Part shown: positions 1-64,000 of the stretch, in pieces | Numbering within the stretch: position 1 is the stretch's first letter | How the letters are laid out: the number at the start of each line of letters is the position of its first letter | Assembly (NCBI GenBank): GCA_963818475.1 | Contig: CAWFSF010000001.1 | Location: 279,631-343,630, forward strand | Direction of reading: 5' to 3' | DNA length: 64,000 nt | Origin: Nitrospirota bacterium | GTDB taxonomy: Bacteria; Nitrospirota; UBA9217 | Translations under genes and position numbers: made by a program | Notes under the pieces: model-generated | The model's database searches: none | Told to the model about the DNA's origin: nothing | What the model saw: the letters and a program-made list of their open reading frames with translations, nothing else

Positions 1-668
1 AAACCAACGATAAAGAACGGGACGTCCGACACTGAAAGGACAGCTCTGTTCCTGACCAGGTCATACCCGGTTGCGGCGAACATCGTCGGGATTGCCAGGA
101 AGAACGAAAACTCCGCCGCGACCTTACGTTCCAGCCCGATGACCAGCCCGCCCATGATGGTAGCTCCAGAGCGGGAGACTCCCGGGAATAAGGAAAGACA
201 TTGGGCCAATCCGATCCCGGCTGCCTGTCTCAGCGTTAACTCATCGATGCTGTTCACATGACTGCACTGCGTCTTCCGTTCGATCAGGAGGATGGCAAAC
301 CCTCCGGCCACCAGAGCCGCCGCAACCGTGACCGGATTAAACAGATATGCCTTGATCGCCTTGTGCAAGAGGAGACCAAAAACAGCCGACGGCAAAAAGG
401 CCACAATGAGATTCAAGGTGAATCTTCGGGCGTCTTCGCGCAGTGGTATTTCCCGGATGACACCTGACAGTTTTTCACGGTAGAGCCAGACTATCGATAG
501 TATCGCCCCCAACTGGATGAATATCTCAAATACCTTGGCCCTCTCATCATCCAGTCCCAGCAGGTTACCCGCGAGAATAAGGTGACCCGTTGATGATACC
601 GGGATGAACTCAGTGATCCCTTCCACGATGCCGAGGAACAATCCCTTGAAAAGAAGAAGCAGATCCAT
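1..668 (-). CDS. uppP: Undecaprenyl-diphosphate phosphatase (3' end runs off window)
   Basis: Manual translation: MDLLLLFKGLFLGIVEGITEFIPVSSTGHL...IQLGAIL...PGVSRSGAT...AAEFSFFLAIP, the BacA/UppP signature motifs; absent from the ORF track because it is truncated. Confidence 0.95.
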   Translation of the reverse strand, partial: MDLLLLFKGLFLGIVEGITEFIPVSSTGHLILAGNLLGLDDERAKVFEIFIQLGAILSIVWLYREKLSGVIREIPLREDARRFTLNLIVAFLPSAVFGLLLHKAIKAYLFNPVTVAAALVAGGFAILLIERKTQCSHVNSIDELTLRQAAGIGLAQCLSLFPGVSRSGATIMGGLVIGLERKVAAEFSFFLAIPTMFAATGYDLVRNRAVLSVSDVPFFIVG

Positions 669-772
669 GTTTGCGTATCTCCTGTTTTTTTGAAACGAAG
701 CTGCACTATACCCGCTTTTGCACACTGTTTCAATAGATGCTCCGGAAAAACCGGCAAGAATTAGAAAATAAG

Positions 773-807
773 AAAAAAAGCCCCCTGAAAAATTTCCAGG
801 GGGCTTT
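773..807 (-). terminator. Intrinsic terminator after the cytochrome gene
   Basis: AAAGCCCCCTG/CAGGGGGCTTT stem followed by a T-run on the minus strand. Confidence 0.75.
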
Positions 808-849
808 GCACATGATCATCTATTTTTTAATGCTGATGCCGCATAAAAG

Positions 850-2961
850 CTACATCGGAAGAGTGCTCATATCATGGCAGCCACCGCAATTGTTGGTATA
901 CGGCACCGGCATCGGATCACTGGTCGGTGTAGCACTGCTCTTAAGAGGTACGTCGAACAGATGCGAGCTGATGTCGCCCTGGAAATACTTTATCAACGCA
1001 TTCGAGCTGTGCGTCTTGGCAGTCGTCGCATTGCTTCCCGCCCCGCTGCTCGAGGTCTTTGTGCTGTGACAATCAATGCACTTGGTGCTCCCGCCCATGG
1101 ATGTGCCGGTCTTTGCGGTCATATGCGCGACCACTTCCACGGTTATATGGCACGAGGTGCAAAGACTGTTATCCGAGGTACCGGAAAGCTGGTGTTTGTC
1201 CGATCCCGGAGCGTGCGGATTATGACAGCTTGCGCACGTCTTGAGCGAATCACCGTTCCGGTACTTCTTCGTCTGGATGAAATCCGTATACTGCTGATGG
1301 TGAGACTTGGAATGCTTGTTGTCTCCCCAGAAATCGCCCGCGGAGACCGATGCGTCATGACGGCTCGTGTTTTGAGCCAGGAAGTCCGCTCTGCTGGTTC
1401 CCGCAACCATCATCTTGTTTTGCTGGTTGAGCGGCGAATCCTTCTTGATGTTGAAAGAATCATTACCCTGGGGCCTGCTGTGGCACTGGGCGCAGATGTT
1501 GCTCGCGCGCTCGGGCGTGATGTTCGACGGAGACACGATAAACTTGCCCGCGCCGCCTGCATTAACATGCTCGGAACCGGGGCCGTGGCAGGTTTCGCAG
1601 CCAATATTCATCTCCTGCGTTGTCCCGGACACCGGATGCATCTCCGCGTTCACGTCCAGAACCGCTTGAGCTACATATTGGGTCCCGCTGCCTCCGGTAA
1701 CCACGGCAACGGAGTAGCCATTGTAGTGGCACGGCGCGCACTGGACGTCAAAGCTGTTTGACGCTGCCGGAATGGTCTTGAAGGTCATGTTTGCCGGAGT
1801 CGTGGGGGTGCCTGTCGTGGCGTCAAACTGCCCGGCGCCCAAAATACCGTTCACCCACCAGTCAAGATGATAATCACGCCATACTTTCCGGGTCCGGGAC
1901 GTGGAACTCTCGCTCCCGGCAGTATTGTACTGAAGCGGGATCATGTACAAGCTGCTCCCTACCACGGTCATATACCGCTGCTTATAAAGGCCGCCGCCGT
2001 AGGTCATGGCAACCTCATGGGTCTGGGGGCTGTTCGGGTCGCTGGGATTGATGACGTTCGTGAACTCTGCCTTGTATTTGTTGTCTGCGGCATCCCTGTA
2101 TACCCTCAACGTGGCGTACACGGTTCCGGATGAGGTTTTCGATGTCTTGAACTTGTCAAACTTGCGGGTCCCGTTGGCATCGGAGAAGTAAATCATGGTT
2201 CCGCCTGCGCCGGGGGTCCCAATCGTGGTGGTTGTGCCTGAGACGAACTCCTCCGAAAGCGCCGTGTTAAAGGTGCTGAATTCAGACAAGTCCTGCAGCC
2301 CGCTCGGAGCGCCTGGCGTCATGATGCCGAGTTTGTGCAAGGTCTGTTTTTCGGTTGTATACGTTGTGTGGCATCCCAGACAAGCCGACGATCCCACAAA
2401 TGTGGCGGACGCGGAAGGCGTGGTGGAAACTTCGACCGACGTTTCCACGCCGTTCAGGGATGAGCCGGCCGCGGAATTGCGGCATTTGCTGCCGCCGGGC
2501 AAATGGGTCGCGTTCGCGGGCTTTACGTAGATGAAGTACTTATCCGCTGCGACCAGATCTTCAGTGAACACGACCTTTCCGGAAGCATCTGTTACCGCAT
2601 TCTTATACGTGGAGACCCCTCCACCGGCAGGCGTATAATTCCCGTTGATCAAATCTTCGAGAGGCTCATCTGCCGCAAGCGCCGAGGTGGTGTAGGTTCC
2701 GTTCGACATCACGAGAGGAACGGTGCTTATTTCGGAGACATCAGCCGCTGGTATCGCATATACCGTGGCCCCTTCCACACTTGTTCCTGCCGTGTCCTTA
2801 ACAACGAACGTCGGCTTGATCGGCGCTGCTGCCGGCGTATCGCTATTGTTGCCGCTGCAGCCCGCAAAGGCCAGCGCAGAGATGAGGACTAATGCCATCA
2901 CACTGCTCAGCTTGTGTCGTGTTCGTGTACTCATTAGCATATTCTCCTTTTTAAATGGCAA
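850..2961 (-). CDS. Octaheme c-type cytochrome lipoprotein
   Basis: Lipobox LAFAG-C; 8 CxxCH motifs (CLGCH, CAPCH, CETCH, CAQCH, CASCH, CTSCH, CIDCH, CGGCH). Confidence 0.9.
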   Translation of the reverse strand: MPFKKENMLMSTRTRHKLSSVMALVLISALAFAGCSGNNSDTPAAAPIKPTFVVKDTAGTSVEGATVYAIPAADVSEISTVPLVMSNGTYTTSALAADEPLEDLINGNYTPAGGGVSTYKNAVTDASGKVVFTEDLVAADKYFIYVKPANATHLPGGSKCRNSAAGSSLNGVETSVEVSTTPSASATFVGSSACLGCHTTYTTEKQTLHKLGIMTPGAPSGLQDLSEFSTFNTALSEEFVSGTTTTIGTPGAGGTMIYFSDANGTRKFDKFKTSKTSSGTVYATLRVYRDAADNKYKAEFTNVINPSDPNSPQTHEVAMTYGGGLYKQRYMTVVGSSLYMIPLQYNTAGSESSTSRTRKVWRDYHLDWWVNGILGAGQFDATTGTPTTPANMTFKTIPAASNSFDVQCAPCHYNGYSVAVVTGGSGTQYVAQAVLDVNAEMHPVSGTTQEMNIGCETCHGPGSEHVNAGGAGKFIVSPSNITPERASNICAQCHSRPQGNDSFNIKKDSPLNQQNKMMVAGTSRADFLAQNTSRHDASVSAGDFWGDNKHSKSHHQQYTDFIQTKKYRNGDSLKTCASCHNPHAPGSDKHQLSGTSDNSLCTSCHITVEVVAHMTAKTGTSMGGSTKCIDCHSTKTSSSGAGSNATTAKTHSSNALIKYFQGDISSHLFDVPLKSSATPTSDPMPVPYTNNCGGCHDMSTLPM

Positions 2962-3199
2962 TCATTACCGCTTCAACTGCTGCTTGGATTCTTTTCTGTT
3001 GTTCTCCTTATTCTCACCCCCTGCATTATCGTAGTCTCGTCACTATACCTGCGATAGCCGTTTATTCTCGATACGCATAGTAATGGTCAGAAGCAATTGA
3101 TCAAGTGACATTCTCTACAACAAAAGAGTGTGCATTGAACTGAATTTCACATGAGGAAAAATGCGTTCCATTCCGGATAGCAGGGCCGGGCTGATCATG

Positions 3200-3283
3200 T
3201 CAGACGCTCCCCACATACAGCAGAACTCGGAGCATACCGGCAACATAGAGCAGGATCAAAATGATAAGAAACTTTTTTTGCAC
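3200..3283 (-). CDS. Putative 27-aa single-TM small protein
   Basis: GGGAGG RBS, GTG start, MQKKFLIILILLYVAGMLRVLLYVGSV*. Confidence 0.35.
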   Translation of the reverse strand: MQKKFLIILILLYVAGMLRVLLYVGSV

Positions 3284-3664
3284 ACGATCCTCCCTGCAAC
3301 GTTATGAGAATCACCATCCGATAAAAAGGAAATCAGCACGCTCTGACTATACAACTCGGATACAGCACGCACAAGAGAAGCGTTCTTCAGGAATATTCAC
3401 AGGATGTGAAGAATATTTCACAGGGGGGGGTACATAGGAAGGGACGAAAAAACGGATGACGGGAGCGAGAATGCGATTCAGCCCTCGATCCTGACGATTC
3501 GTTTGCAGAACACATCTAGCAGGTCGATGGTGGAGGCGTTGAAACGCTATGCTTCCCGCGGGGAGCTGTCAAGTAACGTTCTTTTCAATGAGTGCGAAAG
3601 GAGGTGAGATGAAACCAACACAGGGCGTCTGCGTTCGGATAGCGGTCAGGACAAGGTGAAGAAC

Positions 3665-4318
3665 TTATTGATCGGTGAGATGTTTATCAATCATTTTGAG
3701 GCACTGTGCGGCCTTATCGCCTTCCCCGGTCAGGACATAGGACTTTTCACGGTCCTGCCCTATGATCCCGGCCTCCCTCAGGATCTTCAGGTGGAAGAGT
3801 ACTTTCGTGTGGTCCTCGATGGAAAGCTCGCGCGCAAGCTCCATGAGCCGCATAGCTTTTCTGGATACGATCAAACGAATGATCTGCGTGCGAATGGGGT
3901 TCGAGAGCGCGCTCAGGACGGCGTCGAGGTCTTTGCTCCCGCCGCATTCCTGAACACGGGCCTCTTCCAGGACGCGCCTTACGGTGGTAAGGAGTTCATT
4001 GATCTTGAAGGGTTTCGAAATATAGTCATAGGCGCCTCGCTTCATGGCATCCACGGCATTTTCGACGGTCGCAAACGCGGTTATCATGATGACTTTCGAC
4101 CGGGGCGCCACTTTCCTTATTTCCACGAGTGCGTCGGCGCCGCCGCCATTCGGCATGATCATGTCCAGCAGGATCACGTCGTACGCTCCGGGGGCCGCCT
4201 TCATCACGGCTTCGCTGCCCGATGAGGCCTCGTCAATATGATACCCCGCGCCCTTCAATATATCGACAAGGTGGGCTCTGAGCTCGTTATCGTCGTCAAC
4301 GACCAGAATACGCTTCAT
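3665..4318 (-). CDS. Response regulator, REC plus ArsR-like winged HTH
   Basis: ILVVDDD...LLDMIMP...KPF receiver; C-terminal ALSNPIRTQIIRLI...LFHLKILREAGII resembles ArsR. Confidence 0.85.
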   Translation of the reverse strand: MKRILVVDDDNELRAHLVDILKGAGYHIDEASSGSEAVMKAAPGAYDVILLDMIMPNGGGADALVEIRKVAPRSKVIMITAFATVENAVDAMKRGAYDYISKPFKINELLTTVRRVLEEARVQECGGSKDLDAVLSALSNPIRTQIIRLIVSRKAMRLMELARELSIEDHTKVLFHLKILREAGIIGQDREKSYVLTGEGDKAAQCLKMIDKHLTDQ

Positions 4319-4327
4319 AATTATTTC

Positions 4328-5750
4328 TTATTTCCTCTCCGGGATCGTGATCGTAACTATAGTTCCCTTGCCCTTCATGCTGGAGACATCGATCGTTCCG
4401 TGGTGATCTTTTATGATGCCGTAACAGATGGAGAGGCCGAGCCCCGTTCCCGATCCTGGTTCCTTTGTGGTAAAAAAGGGATCGAAGACCCGGGTGAGAT
4501 TTCCTTCCGGGATTCCCGGCCCCGTGTCCTCGATGCGGACGCGAACATCCGCCTTTGAGCGCGAGGTCACGATGGAGATCGTCCCCCCTTTGGGCATTGC
4601 TTCCACCGCATTGGACAGGATGTTGATAATGACCTGCTCCAGCTTGCCCGGCATCACCGAGCACCTCCGGGACAGCGGCCAGATCCTGCCGGATAAGGAT
4701 ATTCCTGAGTTTGTATTGCAGGAGCGTCATCGCTCCCCGAATGATGCTATTCATGTTCACGGGAGAGAATTCCGATTCGCGCTGGCGTGAGAACTGCAAG
4801 AGCTCACGGGCGATCATGGATGCCTTATCGATGTTTCGCTCCACCGCGTCGAGCTTTTCGACGATCTCGCCCCCGCTGGTGACGGCTGCAAATTTCAGTT
4901 TCAGCGTCTGGATCCCCAGCGATGCGTTGGTCAATGGATTATTGATCTCATGCGCGATCCCCGCCGCGAGCTGTCCGAGCGAAGTCAGTTTTTCCGTCTG
5001 AACAAGATGCCTTGTCTGCTGCTCGATCCTCTTGCGCATTTCAATGTTGAAAACGTTCAGCGCCTTGATGATAAAGTAGGTGATAACAATGGCGGTGAGC
5101 CCCCGTAAGAGTTCGATCGGGAAGGGAAGGGGGATGATCGAGAACCGGGTGACAAAAACGCCGGCAAAGACGCCGTAAAATATAAAAGCAACCCCGGCGT
5201 ACCATAAATGGCGCGAGACAGACCGGCTCAAAACCTTTATTTCGTGTGAATACGCCATCAGCCCGTAAGCGGTGAGCGATGCTCCGGTAAGACAAAAAAT
5301 CAAGCGCGCGCTCTTCTCCGTTTGCCCCAGGAACCTCATGGTCATGGTGGAGTCGCGCGACGTTATGAAGGCAACCCATGCAAGGACGAGTACCGCGGGG
5401 ATAAAATTGGACCAGAGCGAACGTTTATTGCGGGTACTGAGCGTCAGGGCGAGGCCGAACTGAAGCAAAAATAAAAAGGACAGGACCAGAACGACAAGGG
5501 AAACGAGTTTCGCATTGAGGAGCTCCTCCATCGAGAGATGGGCACCCTCGATCAACGGGTACAATGCCAACAGTTCGTGCAAGCCATGCGTGAGGCCGAA
5601 CATGCCGAGCAGCCAGAGGCTGTCGGCAAGCTTTAAGTCGCTGCCCTTCATGTCCTTGACGAAGATGGCGAAGCTCAGGAAGAGGAACGCGGACCCATAG
5701 AGGAAATAGATAAAATATTCCGTCGGGATATTTATGAAATAATTAAGCAT
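4328..5750 (-). CDS. Membrane sensor histidine kinase (one frameshift near 4650, probably a sequencing error)
   Basis: Multi-TM N-terminus, H-box GIAHEINNPL; HATPase N/G/F boxes lie in the second frame; removing one G from GCCGGGCAAG restores DAGKLEQV. Confidence 0.88.
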
Positions 5751-5960
5751 GAAGTTCCAGCCCCGGCAAGTCGCAGGGTTGAATTTGAAGATGACTCATA
5801 AAGAATTATACGAATGAAAAACAAGGAATGCAAGTCTTATCGGGTCGTTACCGGGTCTTCCGAAGGTTATTCCCTGTCCGGTCGGCTGCTGAAAACCTTA
5901 AAACGTCATTGCGAGGAACGACATCTGCAGCGAGGTGATCCAGGAATGCGCGCGGACAGG

Positions 5961-8528
5961 CTACCGTGCGTCAAGGACGTCCCGTATCTTCTGCGACAGG
6001 TCCCTGAGCGAAGCCGGCTTGGTGATGAACTGCATGCCTTCCTCAAGCACGCCCCTGCTGTTGATCACGTCGGCGGTATACCCGCTCATAAAAAGGGCCT
6101 TCACGCCGGGCCGCATTCTCCTGACCTCGTCATAGACCTGTTTTCCATTTTTTTTCGGCATGATCACATCGAGGATCAGCAGGTCTATCCGGTCCTTATG
6201 GTCCGTGAACAGCTCGACCGCTTCCTTCCCGTCCGCGGCCATGATGACCGTGTACCCCAGGTGCTCCAGCATTGTCCTGGTGATCCGCCTCACGCCTTCA
6301 TCGTCGTCCGTGACCAGGACCGTTTCCGTGCCGCCTCTGAGCAGGGCGGGCCGGGCGGGCGCTGCCTGCTCTGTCCTGGCGGTATCGAGCGGGAAATAGA
6401 GCGTGAAGGTCGTGCCTTTGCCCGGCTCGCTCTCGCAATCAATATAGCCGTTGTGCTGTTTGACGATGCCGTATACGATCGAAAGCCCCAGCCCGGTGCC
6501 CTTCCCCGTCTCCTTGGTGGTGAAGAAGGGCTCGAAGACCCTCCGCTTCGTCCGTGCGTCCATGCCGGAGCCGGAATCTTTGACCGTAACGAGCACATAG
6601 GTCCCGGCCTTGCCATACCCGTTCTGCGCGATGTACTGGTCGTCGATCTCGGCAACACTCGTCGTTATCAGCAGCGTCCCACCGTGCGGCATGGCGTCCC
6701 GGGCGTTCACCGCCAGGTTCATCAGGACCTGCTCCATCTGGCCCGCATCGGCCAGGATGGTCAGGTCCGCGTCGGAAAGCCTTGTTCTCAGCTCGATCTC
6801 TTCGCCGATCAGCCGATGCAGCATATTCAACACAACCCGGATGCTTTCATTGATATCGACCGGCCTGGCGCTCGTGATCTGCTTCCTGCTGAAGGCAAGC
6901 AGGTTCTGGGTCAGGTTCGCCGCCCGCCTCGATGCGGCAAGGATCTGGTCCAGAAAACCGCGTGTCTGCTCATTCTCCGCGATGGTCATACCGAGCAGGT
7001 CGGTATAGCCGATGATGCTCGTCAGGATATTATTGAAGTCGTGGGCGATCCCGCCGGTCAGGGTCCCGACCGCCTCCAGTTTCTGCGCATGCCGCAGCTG
7101 TTCTTCCAGTTTTTTATGCTCCGTGATGTCGCGCCCCACCCCCAGCAGGGCCATGACCTCTCCGTCCGCGCTCTTCAGGGGCACGGCCCGGGTCTCTACC
7201 CAGCGGCGCGTCCCCTTCAGGCCGATGAACTCGAATTCCAGGTTCCCCGATCCTCCCTGGAAGACACTGTCGGTAAGGGCCTGCATGCTCGCCGCATACT
7301 CGGGGACCACCAGCGGGTAGATCGATTTCCCCGCCACCTGCTCAAGCGAGTCTGCCTCGATCATGCGAAGGCCAGCCGGGTTCATCTCGAGGAGCGTCCC
7401 GTCCGCCGCGAGCAGCGTTACGCAATCCTGCTCGGCATCGATAAGGGTCCTGAGCTTGCTCTCGCTCCGGGCCAGGTCCTCTTCGATGCGTTTGCGTTCG
7501 GGCACGTCCTGCAGGGTCTCGATAACGACGAGGAGCTCGCCCTCGCTGTTGTAGATCGGTGCGGCATCGAAAACGATATACCGGTTCTTTCCGTTGATGT
7601 TCAGGTACCAGCCTTCGGCGTGCACCCCGTTCTCAACGAGGGACGAGCGCGAGTTCTTGCTGTACAGCGTGGAAAGTTCGTCATAGGAGCCGTCGACGAC
7701 GATATCGGCCAGCGTCGGGCGTTTCTCGTCATAAAAGGGCATCCAGTGGTCATCGGTGCCGATCACGTCGCGGGCGGGAAGGCCTGTCAGTTCTTCGCAG
7801 GCCTTGTTCCAGATAACGACCTTGTGGTGGGGGTCGATCACGAAGGTCGCCACAGCGGAGTTCTGCACCAGGTTCTCGGCAAAGGCCTTCTGGTTCTCGA
7901 GAAGCGCTTCCATATGCTTTCGCTGCGTGATATCCCGCACCACGTGGATCAGGCCGACCATCTGGTTGTCGTTGTTGAACCGGGGGATGGCCCTCGTCTC
8001 GACATACATGTTCAGGTGAGGTTCGAACGATTCCGCAGCGACCGGCCGGGCCAGGGCGATGCTCCGGCAGCTCGGACAGTCCGCGGGAGGGCAGTCCGTG
8101 CCGTGAAAAAGCTTGAAGCATTTTGCCTTCCCCTTGGCGTCTGCAGACAGGTCAAGCCGCTCCCGTGCCGCACGGTTCGCGCGAATGATCGTAAAGTCCT
8201 TGTCATGGATGGTGATCATGTCGGTGATCGTGTTGAAAGTGTCTTCCCAGTCATGGGCGGATTGCGCGTTCATTTCCTCGGCGCGCGCTTTTTCCCTGAG
8301 CGCGGCCTTCTTCAGCGGCCTGACAACGATGCGCCAGAAGACCGGGAGGATCACGAGGGCCAGGACAACGGCATCAAGGAGCGCGGTGGGCAATGCAGGG
8401 GCTTGGGGAAATATCGCGGTGAGCAGGAGCATGATGATCAGCTCCGCGAAAAAAATGGTCGCGATCATCACGCCGGCAAGGCGCAAGGGTGATGAGAAGA
8501 AGCCTTCGCGGCGTTCAACGGTCTTCAT
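5961..8528 (-). CDS. Hybrid PAS sensor histidine kinase/receiver
   Basis: 2 TM, three PAS domains, GGIAHDFNNIL H-box, HATPase, C-terminal REC. Confidence 0.92.
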   Translation of the reverse strand: MKTVERREGFFSSPLRLAGVMIATIFFAELIIMLLLTAIFPQAPALPTALLDAVVLALVILPVFWRIVVRPLKKAALREKARAEEMNAQSAHDWEDTFNTITDMITIHDKDFTIIRANRAARERLDLSADAKGKAKCFKLFHGTDCPPADCPSCRSIALARPVAAESFEPHLNMYVETRAIPRFNNDNQMVGLIHVVRDITQRKHMEALLENQKAFAENLVQNSAVATFVIDPHHKVVIWNKACEELTGLPARDVIGTDDHWMPFYDEKRPTLADIVVDGSYDELSTLYSKNSRSSLVENGVHAEGWYLNINGKNRYIVFDAAPIYNSEGELLVVIETLQDVPERKRIEEDLARSESKLRTLIDAEQDCVTLLAADGTLLEMNPAGLRMIEADSLEQVAGKSIYPLVVPEYAASMQALTDSVFQGGSGNLEFEFIGLKGTRRWVETRAVPLKSADGEVMALLGVGRDITEHKKLEEQLRHAQKLEAVGTLTGGIAHDFNNILTSIIGYTDLLGMTIAENEQTRGFLDQILAASRRAANLTQNLLAFSRKQITSARPVDINESIRVVLNMLHRLIGEEIELRTRLSDADLTILADAGQMEQVLMNLAVNARDAMPHGGTLLITTSVAEIDDQYIAQNGYGKAGTYVLVTVKDSGSGMDARTKRRVFEPFFTTKETGKGTGLGLSIVYGIVKQHNGYIDCESEPGKGTTFTLYFPLDTARTEQAAPARPALLRGGTETVLVTDDDEGVRRITRTMLEHLGYTVIMAADGKEAVELFTDHKDRIDLLILDVIMPKKNGKQVYDEVRRMRPGVKALFMSGYTADVINSRGVLEEGMQFITKPASLRDLSQKIRDVLDAR

Positions 8529-8852
8529 GGCAAGGTCTCCGGTCGTTTGGTTGTGGCGAAGGATCGGTTGTTATGAGGTACGGGCAATGCGTCATGGTGC
8601 TGAAGGAGGTCAGAAAACGATGGCACGCAAAATTTCAAATGTTCAAACCCGGTCATGCCCTGACTTCTGAGTTGCGCAACAATGACATACAATGCAACTT
8701 TCTGCCGTAGTATACCCGTTTTTTTCGCGTTCAACAACCCGATTTATTGCAGGATCAAGAGGTCTGTGCGCTTTTGTCCTGAACGTGCAATTAGGATGAT
8801 GAGGCAAAAGAGGGGCGCTTTTCATCTATGGGGAGAACGAGGAGAACGGAAT

Positions 8853-8976
8853 TAATACAAACGCATTTAGATTCGTTACTGATTTGCCCCTCACCTTTGT
8901 CCTCTCCCCAGCGGGGAGAGGGTAGGGCAGAGGGGGGACTTTCCTGGATGTAACAATATTTAATTCGTTTGCATTA
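8853..8976. mobile_element. About 124-bp MITE-like element, copy 1
   Basis: Terminal IR TAATACAAACG...CGTTTGCATTA; internal CCTCTCCCC/GGGGAGAGG hairpin; near-identical to 10954-11076. Confidence 0.75.
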
Positions 8977-9019
8977 ATATGACTATCTCTCGGAGGGATC
9001 TTTCAGGTGATCGTAGGGA

Positions 9020-9895
9020 TCATGCCGCCATCAAACCGAGATATTTCCTCGGATTGTCCGAGGCGAACTGCAGCGCCCGCTCCTGAGAAACGCCGAGCGA
9101 GACCAGGTTCTTTATTGCATCGGCAAGGCAGATGCCGCTGCCGAGCAGCACCCCGCCGGCGCCGCGGATGGGACCGCTGCCCCAACCAGGCCCCTTGACC
9201 GAATCCGATACGAGCAGGATCCGTTCAGGCGGCTTCATGTCGAAAAGCATCTTCAGGCTCTGAGGGTGGAGGTGGGCCATATCAACGATGATCTCGACAT
9301 AGATATCGTCGTCCATGAGCCCGAACCCGGCAAGGCCCGGTTCGCGGTGATGGAACCCGCGCATGGCATTGAACAGGTGCGTAATGCCTGTTGCGCCGGC
9401 GCGCTTTCCTTCCTCGGCCTGTTCATAGGTCGCGTCGCTGTGGCCCATGTGAACAAGGAAACCCATCGCACGGCAGGCCTCGATGACGTGAAGCGCGCCG
9501 GGAAGCTCCGGCGCGATCGTGACAATACGGATCAGGTCCTCGAAATCCTCGACCAGGCGGGTCAGGGCTTCGACGGAGGGCTCGGAAAAGCCGGTCCGGT
9601 CGAGGGATCCGGACCGTTCGGGATTCAGGAACGGCCCCTCAAGATGGATCCCCTGAATGCGTGCGCCCGAACGCTGGGCCGACATGGCGCTCCGGATCGC
9701 GGTCATGCTCTCGCGCATGGTCTCGATCGCCCCCGGGTAGACCGTCGGCAGAAGGACCGACGTCCCGCGCTCTCCGTGAATGTTTGCCAGCTGGAGGATA
9801 TCGTCCTGGCGCCGCGTGCGCGTGTCGTAGGTCTCCGCGCCGTGCACGTGGATATCGACAAGCTGCTGACTGGTTTCGGTCGTTGTCCGGGCCAT
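9020..9895 (-). CDS. nagA: N-acetylglucosamine-6-phosphate deacetylase
   Basis: VDIHVHG, HLEGPF, GHSDAT and THLFNAM motifs; start placed at MARTT. Confidence 0.88.
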   Translation of the reverse strand: MARTTTETSQQLVDIHVHGAETYDTRTRRQDDILQLANIHGERGTSVLLPTVYPGAIETMRESMTAIRSAMSAQRSGARIQGIHLEGPFLNPERSGSLDRTGFSEPSVEALTRLVEDFEDLIRIVTIAPELPGALHVIEACRAMGFLVHMGHSDATYEQAEEGKRAGATGITHLFNAMRGFHHREPGLAGFGLMDDDIYVEIIVDMAHLHPQSLKMLFDMKPPERILLVSDSVKGPGWGSGPIRGAGGVLLGSGICLADAIKNLVSLGVSQERALQFASDNPRKYLGLMAA

Positions 9896-10030
9896 CGGAA
9901 CCTCGCATTGATTCTGGCTGAAGGTGGTTAGACCGATGGCTGAAAGTAAGACGGAAAATCGCGCCCTCGGTGACTGAGCACCCAATCATCTTTACCTTCA
10001 GTCCTCAACCTTCAGCCTATCCACCTGATT

Positions 10031-10282
10031 TTACGTAATCATCCCTCGTTTGGAGAAGAACTCGCTCAGGGCGAGCCGCACCACCGCGCCGCGGTCCCAA
10101 GGCTGTTTCAGCTCCTTCGTCAGCTCGGCAGCCACCACATCCAGGGCCGGGATATGCTCATCCTCAAGCTGGATCGTAACCTCCACAAGCCCGTGCTCAT
10201 GCGGTTCATGTTCGTCATGCCCTTGCCCGTGGCCGCAGTGCTCGTCATGGCGGTGGTGAGCATGTTCGTGCTTGTCATTCAT
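10031..10282 (-). CDS. His-rich protein with C-terminal ribbon-helix-helix-like domain
   Basis: 11 His in the first 30 aa, then VEVTIQL strand plus two helices (..RGAVVRLALSEFF). Confidence 0.6.
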   Translation of the reverse strand: MNDKHEHAHHRHDEHCGHGQGHDEHEPHEHGLVEVTIQLEDEHIPALDVVAAELTKELKQPWDRGAVVRLALSEFFSKRGMIT

Positions 10283-10515
10283 AAGGCGCCTCGCTTATAT
10301 ATAACTGAAATGATACTCATATTGTACCCGCTAGAAAATAAAAATTCCAGAAAATGTTAAGCACGAAAGAACAGTTGGCAGATACGATCCGTGTCAACTG
10401 CCGTCGTCAGCTTAAAGACTTTGACAACTTCCCCTTGCCTGGACTATAATAGCGCTTTGTTCAAAAGGGCTGCATGCCCCGGCGTACACTCTCTGACAGC
10501 AATGGAGGCCACGGA

Positions 10516-10761
10516 ATGAACCAGGTATGGATTGCAGTTATCGCAGCGCTCATCATGGCAGGAGGACTGGGAGGGCTTTACTATCTCTTCATCAAGCAGA
10601 ACGCGGTGATCGACGTCAAGGCGCTTCAGTTCGCTTCGATCGTGCTCGTTCTGCCGCTGATGCTCGCACTCGGCGCGCTGAACATTCTCCGCAGCGATAC
10701 CATCGGACCGCTCATCGGCGTGGTCATCGGCTATGTGCTGTCAAGGCCTTGGAAAGAGTAA
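10516..10761 (+). CDS. Small membrane protein (about 3 TM)
   Basis: GGAGG RBS; hydrophobic 81-aa ORF. Confidence 0.65.
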   Translation: MNQVWIAVIAALIMAGGLGGLYYLFIKQNAVIDVKALQFASIVLVLPLMLALGALNILRSDTIGPLIGVVIGYVLSRPWKE

Positions 10762-10922
10762 CCGCGGCGCAGAGCAGCGGGGACAAGCCGGAATTAAGAA
10801 CCAGAGCAGTTGCGTCACTCGCAGAGCACGCAGAGGACGCAGAATTAAATCAAAAGTTTAGACTTAGTTTTTAAACCAGGCGATGTTCGAATTTTTCTCT
10901 GCGGACTCTGCGGTCTGCGAGA
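10761..10922. repeat. Intergenic inverted repeat of the CGCAGAG-N2-CGCAGAG type
   Basis: CGCAGAGCACGCAGAGGACGCAGA ... TCTCTGCGGACTCTGCGGTCTGCG; related copies at 13575-13653 and 14168-14343. Confidence 0.6.
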
Positions 10923-10953
10923 AAACTCTTCCCCTTTTCAACTTCTTCGTTAC

Positions 10954-11076
10954 TAATACAAACGCATTTATATTCGTTACTGATTTGCCCCTCACCTTTG
11001 TCCTCTCCCCAGCGGGGAGAGGGTAGGGCGAGGGGGGACTTTCCTGGATGTAACAATATTTAATTCGTTTGCATTA
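10954..11076. mobile_element. MITE-like element, copy 2; its terminus overlaps the stop codon of the AEC transporter
   Basis: Near-identical to 8853-8976; the terminal TTA at 11074-11076 is the gene's TAA. Confidence 0.75.
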
Positions 11077-12000
11077 AAACAGCAAACTCATCATCACCGG
11101 CATAGTGAAGAACAGCGCTGCCGTCGAAACCGCAATGCAGCCCGCCGCCAGCGGCACATCCAGACCGAACTCATCGGCGATCACGAGCGAGAGCACCATC
11201 ACCGGCATGGCGCCTTCGATCGTCACGGCCCGGAGCGTATCTCCAGTGAGCCCTGCTCGGGAACCGATCCACCAGGCCAGAACCGGCGCCAGGACCAGTT
11301 TCAGAAGCAGCGCCGGCACGGCGATCACCATCCGCCGCAGGTCCTTGAAATCGAGCGCCAGCCCCACCGTAAAGGTCATGATCGGAATGACCGCCCTGCC
11401 CATGAGCCCGGCCGCATCCTGCACCACCAGCGGAACCGCGAGGCCGAGGACCTGCACGAGCCCTCCGGCGGCAACGCCCCAGAGCGGCGGCAGTTTGAGC
11501 ACCCGCAGGAGCGACGCGCCGAAGGATACGTTCTTCCCGCTTCCGTACCGGGCAGCGGCAAATACCCCGACGGTCAGCAGGATCGGCGTTGCCGCCAGCA
11601 GATCGTAGATGATCGCCACGTACCCGAATTGCGCGCCGAGCATGCCGGTGATCACCGGGAGGCCCAGGTAAGTCACATTGCCGAAGCCCGCCGCAAGGAT
11701 CATGACGCCGAAGGCCGGGCGGTCGATCTCCTTGAACCACGGGAGCAGGCGGTACACGACATAGGCCGCCGCCATCCCGATGAGCGTCACCAGTGCACCG
11801 GTTACGGGGATGGCAAGGAAGCTTTTGTCGATCGCCGCCGGTGAAATAAGATTAAAGGCCAGCGCAGGCAGAAAAAAATTGAGCACCGTCACGCTCAGAG
11901 TATGCCGCAACCGGTGCCGGTCGATCCCGCCCGGGTCGAAGAACCGCCAGACGTAGCCCGCAGCAATGATCAGCGCGAATGAATACAGGACTTTGTTGAT
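11074..12000 (-). CDS. AEC (auxin efflux carrier-like) family transporter
   Basis: Polytopic; FGNVTYLGLP and GAMP motifs; frame stays open to ATC at 12000, which follows AAAGGAG. Confidence 0.85.
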   Translation of the reverse strand: MNKVLYSFALIIAAGYVWRFFDPGGIDRHRLRHTLSVTVLNFFLPALAFNLISPAAIDKSFLAIPVTGALVTLIGMAAAYVVYRLLPWFKEIDRPAFGVMILAAGFGNVTYLGLPVITGMLGAQFGYVAIIYDLLAATPILLTVGVFAAARYGSGKNVSFGASLLRVLKLPPLWGVAAGGLVQVLGLAVPLVVQDAAGLMGRAVIPIMTFTVGLALDFKDLRRMVIAVPALLLKLVLAPVLAWWIGSRAGLTGDTLRAVTIEGAMPVMVLSLVIADEFGLDVPLAAGCIAVSTAALFFTMPVMMSLLF

Positions 12001-12040
12001 ACCGTGCTCCTTTGTACAGTAACTGCTCAGGACAATATAT

Positions 12041-12150
12041 TATCCGCAGATTGCGCAGATTACACAGATTAAAGCAAACCTAAATTGTGTTTTTAAAATC
12101 TGCGGCCATCTGCGTCGCTTAGAAGCGCCTACTTTTGGAATCTGCGGATA
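12041..12150. repeat. Intergenic inverted repeat of the CGCAGATT type
   Basis: TATCCGCAGATTGCGCAGATTACACAGATT ... AATCTGCGG...AATCTGCGGATA; a related degenerate copy lies near 39000-39090. Confidence 0.6.
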
Positions 12151-12215
12151 AAGGGTTTTTTTCTTGGGTGTAACGCCGGACGTGGCGGCATGGCCTGCGT
12201 TGTCTGGACCAGCTG

Positions 12216-13484
12216 TTACACCGTATGCTTTTTTTCCTCATGCGGCAGGAACGGGATCGTCAGCATGCCGGGGATGGTCAGGAAGCAGACAATAAGGAAG
12301 AACGCCTTGTAGCCCACCGCCTGCTGAAGCCAGCCGCTCACGAAGCCCGGCAGCATCATGCCGAGCGCCATGATCCCGGTAGAGATGGCATAGTGGGAGG
12401 TCTTGTACTTTCCCTGCGCCGAGTACATGAGGTAGACCGTGAACACGGTGAAGCCCATGCCGTAGCCGAACTGCTCCAGCGCCACGAGCGGATAGATCAG
12501 ACCGATCGACGGCTGGTGATAGGCCATGTACACAAAAAAGAGGTCCGGCAGATGCATGGCCAGCACCAGGGGCCAGACAGCCCGCCTGAATCCGAACCTC
12601 GAGAGCACCCAGCCGCCGAGGATCCCGCCGATCACGAGCGATAGAATACCCACGGTCCCGTACACGAGGCCGACGTCCGATGTGGAGAGCCCCAGCCCCC
12701 CAGCGCTCGGCTTGTCCAGCAGGAACGGAGAGACCAGCTTGAGCAGCATGGCCTCGCCGAGCCGGTAGCACAGGATAAAGGCGATGATCACGCCCACGCG
12801 CTTCTGCTTGAAGTAGGCAGCGAAGACCTCGGGAAATGACGCCCCTGAAGCAGCCTTTGCTGAAGAACGGCCATCCGCAGCGGGATAAGGAAGCATGAGC
12901 CGGTGGTAACCGAAGGCCAGAAGGAAGATCGAGCCGGCGATCCCAAGGACCAGGGTCCAGCTCAGCGGGATGTTGCCTGTCGCTGTTTCGAACCTGCCTG
13001 CAACATAGACCAGGAATCCGGACCCGAAGATCATGGCAATCCGGTAGAATGCCGCACGCAGTCCCACAAAAAGCGCCTGGTCCTTTTCCGTGAGCGCCAG
13101 CATGTAGAAGCCGTCGGTCGCGATATCATAGGTGGCGGAGATGAACGCGCCGACGACGAAGGCAGCCAGGGACAGGGCGAAGAACCCTGAACTGTTCAGG
13201 GCGTAGGCAACGATGAAAAGCGAGAGCCCCATGGCAAGCTGGGTCGAGAGGATCCAGTTCCGCTTGGTGGAGTAGAGGTCCACCAGCGGGCCCCAGAACA
13301 TCTTGATGACCCAGGGAAGGTAGAGCCAGCTTGTCCAGAAAGCGATATGCGCATTATCGATGCCCATGCGCTTGTACAGGATGACCGAGACGGTGTTGAT
13401 GAGCACATAGGGAAGGCCCTCGGCAAAATAGAGGGTGGGCAGGAACGCCCAGGGGTTGCGGACAGGAACGGGTTGTTTATTCAT
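12216..13484 (-). CDS. ampG: AmpG-like MFS muropeptide transporter
   Basis: LYFAEGLP, LPWVIKMFWGPLVD and SATYDIATDG motifs. Confidence 0.8.
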   Translation of the reverse strand: MNKQPVPVRNPWAFLPTLYFAEGLPYVLINTVSVILYKRMGIDNAHIAFWTSWLYLPWVIKMFWGPLVDLYSTKRNWILSTQLAMGLSLFIVAYALNSSGFFALSLAAFVVGAFISATYDIATDGFYMLALTEKDQALFVGLRAAFYRIAMIFGSGFLVYVAGRFETATGNIPLSWTLVLGIAGSIFLLAFGYHRLMLPYPAADGRSSAKAASGASFPEVFAAYFKQKRVGVIIAFILCYRLGEAMLLKLVSPFLLDKPSAGGLGLSTSDVGLVYGTVGILSLVIGGILGGWVLSRFGFRRAVWPLVLAMHLPDLFFVYMAYHQPSIGLIYPLVALEQFGYGMGFTVFTVYLMYSAQGKYKTSHYAISTGIMALGMMLPGFVSGWLQQAVGYKAFFLIVCFLTIPGMLTIPFLPHEEKKHTV

Positions 13485-13521
13485 GCAGGCAAGACTATCA
13501 GATTAGCGAGCGAACATCCAG

Positions 13522-13556
13522 AAAAAAAACAGGCAGGGAAGAAGCCCTGCCTGTTT
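13522..13556 (-). terminator. Intrinsic terminator
   Basis: AAACAGGCAGGG/CCCTGCCTGTTT stem with T-run on the minus strand. Confidence 0.65.
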
Positions 13557-13574
13557 GGATTAAGAAAATATTTT

Positions 13575-13653
13575 TACCGCAGAGACGCGGAGACTCAGAG
13601 AAAAGCTTACAATAGGTATGATCTTCTCGGCGCCTCAGCGCCTCTGCGGTGAA
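13575..13653. repeat. ACCGCAGAG-type inverted intergenic repeat
   Basis: TTACCGCAGAGACGCGGAGACTCAGAG ... CTCGGCGCCTCAGCGCCTCTGCGGTGAA. Confidence 0.6.
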
Positions 13654-13675
13654 TCTTAGGTTCAGTTTTCCCCGG

Positions 13676-14128
13676 TCACTTCCCGGGCGCCGGGCTATCC
13701 GCCTTTTTCTCCTCCAGCTGCTGGAGCTTCGCCATATCGAGCGCTTTCTTCGCATCCGGCACCAGGGCGCTGTCGGGATACATTTTCAGGAACTCATCGA
13801 ACGCATGGATCGCTCCTGACGTATCGCCCTTCGCAGCACGGTCAAGCCCTTCCTTGAACCCGGCAAGCTCCTCCTCGTTGATCGCCTCCTCGCCTTTCTT
13901 GCCTTTCCAGTAAAGCTTGGCATGCGTGTCCTCTTTCGCACCGCGAACTCCGGCCACGCTCGTGCTCAGGGAAACGGACTTTTTCGGCACGAGCAGGCTC
14001 ACCTTCTGCTGCATGCTCTTGAGCCATTCGGAAAAACCCGATTCCTTCTTCGCCGCTTCCTCTGCGATCGCCATGGTGCTGAGCCCAAAAAGGACAACAA
14101 GGACCGCCGTATATATTTTCTTATTCAT
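13676..14128 (-). CDS. Secreted protein with VAGVRG motif and TPR-like helices
   Basis: Signal peptide; AIHAFDEFLKMYPDSALVPDA is TPR/BamD-like. Confidence 0.7.
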   Translation of the reverse strand: MNKKIYTAVLVVLFGLSTMAIAEEAAKKESGFSEWLKSMQQKVSLLVPKKSVSLSTSVAGVRGAKEDTHAKLYWKGKKGEEAINEEELAGFKEGLDRAAKGDTSGAIHAFDEFLKMYPDSALVPDAKKALDMAKLQQLEEKKADSPAPGK

Positions 14129-14167
14129 AATGCCTCCTTTTTCATAAAAGGCTTGATGACAAAATCT

Positions 14168-14388
14168 TTCACCGCAGAGGGCGCAGAGGACATCTTGTCA
14201 TAATGCCATTTTTCATTCCGCAAACCATACAAAGGAAAGAGCAATTTGCCACAAAATGCACATAAGGCACAGCAGGGAAAAAGGGCTTAAGAAAATGTTC
14301 CGACTTTCGCCTTCCTCTGTGTCTCCGTGCCTCCGTGGTAAAAGCCGCTCATTCCGCAATCCGAAATCCGCAATCCGCAATCCGAAAT
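14168..14388. repeat. Composite intergenic repeat (ACCGCAGAG inverted pair plus tandem heptamer AATCCG[C/A])
   Basis: TTCACCGCAGAGGGCGCAGAG ... CTCTGTGTCTCCGTGCCTCCGTGG; ATTCCGCAATCCGAAATCCGCAATCCGCAATCCGAAAT at 14351-14388; heptamer also near 39110 and 44171. Confidence 0.6.
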
Positions 14389-14389
14389 A

Positions 14390-17300
14390 TTATTTCACCA
14401 CTCCCAGATCCGAAGCAAGGTCGCTGTTCCGGCGGATCACCCGCGGATCTCTCGCGGCCGCCTGTTTGAAGAGCTTTTTTGCCTCTTCCTTGTTATTCAT
14501 GCGCAGCAGGACACGCGACAGGTTCACCATGGTCCCGGGATCGTCCGGAGCGACCCGGAGCGACGACTCGTAGGCCTGCTTCGCATCGTCGAGCCGCTCC
14601 TGCAGGAAACTGATGTTGCCGATATTGTTCAGCGCATCGGCGTTCTCCTTGTCGATGGCCAGCATTTTCTGGAACTGCTGCAGCGCCTCGGCATAGAGCC
14701 CGTTCTCTCCGTACACGATCCCGAGCTCGGCGAGCGCGGCAAGGTCATCGGGATTCTTCTTGAGCATCTCGATATAGCCGGCGGAAAGGGCGTTCAGCCG
14801 CTGCCGGCCCAGCGCTTCGAGCTCGTCAGCGAACCGGGCGTCGATCTCCTGCCGCTTCGCTGCTCCAACCTTGCCATCTCCGCCCGGCAGCGTCACCGGT
14901 TTGAAGAGTTCCCAGGCTTTCTGCGTAACGATGATCTCGGCCTTGCCCCTGGCAGCCCAGTCCCGGTACTCTTCAGCCGCCTTCTGCCACGCCCGGGTGA
15001 ATGACGATCCGACCATGGTCATTTCCACGGGGATCCAGACCGTTCCCTGGTGCAGGACCAGCAGTTCGTCGGGGAAACCCAGCGTCATGCGGTCCTTCTC
15101 GGTCACGCCGGTGTTGAACATGATGAACACATGGCCCGGCACATCGATGAACGCCGTGCCGACGCCGAGGTTCTCCATGCAGGCGGCGAAGAGGATCGAA
15201 AGGTCGTCGCAGTCGCCGCTCTTGCGGGAAAGCGTGTCGCGCGGATACTGGAGATAGTCCACGCTCGCTGCGTTCTCCGAGAACTCCTGGAAGGGGCTGG
15301 TGGGATCGACGATATAGTTCACCCCCAGCACGCCCAGCGCCCCGTAGATGCCGCGGGCGTAGACCAGCGAGGAATGCAGGTTCGGGAAAGCATCAACATA
15401 CTGCTGGACAACGGACCGGCTGAACTCGACCACCGGCGGGTCCTTGGGCGTCACATAGGCCCCGAGCTTGGCCTTCTGGTCCCAGCGCATGGCGTGCCGC
15501 TCGTAGAGCGTGATGGGGAAACTGCGCGTCACGGTCCGGGCCTCGCCGGCCATGTAATAGGTGAGCGCGAGCTCGCTCTGGATCGGCGTGTTCTCGGTCA
15601 CGTCCAGGATCTTATTGCTGAAGACCGGCTTGAGGTCCAGTTTGACCTCCTGGTTCGCTGCAATATCCTGAAGCTGGATCTCCGAGGGATAGTCCATGTA
15701 GTCCTTGATCGAGAAACTGAGCTTGGCCGACGGGAACGCATTGCCTGAATTGTTCCTGATAGTGACCGCCCCGATCGCGTTCGATTCATAGTACTTGTAC
15801 GCGGAGGAGAAGATCTCCCCGATCTCCACCTTGGCGATCTCGAGCGGGGGAAGAGACAGGGCCGCCTTCGGCGTCGTGGCAAAGACCACGTCGCTGGCCT
15901 GGCTTTCATCGCCCTCCTTGCCCACGGACGTGAGCTGGTAATAATACAGCGTCTCGTCAACGAGCGGAGCGTCCAGGAACACTGTTTTTTCGACCTTGGC
16001 CACCGGTTCGAAACCCTCGGTAGGATGCTTGGACCGGTAAACCCTGTAGAAGCTCATGAACGGCTCGGTGTTGGGGGTCCACGAAAGTGTGATCTGCTTC
16101 TCCAGCGCCTCGATGCTGATCTTGCGGGGTGTTGCCGGGACAAGCCTCGGCGTCGAAGCAGAGACCGGAGAAGAGAGGGCGCTTTCGTTCCCTTCGCGCG
16201 CCTGGCTGGCCACCGCGTAGGTGAAGGTCTTGTTGCTCGGCAGGTTTTTGTCCGCGAAGAACGGCTCCTTGGTCACGCCCGCAGCCGTGAAGGGGCCTGC
16301 GGCTGATTCGGCGCGGTAGACCGTATAGTGGTCCAGATAGGTCTCGATGTTCGGCTTCCAGCTCACCTGGATCTCGTTCGGCCGCGCCTGCGCAGCCGTG
16401 TCGCGCGGCACGGCAGGAGTGTGGCGCAGGGTGAAGGCCTGCACCCGCTTGTTGCCGCCGTCGCCGACATAGAGCCGCACGCCCGCTTCCAGGGCAAGCC
16501 CCAGGGGCGCTTTGAACTCCCCGGGGCCGCTGCCCGGACTCCCGAACTTCCGGAGGAACTTCCCGCTGTTGTCAAAGACCTGAACGCGCGCGTTCCCTGC
16601 ATCGAGCACATAAACCTCGTTGTCAGGCGAGATAATGATATTCTCGGGGTGGTCGAACTCCCCGTCCCCGGGGCCTTCTTTGCCGGATTCCCACAGGAGC
16701 GCGCCGTTGCTGTCGTATTTGCCGAATCGGTTGTTGCCGCGGTCCACGACATAGATATTGCCCGCACGGTCGACGGTCAGGTCGACGGGTTCGCGGAACT
16801 GGCCGCGCAGCGCGCCGCTCTTGCCGAAGGTGCCGAGGAACATCCCTTTGGGGCTGAAGACCTGGACCCTGTTGTTGCCGGTGTCGGCCACGCAGATGTT
16901 TCCCTTGGGGCTGAGCGCAATACCCGAGGGCCCGTCGAACTGTCCCTCGCCCGACCCGGACTTGCCGATCACGTGCAGCAGCGTTCCTTCGCTGTTGTAT
17001 TTCTGGATGCGGTCGTTGTCCGTATCAGCGACCCAGAAGTTCCCGGCATCGTCTACAGCCATGCCGCGCGGGCTTTTGAGCATGCCGGGCTCCGATCCCC
17101 GCGCCCCGAAGCGTGCTGCGCCGGAGACACCGACTGCGCCAAGAGAGTCCTTCGTGAGACCCCAGAGCCCCTTGTTGATCGCCAGGCCTGAAACCGTTTC
17201 AGCCATCACACCTGAAAGCTCTTCTGCGGGAAGCGGCGAGGACGGCGCAAGGGACGGCTGGGTGCCTGCTTCGCAGGCGAACACCTGGAGCGTGTTCTTT

Positions 17301-18202
17301 TTTGCATCGAGGACATAGACCTTGTCGCCGGCATCGACCTTGATGCCGGTAGCCAGGCGGAACTGGCCAGGCCCGTCCCCCTCGGTCCCGAGCGAACCCA
17401 GGAGCTTGCCTGCGGCGTCGAACTTCTTGAGTTTGTAATTGTCGCTGTCGGCAACAAAGATATTGCCGGACCCGTCAACAGCCAGGCCCCGGGGGTCGTC
17501 AAAGCCCTCGGAGTTCCTGCCTTTGGCCCCGAACATGAAAACCTGTTTTCCGGTTGGATCGAACACGCGAATGGTATTCTGGGCCGAGTCCAGGACATAG
17601 AGCTTGTTCTGCGCATCCACAGCCAGATCAACAGGGGCCTTCATCTCTTCCTTCTCGGTCTTGAACGTCACCTGGTTCAGAAAAATACCGTCTGAGGAAA
17701 AGACCTGCACCCGGGCATTGCCCGTATCAGCCACATAGACCAGGCCGTTTGCGGCAACGATGCCGGAAGGATCGCTGAATTGTTTGGGACCGCTTCCCTT
17801 GCTGCCGAACATGCGCACGAACTTGCCGCCCTGATCGAAGATCTGGATGCGGCCGTTGCCCCCGTCGACGACATAGACCTTTCCCTGCTCGTTCACGGCA
17901 ATGCCCGAGGGGTACTTGAACTGGCCGGGAGCGTCGCCCTTGCTTCCCCAGACCAGGAGGCTCTTTCCGCTCTGGTCAAGCACCACGACACGGTGCGCCT
18001 CGGTATCGGCGACAAAGATCCGATCGCCTGCCAGGGCAAGCGCCCGGGGGCCGTTCAGCATGCGCTGTCCTTCAGGTTTTTTGTACTCGCCGATCTCGTT
18101 GATGAATTCGATCTGCTGATAAGCGAAAAGAGGAAGGGAACTGCCGACGAAAAACATCACGAAAAAAAGAAAACTGGTAGAGAAGGACCGCTTACTGAAC
18201 AC
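14390..18202 (-). CDS. Exported protein: two NHL beta-propellers, FN3 domains, transglutaminase-like domain, TPRs
   Basis: Repeated GxxGxGxGQFxxPxGIAVD NHL units; FN3 W/Y patterns; GDCDD, PGHVF and WIPVE putative catalytic motifs; C-terminal TPRs; GTG start after GGAGG. Confidence 0.85.
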   Translation of the reverse strand: MFSKRSFSTSFLFFVMFFVGSSLPLFAYQQIEFINEIGEYKKPEGQRMLNGPRALALAGDRIFVADTEAHRVVVLDQSGKSLLVWGSKGDAPGQFKYPSGIAVNEQGKVYVVDGGNGRIQIFDQGGKFVRMFGSKGSGPKQFSDPSGIVAANGLVYVADTGNARVQVFSSDGIFLNQVTFKTEKEEMKAPVDLAVDAQNKLYVLDSAQNTIRVFDPTGKQVFMFGAKGRNSEGFDDPRGLAVDGSGNIFVADSDNYKLKKFDAAGKLLGSLGTEGDGPGQFRLATGIKVDAGDKVYVLDAKKNTLQVFACEAGTQPSLAPSSPLPAEELSGVMAETVSGLAINKGLWGLTKDSLGAVGVSGAARFGARGSEPGMLKSPRGMAVDDAGNFWVADTDNDRIQKYNSEGTLLHVIGKSGSGEGQFDGPSGIALSPKGNICVADTGNNRVQVFSPKGMFLGTFGKSGALRGQFREPVDLTVDRAGNIYVVDRGNNRFGKYDSNGALLWESGKEGPGDGEFDHPENIIISPDNEVYVLDAGNARVQVFDNSGKFLRKFGSPGSGPGEFKAPLGLALEAGVRLYVGDGGNKRVQAFTLRHTPAVPRDTAAQARPNEIQVSWKPNIETYLDHYTVYRAESAAGPFTAAGVTKEPFFADKNLPSNKTFTYAVASQAREGNESALSSPVSASTPRLVPATPRKISIEALEKQITLSWTPNTEPFMSFYRVYRSKHPTEGFEPVAKVEKTVFLDAPLVDETLYYYQLTSVGKEGDESQASDVVFATTPKAALSLPPLEIAKVEIGEIFSSAYKYYESNAIGAVTIRNNSGNAFPSAKLSFSIKDYMDYPSEIQLQDIAANQEVKLDLKPVFSNKILDVTENTPIQSELALTYYMAGEARTVTRSFPITLYERHAMRWDQKAKLGAYVTPKDPPVVEFSRSVVQQYVDAFPNLHSSLVYARGIYGALGVLGVNYIVDPTSPFQEFSENAASVDYLQYPRDTLSRKSGDCDDLSILFAACMENLGVGTAFIDVPGHVFIMFNTGVTEKDRMTLGFPDELLVLHQGTVWIPVEMTMVGSSFTRAWQKAAEEYRDWAARGKAEIIVTQKAWELFKPVTLPGGDGKVGAAKRQEIDARFADELEALGRQRLNALSAGYIEMLKKNPDDLAALAELGIVYGENGLYAEALQQFQKMLAIDKENADALNNIGNISFLQERLDDAKQAYESSLRVAPDDPGTMVNLSRVLLRMNNKEEAKKLFKQAAARDPRVIRRNSDLASDLGVVK

Positions 18203-18410
18203 TGCCACACCTCCTGCATACACCTGTGCGGCCGGACGGCATTCCGGCACATTGCGTAATGCGGTGCAGTCTACCACAAAAAGCGCGGGGAGACAATAAA
18301 AAGTATGGTGCACAGGATTTCCTGTTTAATTTGCTTTAAAAATCATTCTGTTTGACTTCCCGGTGTGCATTTGATAAGGTTTGAAAAACGTTGCCCGGAG
18401 GCAAATAAAA

Positions 18411-20271
18411 ATGCGCTCAAAATACGTCCTGCTCTTCACGGTTGCGGTCACCCTGCTCGCAGTGCTCATGACATCAGGAACAGTTCTGGCAGCGCCTATC
18501 GAGGTGAACGTACCTGGTGCTTATCGCAATATTCAAGATGCGATAGACTACGCCGCAAGCCCAGTTCTCGTTACACCCCGAGAACACTTACTCAATACTG
18601 GTAGAACCAAGCTCGACACACTATACCGTCCCTACCGGGGGTCTTGTGCTGAGAAGCAGTATCCCGGTCAGGGGCCGCGAAACAGCCAGAACCATCATAG
18701 ACGGAGGGGGCGGCACATATGCTGTTACTGCCACTGGCGTGACCGGTGTCAGTTTCAAAAATTTCACCATCATGAATGCCAGCAACGGCATCCTGGTAAC
18801 AGGAAATTCAGCGATCACCATCGCTAATAATGTATTTGTGAGCTTGACGAACACTGCCGTAATTATCCAGAGTTCAGCTGCCTCGTCAGTGAGCAACAAC
18901 ACCTTTTATCAGAACGGGGCTGCCATCTCAAGAGATACGGATTTGGGAGCGGCAATTACCAATAACATTTTCTACAACAGTGCCAATACGACCCAGATCG
19001 TCCAAAACGCTGCAGAAACCACCATTACCTATAACCTCTTTTTCCCTGATCTGAACGGGCCTAAGGGTACATCCTATATTCCTAATGTTACCTTTCCAGA
19101 TCCTGACCCGCTGTTTGTCGATCCTGCACACAATGATTTCCATATCAAGTCAAACCCCACCTCCACATCTCCCTGCATTGATCAAGGGAGTCCTGCCGTA
19201 ACTGAGGATTCTATAGATGGGACAACAAGCGATATCGGAGCCTATGGCGGACCCAATGCAGACACCATCCCCTTTCCAGTAGAGGGATCGGACGTAACGG
19301 CCATCGCGACCGTCGATTCCATATCAGTAAGCTGGCCTGCAAATACAAATACAAGCTATGTTGTTAATGACATAAACCACTTTGACCACGTGACAACGGG
19401 TGGCTACAACCTCTACTACAGCCTCGAATCCGGCCAATCTGGCACACCCTATCAGAACAAGCTCACCCTTGCGAGCACGGTCACGAGCACCGTGATCAGC
19501 GGTTTGACCACGACGATCGCTCAACCTGACGCGCCGGTCATAAATCCTCTGGGTTTTGACAACCAAACCCTGCTGGTCAGCTGGTCCCCGGTATCAGGCG
19601 CAACAGGATACATAGTATACTACTCGCTTTCAACAGACTTGACGAATTCGCTGAATACTGGTGTCATCAAGGACACATCTCATAAGCTTAGTGGCCTGGT
19701 CAACGGCACTGATTATACCGTATGGGTGAGAGCAGTTGCCCAGCCCAAGTACTACCTTGCTGTCACCGCCTTTGACTACACGGCAGGGACACACACACCT
19801 GGCATTGCCCATGAAAGCGCATACTCTTCTCCTGAGACCGTTATCACCGTCGGGCCGCAGGTCGACGGGCCGCTTTCAGACCCCGTCACTGGATTTCCCG
19901 AAGCTTTTCACTATAATCCCGACCTGCCGAACAAGGGCTGCTTCATTGCCACTGCCGCCTACGGATACTACGACGCGCCACAAGTGCAGGCGCTCCGTGA
20001 TTTCAGGGACCGCTATCTTGAAACGAATTCTGCAGGCAGGGCATTTGTTAGATGGTATTACGAATACGGACCGATCGGAGCTGCTGCGCTTAATGAACAC
20101 CCTTGGCTCAAACCCGTGGTGCGGACAGCGCTCCTGCCTGCTGTAGGCGGAGCACTCTTCCTGACCAGGGCGTCGACGGTGACGCAGTTGGTGGCCCTGT
20201 TACTGTTCACCCTCATGATCGCAGTGCTGGTTATGTACATAAAAGGTGTCGTGCGTGGAGGTTCACGTTGA
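18411..20271 (+). CDS. Surface protein: parallel beta-helix, FN3 and CFI-box-CTERM (frameshift near 18575)
   Basis: Signal peptide in the first frame; NN-rich beta-helix, SPCIDQG..SDIGAYGG; C-terminal GCFIATAAYG..LRDFRDRYL..FVRWYY plus TM. Confidence 0.85.
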
Positions 20272-20933
20272 AAAATATCATTCTCATTCTGCTTTGCATC
20301 CTACTACCTGCAGCTGCCTCTGCAGAATCCCTTGATGCCGATCGCCCGCACTGGTCCCTGGAGGTCAAGGGCGGTGTTTTCATTCCTGATGTCGCCGACT
20401 GGGCCACGTTCTACGGTGACCGTTCAACAGGCCAGTTCGAGGGAACCCTGGCGTACAAGGTCTTGAGGCAGGTAGAAGTGGGTGTGTCAGTTGGCCGCAT
20501 CCGCGACGGAGGACAGGGCTACGCGCAACTTCATTCAGAAGCTACCGGTACAGCAACCTATGGAGGCCATATAAATTACCAGCTCTTTCCCGTAAATGCT
20601 TTCGTGGTCCTTCGCGGAGTGTTCACCGAGAACCAGTGGATCGTCCCCTATGTCGGAGGCGGCTGGACCCGGATGTACTACCAAGAGGAACTCAGTCAAC
20701 AGCCGACGGTCAAGGGCTATACTGACGGATCTCATGCGCGGGCCGGTCTTCAGTTCCTTTTGGACGCGCTTGACGAGCGCGCGGCAGCGAACATGCTTCT
20801 GGATTACGGCGTCTACCATACCTATTTCTTTGTCGAGGCTCAGCGCACCAGAGCGATGATCAACGAGGTCTCGGGCGGATCGGTCAATCTCGGCGGCACG
20901 AGCTGGCTAGGCGGGTTGTTGTTCGAGTTTTAG
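20268..20933 (+). CDS. Outer-membrane beta-barrel (resembles MXAN_2562 family)
   Basis: Signal peptide, amphipathic strands, LDALDERAA..LDYGVYHTY segment, terminal FEF; TTG start overlaps the upstream stop. Confidence 0.75.
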   Translation: MKNIILILLCILLPAAASAESLDADRPHWSLEVKGGVFIPDVADWATFYGDRSTGQFEGTLAYKVLRQVEVGVSVGRIRDGGQGYAQLHSEATGTATYGGHINYQLFPVNAFVVLRGVFTENQWIVPYVGGGWTRMYYQEELSQQPTVKGYTDGSHARAGLQFLLDALDERAAANMLLDYGVYHTYFFVEAQRTRAMINEVSGGSVNLGGTSWLGGLLFEF

Positions 20934-21269
20934 GAAACCTAAAAACCCTACTATCACGATCGCGCGATGATTCGGTATGCCCCTTTTACCTGCCATAAAA
21001 CTACTTGAGGCAGGAGATCCATGAGCTCGTGATGCGGAAGTTACAGGGACAGCGAACGATCGGCACAAGATAAATTCGCGAAATATGGGTCCCGATTTAC
21101 GTGGCATAAGGGGAGATGATAGCAAGAAGGGACAGCATGTCAATTCCAAAACCTGAGAACTATATGAACTTGCATCATCTAACCTTGACAGATCTGTAAA
21201 AAAAGTCTTTTTAGCCCCTTTTGTGCTTTTTGTGACTTATATGGCAAATCTCGATTTCTTGTGACCTCA

Positions 21270-21878
21270 TCAAATATACTCCTCCTGATTTTCCCGCACT
21301 TCCTCTTCCGGCGGAGGAGCAAGAAGGCGCTCAAGTTTTTTGTCTCTTCCGATTCGCCCGGCAAGCTCTCGGGTCTTTTCTTTTTCTTCGTCAGTCATGA
21401 GGCCAAAGAGGGTCACAACATCGTGGGCGTCCTTGTAGCCTGAAGCGAACAGCTTCATAGCAACGAGGTAGGGTTTGCTCAGAACAGGGAAAGGGACAGC
21501 TTCTATTCGGACGGCTTTTTCAATACCCTCCCTTTCCCATTTATATCGCGCTATCAGCAGATCAATCCGCTCATATTCACCTTCGGCGTCGTCTATAAAA
21601 ATAATATCGTGTTTTAAAGGGTCATCAGGGATTTTGCTGCCGCGTACAAAGCGCGCGGAAAATCTTTCTGGAAGATGTTTTACGAGAAGAGCATGGAAGG
21701 CGGAGGAATCGGCATTGGAGATGGCGTCGGAGTAAACGCAGAGATCCACGTCGAGGGTCGTTCGTTCCACGCCATGCAGGATGACGGCAGTTCCCCCAAC
21801 AAGCACGATATCGAACTTAGCGGGGATTGCGTTCGTAATGTCGCGGATTATCTTTAAGGTATCGTCTATAGATTTCAT
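21270..21878 (-). CDS. Nucleotidyltransferase-fold protein (DUF6036/AbiEii-like putative toxin)
   Basis: VLVGGTAV..HG..RTTLDVDL and MK..SGYKDAHD motifs. Confidence 0.7.
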   Translation of the reverse strand: MKSIDDTLKIIRDITNAIPAKFDIVLVGGTAVILHGVERTTLDVDLCVYSDAISNADSSAFHALLVKHLPERFSARFVRGSKIPDDPLKHDIIFIDDAEGEYERIDLLIARYKWEREGIEKAVRIEAVPFPVLSKPYLVAMKLFASGYKDAHDVVTLFGLMTDEEKEKTRELAGRIGRDKKLERLLAPPPEEEVRENQEEYI

Positions 21879-22020
21879 ATTCCGAAACCTTTTCGCCCCG
21901 CGCCTTGAGGGCGACGAATTGCAGGAAACGATCATGCATGGTGCGCAGCCGTTCAATGGGAGACAAATTGAGGAAATCTTTTTGCTCCTCATCTTTTCTG
22001 ATTTCCATGATCGACTTCAT
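21817..22020 (-). CDS. Small partner protein (putative antitoxin)
   Basis: 67 aa, LSPIERL motif, overlaps the NTase start. Confidence 0.55.
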   Translation of the reverse strand: MKSIMEIRKDEEQKDFLNLSPIERLRTMHDRFLQFVALKARGEKVSEYEIYRRYLKDNPRHYERNPR

Positions 22021-22141
22021 AAAAATAGACTATCAAATTAAGATTAAATATACAAGGCAATTATGGGGAGTGCAAGCTATTGCCGTCAAGAATAGAAGTT
22101 CAAGTCTGAACCCAATAAAGGGTGGAGTTTACAGGGAGCCC

Positions 22142-22815
22142 TTACGGCCAAGTTTTGCCATTTGATATGTGCTCCTGGGCAGCCACCAACCTGCTGATGG
22201 TCGCATAGTTCAATCCCAGATGATCCGCGATCTCCCTCTGAAGATATCCATGTTTCTCTACTGCCTCCGCTATTCGACGGTCCCGCTTGCGCTTGTCGCG
22301 CAGAAGGGCCTCCGGAAACAGTTTTTCCAGGGCCGGCCTCTTCAGGTATTTTTGACTCCGGGTGATCTCGGGCACCTCTTTGTGTTTTCTGAGATGATCT
22401 GTAAAGCGGTCTGCAAAATCCTCTTCACCGAGGATTGCCTGGCCCCGCATGTTGATCCAGACAGATTGCTTGCCGATTCCCCCTTTGACGAACTGCCGGT
22501 ATTCCTGCTCCGCCTTTCCCCGCTTCCCGCTAAACTGGCCCAATACCCAGTCTATGGTGAGGCACGGATGTGCCTTTGATCTGCCCGCCGTGGCCAGGAA
22601 ACTGGACCAGGGATAGGCCTCCGGCGTCTCGACCATCCTCGCCCGCACAGGATTCAGGACCACATAGCGGCAAACCTCAAGAAGATGACTGTCCTTCTGA
22701 ATCAGGATGGCTTTATATCGTCCCTGGAACAGGTGGCCGGTCCTGCCATGCCAATTGTTAAAGAGCTGCGTGTAAACGTCGTTCAGTTGTCTCATGCCAA
22801 TGGATAAATGCCCCA
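22142..22815 (-). pseudogene. N-terminally truncated REP-associated tyrosine transposase (RAYT)
   Basis: GHLFQGRYK, RYVVLNPVRA, YPWSS and C-terminal HTH present; the HUH-bearing N-terminus is missing and homology stops at the neighbouring gene's stop. Confidence 0.8.
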
Positions 22816-22818
22816 GCG

Positions 22819-23610
22819 CTACTTCTTTGACAAGATCTTTCTAAGGTCCTTTACTTCTGCTTTCAAAGCCTCGATTTGGTTTTGCTGTTCTTTTATGGCC
22901 TGGAGAAGCACGGGGGTCATTTTGCTGTAATCCATCCCGGTGACATACTCTGTGTCTTTTTCATCCCAAACCACTATTTCCGGTATATATTTGCCCACTT
23001 CCTCGCCGATAAATCCGATATCATGTTTTCCACCATGCTCAGCATCCCAATCATAATACACTCCGCGAAGGCCCAAAACAATGCCTAGCGCATTGTCAAC
23101 TTCTTTTATATTTCGCTTCCATCTTATAGAAGAAGTCGCACCGTAATTTACGCCAGGGCCAGTAGCGTTGAAATCATACTGTTTTCCTTCACCCCTGACC
23201 CCGGTGCCGTTCGCTAAGGGTGCTGTTGCTATTCCATAGACGCCGGCACCTCCAAGTTCATTAGTTATCTCCCCCTTGACACCGGACCCATTGATCGAGC
23301 CGCTGGAGCCAAATATTCCAATAGATCCACTTCCCATAACACCAGTTCCAGAGTAAGCAGTGCCACTTCCGTAAACGCCCATGTTGCTACCTACACTCCA
23401 GATGCCTGTTCCAGTAGTGCCGCTACCGCCTACGCTTAGTTTTGAAGCAGGTGAAGATGTACCTACTCCAATATTACCAGTCACATTCAAATTCGTTCCC
23501 ACCTCGAGTTTGCCGCTCACGATGAGATCACCGTTTGCCGCATAAAGAAGCCCTGTGGTAAAAAATGATACCGTCATTACTGCCGTTACCATCGCGATTC
23601 TGAGTTTCAT
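22819..23610 (-). CDS. Secreted fibre-like protein with C-terminal peptidase S74 intramolecular chaperone
   Basis: Signal peptide; GNIGVGT and GVxG repeats; SSIRWKRNIK..IGFIGEEV..DYSKMTPVLLQAIKEQQ coiled coil. Confidence 0.85.
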   Translation of the reverse strand: MKLRIAMVTAVMTVSFFTTGLLYAANGDLIVSGKLEVGTNLNVTGNIGVGTSSPASKLSVGGSGTTGTGIWSVGSNMGVYGSGTAYSGTGVMGSGSIGIFGSSGSINGSGVKGEITNELGGAGVYGIATAPLANGTGVRGEGKQYDFNATGPGVNYGATSSIRWKRNIKEVDNALGIVLGLRGVYYDWDAEHGGKHDIGFIGEEVGKYIPEIVVWDEKDTEYVTGMDYSKMTPVLLQAIKEQQNQIEALKAEVKDLRKILSKK

Positions 23611-24007
23611 TGTCTCCCCCTAAGTTTAAGTATTCCCATTATTGTTAATCTGCACAATCGGTTATTATAAATATCATCTGCTAAAACCATAAAGCCCTAT
23701 TCACACTTCAGTGACGGTGAGGAAGCAAATGACTTCGTCGGACCGCTCACAAGCCTGAATAGAGTGGCAATCGCATAAAAAAAACTGCACGTATTTAAAA
23801 GTAAAGCAACCGAGGCACAAAACACCTCATTTTACGGAGCGCTCTTGGTAGCTATTCAACTTAAAGCAACGTAGGAAACAACGTCCCTAATGTTGCTCAG
23901 CGAAAGCAAGTTGCACTTGACAAGGGGGCTATAGGATGTCCCCAAGATGCTTTTTCCCCAATATTTTAGAAGGCGAAGAAGACCGGGTGACTATTGCTGG
24001 ATTAGCA

Positions 24008-24277
24008 TCATCGACTAAACAGTGTGATCATACCCTTTGCTAAACCAGAGACTATCATGCAGATAAAACTAATAATCGTAAGCCAGAACCAAGAGCCCAC
24101 TCTATTCTGTTCCCGTTTCGTATCTCGATAATATTCTACAAAAACAATATCTGGCCGCAATCCGAATAGTCTGTGCTTGATAATTTTCTTCCGATACAAA
24201 TAGTCCGCCATAACCATGAAAGAAAAATAACCAAGCAACAGAAATATAAATGCTATCCAGCCGAGAATATTCGCCAT
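24008..24277 (-). CDS. 2-TM protein, candidate RHS immunity protein
   Basis: AT-rich, directly downstream of the RHS C-terminus, AAGGA RBS. Confidence 0.6.
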   Translation of the reverse strand: MANILGWIAFIFLLLGYFSFMVMADYLYRKKIIKHRLFGLRPDIVFVEYYRDTKREQNRVGSWFWLTIISFICMIVSGLAKGMITLFSR

Positions 24278-24295
24278 GATTTATTCCTTATCCGG

Positions 24296-27200
24296 TTACA
24301 AGCTACAGCATTTATCCACTATCGTAGGAGGTTCCGTGAATTTATAAATGCAAATAACGAATATTTTTACTCCCCAACCAGCACCAACTCCGAGATTTGA
24401 CCAGTTAGAACCTAATGTGTTTTCACCTGAAACTGGCCCGAACGCCGCTTCGACTGTTGCGCCCGCATAACCTGAGGGACAATTCTTTTTATCACCGATT
24501 GTGACAGAACCACCCCCGCTATAACCGACACCCAAACCAAAACACATTTTTTCCCATCGAACACGCCATCTATTTTTACCATCGCAGCACCAGTTAGTGC
24601 CTTTTCCATAGCCAATTAACAGCATGCCCTCAGCTTCAATTCCAGACCCAGCAATACTGCTTGAAGCCAATCCCCGAACGTCCGTTGATTTTATCGGATT
24701 ATTTTCGACGTAATTATACGGTTTCAATATTTGAGCAAAATAAGCTGCGGTAGATGCATTCACCAATAAGGGATCCGATTCTAAATATCGGCCAATGACT
24801 GGGTTATAGTCGCGGAAGTAATTATAGTGCAGGCTTGTTTCCTGATCATAGTACTGCCCAGGAAAACGGAGGTTGTTGGTGATCGTGCTGACGGTGATCG
24901 TCGCTTCACCGAACGGTTTATAGTCCGCAGCCCACACGACGGTGCCTGTCGAGTCCGTCATCTTCTGCGGGGTGGCAAGATGATCGTTGTGGCAATAGTA
25001 CGTATTCGCCCCTTCCATCTTCGCCAACGGCTGATCATTCAAGTATACATATTCCGCTGCGATAGTTCCAGCGCTATTTGATTCTGCAATGATCTGTCCA
25101 CTCAGGCTGTAATGGAAGATCGTGGTTGCTCCGTTCACGACCTTCTTCACCCTCTGGCCGTTGCCATTGTAGGTGTAGTTTGCCGTCATTGACCCGTCGT
25201 TCACCTGGATCAATCGCTGATTCTGATTGTAGACGTACTGGCGCGCCGCTTCTCGTTGTCGTATTTCCGTTGTTGTCGTATCCGAAGGACAATCCATTGG
25301 CGGTGTTCAGCTTGTTGGTATTCTGGTAGTAGGTGTAGGCACCCGCATTCTCGGTCTGCCTGTTCCCTACCCCGTCATAAGTCCAGCCCAAACTGCCCCA
25401 TATGCCCGATGATGTGGCTGTCCAAAGCCGGTCAAGATTATCATAGGTGAAGCTCTTGTTCTTTGAAGCATCGAGGCTGTCCGTAATGGCCGTTATGTTC
25501 CCATTGCTGTCATATCCGGTATAGCTGAGGCTCAGTGCCGCCCCTGCCGTTATGGAGCTGATCCTGTACTGATTATCGTATCCGATCGTGCCGCTCAGGC
25601 CATTGCCGTAGGTGATCGCATTCATGCCGCCGAAGGGTTTGTAGGTGATGTTGGATGCGAGATTGGCTGCACCGTTGAGTACACTGACTGCTCGGTCGTT
25701 GGTGTAGTTGTAGGTGATAACCTTGCCTGACGGGTAGGTCATGGTCTTCATGTTCCCGTTCATGTCATAGGTGTATTGTGTCACGTACTGAACGGTATCG
25801 ATCACCTTGGTTTCTTTTTTGACCTGCCCTTTTGGCGTGTACTCGTAGCTGGTCGTTCCGATGCATCGGTCATGGAACAGAGACGGCCCTTGCCGTTTAC
25901 GCAGGTGTCGTAGGAATAGACACGTGTCTGTATCAGCGGGATAGTCGATCGTCGTGAGCCGATTCAGTGCGTCGTAGGAATACGAAATCATGACTCCCTT
26001 GGCGTCGGTTTTGGATATGAGGTCCCCGGCCGGATCGTAAACGTAGGTCGTCGTCCCGGTATCCGGAGAAATGACCTGGTATACTCGGCCTTTGTCGTCA
26101 TAAATGTAGGTGGTAGCATTGTTGTTGGCATCGGTGACCGTGGTCAGGTTGTTATTTGAGTTGTAGCCGTAGCCGGTGGTAATCGTACTGGGCTGGATGG
26201 TTGCTACCAGCCGGCTCAGAGCATCGTACTGATACGTCGTACTTGCGGCGTTCGGATTGCGGAGGGAGGTGCGGTTACCCCGTGAATCATAACCATATTC
26301 CGTGTAGGTGCTGTCAGGATTCGTGATTCTTTTAAGCTTGTTCAAAGCATCATACTGGTAGCTCAGGCTCTTCTGGAGAGAATTACCTGCATCCCTGATC
26401 TCTTCCGTGAGCCTGTTCCCCTCGGAATCATAGGTATAGTTGAAACTGTTGCCAAGGCTGTCGCTGATGCTGGCGAGATTGCTGTTGGCATCATATCCGT
26501 AGGTTATAGTGTTCCCTTCCGGCAGGGTAATATGATCGATCTTGTTCGCCCCTCCGCAGGAGGTGCATCCTCCCGCGACATAGGCATATTGCGTGGGGTT
26601 GGTGTCGCCTGCTGCGGTGACCGTAAGCACGCGTCCGTTTTCGTCATAGGTATAGGCAGTGCTGTTGCCGTTCGGGTCAAGGACGTTCCGGGGATTGCCG
26701 AGGGCATCGTGATCGGAATAGGTCGTTGTGCCGATCAGCGGCTGGGTCGTTGAGGTCAGATACCCGGTTGTCGGATCATAGGCATAGCTCGTAAGGTCCG
26801 TCACATCGGTCCTGGGGCCGTCGATGCTCGTGAGCTTGCCGTTGGTATAACCATAGGTCGTGGTATAGGAGTAGGCCGTGCCGCTGCCGAGAAGTCCGGC
26901 ATCGGTCGTGGTCAGGAGATTGCCGGTCGCGTTGTCATAGGTGTTGGTGACGGTCTTGTTTTGATTCGGGTCAACTATGCTCTTGACGATCTCCTGGGCC
27001 AGCTTGTGGAATGTAGCAGTTGTGGCTAACGGATCGATCTCATACTGGTAGATGTACGTCGTGGTCTTCTGAATAGCAGCCCAGTCACTCGGGCTGGCTT
27101 TGCTTGCTTCTGTTTTGGTCTTTAAGTTGCCGTAGGCATCATAGGTGTAATCGTTAGCTGACCTGAGCACAAGGACCGGTACGGAAGGACTTCCCGTGTT

Positions 27201-28367
27201 TTCCCAGTATTCTTCTCGGGTGATCTTTGTCTGGCTGTTTCTTGCATAGGTCGTGACGTTGCCTACGGTGTCGGTCTCTTTTACGACCTGGCCGTTCTCT
27301 CCGAACTCTACGGTCCGAATGTTCGTGTTCAGAACAGTGCCGGAGCTGTCTTTGATCGTGGTCGTGACTTTTGTCTTTGCATAAGGCGTGATGTACTCGA
27401 AGTCGATTACGCCTGTTCCGTGGGTCTGCCTGGTCACCCGTCCGTTGGTGTAGGTATTTACATACTCGCCTTTGCCTTCGTCCACGCTCGTCATGAGATG
27501 CATGTTGTTGGGGTTGGTATATCCGTAGGTGATGCTTGCCTCGGGACCGGTGACTGAGGTAAGGTTGCCGATGTTGTCGTGACCGTAGTTAACCGTCCTT
27601 CTGCTGTCTGTGATGCTGCTGAGCCTGCCGTTAAGGTCGTATGCGAAGGTTACTTGTGCGCCGGTCAGGTTCCCGGAGGCGTTTTTTTCCTCTATTTTAT
27701 AGATCTTGTAATCGTAAGCCACGATGAGCGGGGTCGTCCCGACATTGTAGAGCAGAAGGCCCATGAGACCGTCACGGACCTGGGCGGTATAGGTGATCGT
27801 GATGGAGGCTCCTGTTGCGTCTATAAGCTGGATAAGCCGGCCCTGGGGATCATAAATGTCCCTGGCCCCGCTTTTGTCGGTGAAGGTGTAGCTGTCGTCA
27901 GCGTTCTGGACAAGGGTGCCGCTTTCGCCGAGGGGAGTGATGTAGCCTCCTACGCTCCAGGTGAACCGCCGTTTCCAGCCGCATTCTTTTCTGAGGGTGA
28001 CGGAGCCGTCGGGGTAGGTGTAGAGTCTGCGGTCGTAGTTGACGGCCCAGCCGTAGCCCAGGGGGCTGTCGTAGCCGGAGCGGCTGTTGTAGATCCGCCG
28101 AACCGCGATGGGGTAGAGGTTTCCGATGGTAAGATCGGTGCGGGAGGTGGTTTCAGCGCCGGCCAGCAGGTTGATGGGTTTGCCGGCAAGACCGGGGATA
28201 TAGCCGTTCATGCTGGGAGCAGGATCGTCTGCGCAGGCGGCGATATCGTCGGTGTCGATTGGCGTATTAATGGCGGTGTTATCAGTGCCCAAGGCTAGGG
28301 CTGGCATCGGGAACAAAGCACCAAGACAAAGAAAAAGAATGAATAAGGCCACAATGTTCCTGCGCAT
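24296..28367 (-). CDS. RHS/YD-repeat protein with signal peptide and DUF6531-like N-terminus (frameshifted)
   Basis: YD repeats; core LRFPGQYYDQETSLHYNYFRDYNP..GRYLESDP; PIKSTDVRGL boundary; frameshift near 25250 and a compensating pair at 25855-25925. Confidence 0.92.
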
Positions 28368-28423
28368 GCAAATCCTCCTCGTAAAACCACACTTCATCAT
28401 CGAGAATCTATACGGAACTTTGA

Positions 28424-29017
28424 TCATTGACATTGACCTGGACCGGGATCGGGGCCGCCAGCACTACCGCCAAAGGGATCAAGACAAAAAGGATTACCGC
28501 AGCAGGGGTCGTCTGGCTTGTCGCAGCAGGGATCACTCGATCCAGAACAGCCAATTTTGTATTGGCAGTATAAGATGTCGCCACCTCGGCAACCAAATGT
28601 ATCGGTGTGTGTATAAGAGCCATATGCATTGAAAAACGAAGCAGCATAATACTCAAAATCGCAAGTAGAATCACTGACTTCAGACGTGCCATCACAATAC
28701 GTATCAACAGTAGTCATGTACCAATAATAACGATAAGTGATCGGCCAGAAGCCTTGCTGCCATTGTTTAGGACAATGTGGGCTAAACTCTACCCATGATG
28801 TCGTTCGAGAAGCAAGGACGGGTCCGTTATTACACCTTTGCCATATTTTGTAGTCATCCCCCACTTGTTCAGCCCACAGCTCACACCCTGCCGGGACCGG
28901 ATCCCCGCATTCTGCATAAACAGGTGTTAAAAAACCAAAACCGCATACCATGACAATGAGGATCAGTTGCATCATCCTCAGCTTTATTCGACTTCGGAAT
29001 ATTAGTTTTCTTCCCAT
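28424..29017 (-). CDS. Secreted cysteine-rich protein
   Basis: GGAGG RBS, signal peptide, 16 Cys including DPCC twice. Confidence 0.7.
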   Translation of the reverse strand: MGRKLIFRSRIKLRMMQLILIVMVCGFGFLTPVYAECGDPVPAGCELWAEQVGDDYKIWQRCNNGPVLASRTTSWVEFSPHCPKQWQQGFWPITYRYYWYMTTVDTYCDGTSEVSDSTCDFEYYAASFFNAYGSYTHTDTFGCRGGDILYCQYKIGCSGSSDPCCDKPDDPCCGNPFCLDPFGGSAGGPDPGPGQCQ

Positions 29018-29257
29018 AATTCCTCCTGAAACAATGGATTACAGCTCACAAGGACATATAAAAAATGAAGAACTGATCTGTGCAGATCCTGTGATTAATA
29101 ACTCATCTTTAAAATTCCTTGAGCAACAGCACTTATCCCAGTGTCCGGGCTCACCGCTTGAATTGTTGCTTCATTGTCCTAGCGACCAGTTTATGATAAC
29201 CAGAATTTAAGGAAATAGGGTGACACTCCAAAGTTAGGTTTTGAAAGGAGTGTCATC

Positions 29258-30820
29258 ATGAAACCAGAAAAGAGTATACAGCAAGGCGAGAGGAAAAGGA
29301 AGTTCCCGAAGCGAAGCAAGAGGTATGGATCCGATTTCAAGCTTCAAGTAGTCAAGAAATTTGTAGAAGAGAGCATCCCGGTTTCGGTGATTCTTCAGGA
29401 ATCCGGGTTGAGCAGTGGGACGGTAGGGCGTTGGGTGCGCGCTTATCGTGCTGACGGTGAAGCCGGACTCGCCACGCACTACCGGGGCAAGGGCCGCAGC
29501 CTTCCCTCCCCGGTGAAGCAGAAAATCGTCGAACTCAAAAAAGCCAACCCTCCCTTCGGCATCAAGCGCATATCACAGGTTTTAAAGAGAGCATTCTTCC
29601 TTTCCGCCAGCCCCGAGACCGTCAGAAAGACACTTCACGAATCATCCCTGATAACCGCCCCACCCAAGAAGCGGCAGCACAACATCACCCGTCCCCGGTT
29701 TTTCGAACGAACAGCGCCGAACCAGCTTTGGCAGACGGATATCTTCACGTTCCGCCTTGGCGGCCACTATGCGTACCTGATCGGCTACATCGACGATTAC
29801 TCCCGCTATGTAACCGGGCTCGAGCTTTTCAGAAGCCAGACAGGGCAAAACGTTATCGAGATATACCGGCGGGCGGCCGCCGAGTACAACCCGCCGAAAG
29901 AGATGCTTACGGACAATGGGCGACAGTATACGAGCTGGCACGGGAAGAGCCGTTTCGAAGCGGAGCTCAAGAAAGACAAGATCCACCACATCAAATCGCG
30001 GCCTCACCACCCGATGACGCTGGGCAAGATCGAGCGGTTCTGGAAAACCATCTACCTGGAGTTCCTGAGCCGGGCTCAGTTCGCGAGCTTCGAGGACGCG
30101 GCGGAACGGATACGGCAGTGGGTGAAATACTACAACCACAAACGGCCGCACCAGGGTATCGGCGGCCTGTGCCCCGCGGACCGGTACTTCGAGATCCAGA
30201 GCGAGCTTAAGCAGACAATCGAGCAAGGCATCCAGGAGAACCTCCTGGAGATGGCGCTCCGGGGCAAACCGCGTCTGCCGTTCTACATGGTGGGCCGCAT
30301 GGAGGGTCAGTCAGTGGTGCTGCGGGCAGAAAAGGGCAAACTGCGGCTGTCGGTTGACGACGAGGAAGATGACACCACGCAGGAAGTAGTCTACAATCTA
30401 AACGAAGAAGGAGCCGGCCATGGAGAAGGCGGAGAAGATAAAAAGCGAGAAGAAGCGGCAACCGACGAACCACGGGGCGATGGAGAAATGCCGGGCGGTG
30501 CTGGCGGTGTGGACGGAGCGTCGGAGGCCGGCGGAGATATGCCGGGAGCTGGGGATACCGTGGATGGTGCTGGCGCAGTGGCAGAAGCGGGCGATGGAGG
30601 GGATGCTTCAGGCGCTGGAACCCCGGGTGAGACTGGACAAGGGGCCGGCGCTCTCCCCGCGCCTCCAGTCAATGCTGGAGAAAAAGCGCCTGACGCTTCC
30701 GGCCTCGATCCGGCTGGAAAAGACGCTGTCGAAGGCGCAGGAAGCAAGGAAAGCGGAGGCGCCGTCAAAGGATCAGAAGCCCTCCGGCGAAGCCCCGCAG
30801 ACAGCGGGACGCAAGGCTGA
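29258..30820 (+). CDS. IS481-like DDE transposase with long C-terminal extension
   Basis: N-terminal HTHs; WQTD, TDNG and GKIER triad; YNHKRPHQG. Confidence 0.9.
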   Translation: MKPEKSIQQGERKRKFPKRSKRYGSDFKLQVVKKFVEESIPVSVILQESGLSSGTVGRWVRAYRADGEAGLATHYRGKGRSLPSPVKQKIVELKKANPPFGIKRISQVLKRAFFLSASPETVRKTLHESSLITAPPKKRQHNITRPRFFERTAPNQLWQTDIFTFRLGGHYAYLIGYIDDYSRYVTGLELFRSQTGQNVIEIYRRAAAEYNPPKEMLTDNGRQYTSWHGKSRFEAELKKDKIHHIKSRPHHPMTLGKIERFWKTIYLEFLSRAQFASFEDAAERIRQWVKYYNHKRPHQGIGGLCPADRYFEIQSELKQTIEQGIQENLLEMALRGKPRLPFYMVGRMEGQSVVLRAEKGKLRLSVDDEEDDTTQEVVYNLNEEGAGHGEGGEDKKREEAATDEPRGDGEMPGGAGGVDGASEAGGDMPGAGDTVDGAGAVAEAGDGGDASGAGTPGETGQGAGALPAPPVNAGEKAPDASGLDPAGKDAVEGAGSKESGGAVKGSEALRRSPADSGTQG

Positions 30821-30830
30821 TAACCCGTAA
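30420..30830 (+). CDS. HTH protein overlapping the transposase tail in the +1 frame
   Basis: AGGAG RBS; RAVLAV..AEICRELGI..WQKRAMEGMLQALE, similar to the next ORF. Confidence 0.7.
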   Translation: MEKAEKIKSEKKRQPTNHGAMEKCRAVLAVWTERRRPAEICRELGIPWMVLAQWQKRAMEGMLQALEPRVRLDKGPALSPRLQSMLEKKRLTLPASIRLEKTLSKAQEARKAEAPSKDQKPSGEAPQTAGRKADNP

Positions 30831-30847
30831 CGGAAAGGCCGGTGCGT

Positions 30848-31225
30848 ATGAGCGACTCAGCAGACAAAGAGCTTGCCCTAAAACGAGCCGCGGTGATCTT
30901 TGCGGTCAGGAGCGGCCAGATCACAGCCGAGGAAGGCGCGCGGAGACTCGGCGTGTCCCGGAAGACCTACTATGAGTGGGAGAAACGGGCATTACAGGCG
31001 ATGACGGAGGCTCTGGAGGACAAGACCCCGGGAAGGCCGAGTATACCGCAGGACGAGGAGAAGCAGCGTTTGCAAGACGAGATCATCGAGCTTCAGAACA
31101 AGCTCTTTGTCGCTGAGAAGACCGTGGAAGTGCGGGACATGCTGCATGCCTATGAGCTGCATAACGCCAAAACAAAGAAAGGCATGTCCGAGGAAAAAAA
31201 ACGAAAGCAAAGGAAGAAACCATAA
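30848..31225 (+). CDS. HTH protein (IS3 OrfA-like)
   Basis: AEEGARRLGVSRKTYYEW HTH, PGRP, coiled coil. Confidence 0.8.
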   Translation: MSDSADKELALKRAAVIFAVRSGQITAEEGARRLGVSRKTYYEWEKRALQAMTEALEDKTPGRPSIPQDEEKQRLQDEIIELQNKLFVAEKTVEVRDMLHAYELHNAKTKKGMSEEKKRKQRKKP

Positions 31226-31230
31226 CCCGT

Positions 31231-32277
31231 ATGCTTGCTGTTATTGATCAGATGAGGGAGAAGACCTGTATGTCCTACCAGGCGATCTGCAGCGCCGTGA
31301 GGCTGCCCTACCCGAGCTTTATACGGTGGCGTCGAAGGCAGAAGAACGCCACGCCTCTCGTGCGGCAGCCGGGGCCTCCCAAGGTCAAGCCGCCGGATCT
31401 TGAGAAACTTGGACTGGATATAGCAGGGTTGTCTCACGGGCAAGACCGGACGCAGGGCACGGGCGCACTCTACGGTCGCTACGCATCCTCCGTATCAAGG
31501 CGTGAGCTGCAGCGCATGATAGAAATGGCACGGCATGATCTCAATACGTTACACCGTCAGAATCTGCGGCGGATCAGCTGGAACGTGCCGAACGTCGCAT
31601 GGTCCATGGACCCCTGCGAATACGACGGACGAGATGCGGCCGGAGCCAAAGTGTACCTGAACCATATGCAGGACCTTGCGTCCCGCTACAAGTTCACACC
31701 CATGACAGGAGACGTTCCCTGCGGCGAAGAGATATCCGGCTATCTCGCGGCGACCTTCGACCGCTTCGGGGCGCCCCTATTCCTCAAACGGGACAATGGC
31801 GGCAATCTGAACCATGCGGCGATCAATGCCGTGCTCGAGGACTACTTCGTCCTGCCCTTGAACAGCCCGGTCCATTATCCACCTTACAACGGGGCGATCG
31901 AAGAGGCGCAAACCGAGCTGAAAAACGGGCTTGCTGCAAAGCTCGCGTATAAGACCAGCTGCCAGCGCGAACACATGGAAGCGTATGCATCGACGGTTGA
32001 ACATGACCTCAACCACCAACCTCGTCCTTGCCTACACGGCAGCAACGCCTGCCAAGTGTACTTCACGAACAAAAGAACGGTTACCAAATGGGAAAGGAGG
32101 GATGCCTATGCTTGGATGACAAACTTGCAGGATGATATACTATGCAGTAAAGGAGGTGTTCACCCGCAAGCGGCCTGGCGGATCGCCGTCGAGGCCTGGC
32201 TGAGGATGAAAGGGCTTATTACAGTTACGATCAACGGAAAAGTGTCACCCAATTTTCTCTCAAATTTTTATCATTAA
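31231..32277 (+). CDS. Second DDE transposase/integrase (rve; IS3 OrfB-like)
   Basis: WSMD, KRDNG and NGAIEE triad; NHQPRPCL. Confidence 0.85.
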   Translation: MLAVIDQMREKTCMSYQAICSAVRLPYPSFIRWRRRQKNATPLVRQPGPPKVKPPDLEKLGLDIAGLSHGQDRTQGTGALYGRYASSVSRRELQRMIEMARHDLNTLHRQNLRRISWNVPNVAWSMDPCEYDGRDAAGAKVYLNHMQDLASRYKFTPMTGDVPCGEEISGYLAATFDRFGAPLFLKRDNGGNLNHAAINAVLEDYFVLPLNSPVHYPPYNGAIEEAQTELKNGLAAKLAYKTSCQREHMEAYASTVEHDLNHQPRPCLHGSNACQVYFTNKRTVTKWERRDAYAWMTNLQDDILCSKGGVHPQAAWRIAVEAWLRMKGLITVTINGKVSPNFLSNFYH

Positions 32278-32292
32278 CTGCTGGCGTGCACA

Positions 32293-34349
32293 GTCACATC
32301 GCCCAGAATTCGAGACGTCAATGCAGGCGCTGTCTGGTTATATCTACTCGATATTTCCGCAGCAGTGAGTGACCGGTTGTAAATTACGATTTCGTCCATC
32401 AACCCTCCGTAGGGACCAGAAAAAGCGTTTCCGAAACTGCTGGAAGGGTATACATGTGTTCGTAAACTTGTCTGGCCGGTTTTAACATAGGCGCCGTTTA
32501 GATACAGTTTCGGAGTTTTATTTTCATATACAACGACGATATGATTCCAGCCGGATAAATTGCCCGCGTAGACAAGAAGCGATTGCACATAATCGCCCCC
32601 ATGCTCGAACACGCTGATGCCAGTGGTTCCTATTGACAAACCTGCCCCTGCATCAGTGGCTCCGCCACTTGCCGGCACTACAGCATATCTTTGCCCTGAC
32701 ACACCTGAGTAAGACGGATAAGAGTTAGATTCACCCGTAAACTCGATGGTCAATGTCGGAGAGGTCCAAAGTTCTATGGTAAAGTTATCCGGTGCTGTGA
32801 CCTGAAGAGAGTTGGGTGTAGATACTGCGTCGTCAATTCCGTCGAACATGCCGGAATAGCTGCCAAAATGAGCATCAGAACTAAATGCTGGATTAAGCGA
32901 AGGTACTCCGTGATTAGCGTACCCGGAAGAGTCGTCCCAATTCCCATCCATGTGCCAAAGGCCTATAATCCCGGGATCAATCGTTATGCTAATCGATGCG
33001 GTATTGGTCGCAGCGTCAACAGCAGAAGCTGTTATGGTGTTATTACCTGCGATGATCCCTGATATTGTGCAGGTCCATGATGTTGCCGTGGGATAGGATA
33101 CAGGGCCAACCGAAGCTGAAGTATTTATCGACAGCGACACGACACTATTCGCTTCCATCGTTCCAGTAAAAACTTGACTATTGCTGCTTACAGGTGAGTT
33201 TAAGGGATCTATTGTGATAAATGTCTGATTGTCGATTGTAAACGTTTTCTGATCAAAACCTAAGTTTCCCGCAGCATCTGTTGAGTCTACGCGTACTACA
33301 TGAACACCATCTGAAAGCGTATCGAGTATGGTGCCCGATACTTTTGACACAATTATTCCGTCAACTGTTACGACTGCATTCCCTTCACTATTGGTATATA
33401 AGAGAAGCGGATTTCTCTCCTTTGTTGTGGAAGCAACGGGTGAAGAAATGATAACCACAGGACCGACAGTATCAAGAATGATGTCACCCTGGATCATGGT
33501 ATTGCTCGTGTTCCCGGCGCTGTCCTTGTATCTGGCGTACACCGTCTTGGTGCCGTCGCCTGTTGAGAGCGTCCAGGTAGTAGTGGTAGCGTAGCTTCCT
33601 AACGCTGACCAGGTGCTGTTGTCGTTGCTGAACTGCATCTGGGAGACGCAGCTCGTTGCGTCTGTGGCTGTTAGGGTCAAGGTGACTGAAGTGCCTGTTG
33701 TATACGTTGCTCCGCTGCTGATCAGTACCGTTCCCAAGGGAGGCGTCGTGTCGACAGTGAACGTTACTGCAGAAAACACAGGACCTCCGAAACTATCCGT
33801 TGTGTCAATGCGCACTACATGCGCGCCATCGGCCAATGGGTCAAGCGTACTTCCTGAAGCCTTTGATACTGCCGTACCATCAACCTTAACAATCGCTGTT
33901 CCACAGCATGCTGAGTAAATTAACTGAGGAGCATTGTTTTTTGTCAACACGGCAGTGGGTGAAGAAATGGTTACTAGGGGGGAAGATATTATCTTGAAAT
34001 CGCCAATCGTCGTAGTACCGGTAGTGGCTGTGAGCACCCCATTGATGTAGGTGCTTCCGATAACTGAGGAGAAATCTGTATTATAACCGCCTTGAAAGGT
34101 AACGGTAACATCACGATTGATAGTGAAACCGTCAAATGTTGTATTTTTGACCTTTATAATATCGGCATTACTGGCATTTTGATAAGCTTCCGAAAGTGTT
34201 TGATAATATCTTGGCGGATTAGTTGTTGAAATCTGGACAGGGGGCAGGTCTGCTGCTGCGGCCCAGCGGATGAACCCTAAAATAATCACGAGAACAGAAC
34301 CGAGGAGTACTAAAAAGAAACGATTCGACTTCACCTGTGACCTCTTCAT
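32293..34349 (-). CDS. Secreted Ig-like repeat plus LamG domain protein, truncated by the IS
   Basis: Signal peptide; Big-like repeats; WHMDG..WNHIVVVY..LYLNG..MDEIVIYNRSLT LamG; the frame runs into the IS right end. Confidence 0.82.
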
Positions 34350-34743
34350 TTCGGCTATTTCCTCCATCAGTCCTCCTGGTCGTTTTTCTAATCATGAACC
34401 TACCCGATGCACCCTCTTCCCGGACAGAGGAACGGATGCATTCTTTTATACGATGCGGATAATAATATAGCTGCATCATTCTGTCCAGAAAATAAACGAG
34501 TTAATTTCAGGTTGTCAAATTATAATTTGAGGTGCACAGTTAGCTGCATAGTGCATTTACGAACGAACCTTTATGTCACAAGCAACGGAGTTAGCTGCAA
34601 ATTAAGGATTTGATGCCCTAAGTGGGAAGTTTGCGCATCTTGCGCATGACGGCTTAGATGTCTTGAGCCCACTTTTGGAGGCAGGTGAACGTGTTTGTTC
34701 GTGAGGATGCAGGAGTAGATGGAGCAGCGATGAAACGATGGTG

Positions 34744-36144
34744 TTAACGCTTTTCTTTCCTTTCTTCCGTCAGCGATCCGCCGATCTCCCTCTCCTGCTT
34801 AAATTGTCTCTTTTGCCGGTACATGAGGGAATCCGCTTTTGTCATGAGTTCATCGAGGGAACAACGCTGCTTCGGATCGTAATGTGCGATGCCGAGGCTG
34901 AGGGAAAGCTGGTATGAACGGCCGCTTTGCGCATTATGCGCAGCCACGTTCCGCAGAAAGTGTTCTGTGACGGTGAGCTCGACATCCGTTTCGGAAGGTT
35001 CTGCGAAAACAACGGCAAATTCGTCGCCTCCCAGCCTTGCGATGATGTCGGATTCCCTGAAGGTTTTTCTCAAGAGGTTTGCCGTGTCACGCAATGCGGA
35101 ATCTCCCTCTTTATGGCTGAACCGGTCGTTGATTCCCTTCATGTCGTCGAGATCCAGATAGAGGAGCGCCATCTTTCTGCTTTCGCGGTTTGCCACATGC
35201 AGTTCGTGCTCCGCCGCCGCGAGGAACCCCCGCCTGTTAAGCAGCCCCGTAAGCTCGTCTGTAATGGCCGCTTCCTGCAGCTTTTCCTCCAGTTTTTTGT
35301 GTTCGGAGACGTTCCGGCATACTTCGACGGAGAACTTGATGCTTCCGTCGCGGGCAACGATGGGCGTGCAGCTTATGAGATAATGGCCTTTCAGGGTTTC
35401 CAGGAATCTCTCCTCGACCTGTTCCTTCCCCGTGGCGATAGCCATGCTGCCGGGACAGTTGGAAATCGGTTTTTCCAGGCCGCACATGGTTTTATAGCAT
35501 CGCTTTCCAATAAGCTCATTCCGTTCGATCCCCAGTCTTGCGGCCAATGCCTTATTTGCCCGTCTAATCGTGTGCTGATTGTCTATCACCGCAACGATAT
35601 CCGGCATGGCGTCAAATGTCTGTTCCCATTCTTCCTTGTCGAACTTGACCTGTTCCTCCGCCTTTTTACGGGCGCTAATATCCATGGAAGAACCGATCAT
35701 GCCCGTGACGACGCCCTTTCCGTCTCTCAGTGCCGTGAGCAGCAGGAGCGCATGAAACTCCTCACCGGACTTTCTCTTCAACAGCACCTCGACTTCGTGT
35801 TCTCCCTTTTCCCTGAGCGGTGCGATGACGTCATGCTCGAGGAAGGCCAGTTGATTCTCGGGATAAATAATCGATATGTGTTTGCCCAACGCTTCTTCCT
35901 CGGAATAGGAATACAGCCTTGTAGCGCCTTTGTTCCAGCTGGTGATAGTACCGTTAAGGTCGGTTGTGATAACTGCCTCACGGATCTGGTTTAGGAGGTA
36001 CGCTTGCCTCTGGATTATTTCCTTGTCCCTGATCCGTCGTGGAATATCACGCCCTATCGTTGATGGACCGGTGATTTTTCCTAAAGAATCCTTGAGGGGG
36101 GATCTGGGGGGCGCGCTCGCTGGTATTTTGTTCCGATTCTTCAT
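34744..36144 (-). CDS. PAS-PAS-GGDEF diguanylate cyclase
   Basis: DELTGLLNRR, RESD I-site, GGDEF. Confidence 0.92.
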   Translation of the reverse strand: MKNRNKIPASAPPRSPLKDSLGKITGPSTIGRDIPRRIRDKEIIQRQAYLLNQIREAVITTDLNGTITSWNKGATRLYSYSEEEALGKHISIIYPENQLAFLEHDVIAPLREKGEHEVEVLLKRKSGEEFHALLLLTALRDGKGVVTGMIGSSMDISARKKAEEQVKFDKEEWEQTFDAMPDIVAVIDNQHTIRRANKALAARLGIERNELIGKRCYKTMCGLEKPISNCPGSMAIATGKEQVEERFLETLKGHYLISCTPIVARDGSIKFSVEVCRNVSEHKKLEEKLQEAAITDELTGLLNRRGFLAAAEHELHVANRESRKMALLYLDLDDMKGINDRFSHKEGDSALRDTANLLRKTFRESDIIARLGGDEFAVVFAEPSETDVELTVTEHFLRNVAAHNAQSGRSYQLSLSLGIAHYDPKQRCSLDELMTKADSLMYRQKRQFKQEREIGGSLTEERKEKR

Positions 36145-36313
36145 GTGATCCTCACTGAATGGTTCAATTATAGCACGGGTACATAAACAAGCCGGGCAGG
36201 GTAGGATCGGTAATATTCGAGAACGACCAGGTCCAAAGACCTGGTAACCCTGAGCACGGCGAACGAAACCTTCCCTTCACCCTCCAAAACCATCTTATGC
36301 CATCAAAACCACC

Positions 36314-36345
36314 TTGACTTATTATAATTAATAAGTTATTATAAA
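36314..36345 (+). promoter_or_regulatory. sigma70 promoter with overlapping palindromic operator for the TA operon
   Basis: TTGACT-17-TATTAT; palindrome ACTTATTA-TAAT-TAATAAGT at 36317-36336. Confidence 0.7.
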
Positions 36346-36351
36346 TACCGA

Positions 36352-36624
36352 ATGTGGCGGATACGAGAACATCACGACATTGATAAAGTTTGCCGCAAGC
36401 TTCCGCCGGCGGTTGTCAAGAAATATGAGCTCTGGAAAAATCTTGTTTTCCGTCACGGTCCTGACAAATTGAGAGAATTTCCCGGGTTTCATGAGGAAAA
36501 ACTGAAGGGTGATCGTACGGGGCAGCGCTCATCGCGCTTAAGTTTGCAGTACCGGGTCATCTATACTGTTGACCAGGAAATCGTGACGGTTCTTGTTTTA
36601 GAGATAACTCCGCACAATTACTAG
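36352..36624 (+). CDS. higB: RelE/HigB-family toxin
   Basis: HEEKLKGDRTGQRSSRLSLQYRVIY..EITPHNY; toxin-first gene order. Confidence 0.85.
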   Translation: MWRIREHHDIDKVCRKLPPAVVKKYELWKNLVFRHGPDKLREFPGFHEEKLKGDRTGQRSSRLSLQYRVIYTVDQEIVTVLVLEITPHNY

Positions 36625-36632
36625 GAGGACAC

Positions 36633-36911
36633 GTGAAGGTTCGTAAGAAAAATGAATTTGTTCCGGCAAAATCTCATGCCAAATTAACAACGGGTGAGGT
36701 CATCAGGATGCTTCGGGAATTAAAGGGCTGGACCCAGGTGGAACTTGCCAGGCACTCCCGTATAAACTCCACCAATATCAGCTTATTGGAAAATGACCGG
36801 GTGGTGATCGGTAAAAAGCGCGTCGAGCAGCTTGCAAAGGCCTTTGATGTCCACCCCGCCATCATCATGTTCCCGGAGTATGAGGCCAAGGAAATTCAAA
36901 AGGCGGCATAG
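36633..36911 (+). CDS. higA: XRE-HTH antitoxin
   Basis: LRELKGWTQVELA..ISLLEN HTH_3; GGAGG RBS. Confidence 0.8.
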   Translation: MKVRKKNEFVPAKSHAKLTTGEVIRMLRELKGWTQVELARHSRINSTNISLLENDRVVIGKKRVEQLAKAFDVHPAIIMFPEYEAKEIQKAA

Positions 36912-36953
36912 CGTCGATCGAGCATTGAAAACGGATCAACTCAGTATCGTTCT

Positions 36954-37013
36954 ATATTGCTGCATCCAGGGAAGTCCCCCCCTCACCCAACCCTCTCCCT
37001 CAAGGGGAGAGGA
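36954..37013. repeat. Partial inverted copy of the MITE-like element
   Basis: TATTGCTGCATCCAGGGAAGTCCCCCCCTC matches the reverse complement of GAGGGGGGACTTTCCTGGATGTAACAATA, followed by the CCTCTCCC/GGGAGAGG hairpin. Confidence 0.65.
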
Positions 37014-37016
37014 CTA

Positions 37017-37692
37017 CTATAAGGTTTTCACCACTTCCCCATCCCTGATCTCGATGGTCCTGCCTGCCCGCTTCGCATTTTCCTCGCTGTGCGTCACCAT
37101 GACGATCGTATGGCCGTCCTTGTGCAGGCCTTCCAGCATTTCGAGCACCTTGTCCCCGGTCTTCGTGTCGAGGTTGCCCGTCGGCTCGTCGGCGAGGATG
37201 AGCGCGGGCTGGTTCACGAGCGCCCGGGCGATCGCGACGCGCTCCTGCTCCCCGCCCGAGAGCTGGGACGGCAGCCGGCCCGCCTTGGCGTCCAGGCCGA
37301 CGCGCGACAGCGCCTCAAGCGCCTTGGCGTCGGCCGGTCCCGTTCAGCCCCGGCTGGATCGTGAGCGGCAGCATCACGTTCTCGATGGCCGTGAGATAGG
37401 GCACGAGATAGAAGGACTGGAACACGAAGCCCAGGTACTCGCGCCGGAAATCGGACAGCTTGTTCGGCCCCAGGCCGCCCAGGTCGATCCCGTCGATGGA
37501 GACCACGCCCGACGAGGCTTTGCTCAGCCCGCCGACCAGCGACAGGAGCGTGCTCTTGCCCGAACCGGACGGCCCCATGACGGCCACGAACTCTCCCGAG
37601 TCGATGCCGAGCGAGACGCCCTTGAGCGCGGCGTACTCTTCATCGCCGGCGTGGAATATTTTTTTTACGTTGTTCAGTTCAATGAATGACAT
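37017..37692 (-). CDS. ABC transporter ATPase, LolD/MacB type (frameshifted)
   Basis: [35 protein letters not shown]. Confidence 0.88.
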
Positions 37693-37798
37693 GTACTACC
37701 TTCAACTTGTAATTCACATCGACGCTAACAATCTAAGTACACGCTGCAAATTCTTCCTGACCACTCGTACTCTTTGTCTGCATCGCATGCGTTCGGTC

Positions 37799-38969
37799 CT
37801 ACAGTGTCTTCAGCGCCTCGACCGGATCGAGCCTGTCCTGCCCGCACCGCCGGATAGATGCTTGCCAGCAAGCCCGACGACGACCGACGCAGCGATCGCC
37901 CCTGCGGCAAGCAGCGGGATCGAACGCGAAGGTCAGGTTGTAGGCGCTCATCAGATAGGGCGCCACGAACCGCGGACTGACGATGCCGATGGCGTAGCCC
38001 GACGACGCCAGCCAGCAGGCTCACGATGAACGCCTCGGTCAGAAGCACCTGGATGATGTGGCCGGTGCGGAACCCGATGGCCCGGAACAGCCCGATCTCC
38101 TGCACCCGCTCCTTGACCGATGCGGTCATGGCAAAGAAGATGATCATGCCGGCAACGATCAGCAAGCAGCGCCGAGATGCCGAGCGAGAATTTGTGGAAG
38201 TAATGCATGGCCTGCATCTTGAGCTCCACGGTCTCCTTGACCGCCACTGCCCGGGCGCCCGGCAGCACCGCGTTCACCTGGCCCACCATGTCCTCGATGG
38301 GGCAGCCGCTGCAGAGGGCCGACAGCTCGATCAGGCTCACCGCGTTCCCTTTGTTGAACTGCTTCTGGACCCAGGCGATATCGGTGAAGATCAGGCCGTC
38401 GTCCTGGGACCCGGTGTTGTCCAGCACGCCGGACACGCGAAGGCTCCCGCTGCCGATGGCGATGCTGTCGCCGGGAGCGAGCTGGAGCTTCGCTGCAGCG
38501 TCCTTGCCGATCAGGGCCTCTCCGCTCTGCCGCGGGGTTCATGCCCGAGGCGACGCGCCACCATTTTTTGAGCCGCTGTTCCGCCTTGAAGTCCACGCCC
38601 GCGACCAGCACCCGGGTCCCCTTCACCTCGGTCTGGACCAGGAGCTTCGGCGCCATGGTGCTGATGTTCTCCTTGTTCTTGATGGTGCGTGATCCTGTCC
38701 ACATCAAGCGTGGTAAGCTCCCTGCCGCCCGTGTTCACCGCCGAGACCGTGAGGCCGCCGTAGGAGAGCGGCAGGCCTTCGGACGCCGGAAGCACCAGGA
38801 TGTTCGCGCCGAACTCGTCCAGCGCATGCATGACCTCGCGGTTCATGGCATCGCCGACCGAGGTCATGGCAACGGCCGCGCCGATGCCGATGGCAAGGCC
38901 CGAGACAAGGAAGAACGTCCTGCCTTTTTTCCTGCGCAGGTTGTTCAGAGAAATATCGAGAAGCTTCAT
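37799..38969 (-). CDS. FtsX/MacB-family ABC permease (multiple frameshifts)
   Basis: NLRRKKGRT, FGANILV, ALCSGCP, ERVQEIGLFRAIG, LDPVEALKTL*. Confidence 0.85.
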
Positions 38970-39125
38970 GAGTGCGCTCCAGACTTTTATGACTGATAGC
39001 CAGACATTACGCAGATAGAGATGCCGCAGTTTATTAAACATTCAAGTTTGTCTTAATCTGAAATCCGTCATCTGCGTGATTCTGTGCAAGTAGTTACGGT
39101 TCATTCCAAACTCCGCAATCCGAAA

Positions 39126-39762
39126 TTAGAAATACTGCGCTCCCGCCTCCAGGTCCTTCGCCTTCAGCACCAGGGTCTGGCCGTCGGTCGTCTTGTTGAT
39201 CGGGATCGGATTGCAGCCGCCTGTCACCTTGCCGATCTCGGCAGGCGTGAATCCCATGCCGCAGTTGTTGCAGACCACGGAGCCGCCTTCCTGCCGGTAC
39301 CCCAGCTTGGCATGATTGCAGGCAACACAGGCGTCAAAGGCCGTCCGGATGCTGCCGTCCGCGGCCTTCATCACGAAAAAGGTGATCGTCTTTCCGCCCG
39401 CGGCATAGGAGTAAGAAGTGCGCGTTGCCGTCCTGCACGTCCGCCAGTGCGATCTTCACCTCGCCGCCCTGCTCGGTCACGGGTGCGGCCGGACGTTCGC
39501 GCTGAGGCGTCCCGCTGCGGAGCGAACTGGGATGCTTGCCCATGCCTTTTGCGCGGACGTCCTTGAACAGCAGGCCGCCGACGACCACGAGCACGACGAT
39601 TGAGGCGATCACGGCCGGCTTTACCCAGGTCCGTTCCTGTGACATGACGCGCGCCTTCTTGTCGTTCAGCGAGGCAGCAGATCCTGAAAGATCGCTCCCG
39701 CAGGATTTACAGAACTTCGATTGTTCCTTCATTTGTTTTCCGCATTTGCCGCACTTGTTCAT
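39126..39762 (-). CDS. DUF2318 (Fe-S/Cys-rich) protein with N-terminal zinc ribbon (frameshifted)
   Basis: CGKCG..FCKSCG ribbon, TM, FDACVAC..GY..VCNNCG..GGCNPIP. Confidence 0.8.
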
Positions 39763-39777
39763 TTCATATTCTCCTTT

Positions 39778-40736
39778 TTACAGTTCGGTTATGCTCCCAT
39801 TCTGGTACCTGCAGGGAGGCGATGCTCTTGTTGTCCTTTACGATGTCCACCTGGACGTGGCAGCCGAAGTCCGTCAGCTTTGCGGACACGCTGTCCGCTC
39901 CATGCTTGTCCTGCCAGTACTTGAGGCCGGCTGCTTCAGCCGCTTTTGACTGGTCTTTTGGCTGGCCTGACGTTGCTGCCGGACCCTTGGTCTTGCAGCA
40001 CGGGCCTGCTGGCACGGACTGTTTCTGCTGCTGTTGCGCCTGCCATGCTGCAGCCGCCTCCGCATCCGGCTTTGCTCGCCGCATCCTGCGGCGCTGCCGT
40101 TCTCGGCCAGCGCGATCCGGATCGTGGACTCTACCCGATATATTCCTGGAGCCAGTTGTTGACCGCAGCGCGCGCAGTCATCGGATCGGCCCCGGACGGT
40201 ACGACCTTCTCGGTGATGAATTTCCTGATCAGCAGGTCGCGCTCCAGAGCGCGCTCGAAAGCGGCCTCACTGCCGTACTGCGACTGCATTTCTTTTTCGA
40301 ACGCTTTTTCATCAAGGCCGGATGCGGACCGCGCTGATGCGATCGCGCCGTCGACCTCATCACGGGAAACGCTCATCTTCGCCTTGACCGCTTCCTGAAG
40401 CACAAGCCGTTCAGCGATGATTTCGTTCAGCATCTGATACCGGAGCGTGCCGGTAACGGACTCGGGCGATGCCTGTGTCCGCACGATCGCGGCATCCAGT
40501 TCGGAAAGTTTTATGTCCTCGCCATTCACGACCGCGGCAATACCGTCGGGGAGAAAGAACTTATAATAACCGAACCAGCCGACGAGCAGCAGCACCGGCA
40601 CCAGCACAACAATGAACCAATATGCTTTCCTTGACCTTGCCGGAGCAGCCGCTGGAACAGCGCCGAGCGGCTTGCCGCATTCGTCGCAAAAGGCGGCATC
40701 AACATCATTAGCATGATTACAATTCGTGCAGAGCAT
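39778..40736 (-). CDS. Zinc ribbon plus SurA-N-like protein with Cys-containing tail (frameshifted)
   Basis: CTNC..FCDECG, TM, AVVNGEDI..ERLVLQEA; tail with CC and DFGCH. Confidence 0.7.
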
Positions 40737-40762
40737 TGTGTGATCCTCCATGGCCGCTATTT

Positions 40763-40778
40763 AGCAATACTCTTGCCA
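40763..40778 (-). promoter_or_regulatory. sigma54 (-24/-12) promoter
   Basis: TGGCAAGAGTATTGCT (GG-N10-GC); predicted start site falls just before the GGAGG RBS; IHF-like AATCAACAAGATG upstream. Confidence 0.7.
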
Positions 40779-40960
40779 ATGCTGCAATCCACGATAAATC
40801 AACAAGATGTATCAGATACATTCCAGGAGATAAATGGAAGCCTGTGGCATTTGATACAGCGGGTTCATGAGAACGCACAGCCTTGTAGTGAGGGAAATGG
40901 TGCGGCGCAGACAGAGGAGGTTTATAGACGGCAGGTACAGCGGAAGAAGTACGGAACGTT

Positions 40961-40988
40961 GTACGGGCGGGTTTAAACCCGCCCCTAC
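40961..40988 (-). repeat. GTAG-type REP palindrome
   Basis: GTAGGGGCGGGTTTAAACCCGCCCGTAC. Confidence 0.7.
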
Positions 40989-41101
40989 CGGATCGGCCCA
41001 GGATCAGCAGGACCGCGCACACTCCCCGCCCGCGCCGGTCCCTCTGATCGGTTCTTTTCATTATTACAGGCAGTCCCGCCCCCCGGGAATGCCTGCCTTC
41101 T

Positions 41102-41273
41102 TTACCAGCAGAACACCTTGTCGTGAGCGAAGATGTCCGCCACGAGCTTGTCGTAGGACACGCCGCCCTTGATAGAGCTCGACTGTCGTCACCTGGTTCG
41201 TTGCAGTCTGAACGTCGATGATCTTTTTGGTGCTTGCATCCGGCGCTTTTTTCAGAATATGCAGTATTTTCAC
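41102..41273 (-). CDS. Small DsrH/TusB-like conserved protein (frameshifted)
   Basis: MKILHIL...; corrected end YDKLVADIFAHDKVFCW*. Confidence 0.65.
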
Positions 41274-41292
41274 GATGTGATCCTCCGTTCTG

Positions 41293-41572
41293 TTAATAAG
41301 GGACCACGATGTCGTAGTCGAGGAGCTTCTGTTGCCATTTCCTCGAGCGTGACGATCGGATACCCGTTCTCCGCGTTGTTTGAATAGACCTTGAGGTCCA
41401 GTTCCGTCACCAGTTCAAGCGGCTGCGCCACCTCGGGGTCGGCCTTGTCCAGCTTGCGGTCAAGGATGAAAACATCGATCGTATCGTCTGCCAGCGTCAG
41501 CCCGCCCGCAACGCGGAGCGCCTCGCCCGGCCGGTCTCTCACAATGACCGCTATTTTTTTGGTGTCACTCAT
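41293..41572 (-). CDS. DsrF/TusC-like conserved protein (frameshift near end)
   Basis: KKIAVIVRDRPGEALRVAGGL; corrected end LDYDIVVPY*. Confidence 0.65.
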
Positions 41573-41597
41573 AGTTCACTCCCGTTCGTCGATAAAG

Positions 41598-41903
41598 TTA
41601 GAACACGACCACCCGCGCACTGTCGTGCAGCATGCCCGCATTGTTGTACTGGCTGCCGTACGAAATGCCGTCAGTCTTGTCATGGATGCCGACCCGCTCG
41701 CAGCTGTGGTCGCAGCACGACAGCTCAATGCCGTCCGTCCCGAGCAGCTCCAGGAACTTGGGGTCCCTGGTGAAGCGGACGCCTTCGTCGGTCAGAAAGA
41801 TCGTAACCGCCTTGCCTGCCGCGCGCGCCGCCTTAGCAACACCGGCGATGTGCTCCAGATTCTCGTACTTCGTGACCATGATACCGAGCATTTCTCCTGC
41901 CAT
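41598..41903 (-). CDS. DsrE/TusD-like protein
   Basis: IFLTDEGV, CCDHSC, GSQY motifs. Confidence 0.8.
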   Translation of the reverse strand: MAGEMLGIMVTKYENLEHIAGVAKAARAAGKAVTIFLTDEGVRFTRDPKFLELLGTDGIELSCCDHSCERVGIHDKTDGISYGSQYNNAGMLHDSARVVVF

Positions 41904-42077
41904 TATGAATCACCTCCCTTCGTTTTACACATTATCCTGGACAGCAGTGATCGCAAATGCTTTATTAACATTATCCCTGACCCGGCGCCATTTTGCAACA
42001 GTTGTTTTACTGCCAATCATAGCCAAAATAAAGCCGGACAGGATCGCTCCTGTCCGGCCGCACCACTTGATAATGAA

Positions 42078-43169
42078 TCAGATATCCATGTCCCGCATCG
42101 GTCTGATCAGCATGAAATACACCATGGTCCAGTTGCCGAGAATGATGAAAATGTTCGCCACCCAGCTGGATACTGCCAGGGTGGACACGCCGGTCAGGCT
42201 GTGGCCGATATTGCAGCCGCCGCCGATCTGAGCGCCGACCCCCATGATGAACCCGCCGAGCAGCACCTTGAAGAGCTCGTCCGCAGGCGGGACCTTCATC
42301 TTCACTTCCTTCAGGAACTTGCCGCTGATGAAGGCGCCGATCGGAACGGCCAGCACATAGAGCGCGCTCCAGGAGATCGTGACGCCGAGGATCTTCATGG
42401 TCTCGGCTTCCGGGGCCTTTGCATCGCCGAAGAATACGGCCAGGAAGAACTCGCGGACCGGACCGGTAAAGGAAAGTCCGCGCGCCCTGCCGGTGCAGTA
42501 GTCCGAGAACCAGAAGGCGGCCACGGCAATGACGCCGACCAGCAGGCCGGCAAGGGACCAGGAATAGCCCTTTTTCGCCTTCTGGAAGGGCTTGCCCGTG
42601 TACACGAAGTAGAGGATCGGAGCGGCGATCACCGCGATGATGATCCACTTATTGACGCCGATGACATTGTCCAGCGTCGGGACGACCTCGTCCGCGCCGA
42701 CAGAGACCTGATAGGTTATCAGCATGTCGTAGACCGGCTTCAGAAAACCGAACTTCGTCACGGCGATGCCGAAGAAGAACCCGAAAACCGCCAGTACGTA
42801 GGCGAGGTTGCCTTCGCCCACGCGATACAGGATGCCGCTCCCGCACCCGCCTGCGAGCACGATCCCCATGCCGAAGATAAAACCGCCGATGATGTTCGCA
42901 AAGGGCACGAAACCCTGACGGTACAGTTCATTCGCCACCATCACGCCGTTCTCATTGGCATGCTGCTGAAGCCAGCCCATGTCCTCAATAAGATTCGCGC
43001 CGATCATCGTGACGGCAACGGCGAGCAGATAGGCGCGGAGCATCGTATAATCCTGAAAGAGTATTTCCCGATACGCGGAGTTCACGCAGAAACGTCCGCG
43101 CTGCAGAACATAACCGAATGCCGCGCCGATCAGCAGACCGGTCACAATGAATACCAGTGTAGAAACCAT
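42078..43169 (-). CDS. yeeE: YeeE/YedE-family sulfur-compound transporter
   Basis: QRGRFC, GGCGSG and GGCNIGH conserved Cys motifs; polytopic. Confidence 0.9.
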   Translation of the reverse strand: MVSTLVFIVTGLLIGAAFGYVLQRGRFCVNSAYREILFQDYTMLRAYLLAVAVTMIGANLIEDMGWLQQHANENGVMVANELYRQGFVPFANIIGGFIFGMGIVLAGGCGSGILYRVGEGNLAYVLAVFGFFFGIAVTKFGFLKPVYDMLITYQVSVGADEVVPTLDNVIGVNKWIIIAVIAAPILYFVYTGKPFQKAKKGYSWSLAGLLVGVIAVAAFWFSDYCTGRARGLSFTGPVREFFLAVFFGDAKAPEAETMKILGVTISWSALYVLAVPIGAFISGKFLKEVKMKVPPADELFKVLLGGFIMGVGAQIGGGCNIGHSLTGVSTLAVSSWVANIFIILGNWTMVYFMLIRPMRDMDI

Positions 43170-43235
43170 TCTCCCCCTCCTTAAGTTTCACTCCCCCTGT
43201 GTTTCCTGCCGGTCCAGCACTGCTGGATCTTCTGG

Positions 43236-43485
43236 TTAGCGCTTTTTTGATGTACAGTTCCCAGTAGCCCTTGTCGTCGAGCTTCACGGCCTCGAAGGCC
43301 ATGTTGTTCTTCTCGGCATAACGCGGGATGCTGTCCTCGGCAGATGCCGGAGCATCGCAGAGCACTTTGAGCGTCTGGCCGCTGGCGAGCTTCTCAAGCG
43401 CCTTCTTGGTGAGGAGCAACGGATAGGGACATACTCGTCCGAGCGTGTCGAGCGTCTGATCTGGTGTTGCGGTCTTGATGGACAT
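43236..43485 (-). CDS. tusA: TusA-family sulfur carrier
   Basis: LDTLGRVCPYP; GGAGG RBS; stop displaced by an A-run error. Confidence 0.88.
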
Positions 43486-43728
43486 GGTATTCCTCCTTGA
43501 AATAGCGTACGTGAATTTCGGGCCGTCGAGTGGATCGGTCCGTTTAGTTACCAGGCGGATCGCATGTGGAGCATTGAGCGCAGTTCGTCTGCACTGCCGT
43601 AAACAAGCGCTCACCGGTGAGATAACTTATCAAAAACCAGGAAACATGTCAATACTCGTTTTGTTGATTCAGGTATGCGAAACAGGAAGATTGCCTATTT
43701 ACGATTATTATAGGCAGCTGCGAACTTC

Positions 43729-44113
43729 TTATAGGAGCGACAGCACGGTCAGCACGAACGATCGCGAGGAGCAGGCAGAAGCCGATGGCTGCAGCGGTTT
43801 TCCGCGACCGCAGGCTGGTTGCGCTGCCGCTGTCCAGGAAGGGCGCCAGCAGCAGCACGCTGAATGCCAGTCCCGGCAGCAGCACGGCGCCGACAAAGGT
43901 CCACGCGCCGGGGAAATATTTCGTGAGCTGATACAGAAAGAGAAAATACCATTCAGGACGCGGGCTGTACTGCGCGGCGAAGTCGATCTCCCTGCCGATG
44001 TCCGAGGGGAACAGGACCGACAGGAGCAGCACCGCCTCCACGGTGAAGAGCGCGACGACCGTGATCTCGAAGAGATAATAGGGGAAGAATTTTTTTTCTT
44101 TGCTGTGGTCCAT
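43729..44113 (-). CDS. Cytochrome b C-terminal (subunit IV-like) protein
   Basis: FFPYY and RPEWYFLFLYQL (PEWY motif); frameshift near the end. Confidence 0.85.
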
Positions 44114-44191
44114 ACGGTTTTCACACTGACCGCAATGAGCTCTTACTCCTGTACCTGCCGCTGCCTCACATTCCGCAATCCGCAATCAGAC

Positions 44192-44836
44192 TCACATTCC
44201 CCCGGACACGCCGAGCCTCCGGATGACGTGAAAATGGACCCAGAGAAAGAATGCGGTGAACAGGGGCAGCCAGAGGATATGCATGCTGTAGAACCGCAAA
44301 AGCGTCTGGCCGGTCACGTCAATGCCGCCGCGCAGGACCGACGCCAGGGCCGGGCCGATGAACGGGACCGAGCCGAGCATGTTCGTGCCGACCACGGTCG
44401 CCCAGTAGGCCTTCTGGTCCCAGGGCAGGAGGTAGCCGGTAAAACCGAAGCCGAGCGTCAGCACGAAAAGCAGCGAGCCGGCCACCCAGTTGAGCTCGCG
44501 GGGGTTCTTATAGGCGCCAACGACAAAGACCCGGAGCATGTGCAGCACGATGGTCACGACCATGAGGTTTGCCGACCAGTGGTGAACGGACCGCAGCAGC
44601 CGGCCGAGCGGCACCTCCAGCTGCAGGCGCTGAATGCTCCGGTAGGCGTCCGCATCGGACGGCGTATAGTGCAAGGACAGCAGCAGCCCGGTCAGGACCT
44701 GCAGGACAAACAGGGTAAAGGTGATGCCGCCGAAACAGGTGAGATAGTTGATCCCTGCGGGCACGGGCTTGTCCAGGACCCGCCGGTGCCTGCTCGTGAA
44801 CCCGAACCGGGCATTGATGAAGTCGAACCATTTCAT
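44192..44836 (-). CDS. petB: Cytochrome b6-type N-terminal subunit
   Basis: RSVHHW, LHMLR, GYLLPWDQ, heme-ligand His residues. Confidence 0.9.
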   Translation of the reverse strand: MKWFDFINARFGFTSRHRRVLDKPVPAGINYLTCFGGITFTLFVLQVLTGLLLSLHYTPSDADAYRSIQRLQLEVPLGRLLRSVHHWSANLMVVTIVLHMLRVFVVGAYKNPRELNWVAGSLLFVLTLGFGFTGYLLPWDQKAYWATVVGTNMLGSVPFIGPALASVLRGGIDVTGQTLLRFYSMHILWLPLFTAFFLWVHFHVIRRLGVSGGM

Positions 44837-44839
44837 GGG

Positions 44840-45292
44840 CTATACCTTGATCCCGACCATGACCATGTTGTTCTCGATCTTCGCCGGGAACCGCGTGAGC
44901 GGCGCCGGCGGCGGGCCCGCGATATTGTTGCCTGCCAGATCATAGCGGCCGCCATGGCAGGGACAGATGAATTCCCGTTTGCTCCGGTGGTAGTTGACGA
45001 GGCATCCCAGGTGCGAGCAGGTCGCGGACAGGATGGTCAGCCCTTCTGCCGCGGCAACGATGAAAAGCCTGACCGTGCGCTCTTTGCCCGCTGCAGGGTA
45101 GCGAAGCTCCGCTTTTTTGACGCCGGCGCGCGGCAGCTCTTCCTCGGGAAGCAGCGGAAAAAAGACGAGCTGGCTTGCCTTGCCGCCCGCGGGAGAAAAA
45201 ATGCGCACAGCAGGGACCAGAAAGCCCAGTCCCAGCACGAGCAGTAATCCGTACAGCGCCCTGGTGATAAAATCCCTGCGGGTGGTCTTCAT
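44840..45292 (-). CDS. Rieske iron-sulfur subunit
   Basis: Tat motif TTRRDF; CSHLGC and CPCHGG. Confidence 0.92.
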   Translation of the reverse strand: MKTTRRDFITRALYGLLLVLGLGFLVPAVRIFSPAGGKASQLVFFPLLPEEELPRAGVKKAELRYPAAGKERTVRLFIVAAAEGLTILSATCSHLGCLVNYHRSKREFICPCHGGRYDLAGNNIAGPPPAPLTRFPAKIENNMVMVGIKV

Positions 45293-45766
45293 GCTGGAGC
45301 ATACTACGACAGATGCGAGGAGAGTGTCAATCAGAAATCAGGTTCCTGATCTTTTGCATCACCTCATGGCGAGATATTCGGTATAAGCAGGGAAAGCCGT
45401 CATTTCGAGTCGCATTCTTTGCCCCCGCATCATCCTCCAGAAAACAGCTGTTGTCCTTTTTCGTCCGGGGCCTCTCTGGTAAAAACGTTACCGGGAAAAA
45501 AGAAGAGGACTTTTGAGAGGCTGAAATTTGAGGAACCACCCTTTTACGAAGTGAAACGAAAGGAAGCCCATTGCATGTCCTGCAGGCAATTTCATACAAA
45601 CCCATAACTGCCCGATTTGTTGGCTTATATCTTAATTTTTTACTCCTTTAGTTTTATAGCCGTATGAAAAAACCTTCAATTCAGTATAACAGCAAAAGTT
45701 GACGAATGACATGCATCTTATAAATTACCGCTACAAATCAATATGATGCAGGAAGGAAGAAAGTCG

Positions 45767-45782
45767 TGGCATCGGACTTGCT
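45767..45782 (+). promoter_or_regulatory. sigma54 (-24/-12) promoter
   Basis: TGGCATCGGACTTGCT; IHF-like AATCAATATGATG about 20-30 bp upstream. Confidence 0.72.
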
Positions 45783-45907
45783 ATCTGTATATACCAAGCG
45801 ACCACAAGAAGCTTTCATCAGAGAGCGTCAGGAGCGTATTCAAGGAGGGGCAGCGGTCGCAGTACTATTTAGGGATCTGATGTCGTAGTTACAGATCCAT
45901 CATAGCT

Positions 45908-45985
45908 GGACGATAATACTCAACCATCCGCGAGGGTGGGGCGGAAAGCCTACAGGGTCTCACAGAGACAGCCGGGTTGCCGAAA
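45908..45985 (+). ncRNA. GEMM-I cyclic-dinucleotide riboswitch, GEMM-Ib (3',3'-cGAMP)-like
   Basis: CGATAATACTCAACCATCCGCGAGGGTGGGGCGGAAAGCCTACAGGGTCTC-ACA-GAGACAGCCGGGTTGCCG: GCGA tetraloop stem, GGAAAG junction, receptor stem; AATAC where c-di-GMP aptamers have a G. Confidence 0.88.
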
Positions 45986-46019
45986 TATCATTGCGATATT
46001 CAGACACCCGGCTTTTTTT
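45969..46019 (+). terminator. Riboswitch expression-platform terminator
   Basis: AGCCGGGT..GAAATATC pairs with GATATTC..ACCCGGCT, then T7; the stem overlaps the aptamer 3' strand. Confidence 0.8.
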
Positions 46020-46177
46020 GTCAAATACATCATAAAACTTAAGCAATAAGGAGGTAAGGCAGGCGCGTGAAGTTCGTAAAATCGCTCCACACCGAGCATC
46101 TACGGGAGCGGCACCAAAACAGACACATCTTGTGACCTCAGGACACAAGCAGTATTCAATCAGGAGGAAATCAGATC

Positions 46178-47848
46178 ATGAAGAAAAACATTACGTCGAT
46201 TCTCTTAGTATGCGCTGTTGCTCTCGGCTTCGCCCTGAGCGGCTGCGGCAATTCGGCCGAATCACTCAATTCGCCGGCCGAGTCATCAGTGACAGGCGTC
46301 GTAACGCTGGGCACGGCGACCAGCGGCACTGTTTCCCTGAAGGATTCTTCTGTGCCGGCAAAGGAAATGACGACCACAACCAGGAGCAATGGATACTATA
46401 CTGTCGATGTGAGAGGGCTCACGCCGCCGTTCATGCTCAAGTCGGCAGGGACGGACACTTCAGGAAGCAGCCAGATGTATTCTGTTTCGACGAAAGCCGG
46501 CTGGGCGAACATCAACCCGCTTTCGGACACGGTAGTAGCCGTAGCGGCGGACGGCACCAGTCCGGACGAACTCTACGAGAAGCCTGACCCCGTGATGTAC
46601 CGCAGTACCTCGAACAAGCTTACGGCCGTCATCGACAGCCTGCGCACCGTGTTGGCGCCTCTGTTCGCGCTGTACCAAACTTCGGGGGACCCGATCACCG
46701 ACAAGGATGACAACAGCGGACTTCGTGCAATGCTCCGCGACGTGCGTTTCCTGGTCAAACAAGGGACCGTGACCGTTACGAACAGACTGACCGGCGCCGT
46801 GATCTATTCAGCGCCGCTCAATGATATTGACTCGGGAACCTTCTACCCGGAAAACATGCCTGCCGGGCCGGGAACCACACCTCCGCCACCCACACCGTGC
46901 TCCTATACTTATTCTTCCTGGAGTACCTGCCAGTCAGATAATTCACAGACAAGAACCATGCTCTCATCGTCTCCTGACGGCTGCACCGGAACGCCGATCC
47001 TGTCTCAGCCCTGCATCTTTGTGCCGCCGGTGACGACCTGCACCTCGTTTGCGTACTCGGCCTGGGGAACCTGTCAGTCCAACAACACCCAGACCAGGAC
47101 CGTGACGTCATCGTCTCCCGCAGGCTGCACCGGAGGAACGCCGGTTCTGTCGCAGGCTTGCACCTATGTGCCGCCGGTAACGACCTGCACCTCCTTCACG
47201 TACTCGGCCTGGGGAGCTTGCCAATCCAACAACACCCAGACCAGGACCCAGCTGACCGCATCTCCCGCAGGATGCACCGGAGGAACGCCGGTCCTGTCGC
47301 AGGCTTGCACCTATGTGCCGCCGGTAACGACCTGCACCTCCTTCACGTACTCGGCCTGGGGAGCTTGCCAATCCAACAACACCCAGACCAGGACCCAGCT
47401 GACCGCATCTCCCGCAGGATGCACCGGAGGAACGCCGGTCCTGTCGCAGGCTTGCACCTATGTGCCGCCGGTCACGACCTGCACCTCCTTCACGTACTCG
47501 GCCTGGGGAGCTTGCCAGTCCGATAACACCCAGACCAGGACCCAGCTGACCGCATCTCCCGCAGGATGCACCGGAGGAACGCCGGTCCTGTCGCAGGCTT
47601 GCACCTATGTGCCGCCGACTCCGGCTTGCGGTTCATGCCACACCATCCCGCCGTCAACGGGCCAGCACACGTACCACGTTTCGTCGCGTGGGATTTCGTG
47701 CAGCACCTGCCACGGCACGGGCTATAGTTCAACTACGGTGAATACGGCAACGCATGCCAACGGCACGACAGACCTCATGAGTTCCTTGAATTTTAATGCG
47801 ACTGCGAGCTCCTGCTCTCCGGCGTGCCACGGAACGAGGACCTGGTAA
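46178..47848 (+). CDS. Lipoprotein with five TSP1-like Cys/Trp repeats and a C-terminal heme domain
   Basis: LSG-C lipobox; 49-aa repeats; CGSCH, CSTCH, CSPACH. Confidence 0.88.
   Translation: MKKNITSILLVCAVALGFALSGCGNSAESLNSPAESSVTGVVTLGTATSGTVSLKDSSVPAKEMTTTTRSNGYYTVDVRGLTPPFMLKSAGTDTSGSSQMYSVSTKAGWANINPLSDTVVAVAADGTSPDELYEKPDPVMYRSTSNKLTAVIDSLRTVLAPLFALYQTSGDPITDKDDNSGLRAMLRDVRFLVKQGTVTVTNRLTGAVIYSAPLNDIDSGTFYPENMPAGPGTTPPPPTPCSYTYSSWSTCQSDNSQTRTMLSSSPDGCTGTPILSQPCIFVPPVTTCTSFAYSAWGTCQSNNTQTRTVTSSSPAGCTGGTPVLSQACTYVPPVTTCTSFTYSAWGACQSNNTQTRTQLTASPAGCTGGTPVLSQACTYVPPVTTCTSFTYSAWGACQSNNTQTRTQLTASPAGCTGGTPVLSQACTYVPPVTTCTSFTYSAWGACQSDNTQTRTQLTASPAGCTGGTPVLSQACTYVPPTPACGSCHTIPPSTGQHTYHVSSRGISCSTCHGTGYSSTTVNTATHANGTTDLMSSLNFNATASSCSPACHGTRTW
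46895..47617 (+). repeat. Intragenic tandem repeat, 147-bp unit x5
   Basis: Identical unit starts at 47177 and 47324; units 3-5 nearly identical, unit 1 diverged. Confidence 0.92.
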
Positions 47849-47877
47849 ACCTGTAAGCTGAGCAGTAAGGCATCTCG

Positions 47878-47913
47878 AAGCGCTCTGTCGCAAGGCAGGG
47901 CGCTTTTTCTTTT
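47878..47913 (+). terminator. Intrinsic terminator
   Basis: AAGCGCTCTGTC/GGCAGGGCGCTT plus T-run. Confidence 0.7.
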
Positions 47914-48027
47914 GGCCATGGTTGTGGGCGGATAATGCCGATGATAATCGCAAGGAAAACGGCGAAACGAGAGTTACCTGAAGATCAGAAAAGAGGGCGG
48001 GATCTATATTTAGCGCAGCCTGATCCT

Positions 48028-49923
48028 CTAGCCGATCCAGGGTGCGTATTTTTGTTTTGCGGCCTGCTGGACGTTCAGGATGCGCTTGAAGATCTCCTTC
48101 AGCATCCGTTTTTCGAGGACGCTCAGGCGGTCTGGATCGATAAAGTTATCGGGCTCGCCCCCTTCCTTGATCTGCCGGAACTGGTGCCTGAGCCTGAGCG
48201 ACATCAGGAACTCGAATGCCTGCACAAGGTCACCGGCGACACCATCAGTCACTCTGCTCAGGCTCGTCTGCTCCTGGAGCCGCTCCACCGTCGAGGTATG
48301 GTACACGCCGGCTTCGAGCGCCGCAAGCCGGGCAAGATCAATGATCGGGCACAGAGCGTTCATTTTGACGTTCAATTTTCCTTTGTGCGGGCCTGCCCGC
48401 TCTCCGGTCAGCTGTCCGAATATCCCGATCGCCGGCCGGTTCAGGAGCACGATGCCGGCCATCTGGCCGAGGAAGGCCTTATTCCCTTTGGCAGTATAGC
48501 TCAGGTATGCCCGAAGCTGTTCCGCAAGCAGCTGGTTGCCGTATAACGGACGGAAATCGAAGAAGATCAATGAGCGCAGCACCGCCTCAGGCGTGGGCGT
48601 ACTGATCCAGCGGGAAAAGTTTTTTTTCCAGACGCCGAACGGCTGACACCACTGCGGATTGCTTGCCATGTAATTGGCGGTGCAGGGGGGAAATCCGCAC
48701 TGTTCGAGCGCTTTCCGCATCCGCGCGGCGAACTCGGAAAAATAGCCCGACGCCTCGCCGGCCTTTTCACCCGGCTCCTCATAGATGATGGCATTGTCCT
48801 GGTCGGTGCGGAACGTCTGTTCCTTCCTGCCCTCGCTGCCGAAAACGATCCAGCAATAGCTCACGGGCGGCGTGCCCATCTGCGACTCGGTGATCGCGAG
48901 CAATTTCCTCACCAGCCGGTCGTTGATCTCGGTGATGATCCTCGTAATATGGGCCGCCTTCGCCTCTTCCCGGATGAGCACGTGGGTCAGTTGATCGATC
49001 CGTTCCCGTGACCGGGCAAGCCCGTCAACCGTATCCTCTCCCTCGATCTCCCGGGCAACGGAAAGGGGGGACGTCCCCTGCAGCATCATGAGGTCGTGGT
49101 TCGTGATGATCCCCCGGAGCTCACCGTTTTCGACCACGAGCAGGTGGTGGATCTTGTAGCGCATCATCTTTATGAGCGCCTCATAGCAGTAATCCCGGGC
49201 CTCGGACTTGATCAGCGTGACGCTCATAATGTCCCCGATCCGCCCTCCGGGGTCCCTGTTCTTCGAGACCACCTTGTTCCTGAGATCGCGGTCGGTAACG
49301 AGCCCGGATGGAAATCCATGCCCGTCCACCAGGACCAGGCAGCTGATCCCTTTCGTCGCCATGATCCGGGCTGCTTCGCTGATAGAAATATCCTCGGATG
49401 CGGTGACCACCTGGCGGGTGGCAAGATCGGCGAGGACATGGGTGAACAGGAGCTTGTCCCCCCCGCCGTACAGGAGCGTTCGATCGCGGATCTCTCGATA
49501 GGCAAGTTCCTGAAACCGGTTGAGCCGGGAGCGGAAGCAGTGATCAGCGAAGGGGGCATGGGCCTGCATGAGCCTCAGGACGGTTTCCCTGACGACGAGG
49601 TAGCAGGTCGTGTCCGTCTCGGCGACGATCGTATCCCGGGACACTTCGCCGCAGGCAAAGGAGAGGAGGCCGAAGCAGTCGCCTTCGGACCGGTAGTCGA
49701 CCAGCACTTCCTCCCCCTCGTTCGTTCTCAGGAAGACCTTGACCGCCCCGCTCCGGATGACTGAAAGGTGTTCCGCCGCAGGGCCGTTCTGGCTCAGGAT
49801 CGTTCTTCCCCGGGGGTGGAATTCAAGCAGGACATTTTTGGAGATCGTGCGGAGTTCCTCAGGGGAAAGGAGGGAAAAGGGAGGCGCTTTCGAAAAGAAT
49901 TCGTATGCGTCATTGGTGATCAT
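48028..49923 (-). CDS. cNMP-binding, CBS-pair and DUF294 nucleotidyltransferase-like protein
   Basis: cNMP domain, two CBS, FGSEGRKEQTFRTDQDNA, FFDFR. Confidence 0.9.
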   Translation of the reverse strand: MITNDAYEFFSKAPPFSLLSPEELRTISKNVLLEFHPRGRTILSQNGPAAEHLSVIRSGAVKVFLRTNEGEEVLVDYRSEGDCFGLLSFACGEVSRDTIVAETDTTCYLVVRETVLRLMQAHAPFADHCFRSRLNRFQELAYREIRDRTLLYGGGDKLLFTHVLADLATRQVVTASEDISISEAARIMATKGISCLVLVDGHGFPSGLVTDRDLRNKVVSKNRDPGGRIGDIMSVTLIKSEARDYCYEALIKMMRYKIHHLLVVENGELRGIITNHDLMMLQGTSPLSVAREIEGEDTVDGLARSRERIDQLTHVLIREEAKAAHITRIITEINDRLVRKLLAITESQMGTPPVSYCWIVFGSEGRKEQTFRTDQDNAIIYEEPGEKAGEASGYFSEFAARMRKALEQCGFPPCTANYMASNPQWCQPFGVWKKNFSRWISTPTPEAVLRSLIFFDFRPLYGNQLLAEQLRAYLSYTAKGNKAFLGQMAGIVLLNRPAIGIFGQLTGERAGPHKGKLNVKMNALCPIIDLARLAALEAGVYHTSTVERLQEQTSLSRVTDGVAGDLVQAFEFLMSLRLRHQFRQIKEGGEPDNFIDPDRLSVLEKRMLKEIFKRILNVQQAAKQKYAPWIG

Positions 49924-49975
49924 GATTTCACTACCTCGGCGACCGATCGGCGGAACACGCCTTGCCCTGCCCCGG

Positions 49976-50347
49976 TCATCCTGCCGGCCGGTTGAGGGCC
50001 TTTTGAACGGCCTGCCTCATCTCGTCGTGCATCAGCGGTTTCATAAGAAAATCGCAGGCGCCGGCCTTGATCGCTTCGACCGCTGTTGTCAGGGAAGCAT
50101 AGGCTGTTATGACCATGACCTTCTGGCCGGGATTGGACTTCTTGTATTTTGTCAGGAGTTCGATGCCGCTGATGCCGGGGAGAATGATATCCGTGATGAT
50201 AAGATCGTAGGGCCGGAACCGGAGAAGATCGATGGCGTCCTCGGCGCTGGCCGCCCGGTCGACTTCGTACCCTTCCCGCAGGAGCACGCGCTGCAGCGAA
50301 TGGCAGAGCGTGTCTTCGTCTTCAACAATGAGCAAGCGTTCAGCCAT
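49976..50347 (-). CDS. Single-domain response regulator
   Basis: LIVEDE, ITDIILP, ITAY, KP. Confidence 0.85.
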   Translation of the reverse strand: MAERLLIVEDEDTLCHSLQRVLLREGYEVDRAASAEDAIDLLRFRPYDLIITDIILPGISGIELLTKYKKSNPGQKVMVITAYASLTTAVEAIKAGACDFLMKPLMHDEMRQAVQKALNRPAG

Positions 50348-50536
50348 GAGTCCTCGCCCTCAACGCCAAAAGGCAGCACTCTTGCCCGGCGCGAGCACTG
50401 TTCAATATCGACAGGGACAGTACCATTATATCACAGTGCCCTCTATTGCTGCGAGGGAATTCGATGGCGGGGTACTCGGGGCTCCTGCAAATATTCTGGC
50501 AAGAGCCGTAGGTTGTCCCGTTTCATGGCGCCCGTT

Positions 50537-51223
50537 TTAATGGGACGCGAACACCTTCTCCAAAATAGCCTGAAGTTCAGCAGAGCGCGGGTTGCTGACC
50601 GTCTTCTGCACGATGATCTCGACCGGCCTTACGTTCTTGCCATAATAGGCTTTGTTCAGGTCGTCACGCACCTGTACGCCCGAACCCTCGAGATCGATAC
50701 CTGCGTACAGCCCCTTGGCCTTTGCGAACGAGACGAAATCAGCGGTCACGATCCGCTTTGCGCCGACCCCCTCGGGACCGGCTGCCACGGAAAGGTCTCC
50801 TCCGAACTTGAACGACGAGGAATAAAGCGTGTCAATGGCCTTCTGGCTCATGGCAAGCATGATCACCTCCGCCTCCTGCGCACCGACCTGCAGGCCGAAG
50901 CTCACCGACCCTATGGTATAGAACGCGGGCTGGCTCCACGCTCCCGTTTTTTCGTCCCTCACGACGAGGACCCCGTTCCCGCCGGAGCCGCCCCAGAAAA
51001 ATCCGGCCCTCAACACCCGCGGCACGATCAAGAGCGCCTTTGCCTTTTTGACATGCTCCTGGAAAATGGTGAAATCCTTGTCAGCAGCGAATCGCTTGAC
51101 CACAGCAGCTGATTTGTCCACGAGCTCCTGGGCATCGGGCATGTCTGCCGCCGGGACGCCCGGGCGTGGAAAGGCAAGCAACGCGATCAGTACCAGCAAA
51201 GCGACGATTGTATGATGTCTCAT
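50537..51223 (-). CDS. Ysc84/SYLF lipid-binding domain protein
   Basis: Signal peptide; AGFFWGGSGGNG, SFGLQVG, KGLYAGIDLEG. Confidence 0.88.
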   Translation of the reverse strand: MRHHTIVALLVLIALLAFPRPGVPAADMPDAQELVDKSAAVVKRFAADKDFTIFQEHVKKAKALLIVPRVLRAGFFWGGSGGNGVLVVRDEKTGAWSQPAFYTIGSVSFGLQVGAQEAEVIMLAMSQKAIDTLYSSSFKFGGDLSVAAGPEGVGAKRIVTADFVSFAKAKGLYAGIDLEGSGVQVRDDLNKAYYGKNVRPVEIIVQKTVSNPRSAELQAILEKVFASH

Positions 51224-51549
51224 AGTCTGCTCTCCTTTCCCGCATCGTATATTAGTATAGCACTGCACAGGAGGGCTCGAAGGTGTGGGCCATGTCCAGA
51301 TGTGCGTTCTTTGGCGCGTGCTACAATAAGATCAAGCTTTCTTTTTTTCCCGGAAAAAAAAGAGCCGCGCTACTCTGCCTAAATTCCCGCCCTCTCCGCA
51401 TCGAATAAAAGGAATTGGGGTCGTTATGGTCAGGCTGAAATTACTTGACAATAGACCGGCATTCTATAAGATTGACTGCAGGAAAAATGTCTAAGGGACC
51501 ACGCCCGCAGGAGTTCCTGCGCCGGTTATTTACCAAAGGAGCGATCAAT

Positions 51550-51684
51550 ATGAGCAGAGAGCCGAAAGAGCCGAACGAAGAGGAAACAGGAAGCGCCTGG
51601 AAGAACATCGGTAAGATCATTTTTCTGATCGCTGTACTGGTAGCTGCATGGTTTATTCTGGAGCGTTTGATGGGTAGCAAATAA
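51550..51684 (+). CDS. 44-aa single-TM protein
   Basis: AAAGGAG RBS; one hydrophobic helix. Confidence 0.55.
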   Translation: MSREPKEPNEEETGSAWKNIGKIIFLIAVLVAAWFILERLMGSK

Positions 51685-52014
51685 CAGAAGCGGGTGGGAT
51701 GAGCGTTCCGTTCGCAGAAGAACAAACGAGGATTAAATCTTTGCTCTCAACAGCCCTGCGTCTTCTATCCAGAAAATATACTTTGGGGTTTGAGCACAGG
51801 AGGCGATTCTAAACTTTTTCTTCGCAGCAGGTGTTTAGGCTTCCCTCTCTGGAACAATGAGGGCTTGCACACTGCATCCGGCATACGAACAGCATTTTTC
51901 CGTGTTGCCCCAGGCTCAAAACCCAAAGTAATCTCTATTGACGTTTTTTCCTATACACGTATTTTCACAAACAAAACCGTGAATCAAAGCGATCCGGTGG
52001 GCCAAAATCGCTGT

Positions 52015-52224
52015 TTATAGCACCCCTTTATCAATATCAGGCCAGCTTGACTCATAACCAACGAATGAATCCTCTTTCGGCTCCTGCACGGTCACGTGAA
52101 GTTTTCCGAGGTAACAATCTGATAATCTTGACAAATAGGACACGCGCATTATGAACGGCATTGCTCCATAGAGCCATGAGTCCGTAAACCACGATATCGG
52201 GGATGTTTTTTTGTAATGCGCCAT
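52015..52224 (-). CDS. Hypothetical protein
   Basis: GAGGAG RBS; 69 aa. Confidence 0.4.
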   Translation of the reverse strand: MAHYKKTSPISWFTDSWLYGAMPFIMRVSYLSRLSDCYLGKLHVTVQEPKEDSFVGYESSWPDIDKGVL

Positions 52225-52364
52225 GATACACAGCTCCTCTTTGTCTAATTCAAAAGACGCTCTGTCTTTAGTATAGCAGATGATGTCAAGGGTACAGTTT
52301 CGTACTTCAGCAACTGGGGCGTTTGTGGTGTGGGCGTTCTTTAGGCGCGTGCTACAATAAGGTC

Positions 52365-52832
52365 ATGGCAAAGGTGAGCGCCGGACTTCTCCTGTACCGC
52401 AAAAGAAACGATTCTCTCGAGGTTTTCCTCGCGCATCCCGGAGGGCCGTTCTATATAAAAAAAGACACCGGCGTATGGGGCATCCCGAAGGGGGAGATCG
52501 GCGAAGGAGAGGACGCGCTTGCCGCGGCCCAAAGGGAGTTCGAGGAAGAGACAGGCTTCAAGGCCAGTGGCCCGTTCCTTTCGCTCACCGCGGTGACCCA
52601 GAAGGGCGGTAAGCTCGTGCAGGCCTGGGCTTTTGAGGGAGACTGCGACCCGGAGAAGATGAAGAGCAACACCTTTACCATTGAATGGCCGCCGCGCTCA
52701 GGAAAACAGCAGGAATTCCCGGAAGTGGACCGTGCCGCATGGTTTTCCATTAACGAGGCAAAGCAGCTGATCAACCCTGCGCAGATAAGCTTCCTTGAAG
52801 AGCTTCAGGGGCTGGCAGCACCGGAAAAATGA
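52365..52832 (+). CDS. NUDIX hydrolase
   Basis: HPGGP, WGIPKGE..AAQREFEEETG. Confidence 0.9.
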   Translation: MAKVSAGLLLYRKRNDSLEVFLAHPGGPFYIKKDTGVWGIPKGEIGEGEDALAAAQREFEEETGFKASGPFLSLTAVTQKGGKLVQAWAFEGDCDPEKMKSNTFTIEWPPRSGKQQEFPEVDRAAWFSINEAKQLINPAQISFLEELQGLAAPEK

Positions 52833-52938
52833 GACTTCCCGGGCAGAATGCCCGCAAGGATCACAAAGATGACCTGTTTGCCCTGGCAATCCAAAAGAAA
52901 AGCAGAATAGCAATCCACAAGAGCCTGACATAAGGTTC

Positions 52939-53127
52939 CTATTTCCCGGAAATAAAGAGTCTCACTATCCTGCCTAAAACAGTTATCCCTAAGACAATGC
53001 CGGTAACGATTGCAAGGAAAACAGCGAGGACAAGAGTTAACTTGAAGACCAGAAAAAAGAGTGGGATTAACACGACGCAGATTATTATCGTCAGGCAACC
53101 TGTAACAAAATCTTTCGTTTCCAACAT
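52939..53127 (-). CDS. Small 2-TM protein
   Basis: GGAGG RBS; hydrophobic. Confidence 0.5.
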   Translation of the reverse strand: MLETKDFVTGCLTIIICVVLIPLFFLVFKLTLVLAVFLAIVTGIVLGITVLGRIVRLFISGK

Positions 53128-53252
53128 AGAGTAGCCCTCCTGTTCCTTTTTTGAATGGAACCTAATGCGATTTTAACAGATGCAAGTACAGGAGGGAAGC
53201 GGTATCTCGATGCGGATTAACCGTTACATGAAGCCTTTCTCCCTGCTGAATA

Positions 53253-53289
53253 TAAAAAAGCCGCTGGATACTTTCCAGCGCCTTTTTTT
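53253..53289. terminator. Terminator-like hairpin (possibly bidirectional)
   Basis: A-run, CGCTGGA/TCCAGCG stem, T-run. Confidence 0.55.
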
Positions 53290-53420
53290 CATGTCAAAAC
53301 ACTCGCAGGATTTCGATGCCGGCCCCCTCATAATTCTTGCAACTAATGGTCGCATGCTATATTATTACACAATAGTCGTACCCTCTGATCAGACCCGCGA
53401 TGCGAAAGTGAAGAGACCTC

Positions 53421-54218
53421 ATGAAAAGACTGCATCTTCTGATACTACTCATAACAGCCTTTTTCAGTTCTGCTGCTCTGCAATCAGCCGTTGCGGAGGA
53501 TATCGTGACCTCACCAGCGATAACACGGCAGACGTCCCGACCGAACGTCCTGGCCGAGCCGAGCATTGACACGCACGTGAGTGGAACCGGGATGCAGGTC
53601 GAACAGCCGCTTCACGATCCTCTGGCCGGCCCTGAACAACAGGTCGGATCGGAGGCGGTTGCCGGTACTCAAGAAGCTGCGGAAAAAGGATTTTATCTGA
53701 GCCTTTTCATCCCCTATACGAGTATCCGCCATGTTCAACATGGCACAGCCGATCATGCCTACCTGAACAGTCTTGACGGAGGCCCTGGTTTTGGTGTTCG
53801 GGCCGGATATCCGATCACTGCTCGCGTTTCGCTTGAATGGTCCCTTTCTACAACCTGGCACGGTACAAGTCAGAGAACGATAGCCGGAAGCGCGATCGAA
53901 GACCAGCTCTTGAACGGAACAGAGCTCGACGTCAAATTTCACCTGCCTCTGGCGGATTCCCGGTTGGAACCGTACCTCCTGGGGGGGATCGGGTACGCCT
54001 GGCTCGGCGACGATATCAGTACGAGTGACACGCATTACCGGGGCCGCGAAATACAAGCCGGGTTCGGAGCCGAATATCACCTGCCACATCAGCTCTCGGT
54101 CTTCGCAGGCATTACCCGCAAAAGGATCGTCTTCAATTCAGGACAGTGGATAGGCGCTGCGAATATTAAGGTGAACGCGGCTACCTTGGATATTGGGATC
54201 ACGTATCATTTCGAATAG
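53421..54218 (+). CDS. OmpA-like outer-membrane beta-barrel
   Basis: Signal peptide, PYLLGGIGY, terminal YHF. Confidence 0.8.
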   Translation: MKRLHLLILLITAFFSSAALQSAVAEDIVTSPAITRQTSRPNVLAEPSIDTHVSGTGMQVEQPLHDPLAGPEQQVGSEAVAGTQEAAEKGFYLSLFIPYTSIRHVQHGTADHAYLNSLDGGPGFGVRAGYPITARVSLEWSLSTTWHGTSQRTIAGSAIEDQLLNGTELDVKFHLPLADSRLEPYLLGGIGYAWLGDDISTSDTHYRGREIQAGFGAEYHLPHQLSVFAGITRKRIVFNSGQWIGAANIKVNAATLDIGITYHFE

Positions 54219-54228
54219 GGAATTGACC

Positions 54229-54633
54229 ATGGATATGATCAAGACAGGTTCCTTACAGAGAGGGCTCAGAATGCTGCCGCGCGTCATTCTGCTGGGCTTG
54301 CTGGTGATGCTCATCACCGGGAGCTGCGGCAGTGGAGATCCGGCCGGCGGCATGGTATCGGGCAGGGTTGTTGTCGATGGCGGCGCCGGCCTTGCGGGAG
54401 TCACGATAACTGCATCCGGCAGCGGAAGCGGCTGTTCATCGTACACAGCCGCAACAACGACTGACGACGAGGGATATTACATCTTTTACACGGGCGATAA
54501 CACCGGCAGCGGTTCCCTTACTCCTTTAAAGACCGGATATACCTTTACCCCGTCGAGCAGAGACGTATCCATATCAAGCTCAGAGGCATTAAGAGATCAG
54601 GATTTTTTAGCTACTGCCGCCACTGGCACATAA
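54229..54633 (+). CDS. Lipoprotein with carboxypeptidase-regulatory-like fold
   Basis: ITGS-C; VSGRV..GVTI..TTDDEGYY..GYTFTP. Confidence 0.65.
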   Translation: MDMIKTGSLQRGLRMLPRVILLGLLVMLITGSCGSGDPAGGMVSGRVVVDGGAGLAGVTITASGSGSGCSSYTAATTTDDEGYYIFYTGDNTGSGSLTPLKTGYTFTPSSRDVSISSSEALRDQDFLATAATGT

Positions 54634-54702
54634 TAGTACGACAGGCTATTCGATTCGAGCATCAAGAGTGGCACCTCTTTTATGGCTTCTGTTCCGTTGC
54701 CT

Positions 54703-55089
54703 TTAAAGCTGTTCGTAGACCTCTTCGGCTTTAATGACCAGGACTCCCCTCGCCCAGGGAAACAGTTTCTTTACTGACTCGAATTTTTCCCCGTTCTTCT
54801 GGATCTGCCCCGTCCCCCTGATCCTGCACCCTTTGCCCGGACCATGATTCCCCTGGACCTGCCGGGTGCCGCAGAGCAGTTCTATCCTGCTGTTCATCTC
54901 GAGATTATCCTCGGTCTTCTGATATCCGCCGATAGGCACAAAAAGCGTGTCGTCATTGACCATGCCGAGGGCCTTGACATATTCCCCCCAGGTGCCCGCC
55001 AGGTGGGGTCCGTCAGCTCCGACTGTTGCGATGGCGATCCACTCCGCTTTATCCAGGACCTCTTTGCACTTTTTTTCTATCTTCGCCAT
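54703..55089 (-). CDS. Pyridoxamine-5'-phosphate oxidase-like FMN-binding protein
   Basis: IATVGADGPH..W, TEDNL, GCRIRGTG; GGAGG RBS. Confidence 0.8.
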   Translation of the reverse strand: MAKIEKKCKEVLDKAEWIAIATVGADGPHLAGTWGEYVKALGMVNDDTLFVPIGGYQKTEDNLEMNSRIELLCGTRQVQGNHGPGKGCRIRGTGQIQKNGEKFESVKKLFPWARGVLVIKAEEVYEQL

Positions 55090-55144
55090 ACGATGCCTCC
55101 TCCAAAAAAAAGGCAGGCTTTTGCCTGCCCTTCTGCGAGTCTCT

Positions 55145-55432
55145 TCAACATCCAACGGGAGGCTTCTTTTTCATCGGTGAAATTTTCGTCACTATTTTCT
55201 TGCCGCCCTCTTCTTTGTAATCCACAGTAATCTTGTCCCCCACCTTCACATCTTTGATCAAAGACCCGGTCTCGCAATCAAATCCAGACACAAGGGTCCC
55301 GCTCTTCAGGGTAATGCTCCCCTTGGCGGCATCCACAGCGGTAACTTCGCCGGACATTTCCACGGCAAAGGCCGCCCCGGCCAGCGTGAGGAGAACAAAA
55401 CCGACCAGCAAAACTATTGACGCACGTTTCAT
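55145..55432 (-). CDS. Small secreted OB-fold-like protein
   Basis: Signal peptide; GEVTAVD..ITLK..VKVGDKITVDY; ends KKKPPVGC. Confidence 0.7.
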   Translation of the reverse strand: MKRASIVLLVGFVLLTLAGAAFAVEMSGEVTAVDAAKGSITLKSGTLVSGFDCETGSLIKDVKVGDKITVDYKEEGGKKIVTKISPMKKKPPVGC

Positions 55433-55594
55433 GATCAACTACCTCCCGTTCGAAGATTTTTTTGAGCCAACAAAACATGCATTAAGTCTAGCAAATGTAT
55501 GGGCATTGTCAAGACGCCACCGGCACTGTTGTCAAGACAGGACGACGGTAAGGAGAATACAACGAGAGAACGCGCCGCAACGGGTGCAACAATG

Positions 55595-56159
55595 TCATCC
55601 GGTAATCCCCGGGACGTAGGTCAAGAGTATGTTCCCGTTGCCAAACGTTCGCGTGCGGACCAGCTTCAAGGCAAGCCTGTTCTTCAGGCCTTCGAACATC
55701 GTCTTCCCCTTGCCGAGCACGACCGGATTCAGCAGGAGCTCATATTCATCGATCAATCCCTCCTGAGCAAGCTGCGCAACGATGCTGCCGCTTCCGAGAA
55801 CCGTCAGGTCCTTCCCGGCTCCCTGCTTCCAGCCTCCTGACCTCGGCCAGCATATCGTCCTTCACCAGCCTCGTATTGTTCCAGTCGGCCTTTTGCAGGG
55901 TGCGGGAGAAAACGACCTTCTCCGCCTTGTTCATGCCCGCAGCCACAATAGGGTCGGTCCTGATCGCTTCCGGGGTCGGCCAGAAGCCGGCCATGAGCTC
56001 GTACGTGACGCGGCCGAACAGGATCGTGTTGCCGGAGTTCGAGGCCGCATTTGCCAGCTCCTGGAATTCCTCATCCACGTTGTGCCAGGAGATGTCGCCC
56101 CCCTCTCCCGCAATATAGCCGTCCAGCGTCATCAGGTTGAATACAGTAAGTTTTCGCAT
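55595..56159 (-). CDS. RibD-C/dihydrofolate-reductase family protein (frameshifted)
   Basis: TLDGYI, FGRVTYE, KVVFSRTL; second frame GSGS..LIDEY..NPVVLGKG. Confidence 0.85.
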
Positions 56160-56449
56160 GTCCTCCGCCTCCTTCCGTCCGATCGCTGCTATATGCAGCG
56201 TTCTCAAGGTAATTATAACAGTAAAAGCCGGAGGGAGATTCCTTTCCGGCCTTTGATCTCTCGTACTGCCATAGCAACAACTATAGAACCAAGTCTGACC
56301 CACTCCCGGGAAGCCCTTCCCCCTGTACCCTTAAAATACCCCGCCCGGGTTATTTACAAAACCATGCGCAAAGCGTACTGTGAAACGTCAATATCTTCAG
56401 GTATGCGTGACATCCTCTTTGTCGTTCAGCGAACGGGCCCCGATACGCC

Positions 56450-57235
56450 ATGAACCTTGAAGTCGTAGCCAATACAACGAACGTCACCCGTCCTACGCCG
56501 ATCCTCCTGGTGCATGGCGCCTGGCTTGGGGCATGGTGCTGGGAGAACTTTCAGCACTATTTCGCACAGCATGGCTACGCCTCGTACGCCGTCAGCCTGC
56601 GCGGCCATGGCGCGAGCGAGGGGCGGGAAAATATCCGCTGGCACAGCGCGGCATACGGCTACGTTGCTGATGTCGCTCAGGTGGCGGATTCTCTCGACCG
56701 TGAGCCGATCATCGTCGGCCATTCCATGGGCGGCTACGTGGCGCAAAAATACCTGGAAAAACATTCTGCCGAGGCATGTGTTCTCCTGGCTACTTGTCCG
56801 ATATCCGGAACGCGGGGTTTTGCCGCTCGCTTCGCCACGCGCCATCCCTGGGCATTCATAAAGTCACAAGCGCTGTTGAGCCTGCGGCACGCGACAGGAA
56901 CGCCGGAACTGATGCAGGATACCTTTTTCTCGCCGCAGGTGCCTGCAGAAGAGATCGCGCAACACTTTACGCGTCTGCAGCAGGAGTCCTTCCGCATGGA
57001 ACTGGAAACCCTCTTCCTGAATCTCCCGCAGCCCGAGCGCGTCATGACCCCCATGCTGGTACTCGGAGCTGAGAACGACCGGATCTTTTCCGTGGCAGAG
57101 CAGCACGCCACTGCTCGGGCATACGGGACAGAAGCGGAGATCTTTCCCCGTATGGCGCATGTCATGATGCTGGAGCCGGGCTGGCAACTCGTTGCAGATC
57201 GGATTATAAGCTGGGCTGCTGGTCGCGGCCTATGA
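56450..57235 (+). CDS. Alpha/beta hydrolase
   Basis: VHGAW, GHSMGG, catalytic D and H. Confidence 0.9.
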   Translation: MNLEVVANTTNVTRPTPILLVHGAWLGAWCWENFQHYFAQHGYASYAVSLRGHGASEGRENIRWHSAAYGYVADVAQVADSLDREPIIVGHSMGGYVAQKYLEKHSAEACVLLATCPISGTRGFAARFATRHPWAFIKSQALLSLRHATGTPELMQDTFFSPQVPAEEIAQHFTRLQQESFRMELETLFLNLPQPERVMTPMLVLGAENDRIFSVAEQHATARAYGTEAEIFPRMAHVMMLEPGWQLVADRIISWAAGRGL

Positions 57236-57407
57236 CTGCCTGGCCAGGGTGCCGTGCTTCGTGATTGCGGCGATGATGGGAAAGAGCGGGTGGTAAAACG
57301 AAATCGGGCCGGTATTGTTGACCGCGCTGGTAACGATAAAGAGAGGCTCCTGACTAGACAATAAAACCAAATGACACTAAGTAGACCTGCCCCTAAGATG
57401 TTATAAA

Positions 57408-57447
57408 CTAAAAAGGGGGGATGGCATTTCACCATCCCCTCTTTTAG
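57408..57447. terminator. Bidirectional terminator
   Basis: CTAAAAGGGGGGATGG/CCATCCCCTCTTTTAG between convergent genes. Confidence 0.7.
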
Positions 57448-57460
57448 TCCTGCGTCGCAA

Positions 57461-58690
57461 TTACATGCACATTCCGTTGCCCGCGCTCTCCATAGCTAAA
57501 CAGTCAGTATAGTTTAGCGTCACTCCATTTACGGTCACCGCGATCGGGGTCCCGAACACGATCGTGGCATTGTTCACCTGGATCGTTCCTGAATTCGGAC
57601 ACTCATCGAGCTCACTGTCAAAAGTAAGCGGCGTGCTCTCCGCCGTGATGAAAGTAACCGTGCCTGCCGCGCAATCGGCCGGGCTGAATACCGTCACTAT
57701 GCTGCCGTTCAACCATTCGTCATACGTGAGGTCGGCATACGTCTTTACCTTGAACTGCATATTCCTGGGAGTTATGGTAAGGCCGAATGTATCAGAGCCG
57801 CTGGTAACGGACAGATTATAGCTTCCGTTCAGGGTTGCCGTGTTCGTGACGACCGGGCCCGCAGCCGTCTCGTGCGTCCAATTGTTCGTCAAGTTCGACA
57901 TGGTAAGGGACATCGATTCGGACGTATTGACATAGTTTAGGTTCGCATTAATGGAGGCCGATCCCGAGGTCACGTTGTCGGTGACGGCGAAGGTCCCGTT
58001 CATGGTGCCGGTTTCTTCGAGAGTCGTATAGGCGTCTGAATATGTTTTAGCGGTAAAATTGGTTGCAGTAACTTGGGCGATCGTGGAAGAACCGTCTCTC
58101 ATCTGCTTCCAGTACAGGCTCATGCTGCCGTCCTCTTCGGAATAAGTGATATCATAGTCCTTGCAATGTGCAAAGGTCAGCGTAACCGTTGCTTCGGTGT
58201 AGGTGGCGGCGCTTGCGAGATCGGAGTTGTCCGTTCCCACTATTGTCACGTTCCCGCCATTGGTGCAGGTCGTGCTAAAACTGACCGTCTTTTGCATTGC
58301 CTTGGCCCGACGGGCCTTCATGGTCGCGTTCTTTACAGAAGCCGACTGCAGCATGCCGAGCATTTTGTCAACTGCTGTCTTAAGGCGGGGATCAATGGCA
58401 GCAAGGGAGTTCTTATTCGAGGTCTTTTGTTTGGGCGCCGCATACCCTGCCTCGCCCGCCGCCTCCGATGCCAAACTTCTTGACGCCATGCTCGTCGAGT
58501 CCAGCATCATCGCGGTTCCCGCCGCTTCGCTGGAAGCGCTGGCAGCCTGATCAGGGTTCGAATAGTTGTATGGACCGGGGTCGCTCGCGCTTCCCCCTCC
58601 GCCTCCGCCGCAGGAAATGATAAAACCGAAAACAAAGGTTGCGGCTAAGAGCAGACTTACGAACTTCATAAACGTTCCCTTCTTACTCAT
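57461..58690 (-). CDS. Beta-rich lipoprotein of unknown function
   Basis: FIIS-CGGGGG lipobox; Thr/Ser/Asn-rich with paired Cys. Confidence 0.75.
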   Translation of the reverse strand: MSKKGTFMKFVSLLLAATFVFGFIISCGGGGGGSASDPGPYNYSNPDQAASASSEAAGTAMMLDSTSMASRSLASEAAGEAGYAAPKQKTSNKNSLAAIDPRLKTAVDKMLGMLQSASVKNATMKARRAKAMQKTVSFSTTCTNGGNVTIVGTDNSDLASAATYTEATVTLTFAHCKDYDITYSEEDGSMSLYWKQMRDGSSTIAQVTATNFTAKTYSDAYTTLEETGTMNGTFAVTDNVTSGSASINANLNYVNTSESMSLTMSNLTNNWTHETAAGPVVTNTATLNGSYNLSVTSGSDTFGLTITPRNMQFKVKTYADLTYDEWLNGSIVTVFSPADCAAGTVTFITAESTPLTFDSELDECPNSGTIQVNNATIVFGTPIAVTVNGVTLNYTDCLAMESAGNGMCM

Positions 58691-58977
58691 GTCATTCCTC
58701 CTTATTTGTAATACTTTCTTATTATAATATACGATTCTAGCCGAGAAAAAACGAATTGACAAGGTAAAATTTACAATAAAATGTTTTTATGCCTGTCTGC
58801 ATTGTTTTGAAATTACTGATGCGTCTAGATTATACTCTCTGCGCCGCGTCTGGCGAGAAGTCATTTCGCCCTATCAACAACTGCAGATTTGCAAAACTAA
58901 CAACACCGCCTCTCTGTTTCTCATTCCTGCCAAAGCTAACGACACCTTGTTTACCGCAAATTCAATCAGTTGCATTT

Positions 58978-58993
58978 TGGCACACGACCTGCA
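58978..58993 (+). promoter_or_regulatory. sigma54 promoter
   Basis: TGGCACACGACCTGCA; IHF-like ATTCAATCAGTTG just upstream. Confidence 0.78.
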
Positions 58994-59032
58994 ATGTAAA
59001 GGGCAAGACTGAGCGAAAAGGAGGATACGAAA

Positions 59033-59344
59033 ATGAAAACCACACTTTCAAGAAAAACGGCATATATCGGGGCAGGCGCAGGAATGGTGCTCTTCGCGAT
59101 CTTTGGACTTCTTCCCGGCAGCCTTCTAGGCGGCGCCGCAGGAATTAAATTAGCCGGGATGCTCTTCGGGCTTCCCCTGGATGCCGGGATCCTGCAACGG
59201 GTGATCGTACTCGCGTCAATGCTCATAGGCGTCGTGGTATCCGGGGTCACGATCGTAACAGCCACCGCCACCATGGGCTGGCTCGCAGGCGCAGCGCTTC
59301 AGGGCGAGGCAACGGGACATGCAGCAGCGACTGGCAGCAGATAA
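59033..59344 (+). CDS. Glycine-zipper membrane protein A, copy 1
   Basis: AGGAGG RBS; hydrophobic with many GxxxG. Confidence 0.85.
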   Translation: MKTTLSRKTAYIGAGAGMVLFAIFGLLPGSLLGGAAGIKLAGMLFGLPLDAGILQRVIVLASMLIGVVVSGVTIVTATATMGWLAGAALQGEATGHAAATGSR

Positions 59345-59390
59345 CACAACAGATCAATTACCTAAAATTTCTTTACAAGGAGGTACGGCC

Positions 59391-59708
59391 ATGAAGAACG
59401 AGACAGTAAAAACGGGAATGAAGATCGGTGCAACGGTAGGCGGGCTGGTGTTTCTGGTGGCGGGGATCGTGCCGGGATTCTACTTCGGCAGCTTCGGGAC
59501 CCTGATCCTGCTCCAGAAGATCATGGGCGGCGCAGTGGAGCCAACGCTCTTCGTGCGGGCTGCGATCGTGATGGGTATCGGCGTCGGGATCGCCTGCGCA
59601 GCTACGGTAAGTATCGTGGTAGGCGGGCTGCTCGGGACCGCGGCCGGGTTCGTCGTGTCAGCACCTGCGGCAATGCGTGAGAAACAGGCGGTTGCAGTGA
59701 AGTCGTAA
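59391..59708 (+). CDS. Glycine-zipper membrane protein B, copy 1
   Basis: AGGAGG RBS; hydrophobic; distant paralog of A. Confidence 0.85.
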   Translation: MKNETVKTGMKIGATVGGLVFLVAGIVPGFYFGSFGTLILLQKIMGGAVEPTLFVRAAIVMGIGVGIACAATVSIVVGGLLGTAAGFVVSAPAAMREKQAVAVKS

Positions 59709-59748
59709 AAGGAAAATCAAAACACTTACCATAAGCCGGAAACAAATG

Positions 59749-59776
59749 ACGGGCGATGAGCAATCATCGCCCGTTG
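59749..59776 (+). terminator. Strong hairpin 3' of ORF B (also near 60732 and 62330)
   Basis: ACGGGCGATGA-GCAA-TCATCGCCCGT; no clear T-run. Confidence 0.55.
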
Positions 59777-59895
59777 CAATTATAGGATCCCTTCCCGCTC
59801 ATAGGGCACCCCTATATAGGTTCCCTCAATAACTACGGAATCAAGTCTAACCCTTATCCCCTAAGCTGCACGAACAATAAGGATGCTTTAATGAC

Positions 59896-60405
59896 CTAGA
59901 ATATCGGGATATAGGCGTATCCCTTTGCCTGGTATCCTATGAGCGAAATGAAGGAATTGCCGATCACTTTGATCTCCGGGTAGATGGTGGCGTTGTCTAC
60001 CTTCATCAACCTCGTGGCGATCGAGCACACTTCGAGCTTTACGCCAAGGCTTTTCAGCTCCTTGATCTGTTCGGCGACCTCTTCATATTTTTCCTGCTGC
60101 TCAACCGGGATCTTGCTGCGATTCTTCGAGATAAGAAGCACCGACGGCCCGTGGAACGCCAGGATCAGATCTGGCTTCAGACCCTGCTTGACCAGCCCTT
60201 CGTGCGTATCCTCGATGACGGACAGATATAATGCCAGTTTCCCGGCGTCCCCTAAAGTCACGTCAAAGACGGCCTTGCCGGAAGTCACGCCCTTCAGGGC
60301 ATCCGCATCGTCGATCGTCGCCGCTCTCACGGGAATCACGGCAATTGCAAGCATCACATACAGCAGGACTGCGCTGGACCGAAACATGTTTTTCAACTGT
60401 CTCAT
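59896..60405 (-). CDS. Exported DsrE/DsrF-family protein
   Basis: Signal peptide; KAVFD, FHGP, LEVCSIA, YQAKGYAYI. Confidence 0.8.
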   Translation of the reverse strand: MRQLKNMFRSSAVLLYVMLAIAVIPVRAATIDDADALKGVTSGKAVFDVTLGDAGKLALYLSVIEDTHEGLVKQGLKPDLILAFHGPSVLLISKNRSKIPVEQQEKYEEVAEQIKELKSLGVKLEVCSIATRLMKVDNATIYPEIKVIGNSFISLIGYQAKGYAYIPIF

Positions 60406-60521
60406 AGATACCTCCTCAGCCTCGCCGACAGGTTGCGAGAGACTTTTCCCTATTTTGGTTTTATTATAGCACCGCGGCGAAGAGGCAGGCAGGGATCCAT
60501 GGGGTCAGAAACGGTCTCACC

Positions 60522-60768
60522 GAACCATCGCTCTTCGTGCGGGCCGCGATCGTCATGGCATCGGCGCCGGGATCGCCTGCGCAGCCACGGTCTGCATCGT
60601 GGTAGGCGGTCTGCTCGGAACGGCAGCCGGGTTCGTCGTATCAGCACCTGCGGCATTGCGTGAGAATCAGGCGGTTTCGGTGAAGTCGTAAAACAACCAT
60701 CAAAACACTTACCATACGCCGGAAAAAGTTCACGGGCGATGAGAGATAATCGCCCGTTGCAGTTATAG
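60522..60768 (+). pseudogene. Degenerate third copy of the 3' half of ORF B plus hairpin
   Basis: CGCTCTTCGTGCGGGC...GTGAAGTCGTAA and downstream ACGGGCGATGA..ATCGCCCGT; no 5' half. Confidence 0.85.
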
Positions 60769-60825
60769 CTTACGTATGCTTCCAGGAAGGAGTCCCATCC
60801 AGCCCCAACAGATCGGCCCTGTGCT

Positions 60826-61236
60826 CTAGTTTTTCCGGTCCTCAGCCTTTACTTTTCTGCCGTGCAGGGCGTCCAATATGTCTGATACGTTCCTGTAGTT
60901 CGCCGGGATATCATCCTTCTTTTGCCTGCCTGAAAAATATGATTCAGCAGGTTTCCAGCTGAACGACGTGCTGCCGGCCAGCGCATGCACGGTTCTGCCA
61001 AGCATCAGCCTGACAAACATGCCGATCGCCATCGCGATGCCGATGAACGGAAGGAATACGGCAAACAGCAGGCCAAGCATCGGCGAGACCAGCAGCATGA
61101 TTGCTACCGATGCTTTGATGTAGATCTTATCCGCTGTTCCCGGGAGTATCGAATCCTGAATTGCATCTATCCGAGTGCCCTTGGTGAGGTCCCAGTACGT
61201 CCCTTGTGCCACGCGTACTCCGCCGTTGTATAACAT
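60826..61236 (-). CDS. Conserved hypothetical membrane protein
   Basis: AGGAGG RBS; GG..V..GTYW N-terminus, P..GLLFAVFLPFIG hairpin, W.P.ESYFSG. Confidence 0.75.
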   Translation of the reverse strand: MLYNGGVRVAQGTYWDLTKGTRIDAIQDSILPGTADKIYIKASVAIMLLVSPMLGLLFAVFLPFIGIAMAIGMFVRLMLGRTVHALAGSTSFSWKPAESYFSGRQKKDDIPANYRNVSDILDALHGRKVKAEDRKN

Positions 61237-61560
61237 GTTCCGTTCCTCCTTTTCATGAGAGTTTGTTTAATCTGTTCTTGATCATAGGATATCCGACGTC
61301 TGGTAGAAGGTAAATCCGCAATAGTTCCTACTTCAAAGAGTATTTTACCCTAGACGACATATTGCATTTTCTGCACACAGTAAGCGCTGTCGGGACCCCG
61401 CGCGTCTCTGGGGCGGACCTATGGAATTTTGAGGCATCTGTCTTCATTCCGCCCTATCAGCAGCTGCGGATTTGCAAAATCAACAACACTACTTCTTCTT
61501 TTCTCATTCCTGCCAAAGCTCGCAACACCCTGTTTATCGCAAATTCAATCAGTTATGCTT

Positions 61561-61576
61561 TGGCACGCGACCTGCA
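61561..61576 (+). promoter_or_regulatory. sigma54 promoter
   Basis: TGGCACGCGACCTGCA. Confidence 0.8.
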
Positions 61577-61615
61577 ATGTAAGGGGCAAGACTGAACGAA
61601 AAGGAGGACACGAAA

Positions 61616-61924
61616 ATGAAAACCACACTTTCAAGAAAGACAGCATACATCGGGGCAGGCGCAGGAATGGTGCTCTTCGCGATCTTCGGCCTTCTTCCCG
61701 GCAGCCTTTTGGGCGGCGCCGCAGGAATTAAATTAGCCGGGATGCTCTTCGGTCTCCCCTTGGATGCCGGGATTCTGCAACGGGTGATCGTACTCGCGTC
61801 AATGCTCGTAGGCGTCATGGCATCGGGAATTACGATCGTAACTGCCACGGCCACCATGGGCTGGCTCACGGGTGCAGCGCTTCAGGGCGAGGCAACGGGA
61901 CATGCAGCAGCGGCTGGCAACTAA
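61616..61924 (+). CDS. Glycine-zipper membrane protein A, copy 2
   Basis: Near-identical protein to 59033-59344. Confidence 0.85.
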   Translation: MKTTLSRKTAYIGAGAGMVLFAIFGLLPGSLLGGAAGIKLAGMLFGLPLDAGILQRVIVLASMLVGVMASGITIVTATATMGWLTGAALQGEATGHAAAAGN

Positions 61925-61971
61925 CAAAAACTGATCAATTATCTAAAATTTCAATACAAGGAGATACGGCC

Positions 61972-62289
61972 ATGAAGAACGAAACAGTAAAAACGGGAAT
62001 GAAGATCGGTGCAACAGTAGGCGGGCTGGTGTTTTTGGTGGCGGGGATCGTACCGGGATTCTACTTCGGCAGCTTCGGCACCCTGATCCTGCTCCAGAAG
62101 ATCATGGGCGGCGCAGTGGAACCAACGCTCTTCGTGCGGGCGGCGATCGTCATGGGCATCGGCGTCGGGATCGCCTGCGCAGCTACGGTAAGCATCGTGG
62201 TCGGCGGCCTGCTCGGAACCGCGGCCGGATTCGTCGTGTCAGCACCTGCGGCAATGCGTGAGAAGCAGGCGGCTGCAGTGAAGTCGTAA
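61972..62289 (+). CDS. Glycine-zipper membrane protein B, copy 2
   Basis: One amino acid differs from 59391-59708. Confidence 0.85.
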   Translation: MKNETVKTGMKIGATVGGLVFLVAGIVPGFYFGSFGTLILLQKIMGGAVEPTLFVRAAIVMGIGVGIACAATVSIVVGGLLGTAAGFVVSAPAAMREKQAAAVKS

Positions 62290-62445
62290 GACGACCGTAA
62301 AAACACGTACCATAAGCCGGAAACAAATGACGGGCGATGAGCAATCATCGCCCGTTGCAATTTTAGCCATTGGAATCGTTTCTTCATCCATGGCATCTAT
62401 GTCAAGGTTAAACGGGTTGTTGCTCAAATGACTTTTCACAATCGG

Positions 62446-63927
62446 TTAAGCGCCTTGATGCAAAAAAAGTCCTAAGCTAACGATAGGGAAATACCGGTTC
62501 TGTCTCTGGGGAAAGCTCAAACTGAGCGAGCCGGAGGCCTTTACCTCTGTTCTTTGAACAACGAGCTGCCTTGCTGCAGCTGCTTTCTTCGGCTTCGATA
62601 CATGCGCTATCAGCACTTGGATATTTTGGATGGCACAAGTTAGATATTCTTGAACTCGCATTCGCCAAAGCCCGCGCCATCGAGCCTTATCAAAACCGTA
62701 TCGGGTTCCCCTGGCAAAGGAACGCTCCATTAGATGTTGTCTGGTTTTGATGTCATAACGTGCATTGGCTGATCGACTGATTGCACGCATGCGCTCCAGG
62801 ACATCCTGCCGGAGATGACGCTTGATTGTTCGGCCTGATTTGTTCTTCGTACATTGCTCCCTGAGCTGCCACGCTGCGCATGCTTTCTTCGGCGCACCGT
62901 AATCCCTGCTCTGTCTTGCTATATGCAGCGACTTCGGCTTGAGCTGGACACCTGCCGGGCAGGTATAGGTATCGGAGACCGAATCATAGGAAAACCGATC
63001 TTCCAGAAAGATGTCGGTTTTCGCTATGCGATTGATTGCTACATCTCGTAAATCAGGGATATGTGCCTTTATGCCTTGGTCATGGCAGGCAAGGAAGTTG
63101 TCGATGGTCCCGTATTTACTGTCTGAGACAACAGTCTCGGCCCTTATTTCTGTTGTTTCCTCATGTTTTTCGAGCAGAGGCAGCATCAGATGGGCTTCGT
63201 TCAGATCACCGGGCGCTGCGTCGGTTGCCGTGATGATCTCGTGTTTTCCATCAACTGCGCGATGCACTTGATAGGAAAGCTTGCTTTTCCCCCGATTCAC
63301 CAGTGCCGCGTCCGGGTCGGTCGTGGAGATATAGCGATTGTTCTTTTTCTCGTAAGACCTGGATGGGTCGGTGCTTTCGGAGCGTTCTTCCAGGCGAGCT
63401 TCGAGCTTTTTATAATTCCTGTGCAACTGATGTTTCAGGTTCTGCGTGTCGAGTACCGAAGTGTTGGCGGCGTTCGCATCCACCAGACTGGAATCGCAAA
63501 AGATCTTCCGGCCGTCAACAAGACCCGCTTCCACGCATTGCCGGACAATGCGTTCGAAAAAACCTTGAAAGATATCAACGCCCCATTTCTTGCGGGCCTT
63601 GGATAGCACACTGTGGTTCGGAATTTCTGAATCAAAGTCATAACCGAGAAACCAGAGCCAATCAATACGCTCGGGAAGGGTATCCATCAGTTCCCGTTCT
63701 GACCGAACGTTGTAGAAGACCAGGAGCAGCATCAACTTCAAGATGGCAGGCGGCGGGACCGAAACGTTGCCGTTGTTGCCATAGAGATCCTTGACTTCGT
63801 TATAGGCGAAGTCAAAATCGATCAGTTCATTAACCTTCCGTAAGGGATGGTTCGACCGAACGCGTTTCTCAATGTTGATACCGGTATAGAATAAGCTGCT
63901 CTGCGGTGGTTGCTGCACTCCCATCAT
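62446..63927 (-). mobile_element. IS1182-family transposase
   Basis: MMG..Q..LF..NHPLRK N-terminus, PNHSVLS, DSSLVDANA, STTDPDA, YTCPAG, ERSFA; element ends not resolved. Confidence 0.88.
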
Positions 63928-64000
63928 GGCTATTAGCTCCTGATGTAATGATTAACGTCGCAGCAATATAGCACTACTCTGTGGCTTTCTCAACATGATT

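Follow-up and report, generated by a model that had tools for sequence, protein, structure and literature searches.

The window, i.e., the whole 64,000-nt stretch of Nitrospirota DNA that was analyzed, carries an insertion sequence (IS) with one pair of terminal inverted repeats (IRs) and four genes (Table 1). A second, identical copy is present on the minus strand of the same genome (G000:C6:2034774-2037894). The identity spans exactly positions 29175 to 32292 and the flanking sequences differ, showing that the element moves as a unit, as claimed in an earlier note made from the sequence alone. The window copy is an intact, recently active member of an IS family of approximately 3.0 to 3.25 kb. 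Its left boundary was set by the second genomic copy together with contig ends and loose ends in public runs, and on the right one public contig departs from the window exactly at 32293. All public runs are assembled contigs, which cannot reveal rare junctions, circles, or transcript starts; each contains at most 0.18 of the sampled words, and none is listed as an RNA run. Alignment of four of them with the window yielded these boundaries and one IS-free allele.

Table 1. Features of the insertion sequence, in window coordinates
Feature	Position	Strand	Description
Insertion sequence	29175-32292		3118 bp; TGT...ACA IRs of ~53 bp; four genes, all on the + strand
IRL	29175..29227	+	Tip 29175-29190 specific to the left end (TGTCCTA...CCAG)
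IRL shared blocks	29191-29198; 29213-29227		T.ATGA; AAAT.GGGTGACACT
RNA hairpin	29219..29257	+	11 bp; conserved IR block forms the 5′ arm
O1	29258..30820	+	IS481-like DDE transposase, 520 aa; HTH domains and rve core D161/D219/E259
Promoter-like site	30369..30397	+	ATGACA-17-TACAAT; 10 of 12; just 5′ of O2
O2	30420..30830	+	Small HTH protein, 136 aa; own GGAG ribosome-binding site
O3	30842..31225	+	OrfA-like HTH protein (HTH_28/HTH_Tnp_1), 127 aa
A8 run	31194..31201	+	GAA AAA AAA CGA in the O3 frame; A_AAA_AAA heptamer at 31195-31201
O4	31231..32277	+	Divergent rve-type DDE transposase, 348 aa; D127/D188/E224; own N-terminal HTH
IRR	32241..32292	-	Both inner blocks of IRL; tip differs, clade-specific (TGTGCACGC...)

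The IRs pair over an outer arm of 25 nt (29175-29199 with 32268-32292, 76% complementary) and an inner arm of 18 nt (29210-29227 with 32241-32258, 89% complementary). IRR overlaps the final 12 codons of O4 and its stop codon at 32275-32277, so that the last ORF indeed ends inside the right repeat. Both conserved IR blocks occur in the element solely at its termini, with one match per end, and the only other matches in the window are at 57516 and 58872, with two and three mismatches, respectively. There are thus no internal ends, in agreement with the earlier reading. The hairpin that starts in IRL covers with its 3′ arm the Shine-Dalgarno sequence of O1 as far as the start codon. Its predicted stability (-19 kcal/mol, z = -3.57) was equaled by 2 of 200 shuffled sequences, and it may have a regulatory role.

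O1 matches the rve domain with an E value of 2.8e-20. Against the NCBIfam IS481 model NF033577 it scores 219.7 bits, just below the cutoff of 224, with an alignment over model positions 2 to 284 of 284, and against the IS3 family model it scores 155 bits for a cutoff of 160. The triad WQTD/TDNG/KIER, which had been described as complete, is present, and D161, D219, and E259 are kept in all 27 family members. O1 shares the single-ORF layout of IS481 transposases, with HTH and rve DDE domains aligning end to end with the model. It differs from them by a conserved C-terminal domain that extends to approximately residue 387 and by a long tail of 133 residues, acidic and rich in Gly, Ala, Glu, and Asp, whose frame overlaps the next gene. 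Members of the IS481 family have one transposase ORF, no frameshift, and a length of approximately 1 to 1.3 kb, whereas the present element is 3118 bp long, with four ORFs and a second DDE enzyme. Like the IS481-related Banshee elements, whose TGT termini are mentioned in PMC10045372, it begins with TGT.

The O1 frame extends 400 nt across O2, whose own frame is +1 to that of O1. The four ORFs had been described as tightly packed and co-oriented; all are on the + strand, but O1 and O2 overlap rather than being merely adjacent. At 53 of 54 loci the O1 frame continues past the beginning of O2, and the best 120 O1 homologs are 498 to 522 residues long. A synonymous-shuffle test of the overlap gave partial support for its maintenance, with P ≤ 0.05 in 11 of 31 region tests. 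The P value of the window's own overlap was 0.54, because its two terminal stops were counted where approximately 2.5 stops are expected. The promoter-like site just upstream of O2 is a hint only, since three such sites are found in the region where 1.4 are expected.

O2 and O3 are 32% identical over 72 residues (E = 2e-7), which bears out the proposal that the two HTH proteins are paralogous. The start of O3 is probably the ATG at 30848, and O3 scores 26.1 bits against the IS3 family model (cutoff 160). The O4 frame, -1 relative to O3, is open from 31165 and hence across the A8 run. A run of seven to nine A residues is found at the O3/O4 junction in 30 of the 30 family members examined, the O4 frame being open across it in -1 in one clade and in +1 in another (Desulfobacterales). 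No frameshift-stimulating RNA structure was found 3′ of the run (z = +1.5). An HTH gene and, downstream in another frame, an rve DDE gene, with an A-rich run where they meet, correspond at the sequence level to orfA and orfB of the IS3 family, and the TG...CA termini are alike as well. IS911 and IS3 have an orfA/orfAB organization. We predict that the A8 run is a recoding site at which O3 is joined to O4, making the two an orfA/orfAB pair of the IS3 type, and that most O4 is probably produced as an O3-O4 fusion. For the IS3-family element IS1447, PMC6211511 reports that nine consecutive A residues allow the transcriptional slippage by which its transposase is produced. The four ORFs noted earlier are all present; they are better viewed as two modules, namely, the IS481-like O1 with its tail over O2 and the IS3-like pair O3-O4 with its predicted recoding, plus the extra HTH gene O2.

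O4 is more divergent, with an E value of 2.5e-5 for rve and scores of 34.5 bits against the IS3 family model (cutoff 160) and 41.4 bits against the IS481 model (cutoff 224). Its low IS3 score and the second orfA-like gene, O2, set the element apart from the IS3 family, as does the fact that the O3-O4 module was not found alone with its own ends, i.e., it is paired with O1. The structure model of O4 (pLDDT 84) resembles retroviral integrases and the IS21 transposase IstA, and its profile matches the mouse mammary tumor virus (MMTV) integrase core with an E value of 1.5e-9. The triad WSMD/RDNG/AIEE is complete, as had been noted: D188 and E224 are kept in 27 of 27 members and D127 in 26, the exception being an X that stems from an ambiguous base. 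No similarity between O1 and O4 was detected by BLASTP; profile-profile alignment over the HTH and core regions placed their catalytic residues in register (hhalign probability 83%, 21% identity). Annotation pipelines call O4 a "hypothetical protein" or "InsO family."

Purifying selection acts on all four genes, with dN/dS values over 13 pairs of 0.06 to 0.15 for O1, 0.10 to 0.32 for O2, 0.04 to 0.25 for O3, and 0.11 to 0.21 for O4. Judging from their invariant triads and this selection, both enzymes look active. A complex prediction with the O1 core and O4 (score 0.00, mark 0.32) was uninformative in either direction.

Searches seeded with O4 retrieved 2086 protein clusters at E ≤ 0.001 among 4066 candidates, from at least five named groups. 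The earlier note had asked whether the four ORFs always co-occur. The judgeable O4-seeded loci, i.e., those in which O4 is almost complete and preceded by 2,100 nt or more of sequence, number 47 and come from Nitrospirota, Desulfobacterota, PVC-group bacteria, and one Chromatiaceae genome. The order O1-O2-O3-O4 is found in 42 of them; the remaining five are interrupted by another IS or 5′-truncated. An O1-seeded search of 301 Nitrospirota genomes gave 13 matches at E ≤ 1e-60, all at least 88% identical to O1 and all belonging to this two-transposase family. Among 401 Desulfobacterota genomes, the same approach yielded 16 loci. O3 and O4 lie downstream in 10 of 10 loci whose O1 is at least 58% identical, and an O4-like DDE gene does so in 3 of 3 loci with O1 at 40 to 44%, so that a linked DDE partner accompanies O1 in all 13 loci at 40% identity or more. 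Solo IS481-like genes were met solely among the three loci with O1 at 32 to 35%. The subfamily with O1 at 40% has one HTH gene only, and its DDE pair is still linked. O4 has diverged to 34 to 40% identity across lineages with D/D/E still invariant in both enzymes, and pairwise distances co-vary between the two enzymes (Mantel r = 0.926, with none of 2000 permutations as high).

Five other genomes harbor 8, 5, 4, 2, and 2 copies, all with the same TGT...ACA ends. Copies within a genome are 99.5 to 100% identical and thus recent, apart from one at 95% (L019). Most loci come from metagenome-assembled genomes, in which repeats of 3 kb may be wrongly joined. On plasmids, O4 had no match in PLSDB by tblastn. 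Two partial copies (one at L058 and L072) keep O2, O3, O4, and the right end and lack O1 and the left repeat; they were not seen multiplied, and they indicate that one module could persist without the other. A nested or composite IS was considered and rejected, as inner copies of the IR blocks are absent and no module standing by itself between ends of its own turned up in 77 O4-seeded loci, the 13 O1 matches in Nitrospirota, or the 16 O1-seeded loci in Desulfobacterota. The view of the locus as one element rather than a nested IS, which the earlier note would have abandoned had either half occurred alone with its own IRs, is upheld by the lack of internal ends and by the conservation of the four-gene unit across phyla. 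The element very probably represents one conserved two-transposase IS family and not a nested or chimeric accident.

The ends are asymmetric, as had been suggested. Both share the two inner blocks, while their 16-bp tips are end-specific. Over positions 4 to 16, identity between the two main clades is 68% for left tips and 24% for right tips, and the left and right tips of one element are 40% identical; over positions 17 to 24, the left and right ends of one element are 86% identical.

A search for target duplications had been proposed as a check, and none was found: with repeat lengths of up to 60 nt considered, none of 33 distinct insertions has an abutting direct repeat exceeding 3 nt. In local alignments of the 100-nt flanks, left and right flanks scored like mismatched pairs. 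Duplications in the IS481 family are, by contrast, 2 to 15 bp long and mostly 6 bp, and those of the IS3 family are 3 to 5 bp long, according to PMC10045372. A caveat is that the left flank of locus L006 and the right flank of L007 have 6 nt in common, CTTATT. This is the sole within-genome flank pair with a match of at least 4 nt, among 66 ordered pairs, and it could represent a split 6-bp duplication of the usual IS481 length. In L006, L068, and L069, genes are severed at the element boundary and their remainder is missing beyond the opposite end, and the public contig that leaves the right flank at 32293 continues in sequence that, by eye, is unlike the left flank of the window copy. No empty site was recovered for the window copy, whose 500-nt flanks matched nothing in 30 related genomes, or for L006, one flank of which had no match in 63 genomes of the same family. 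L012 is bordered on its left by another multi-copy repeat, and the IS110-type gene cut in L069 has no second copy in that genome that could act as a reference. Local alignments seemed to carry the repeats into the flanks, as for a palindromic target; this was rejected because a permutation test gave no excess (P = 0.39).

Tn7 also has TGT...ACA termini and asymmetric ends, which the present element resembles, and it makes a 5-bp duplication. Its TnsA and TnsB are two different nucleases in one element, and by analogy the two enzymes here could act on the same ends. Unlike in Tn7, where TnsA has a restriction-endonuclease fold, both enzymes are of the rve DDE type, and there is neither a TnsC-like ATPase nor a target selector: searches of the four proteins with Pfam and NCBIfam models for a TnsA-type endonuclease or a TnsC ATPase found only HTH and rve domains. 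No description of an IS with two DDE transposases was found by full-text searches of the literature. The two-transposase family is apparently undescribed, and the claim of an undescribed class is provisional as regards the IS catalogs ISfinder and TnCentral. A relative might be listed among the ISfinder elements that underlie the trees of PMC10045372.

As a whole, the locus is best explained, in our judgment with fair probability, by a widespread IS family that carries two anciently diverged rve-type DDE transposases within one end pair. Both enzymes are probably required for movement, and a two-enzyme transpososome is plausible; that each of them serves one end is a tentative proposal, which we hold to be possible rather than probable. 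An O3-O4 fusion would be produced by -1 ribosomal frameshifting or transcriptional slippage at the A run, the shift being +1 in the clade of Desulfobacterales. The shared inner blocks would be bound by the small HTH proteins and the HTH domains, and the catalytic parts of O1 and O3-O4 would each process one kind of tip: O1 the left tip, which is conserved family-wide, and O4, which evolves faster, the right tip, which is clade-specific. The latter assignment is drawn only from parallel rates of change, and the O1 and O4 distances are themselves correlated. Asymmetric chemistry, and not later recombination, would leave no duplications and tend to place insertions at breaks in target continuity. 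A wider proposal, which we regard as rather unlikely, is a new pathway that combines a heteromeric DDE pair, one enzyme per tip, duplication-free insertion, and coupling through the O1 frame. HTH proteins on the shared inner sites would position both enzymes. Strand transfers made without a symmetric dimer would then not be held a fixed few base pairs apart, so that no duplication would arise and target DNA would often be replaced or rearranged, and the O1 frame that is open across the HTH gene(s) would couple production of the partners in cis.

In known families, IS481-type and IS3-type transposases move their own elements unaided. The present element might be an ancient fusion of an IS481-like and an IS3-like element that lost its inner ends, with one working enzyme and the other a regulator, such as an end-binding inhibitor, or a rider. 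The HTH-plus-core layout common to O1 and O4 would allow either to recognize the shared blocks, partial copies with only O2 to O4 exist, and the IS481 features given in PMC10045372 agree with such self-sufficiency. However, a rider or a DNA-binding regulator needs no catalytic residues, whereas D/D/E is invariant in both enzymes and both are under purifying selection. The pair also remains linked down to the subfamily with O1 at 40% identity and one HTH gene, and no relic of inner ends is present. We consider such a fusion improbable. Two active-looking, co-inherited nucleases would also fit a division of labor by strand, one enzyme cutting and transferring the 3′ ends and the other cutting the second strand (a TnsA-like part with a DDE fold), or by step, an excised or circularized form made by one enzyme being integrated by the other. 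Both versions could accommodate the missing duplications and the breaks in target continuity if integration differs from coupled attack. They do not by themselves explain end-specific tips with shared inner blocks, and no intermediate was seen, although assembled contigs cannot show rare junctions; taken together, we give them little credence.

The missing duplications may instead be secondary, an ordinary short duplication, perhaps of 6 bp, having had its halves separated by recombination, adjacent deletions, or assembly errors. The CTTATT match, the boundary-cut genes without an opposite half, and the continuation of the public contig at 32293 are all consistent with such losses, and the loss of duplications by inter-copy recombination and adjacent deletions is documented for other IS. 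A move of an IS481-family element without duplication has also been observed in Pseudomonas fluorescens, according to PMC11708052. On the other hand, the absence of duplications at all 33 insertions includes recent copies, and swapped flanks should match between copies, which only one within-genome pair does. We hold secondary loss to be less likely than not, while still a possibility of some weight.

Bacterial insertion sequences are classified and understood on the premise that each element has a single transposase, to which a non-catalytic helper may be added. To our knowledge, Tn7 provides the only well-studied heteromeric transposase, in which a DDE enzyme is paired with a protein of a different fold. 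In this abundant family, two active-looking DDE enzymes are linked over deep divergence, which makes it a natural test of a shared transpososome. As O4 is annotated as a "hypothetical protein" or "InsO family," IS annotation overlooks such elements or divides them into two. The element, which is small and easy to clone, also brings together a conserved, predicted recoding site, a long overlapping frame, and duplication-free insertion.

The element is a single 3118-bp unit whose terminal repeats, about 53 bp per end with outer bases TGT...ACA, enclose four genes on the + strand (see table), much as the earlier note had described. A second copy on the - strand of the same genome (G000:C6:2034774-2037894) is identical over exactly the 3118 bp, and the flanks of the two copies differ immediately beyond the element edges, showing that the element moved recently, as a whole. 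Other full-length copies with the same ends, which the earlier note had proposed to look for, are also present in five further genomes, which carry 8, 5, 4, 2, and 2 of them. Copies in other genomes measure 2955 to 3253 bp, and same-genome copies are 99.5 to 100% identical, with the exception of that at locus L019 (95%).

Features of the element, in window positions, with dN/dS values from 13 pairs
Feature	Position	Strand	Description	dN/dS
Element	29175-32292		Single unit, 3118 bp
Inverted-repeat arm pair 1	29175-29199 / 32268-32292
Inverted-repeat arm pair 2	29210-29227 / 32241-32258
Hairpin, 11 bp			Left repeat inner block pairs with O1 Shine-Dalgarno region; z -3.57
O1	29258-30820	+	IS481-like DDE transposase; HTH domains and rve core, E 2.8e-20; full-length IS481 model match, 219.7 bits (cutoff 224)	0.06-0.15
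O2	30420-30830	+	Small HTH protein	0.10-0.32
O3	30842-31225	+	Small HTH protein	0.04-0.25
A8 run	31194-31201		Near O3 end; O3 frame reads GAA AAA AAA CGA, an A_AAA_AAA heptamer
O4	31231-32277	+	Divergent DDE transposase; weak rve match, E 2.5e-5; no family model near threshold	0.11-0.21

We found no inner ends: the conserved repeat blocks are present at the two element ends only, in line with the lack of internal inverted repeats reported before. A back-translation scan seeded with O4 yielded 77 loci, mostly from Nitrospirota and Desulfobacterota, with single loci from genomes titled Verrucomicrobia, Victivallales, PVC group, Elusimicrobia, and Chromatiaceae. Upstream sequence was too short for judging gene order in 23 loci, and seven have a partial O4 (six fragments, plus L067, which ends at a contig edge). 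The order O1-O2-O3-O4 is kept in 42 of the 47 judgeable loci, i.e., those in which O4 is near-full and preceded by at least 2100 nt; the other five are interrupted by another IS (L034 and L036), 5′-truncated inside O1 (L051 and L059), or devoid of O1 (L072). As this first set was seeded with O4, we added searches seeded with O1. All 13 matches at E ≤1e-60 in 301 Nitrospirota genomes belong to the same two-transposase family, with at least 88% identity. Sixteen loci were obtained from 401 Desulfobacterota genomes: O3 and O4 lie downstream of O1 in 10/10 loci with at least 58% identity, an O4-like DDE gene does so in 3/3 at 40 to 44%, and three loci at 32 to 35% are the only ordinary solo IS481-like genes. 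The O1 and O4 distances co-vary among 27 elements (Mantel r 0.926; as high in 0 of 2000 permutations). The four genes co-occur in most judgeable loci, and a unit that has no inner ends and recurs across genomes is a single element rather than a nested IS, as originally proposed.

Interrupted and partial copies were also seen. In L034 and L036, other IS481/IS3-like elements (25 to 27% identity to O1) are inserted into O1. L058:1190-2968 and L072:~4254-6070 are independent partial copies that retain O2-O3-O4 and the right end, lack the left repeat, and start 21 nt and ~50 nt, respectively, upstream of the O2 start. All truncated copies seen in this O4-seeded set, including those cut inside O1 (L051 and L059), lack the left side. 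One contig of ~9.3 kb carries a full and a 5′-truncated copy (L057 and L058) in inverted orientation, their right ends facing each other across a 3.4-kb segment with another IS481/IS3-like gene.

The full DDE triads that had been read in both transposases hold across 27 diverse elements. In O1, D161, D219, and E259 are kept in 27/27; in O4, D188 and E224 are kept in 27/27 and D127 in 26/27, the exception being an X from an ambiguous base. The dN/dS values indicate purifying selection on each of the four genes. The AlphaFold model of O4, built from a 30-sequence alignment (mean pLDDT 84), resembles retroviral integrases and the IS21 transposase IstA, and the O4 profile matches the MMTV integrase core (E 1.5e-9). 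BLASTP detected no similarity between O1 and O4; a profile comparison aligned their HTH and core regions (21% identity, probability 83%), and the catalytic residues fall at matching positions. Judged from their sequences, O1 and O4 are ancient paralogues. O2 and O3 are likewise paralogues of each other (32% identity over 72 aa, E 2e-7), as the earlier note had stated. Source annotations call O1 "transposase" or "DDE-type integrase/transposase/recombinase" and O4 "hypothetical protein" or "InsO family"; none gives either gene an ISfinder-derived element name.

O4 lies in the -1 frame relative to O3, and its frame is open from position 31165. A junction run of 7 to 9 A is present in 30/30 elements examined; in the Desulfobacterales clade, where O4 occupies the +1 frame, the run directly precedes the O3 stop. 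Read from sequence, this arrangement is that of orfA/orfAB in IS3, and one report describes an IS3-family element that uses a nine-A run and transcriptional slippage (PMC6211511). No stimulatory RNA structure was found 3′ of the A8 run. We infer that the A run is a recoding site joining O3 to O4 in a putative fusion.

The O1 frame in turn remains open for 341 to 731 nt past the O2 start in 53 of 54 loci (30421-30820 in the window), with O2 always in the +1 frame relative to O1. The Desulfobacterales clade has a longer form (L044-L062), in which the O1 frame crosses both O2 and O3 and stops where O4 begins. The overlapping part encodes an acidic low-complexity tail; the best 120 O1 homologues are 498 to 522 aa long. 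In synonymous shuffles, with 0.5 to 4 stops expected, stops were depleted in this frame at P ≤0.05 in 11 of 31 tests, the window's own test not being significant, and dS of O2 is below that of neighbouring genes in most pairs. The overlap probably reflects dual coding or translational coupling.

The two ends have in common the blocks T.ATGA (positions 17-22) and AAAT.GGGTRACACT (~40-54), and positions 4-16 are end-specific. Over the latter, left tips are 68% and right tips 24% identical between the two main clades, and the left and right tips of one element 40%; within clades, identity is 84 to 85% for left and 83 to 85% for right tips. The right repeat contains the O4 stop codon, as previously noticed. 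Where O4 and this repeat overlap (32241-32277), the inner repeat block codes for the conserved C-terminal residues K-V-x-P-x-F of O4; this motif may be conserved for DNA reasons.

The earlier note envisaged a two-DDE transpososome with one enzyme per end. The shared inner blocks and end-specific tips agree with that proposal, whose enzyme pairing and tip assignment are conjectural. O3-O4 would represent a second transposase, both enzymes being needed for transposition; the HTH domains would recognise the shared blocks, and one kind of tip would fall to each catalytic subunit. Parallel rates of change suggest that O1 would act at the left tip, which is conserved, and O4 at the right tip, which is variable. 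The main rival explanation, that only one of the two enzymes works, is not easily reconciled with the invariance of both triads over deep divergence. Labour may instead be divided by strand or by step rather than by end.

The target duplications that the earlier note had suggested checking did not appear. With repeat lengths up to 60 nt considered, none of the 33 distinct insertions for which both ends could be defined has an abutting direct repeat of more than 3 nt, and alignments of 100-nt flanks scored like mismatched pairs, which covers the 6-, 15-, and 25-bp duplication classes given for IS481 and IS1202 in PMC10045372. Palindromic flanks were rejected (P 0.39), as were swapped flanks as the cause of the missing duplication, since the left flank of L006 and right flank of L007 (6 nt in common) are the sole within-genome pair of different copies sharing at least 4 nt. 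Where domain content could be judged, the target was not simply split by the element: L068 interrupts a sigma-54 activator gene at position 29 of the ATPase-domain model, and the far side does not carry the gene's missing 5′ half; L006 adjoins a serine-recombinase gene without its catalytic domain, and L069 an IS110-type gene without its N-terminal domain. A public contig matches the window's right flank in 119/120 letters and departs exactly at 32293; the sequence that follows in it is not the element and, by eye, does not match the window's left flank either. A gene for a 697-aa repeat-rich protein (32274-34367, - strand) runs into the element's right end; in one public contig (run X2, record 12) it continues past 32293 without the element, which makes truncation of the window's gene probable. 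Searches in related genomes found no empty target site. Either target DNA is lost or rearranged as part of insertion itself, or duplications were removed by later events; PMC11708052 describes both later loss of IS duplications and duplication-free moves, one by an IS481-family element. The same 9 nt adjoin the left end of L033, a Nitrospirae element, and the right end of L061, a Victivallales element (TGAAAGTCT; ~0.004 such matches expected among 1056 pairs); a target preference might account for this, or the terminus might extend a few bases further. The DNA left of the L012 copy (L012:793-2837) is a ~2-kb repeat with at least 10 copies (81 to 88% identity) in another genome of the set, G031.

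By its model score, O1 is a borderline member of IS481, and O3-O4, which resembles an orfAB pair, does not pass the IS3 model; the element as a whole departs from both families in size, gene content, and duplication. Full-text literature searches returned no description of an IS with two DDE transposases. The nearest functional analogy for a two-nuclease element is Tn7, whose second nuclease has a different fold.

Three loci, L098, L099 (a whole 2718-bp contig), and L100, form a distant subfamily, with O1 40 to 44% identical to the Desulfobacterota query and O4 26 to 34% to the O4 queries. A lysine- and A-rich stretch precedes their second DDE gene. The acidic O1 tail overlaps the HTH gene, as in the main family, and only one HTH gene lies between the two DDE genes. 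The latter indicates that the ancestral unit is an IS481-like gene joined to an orfA/orfB pair, with O2 a later duplicate of O3.
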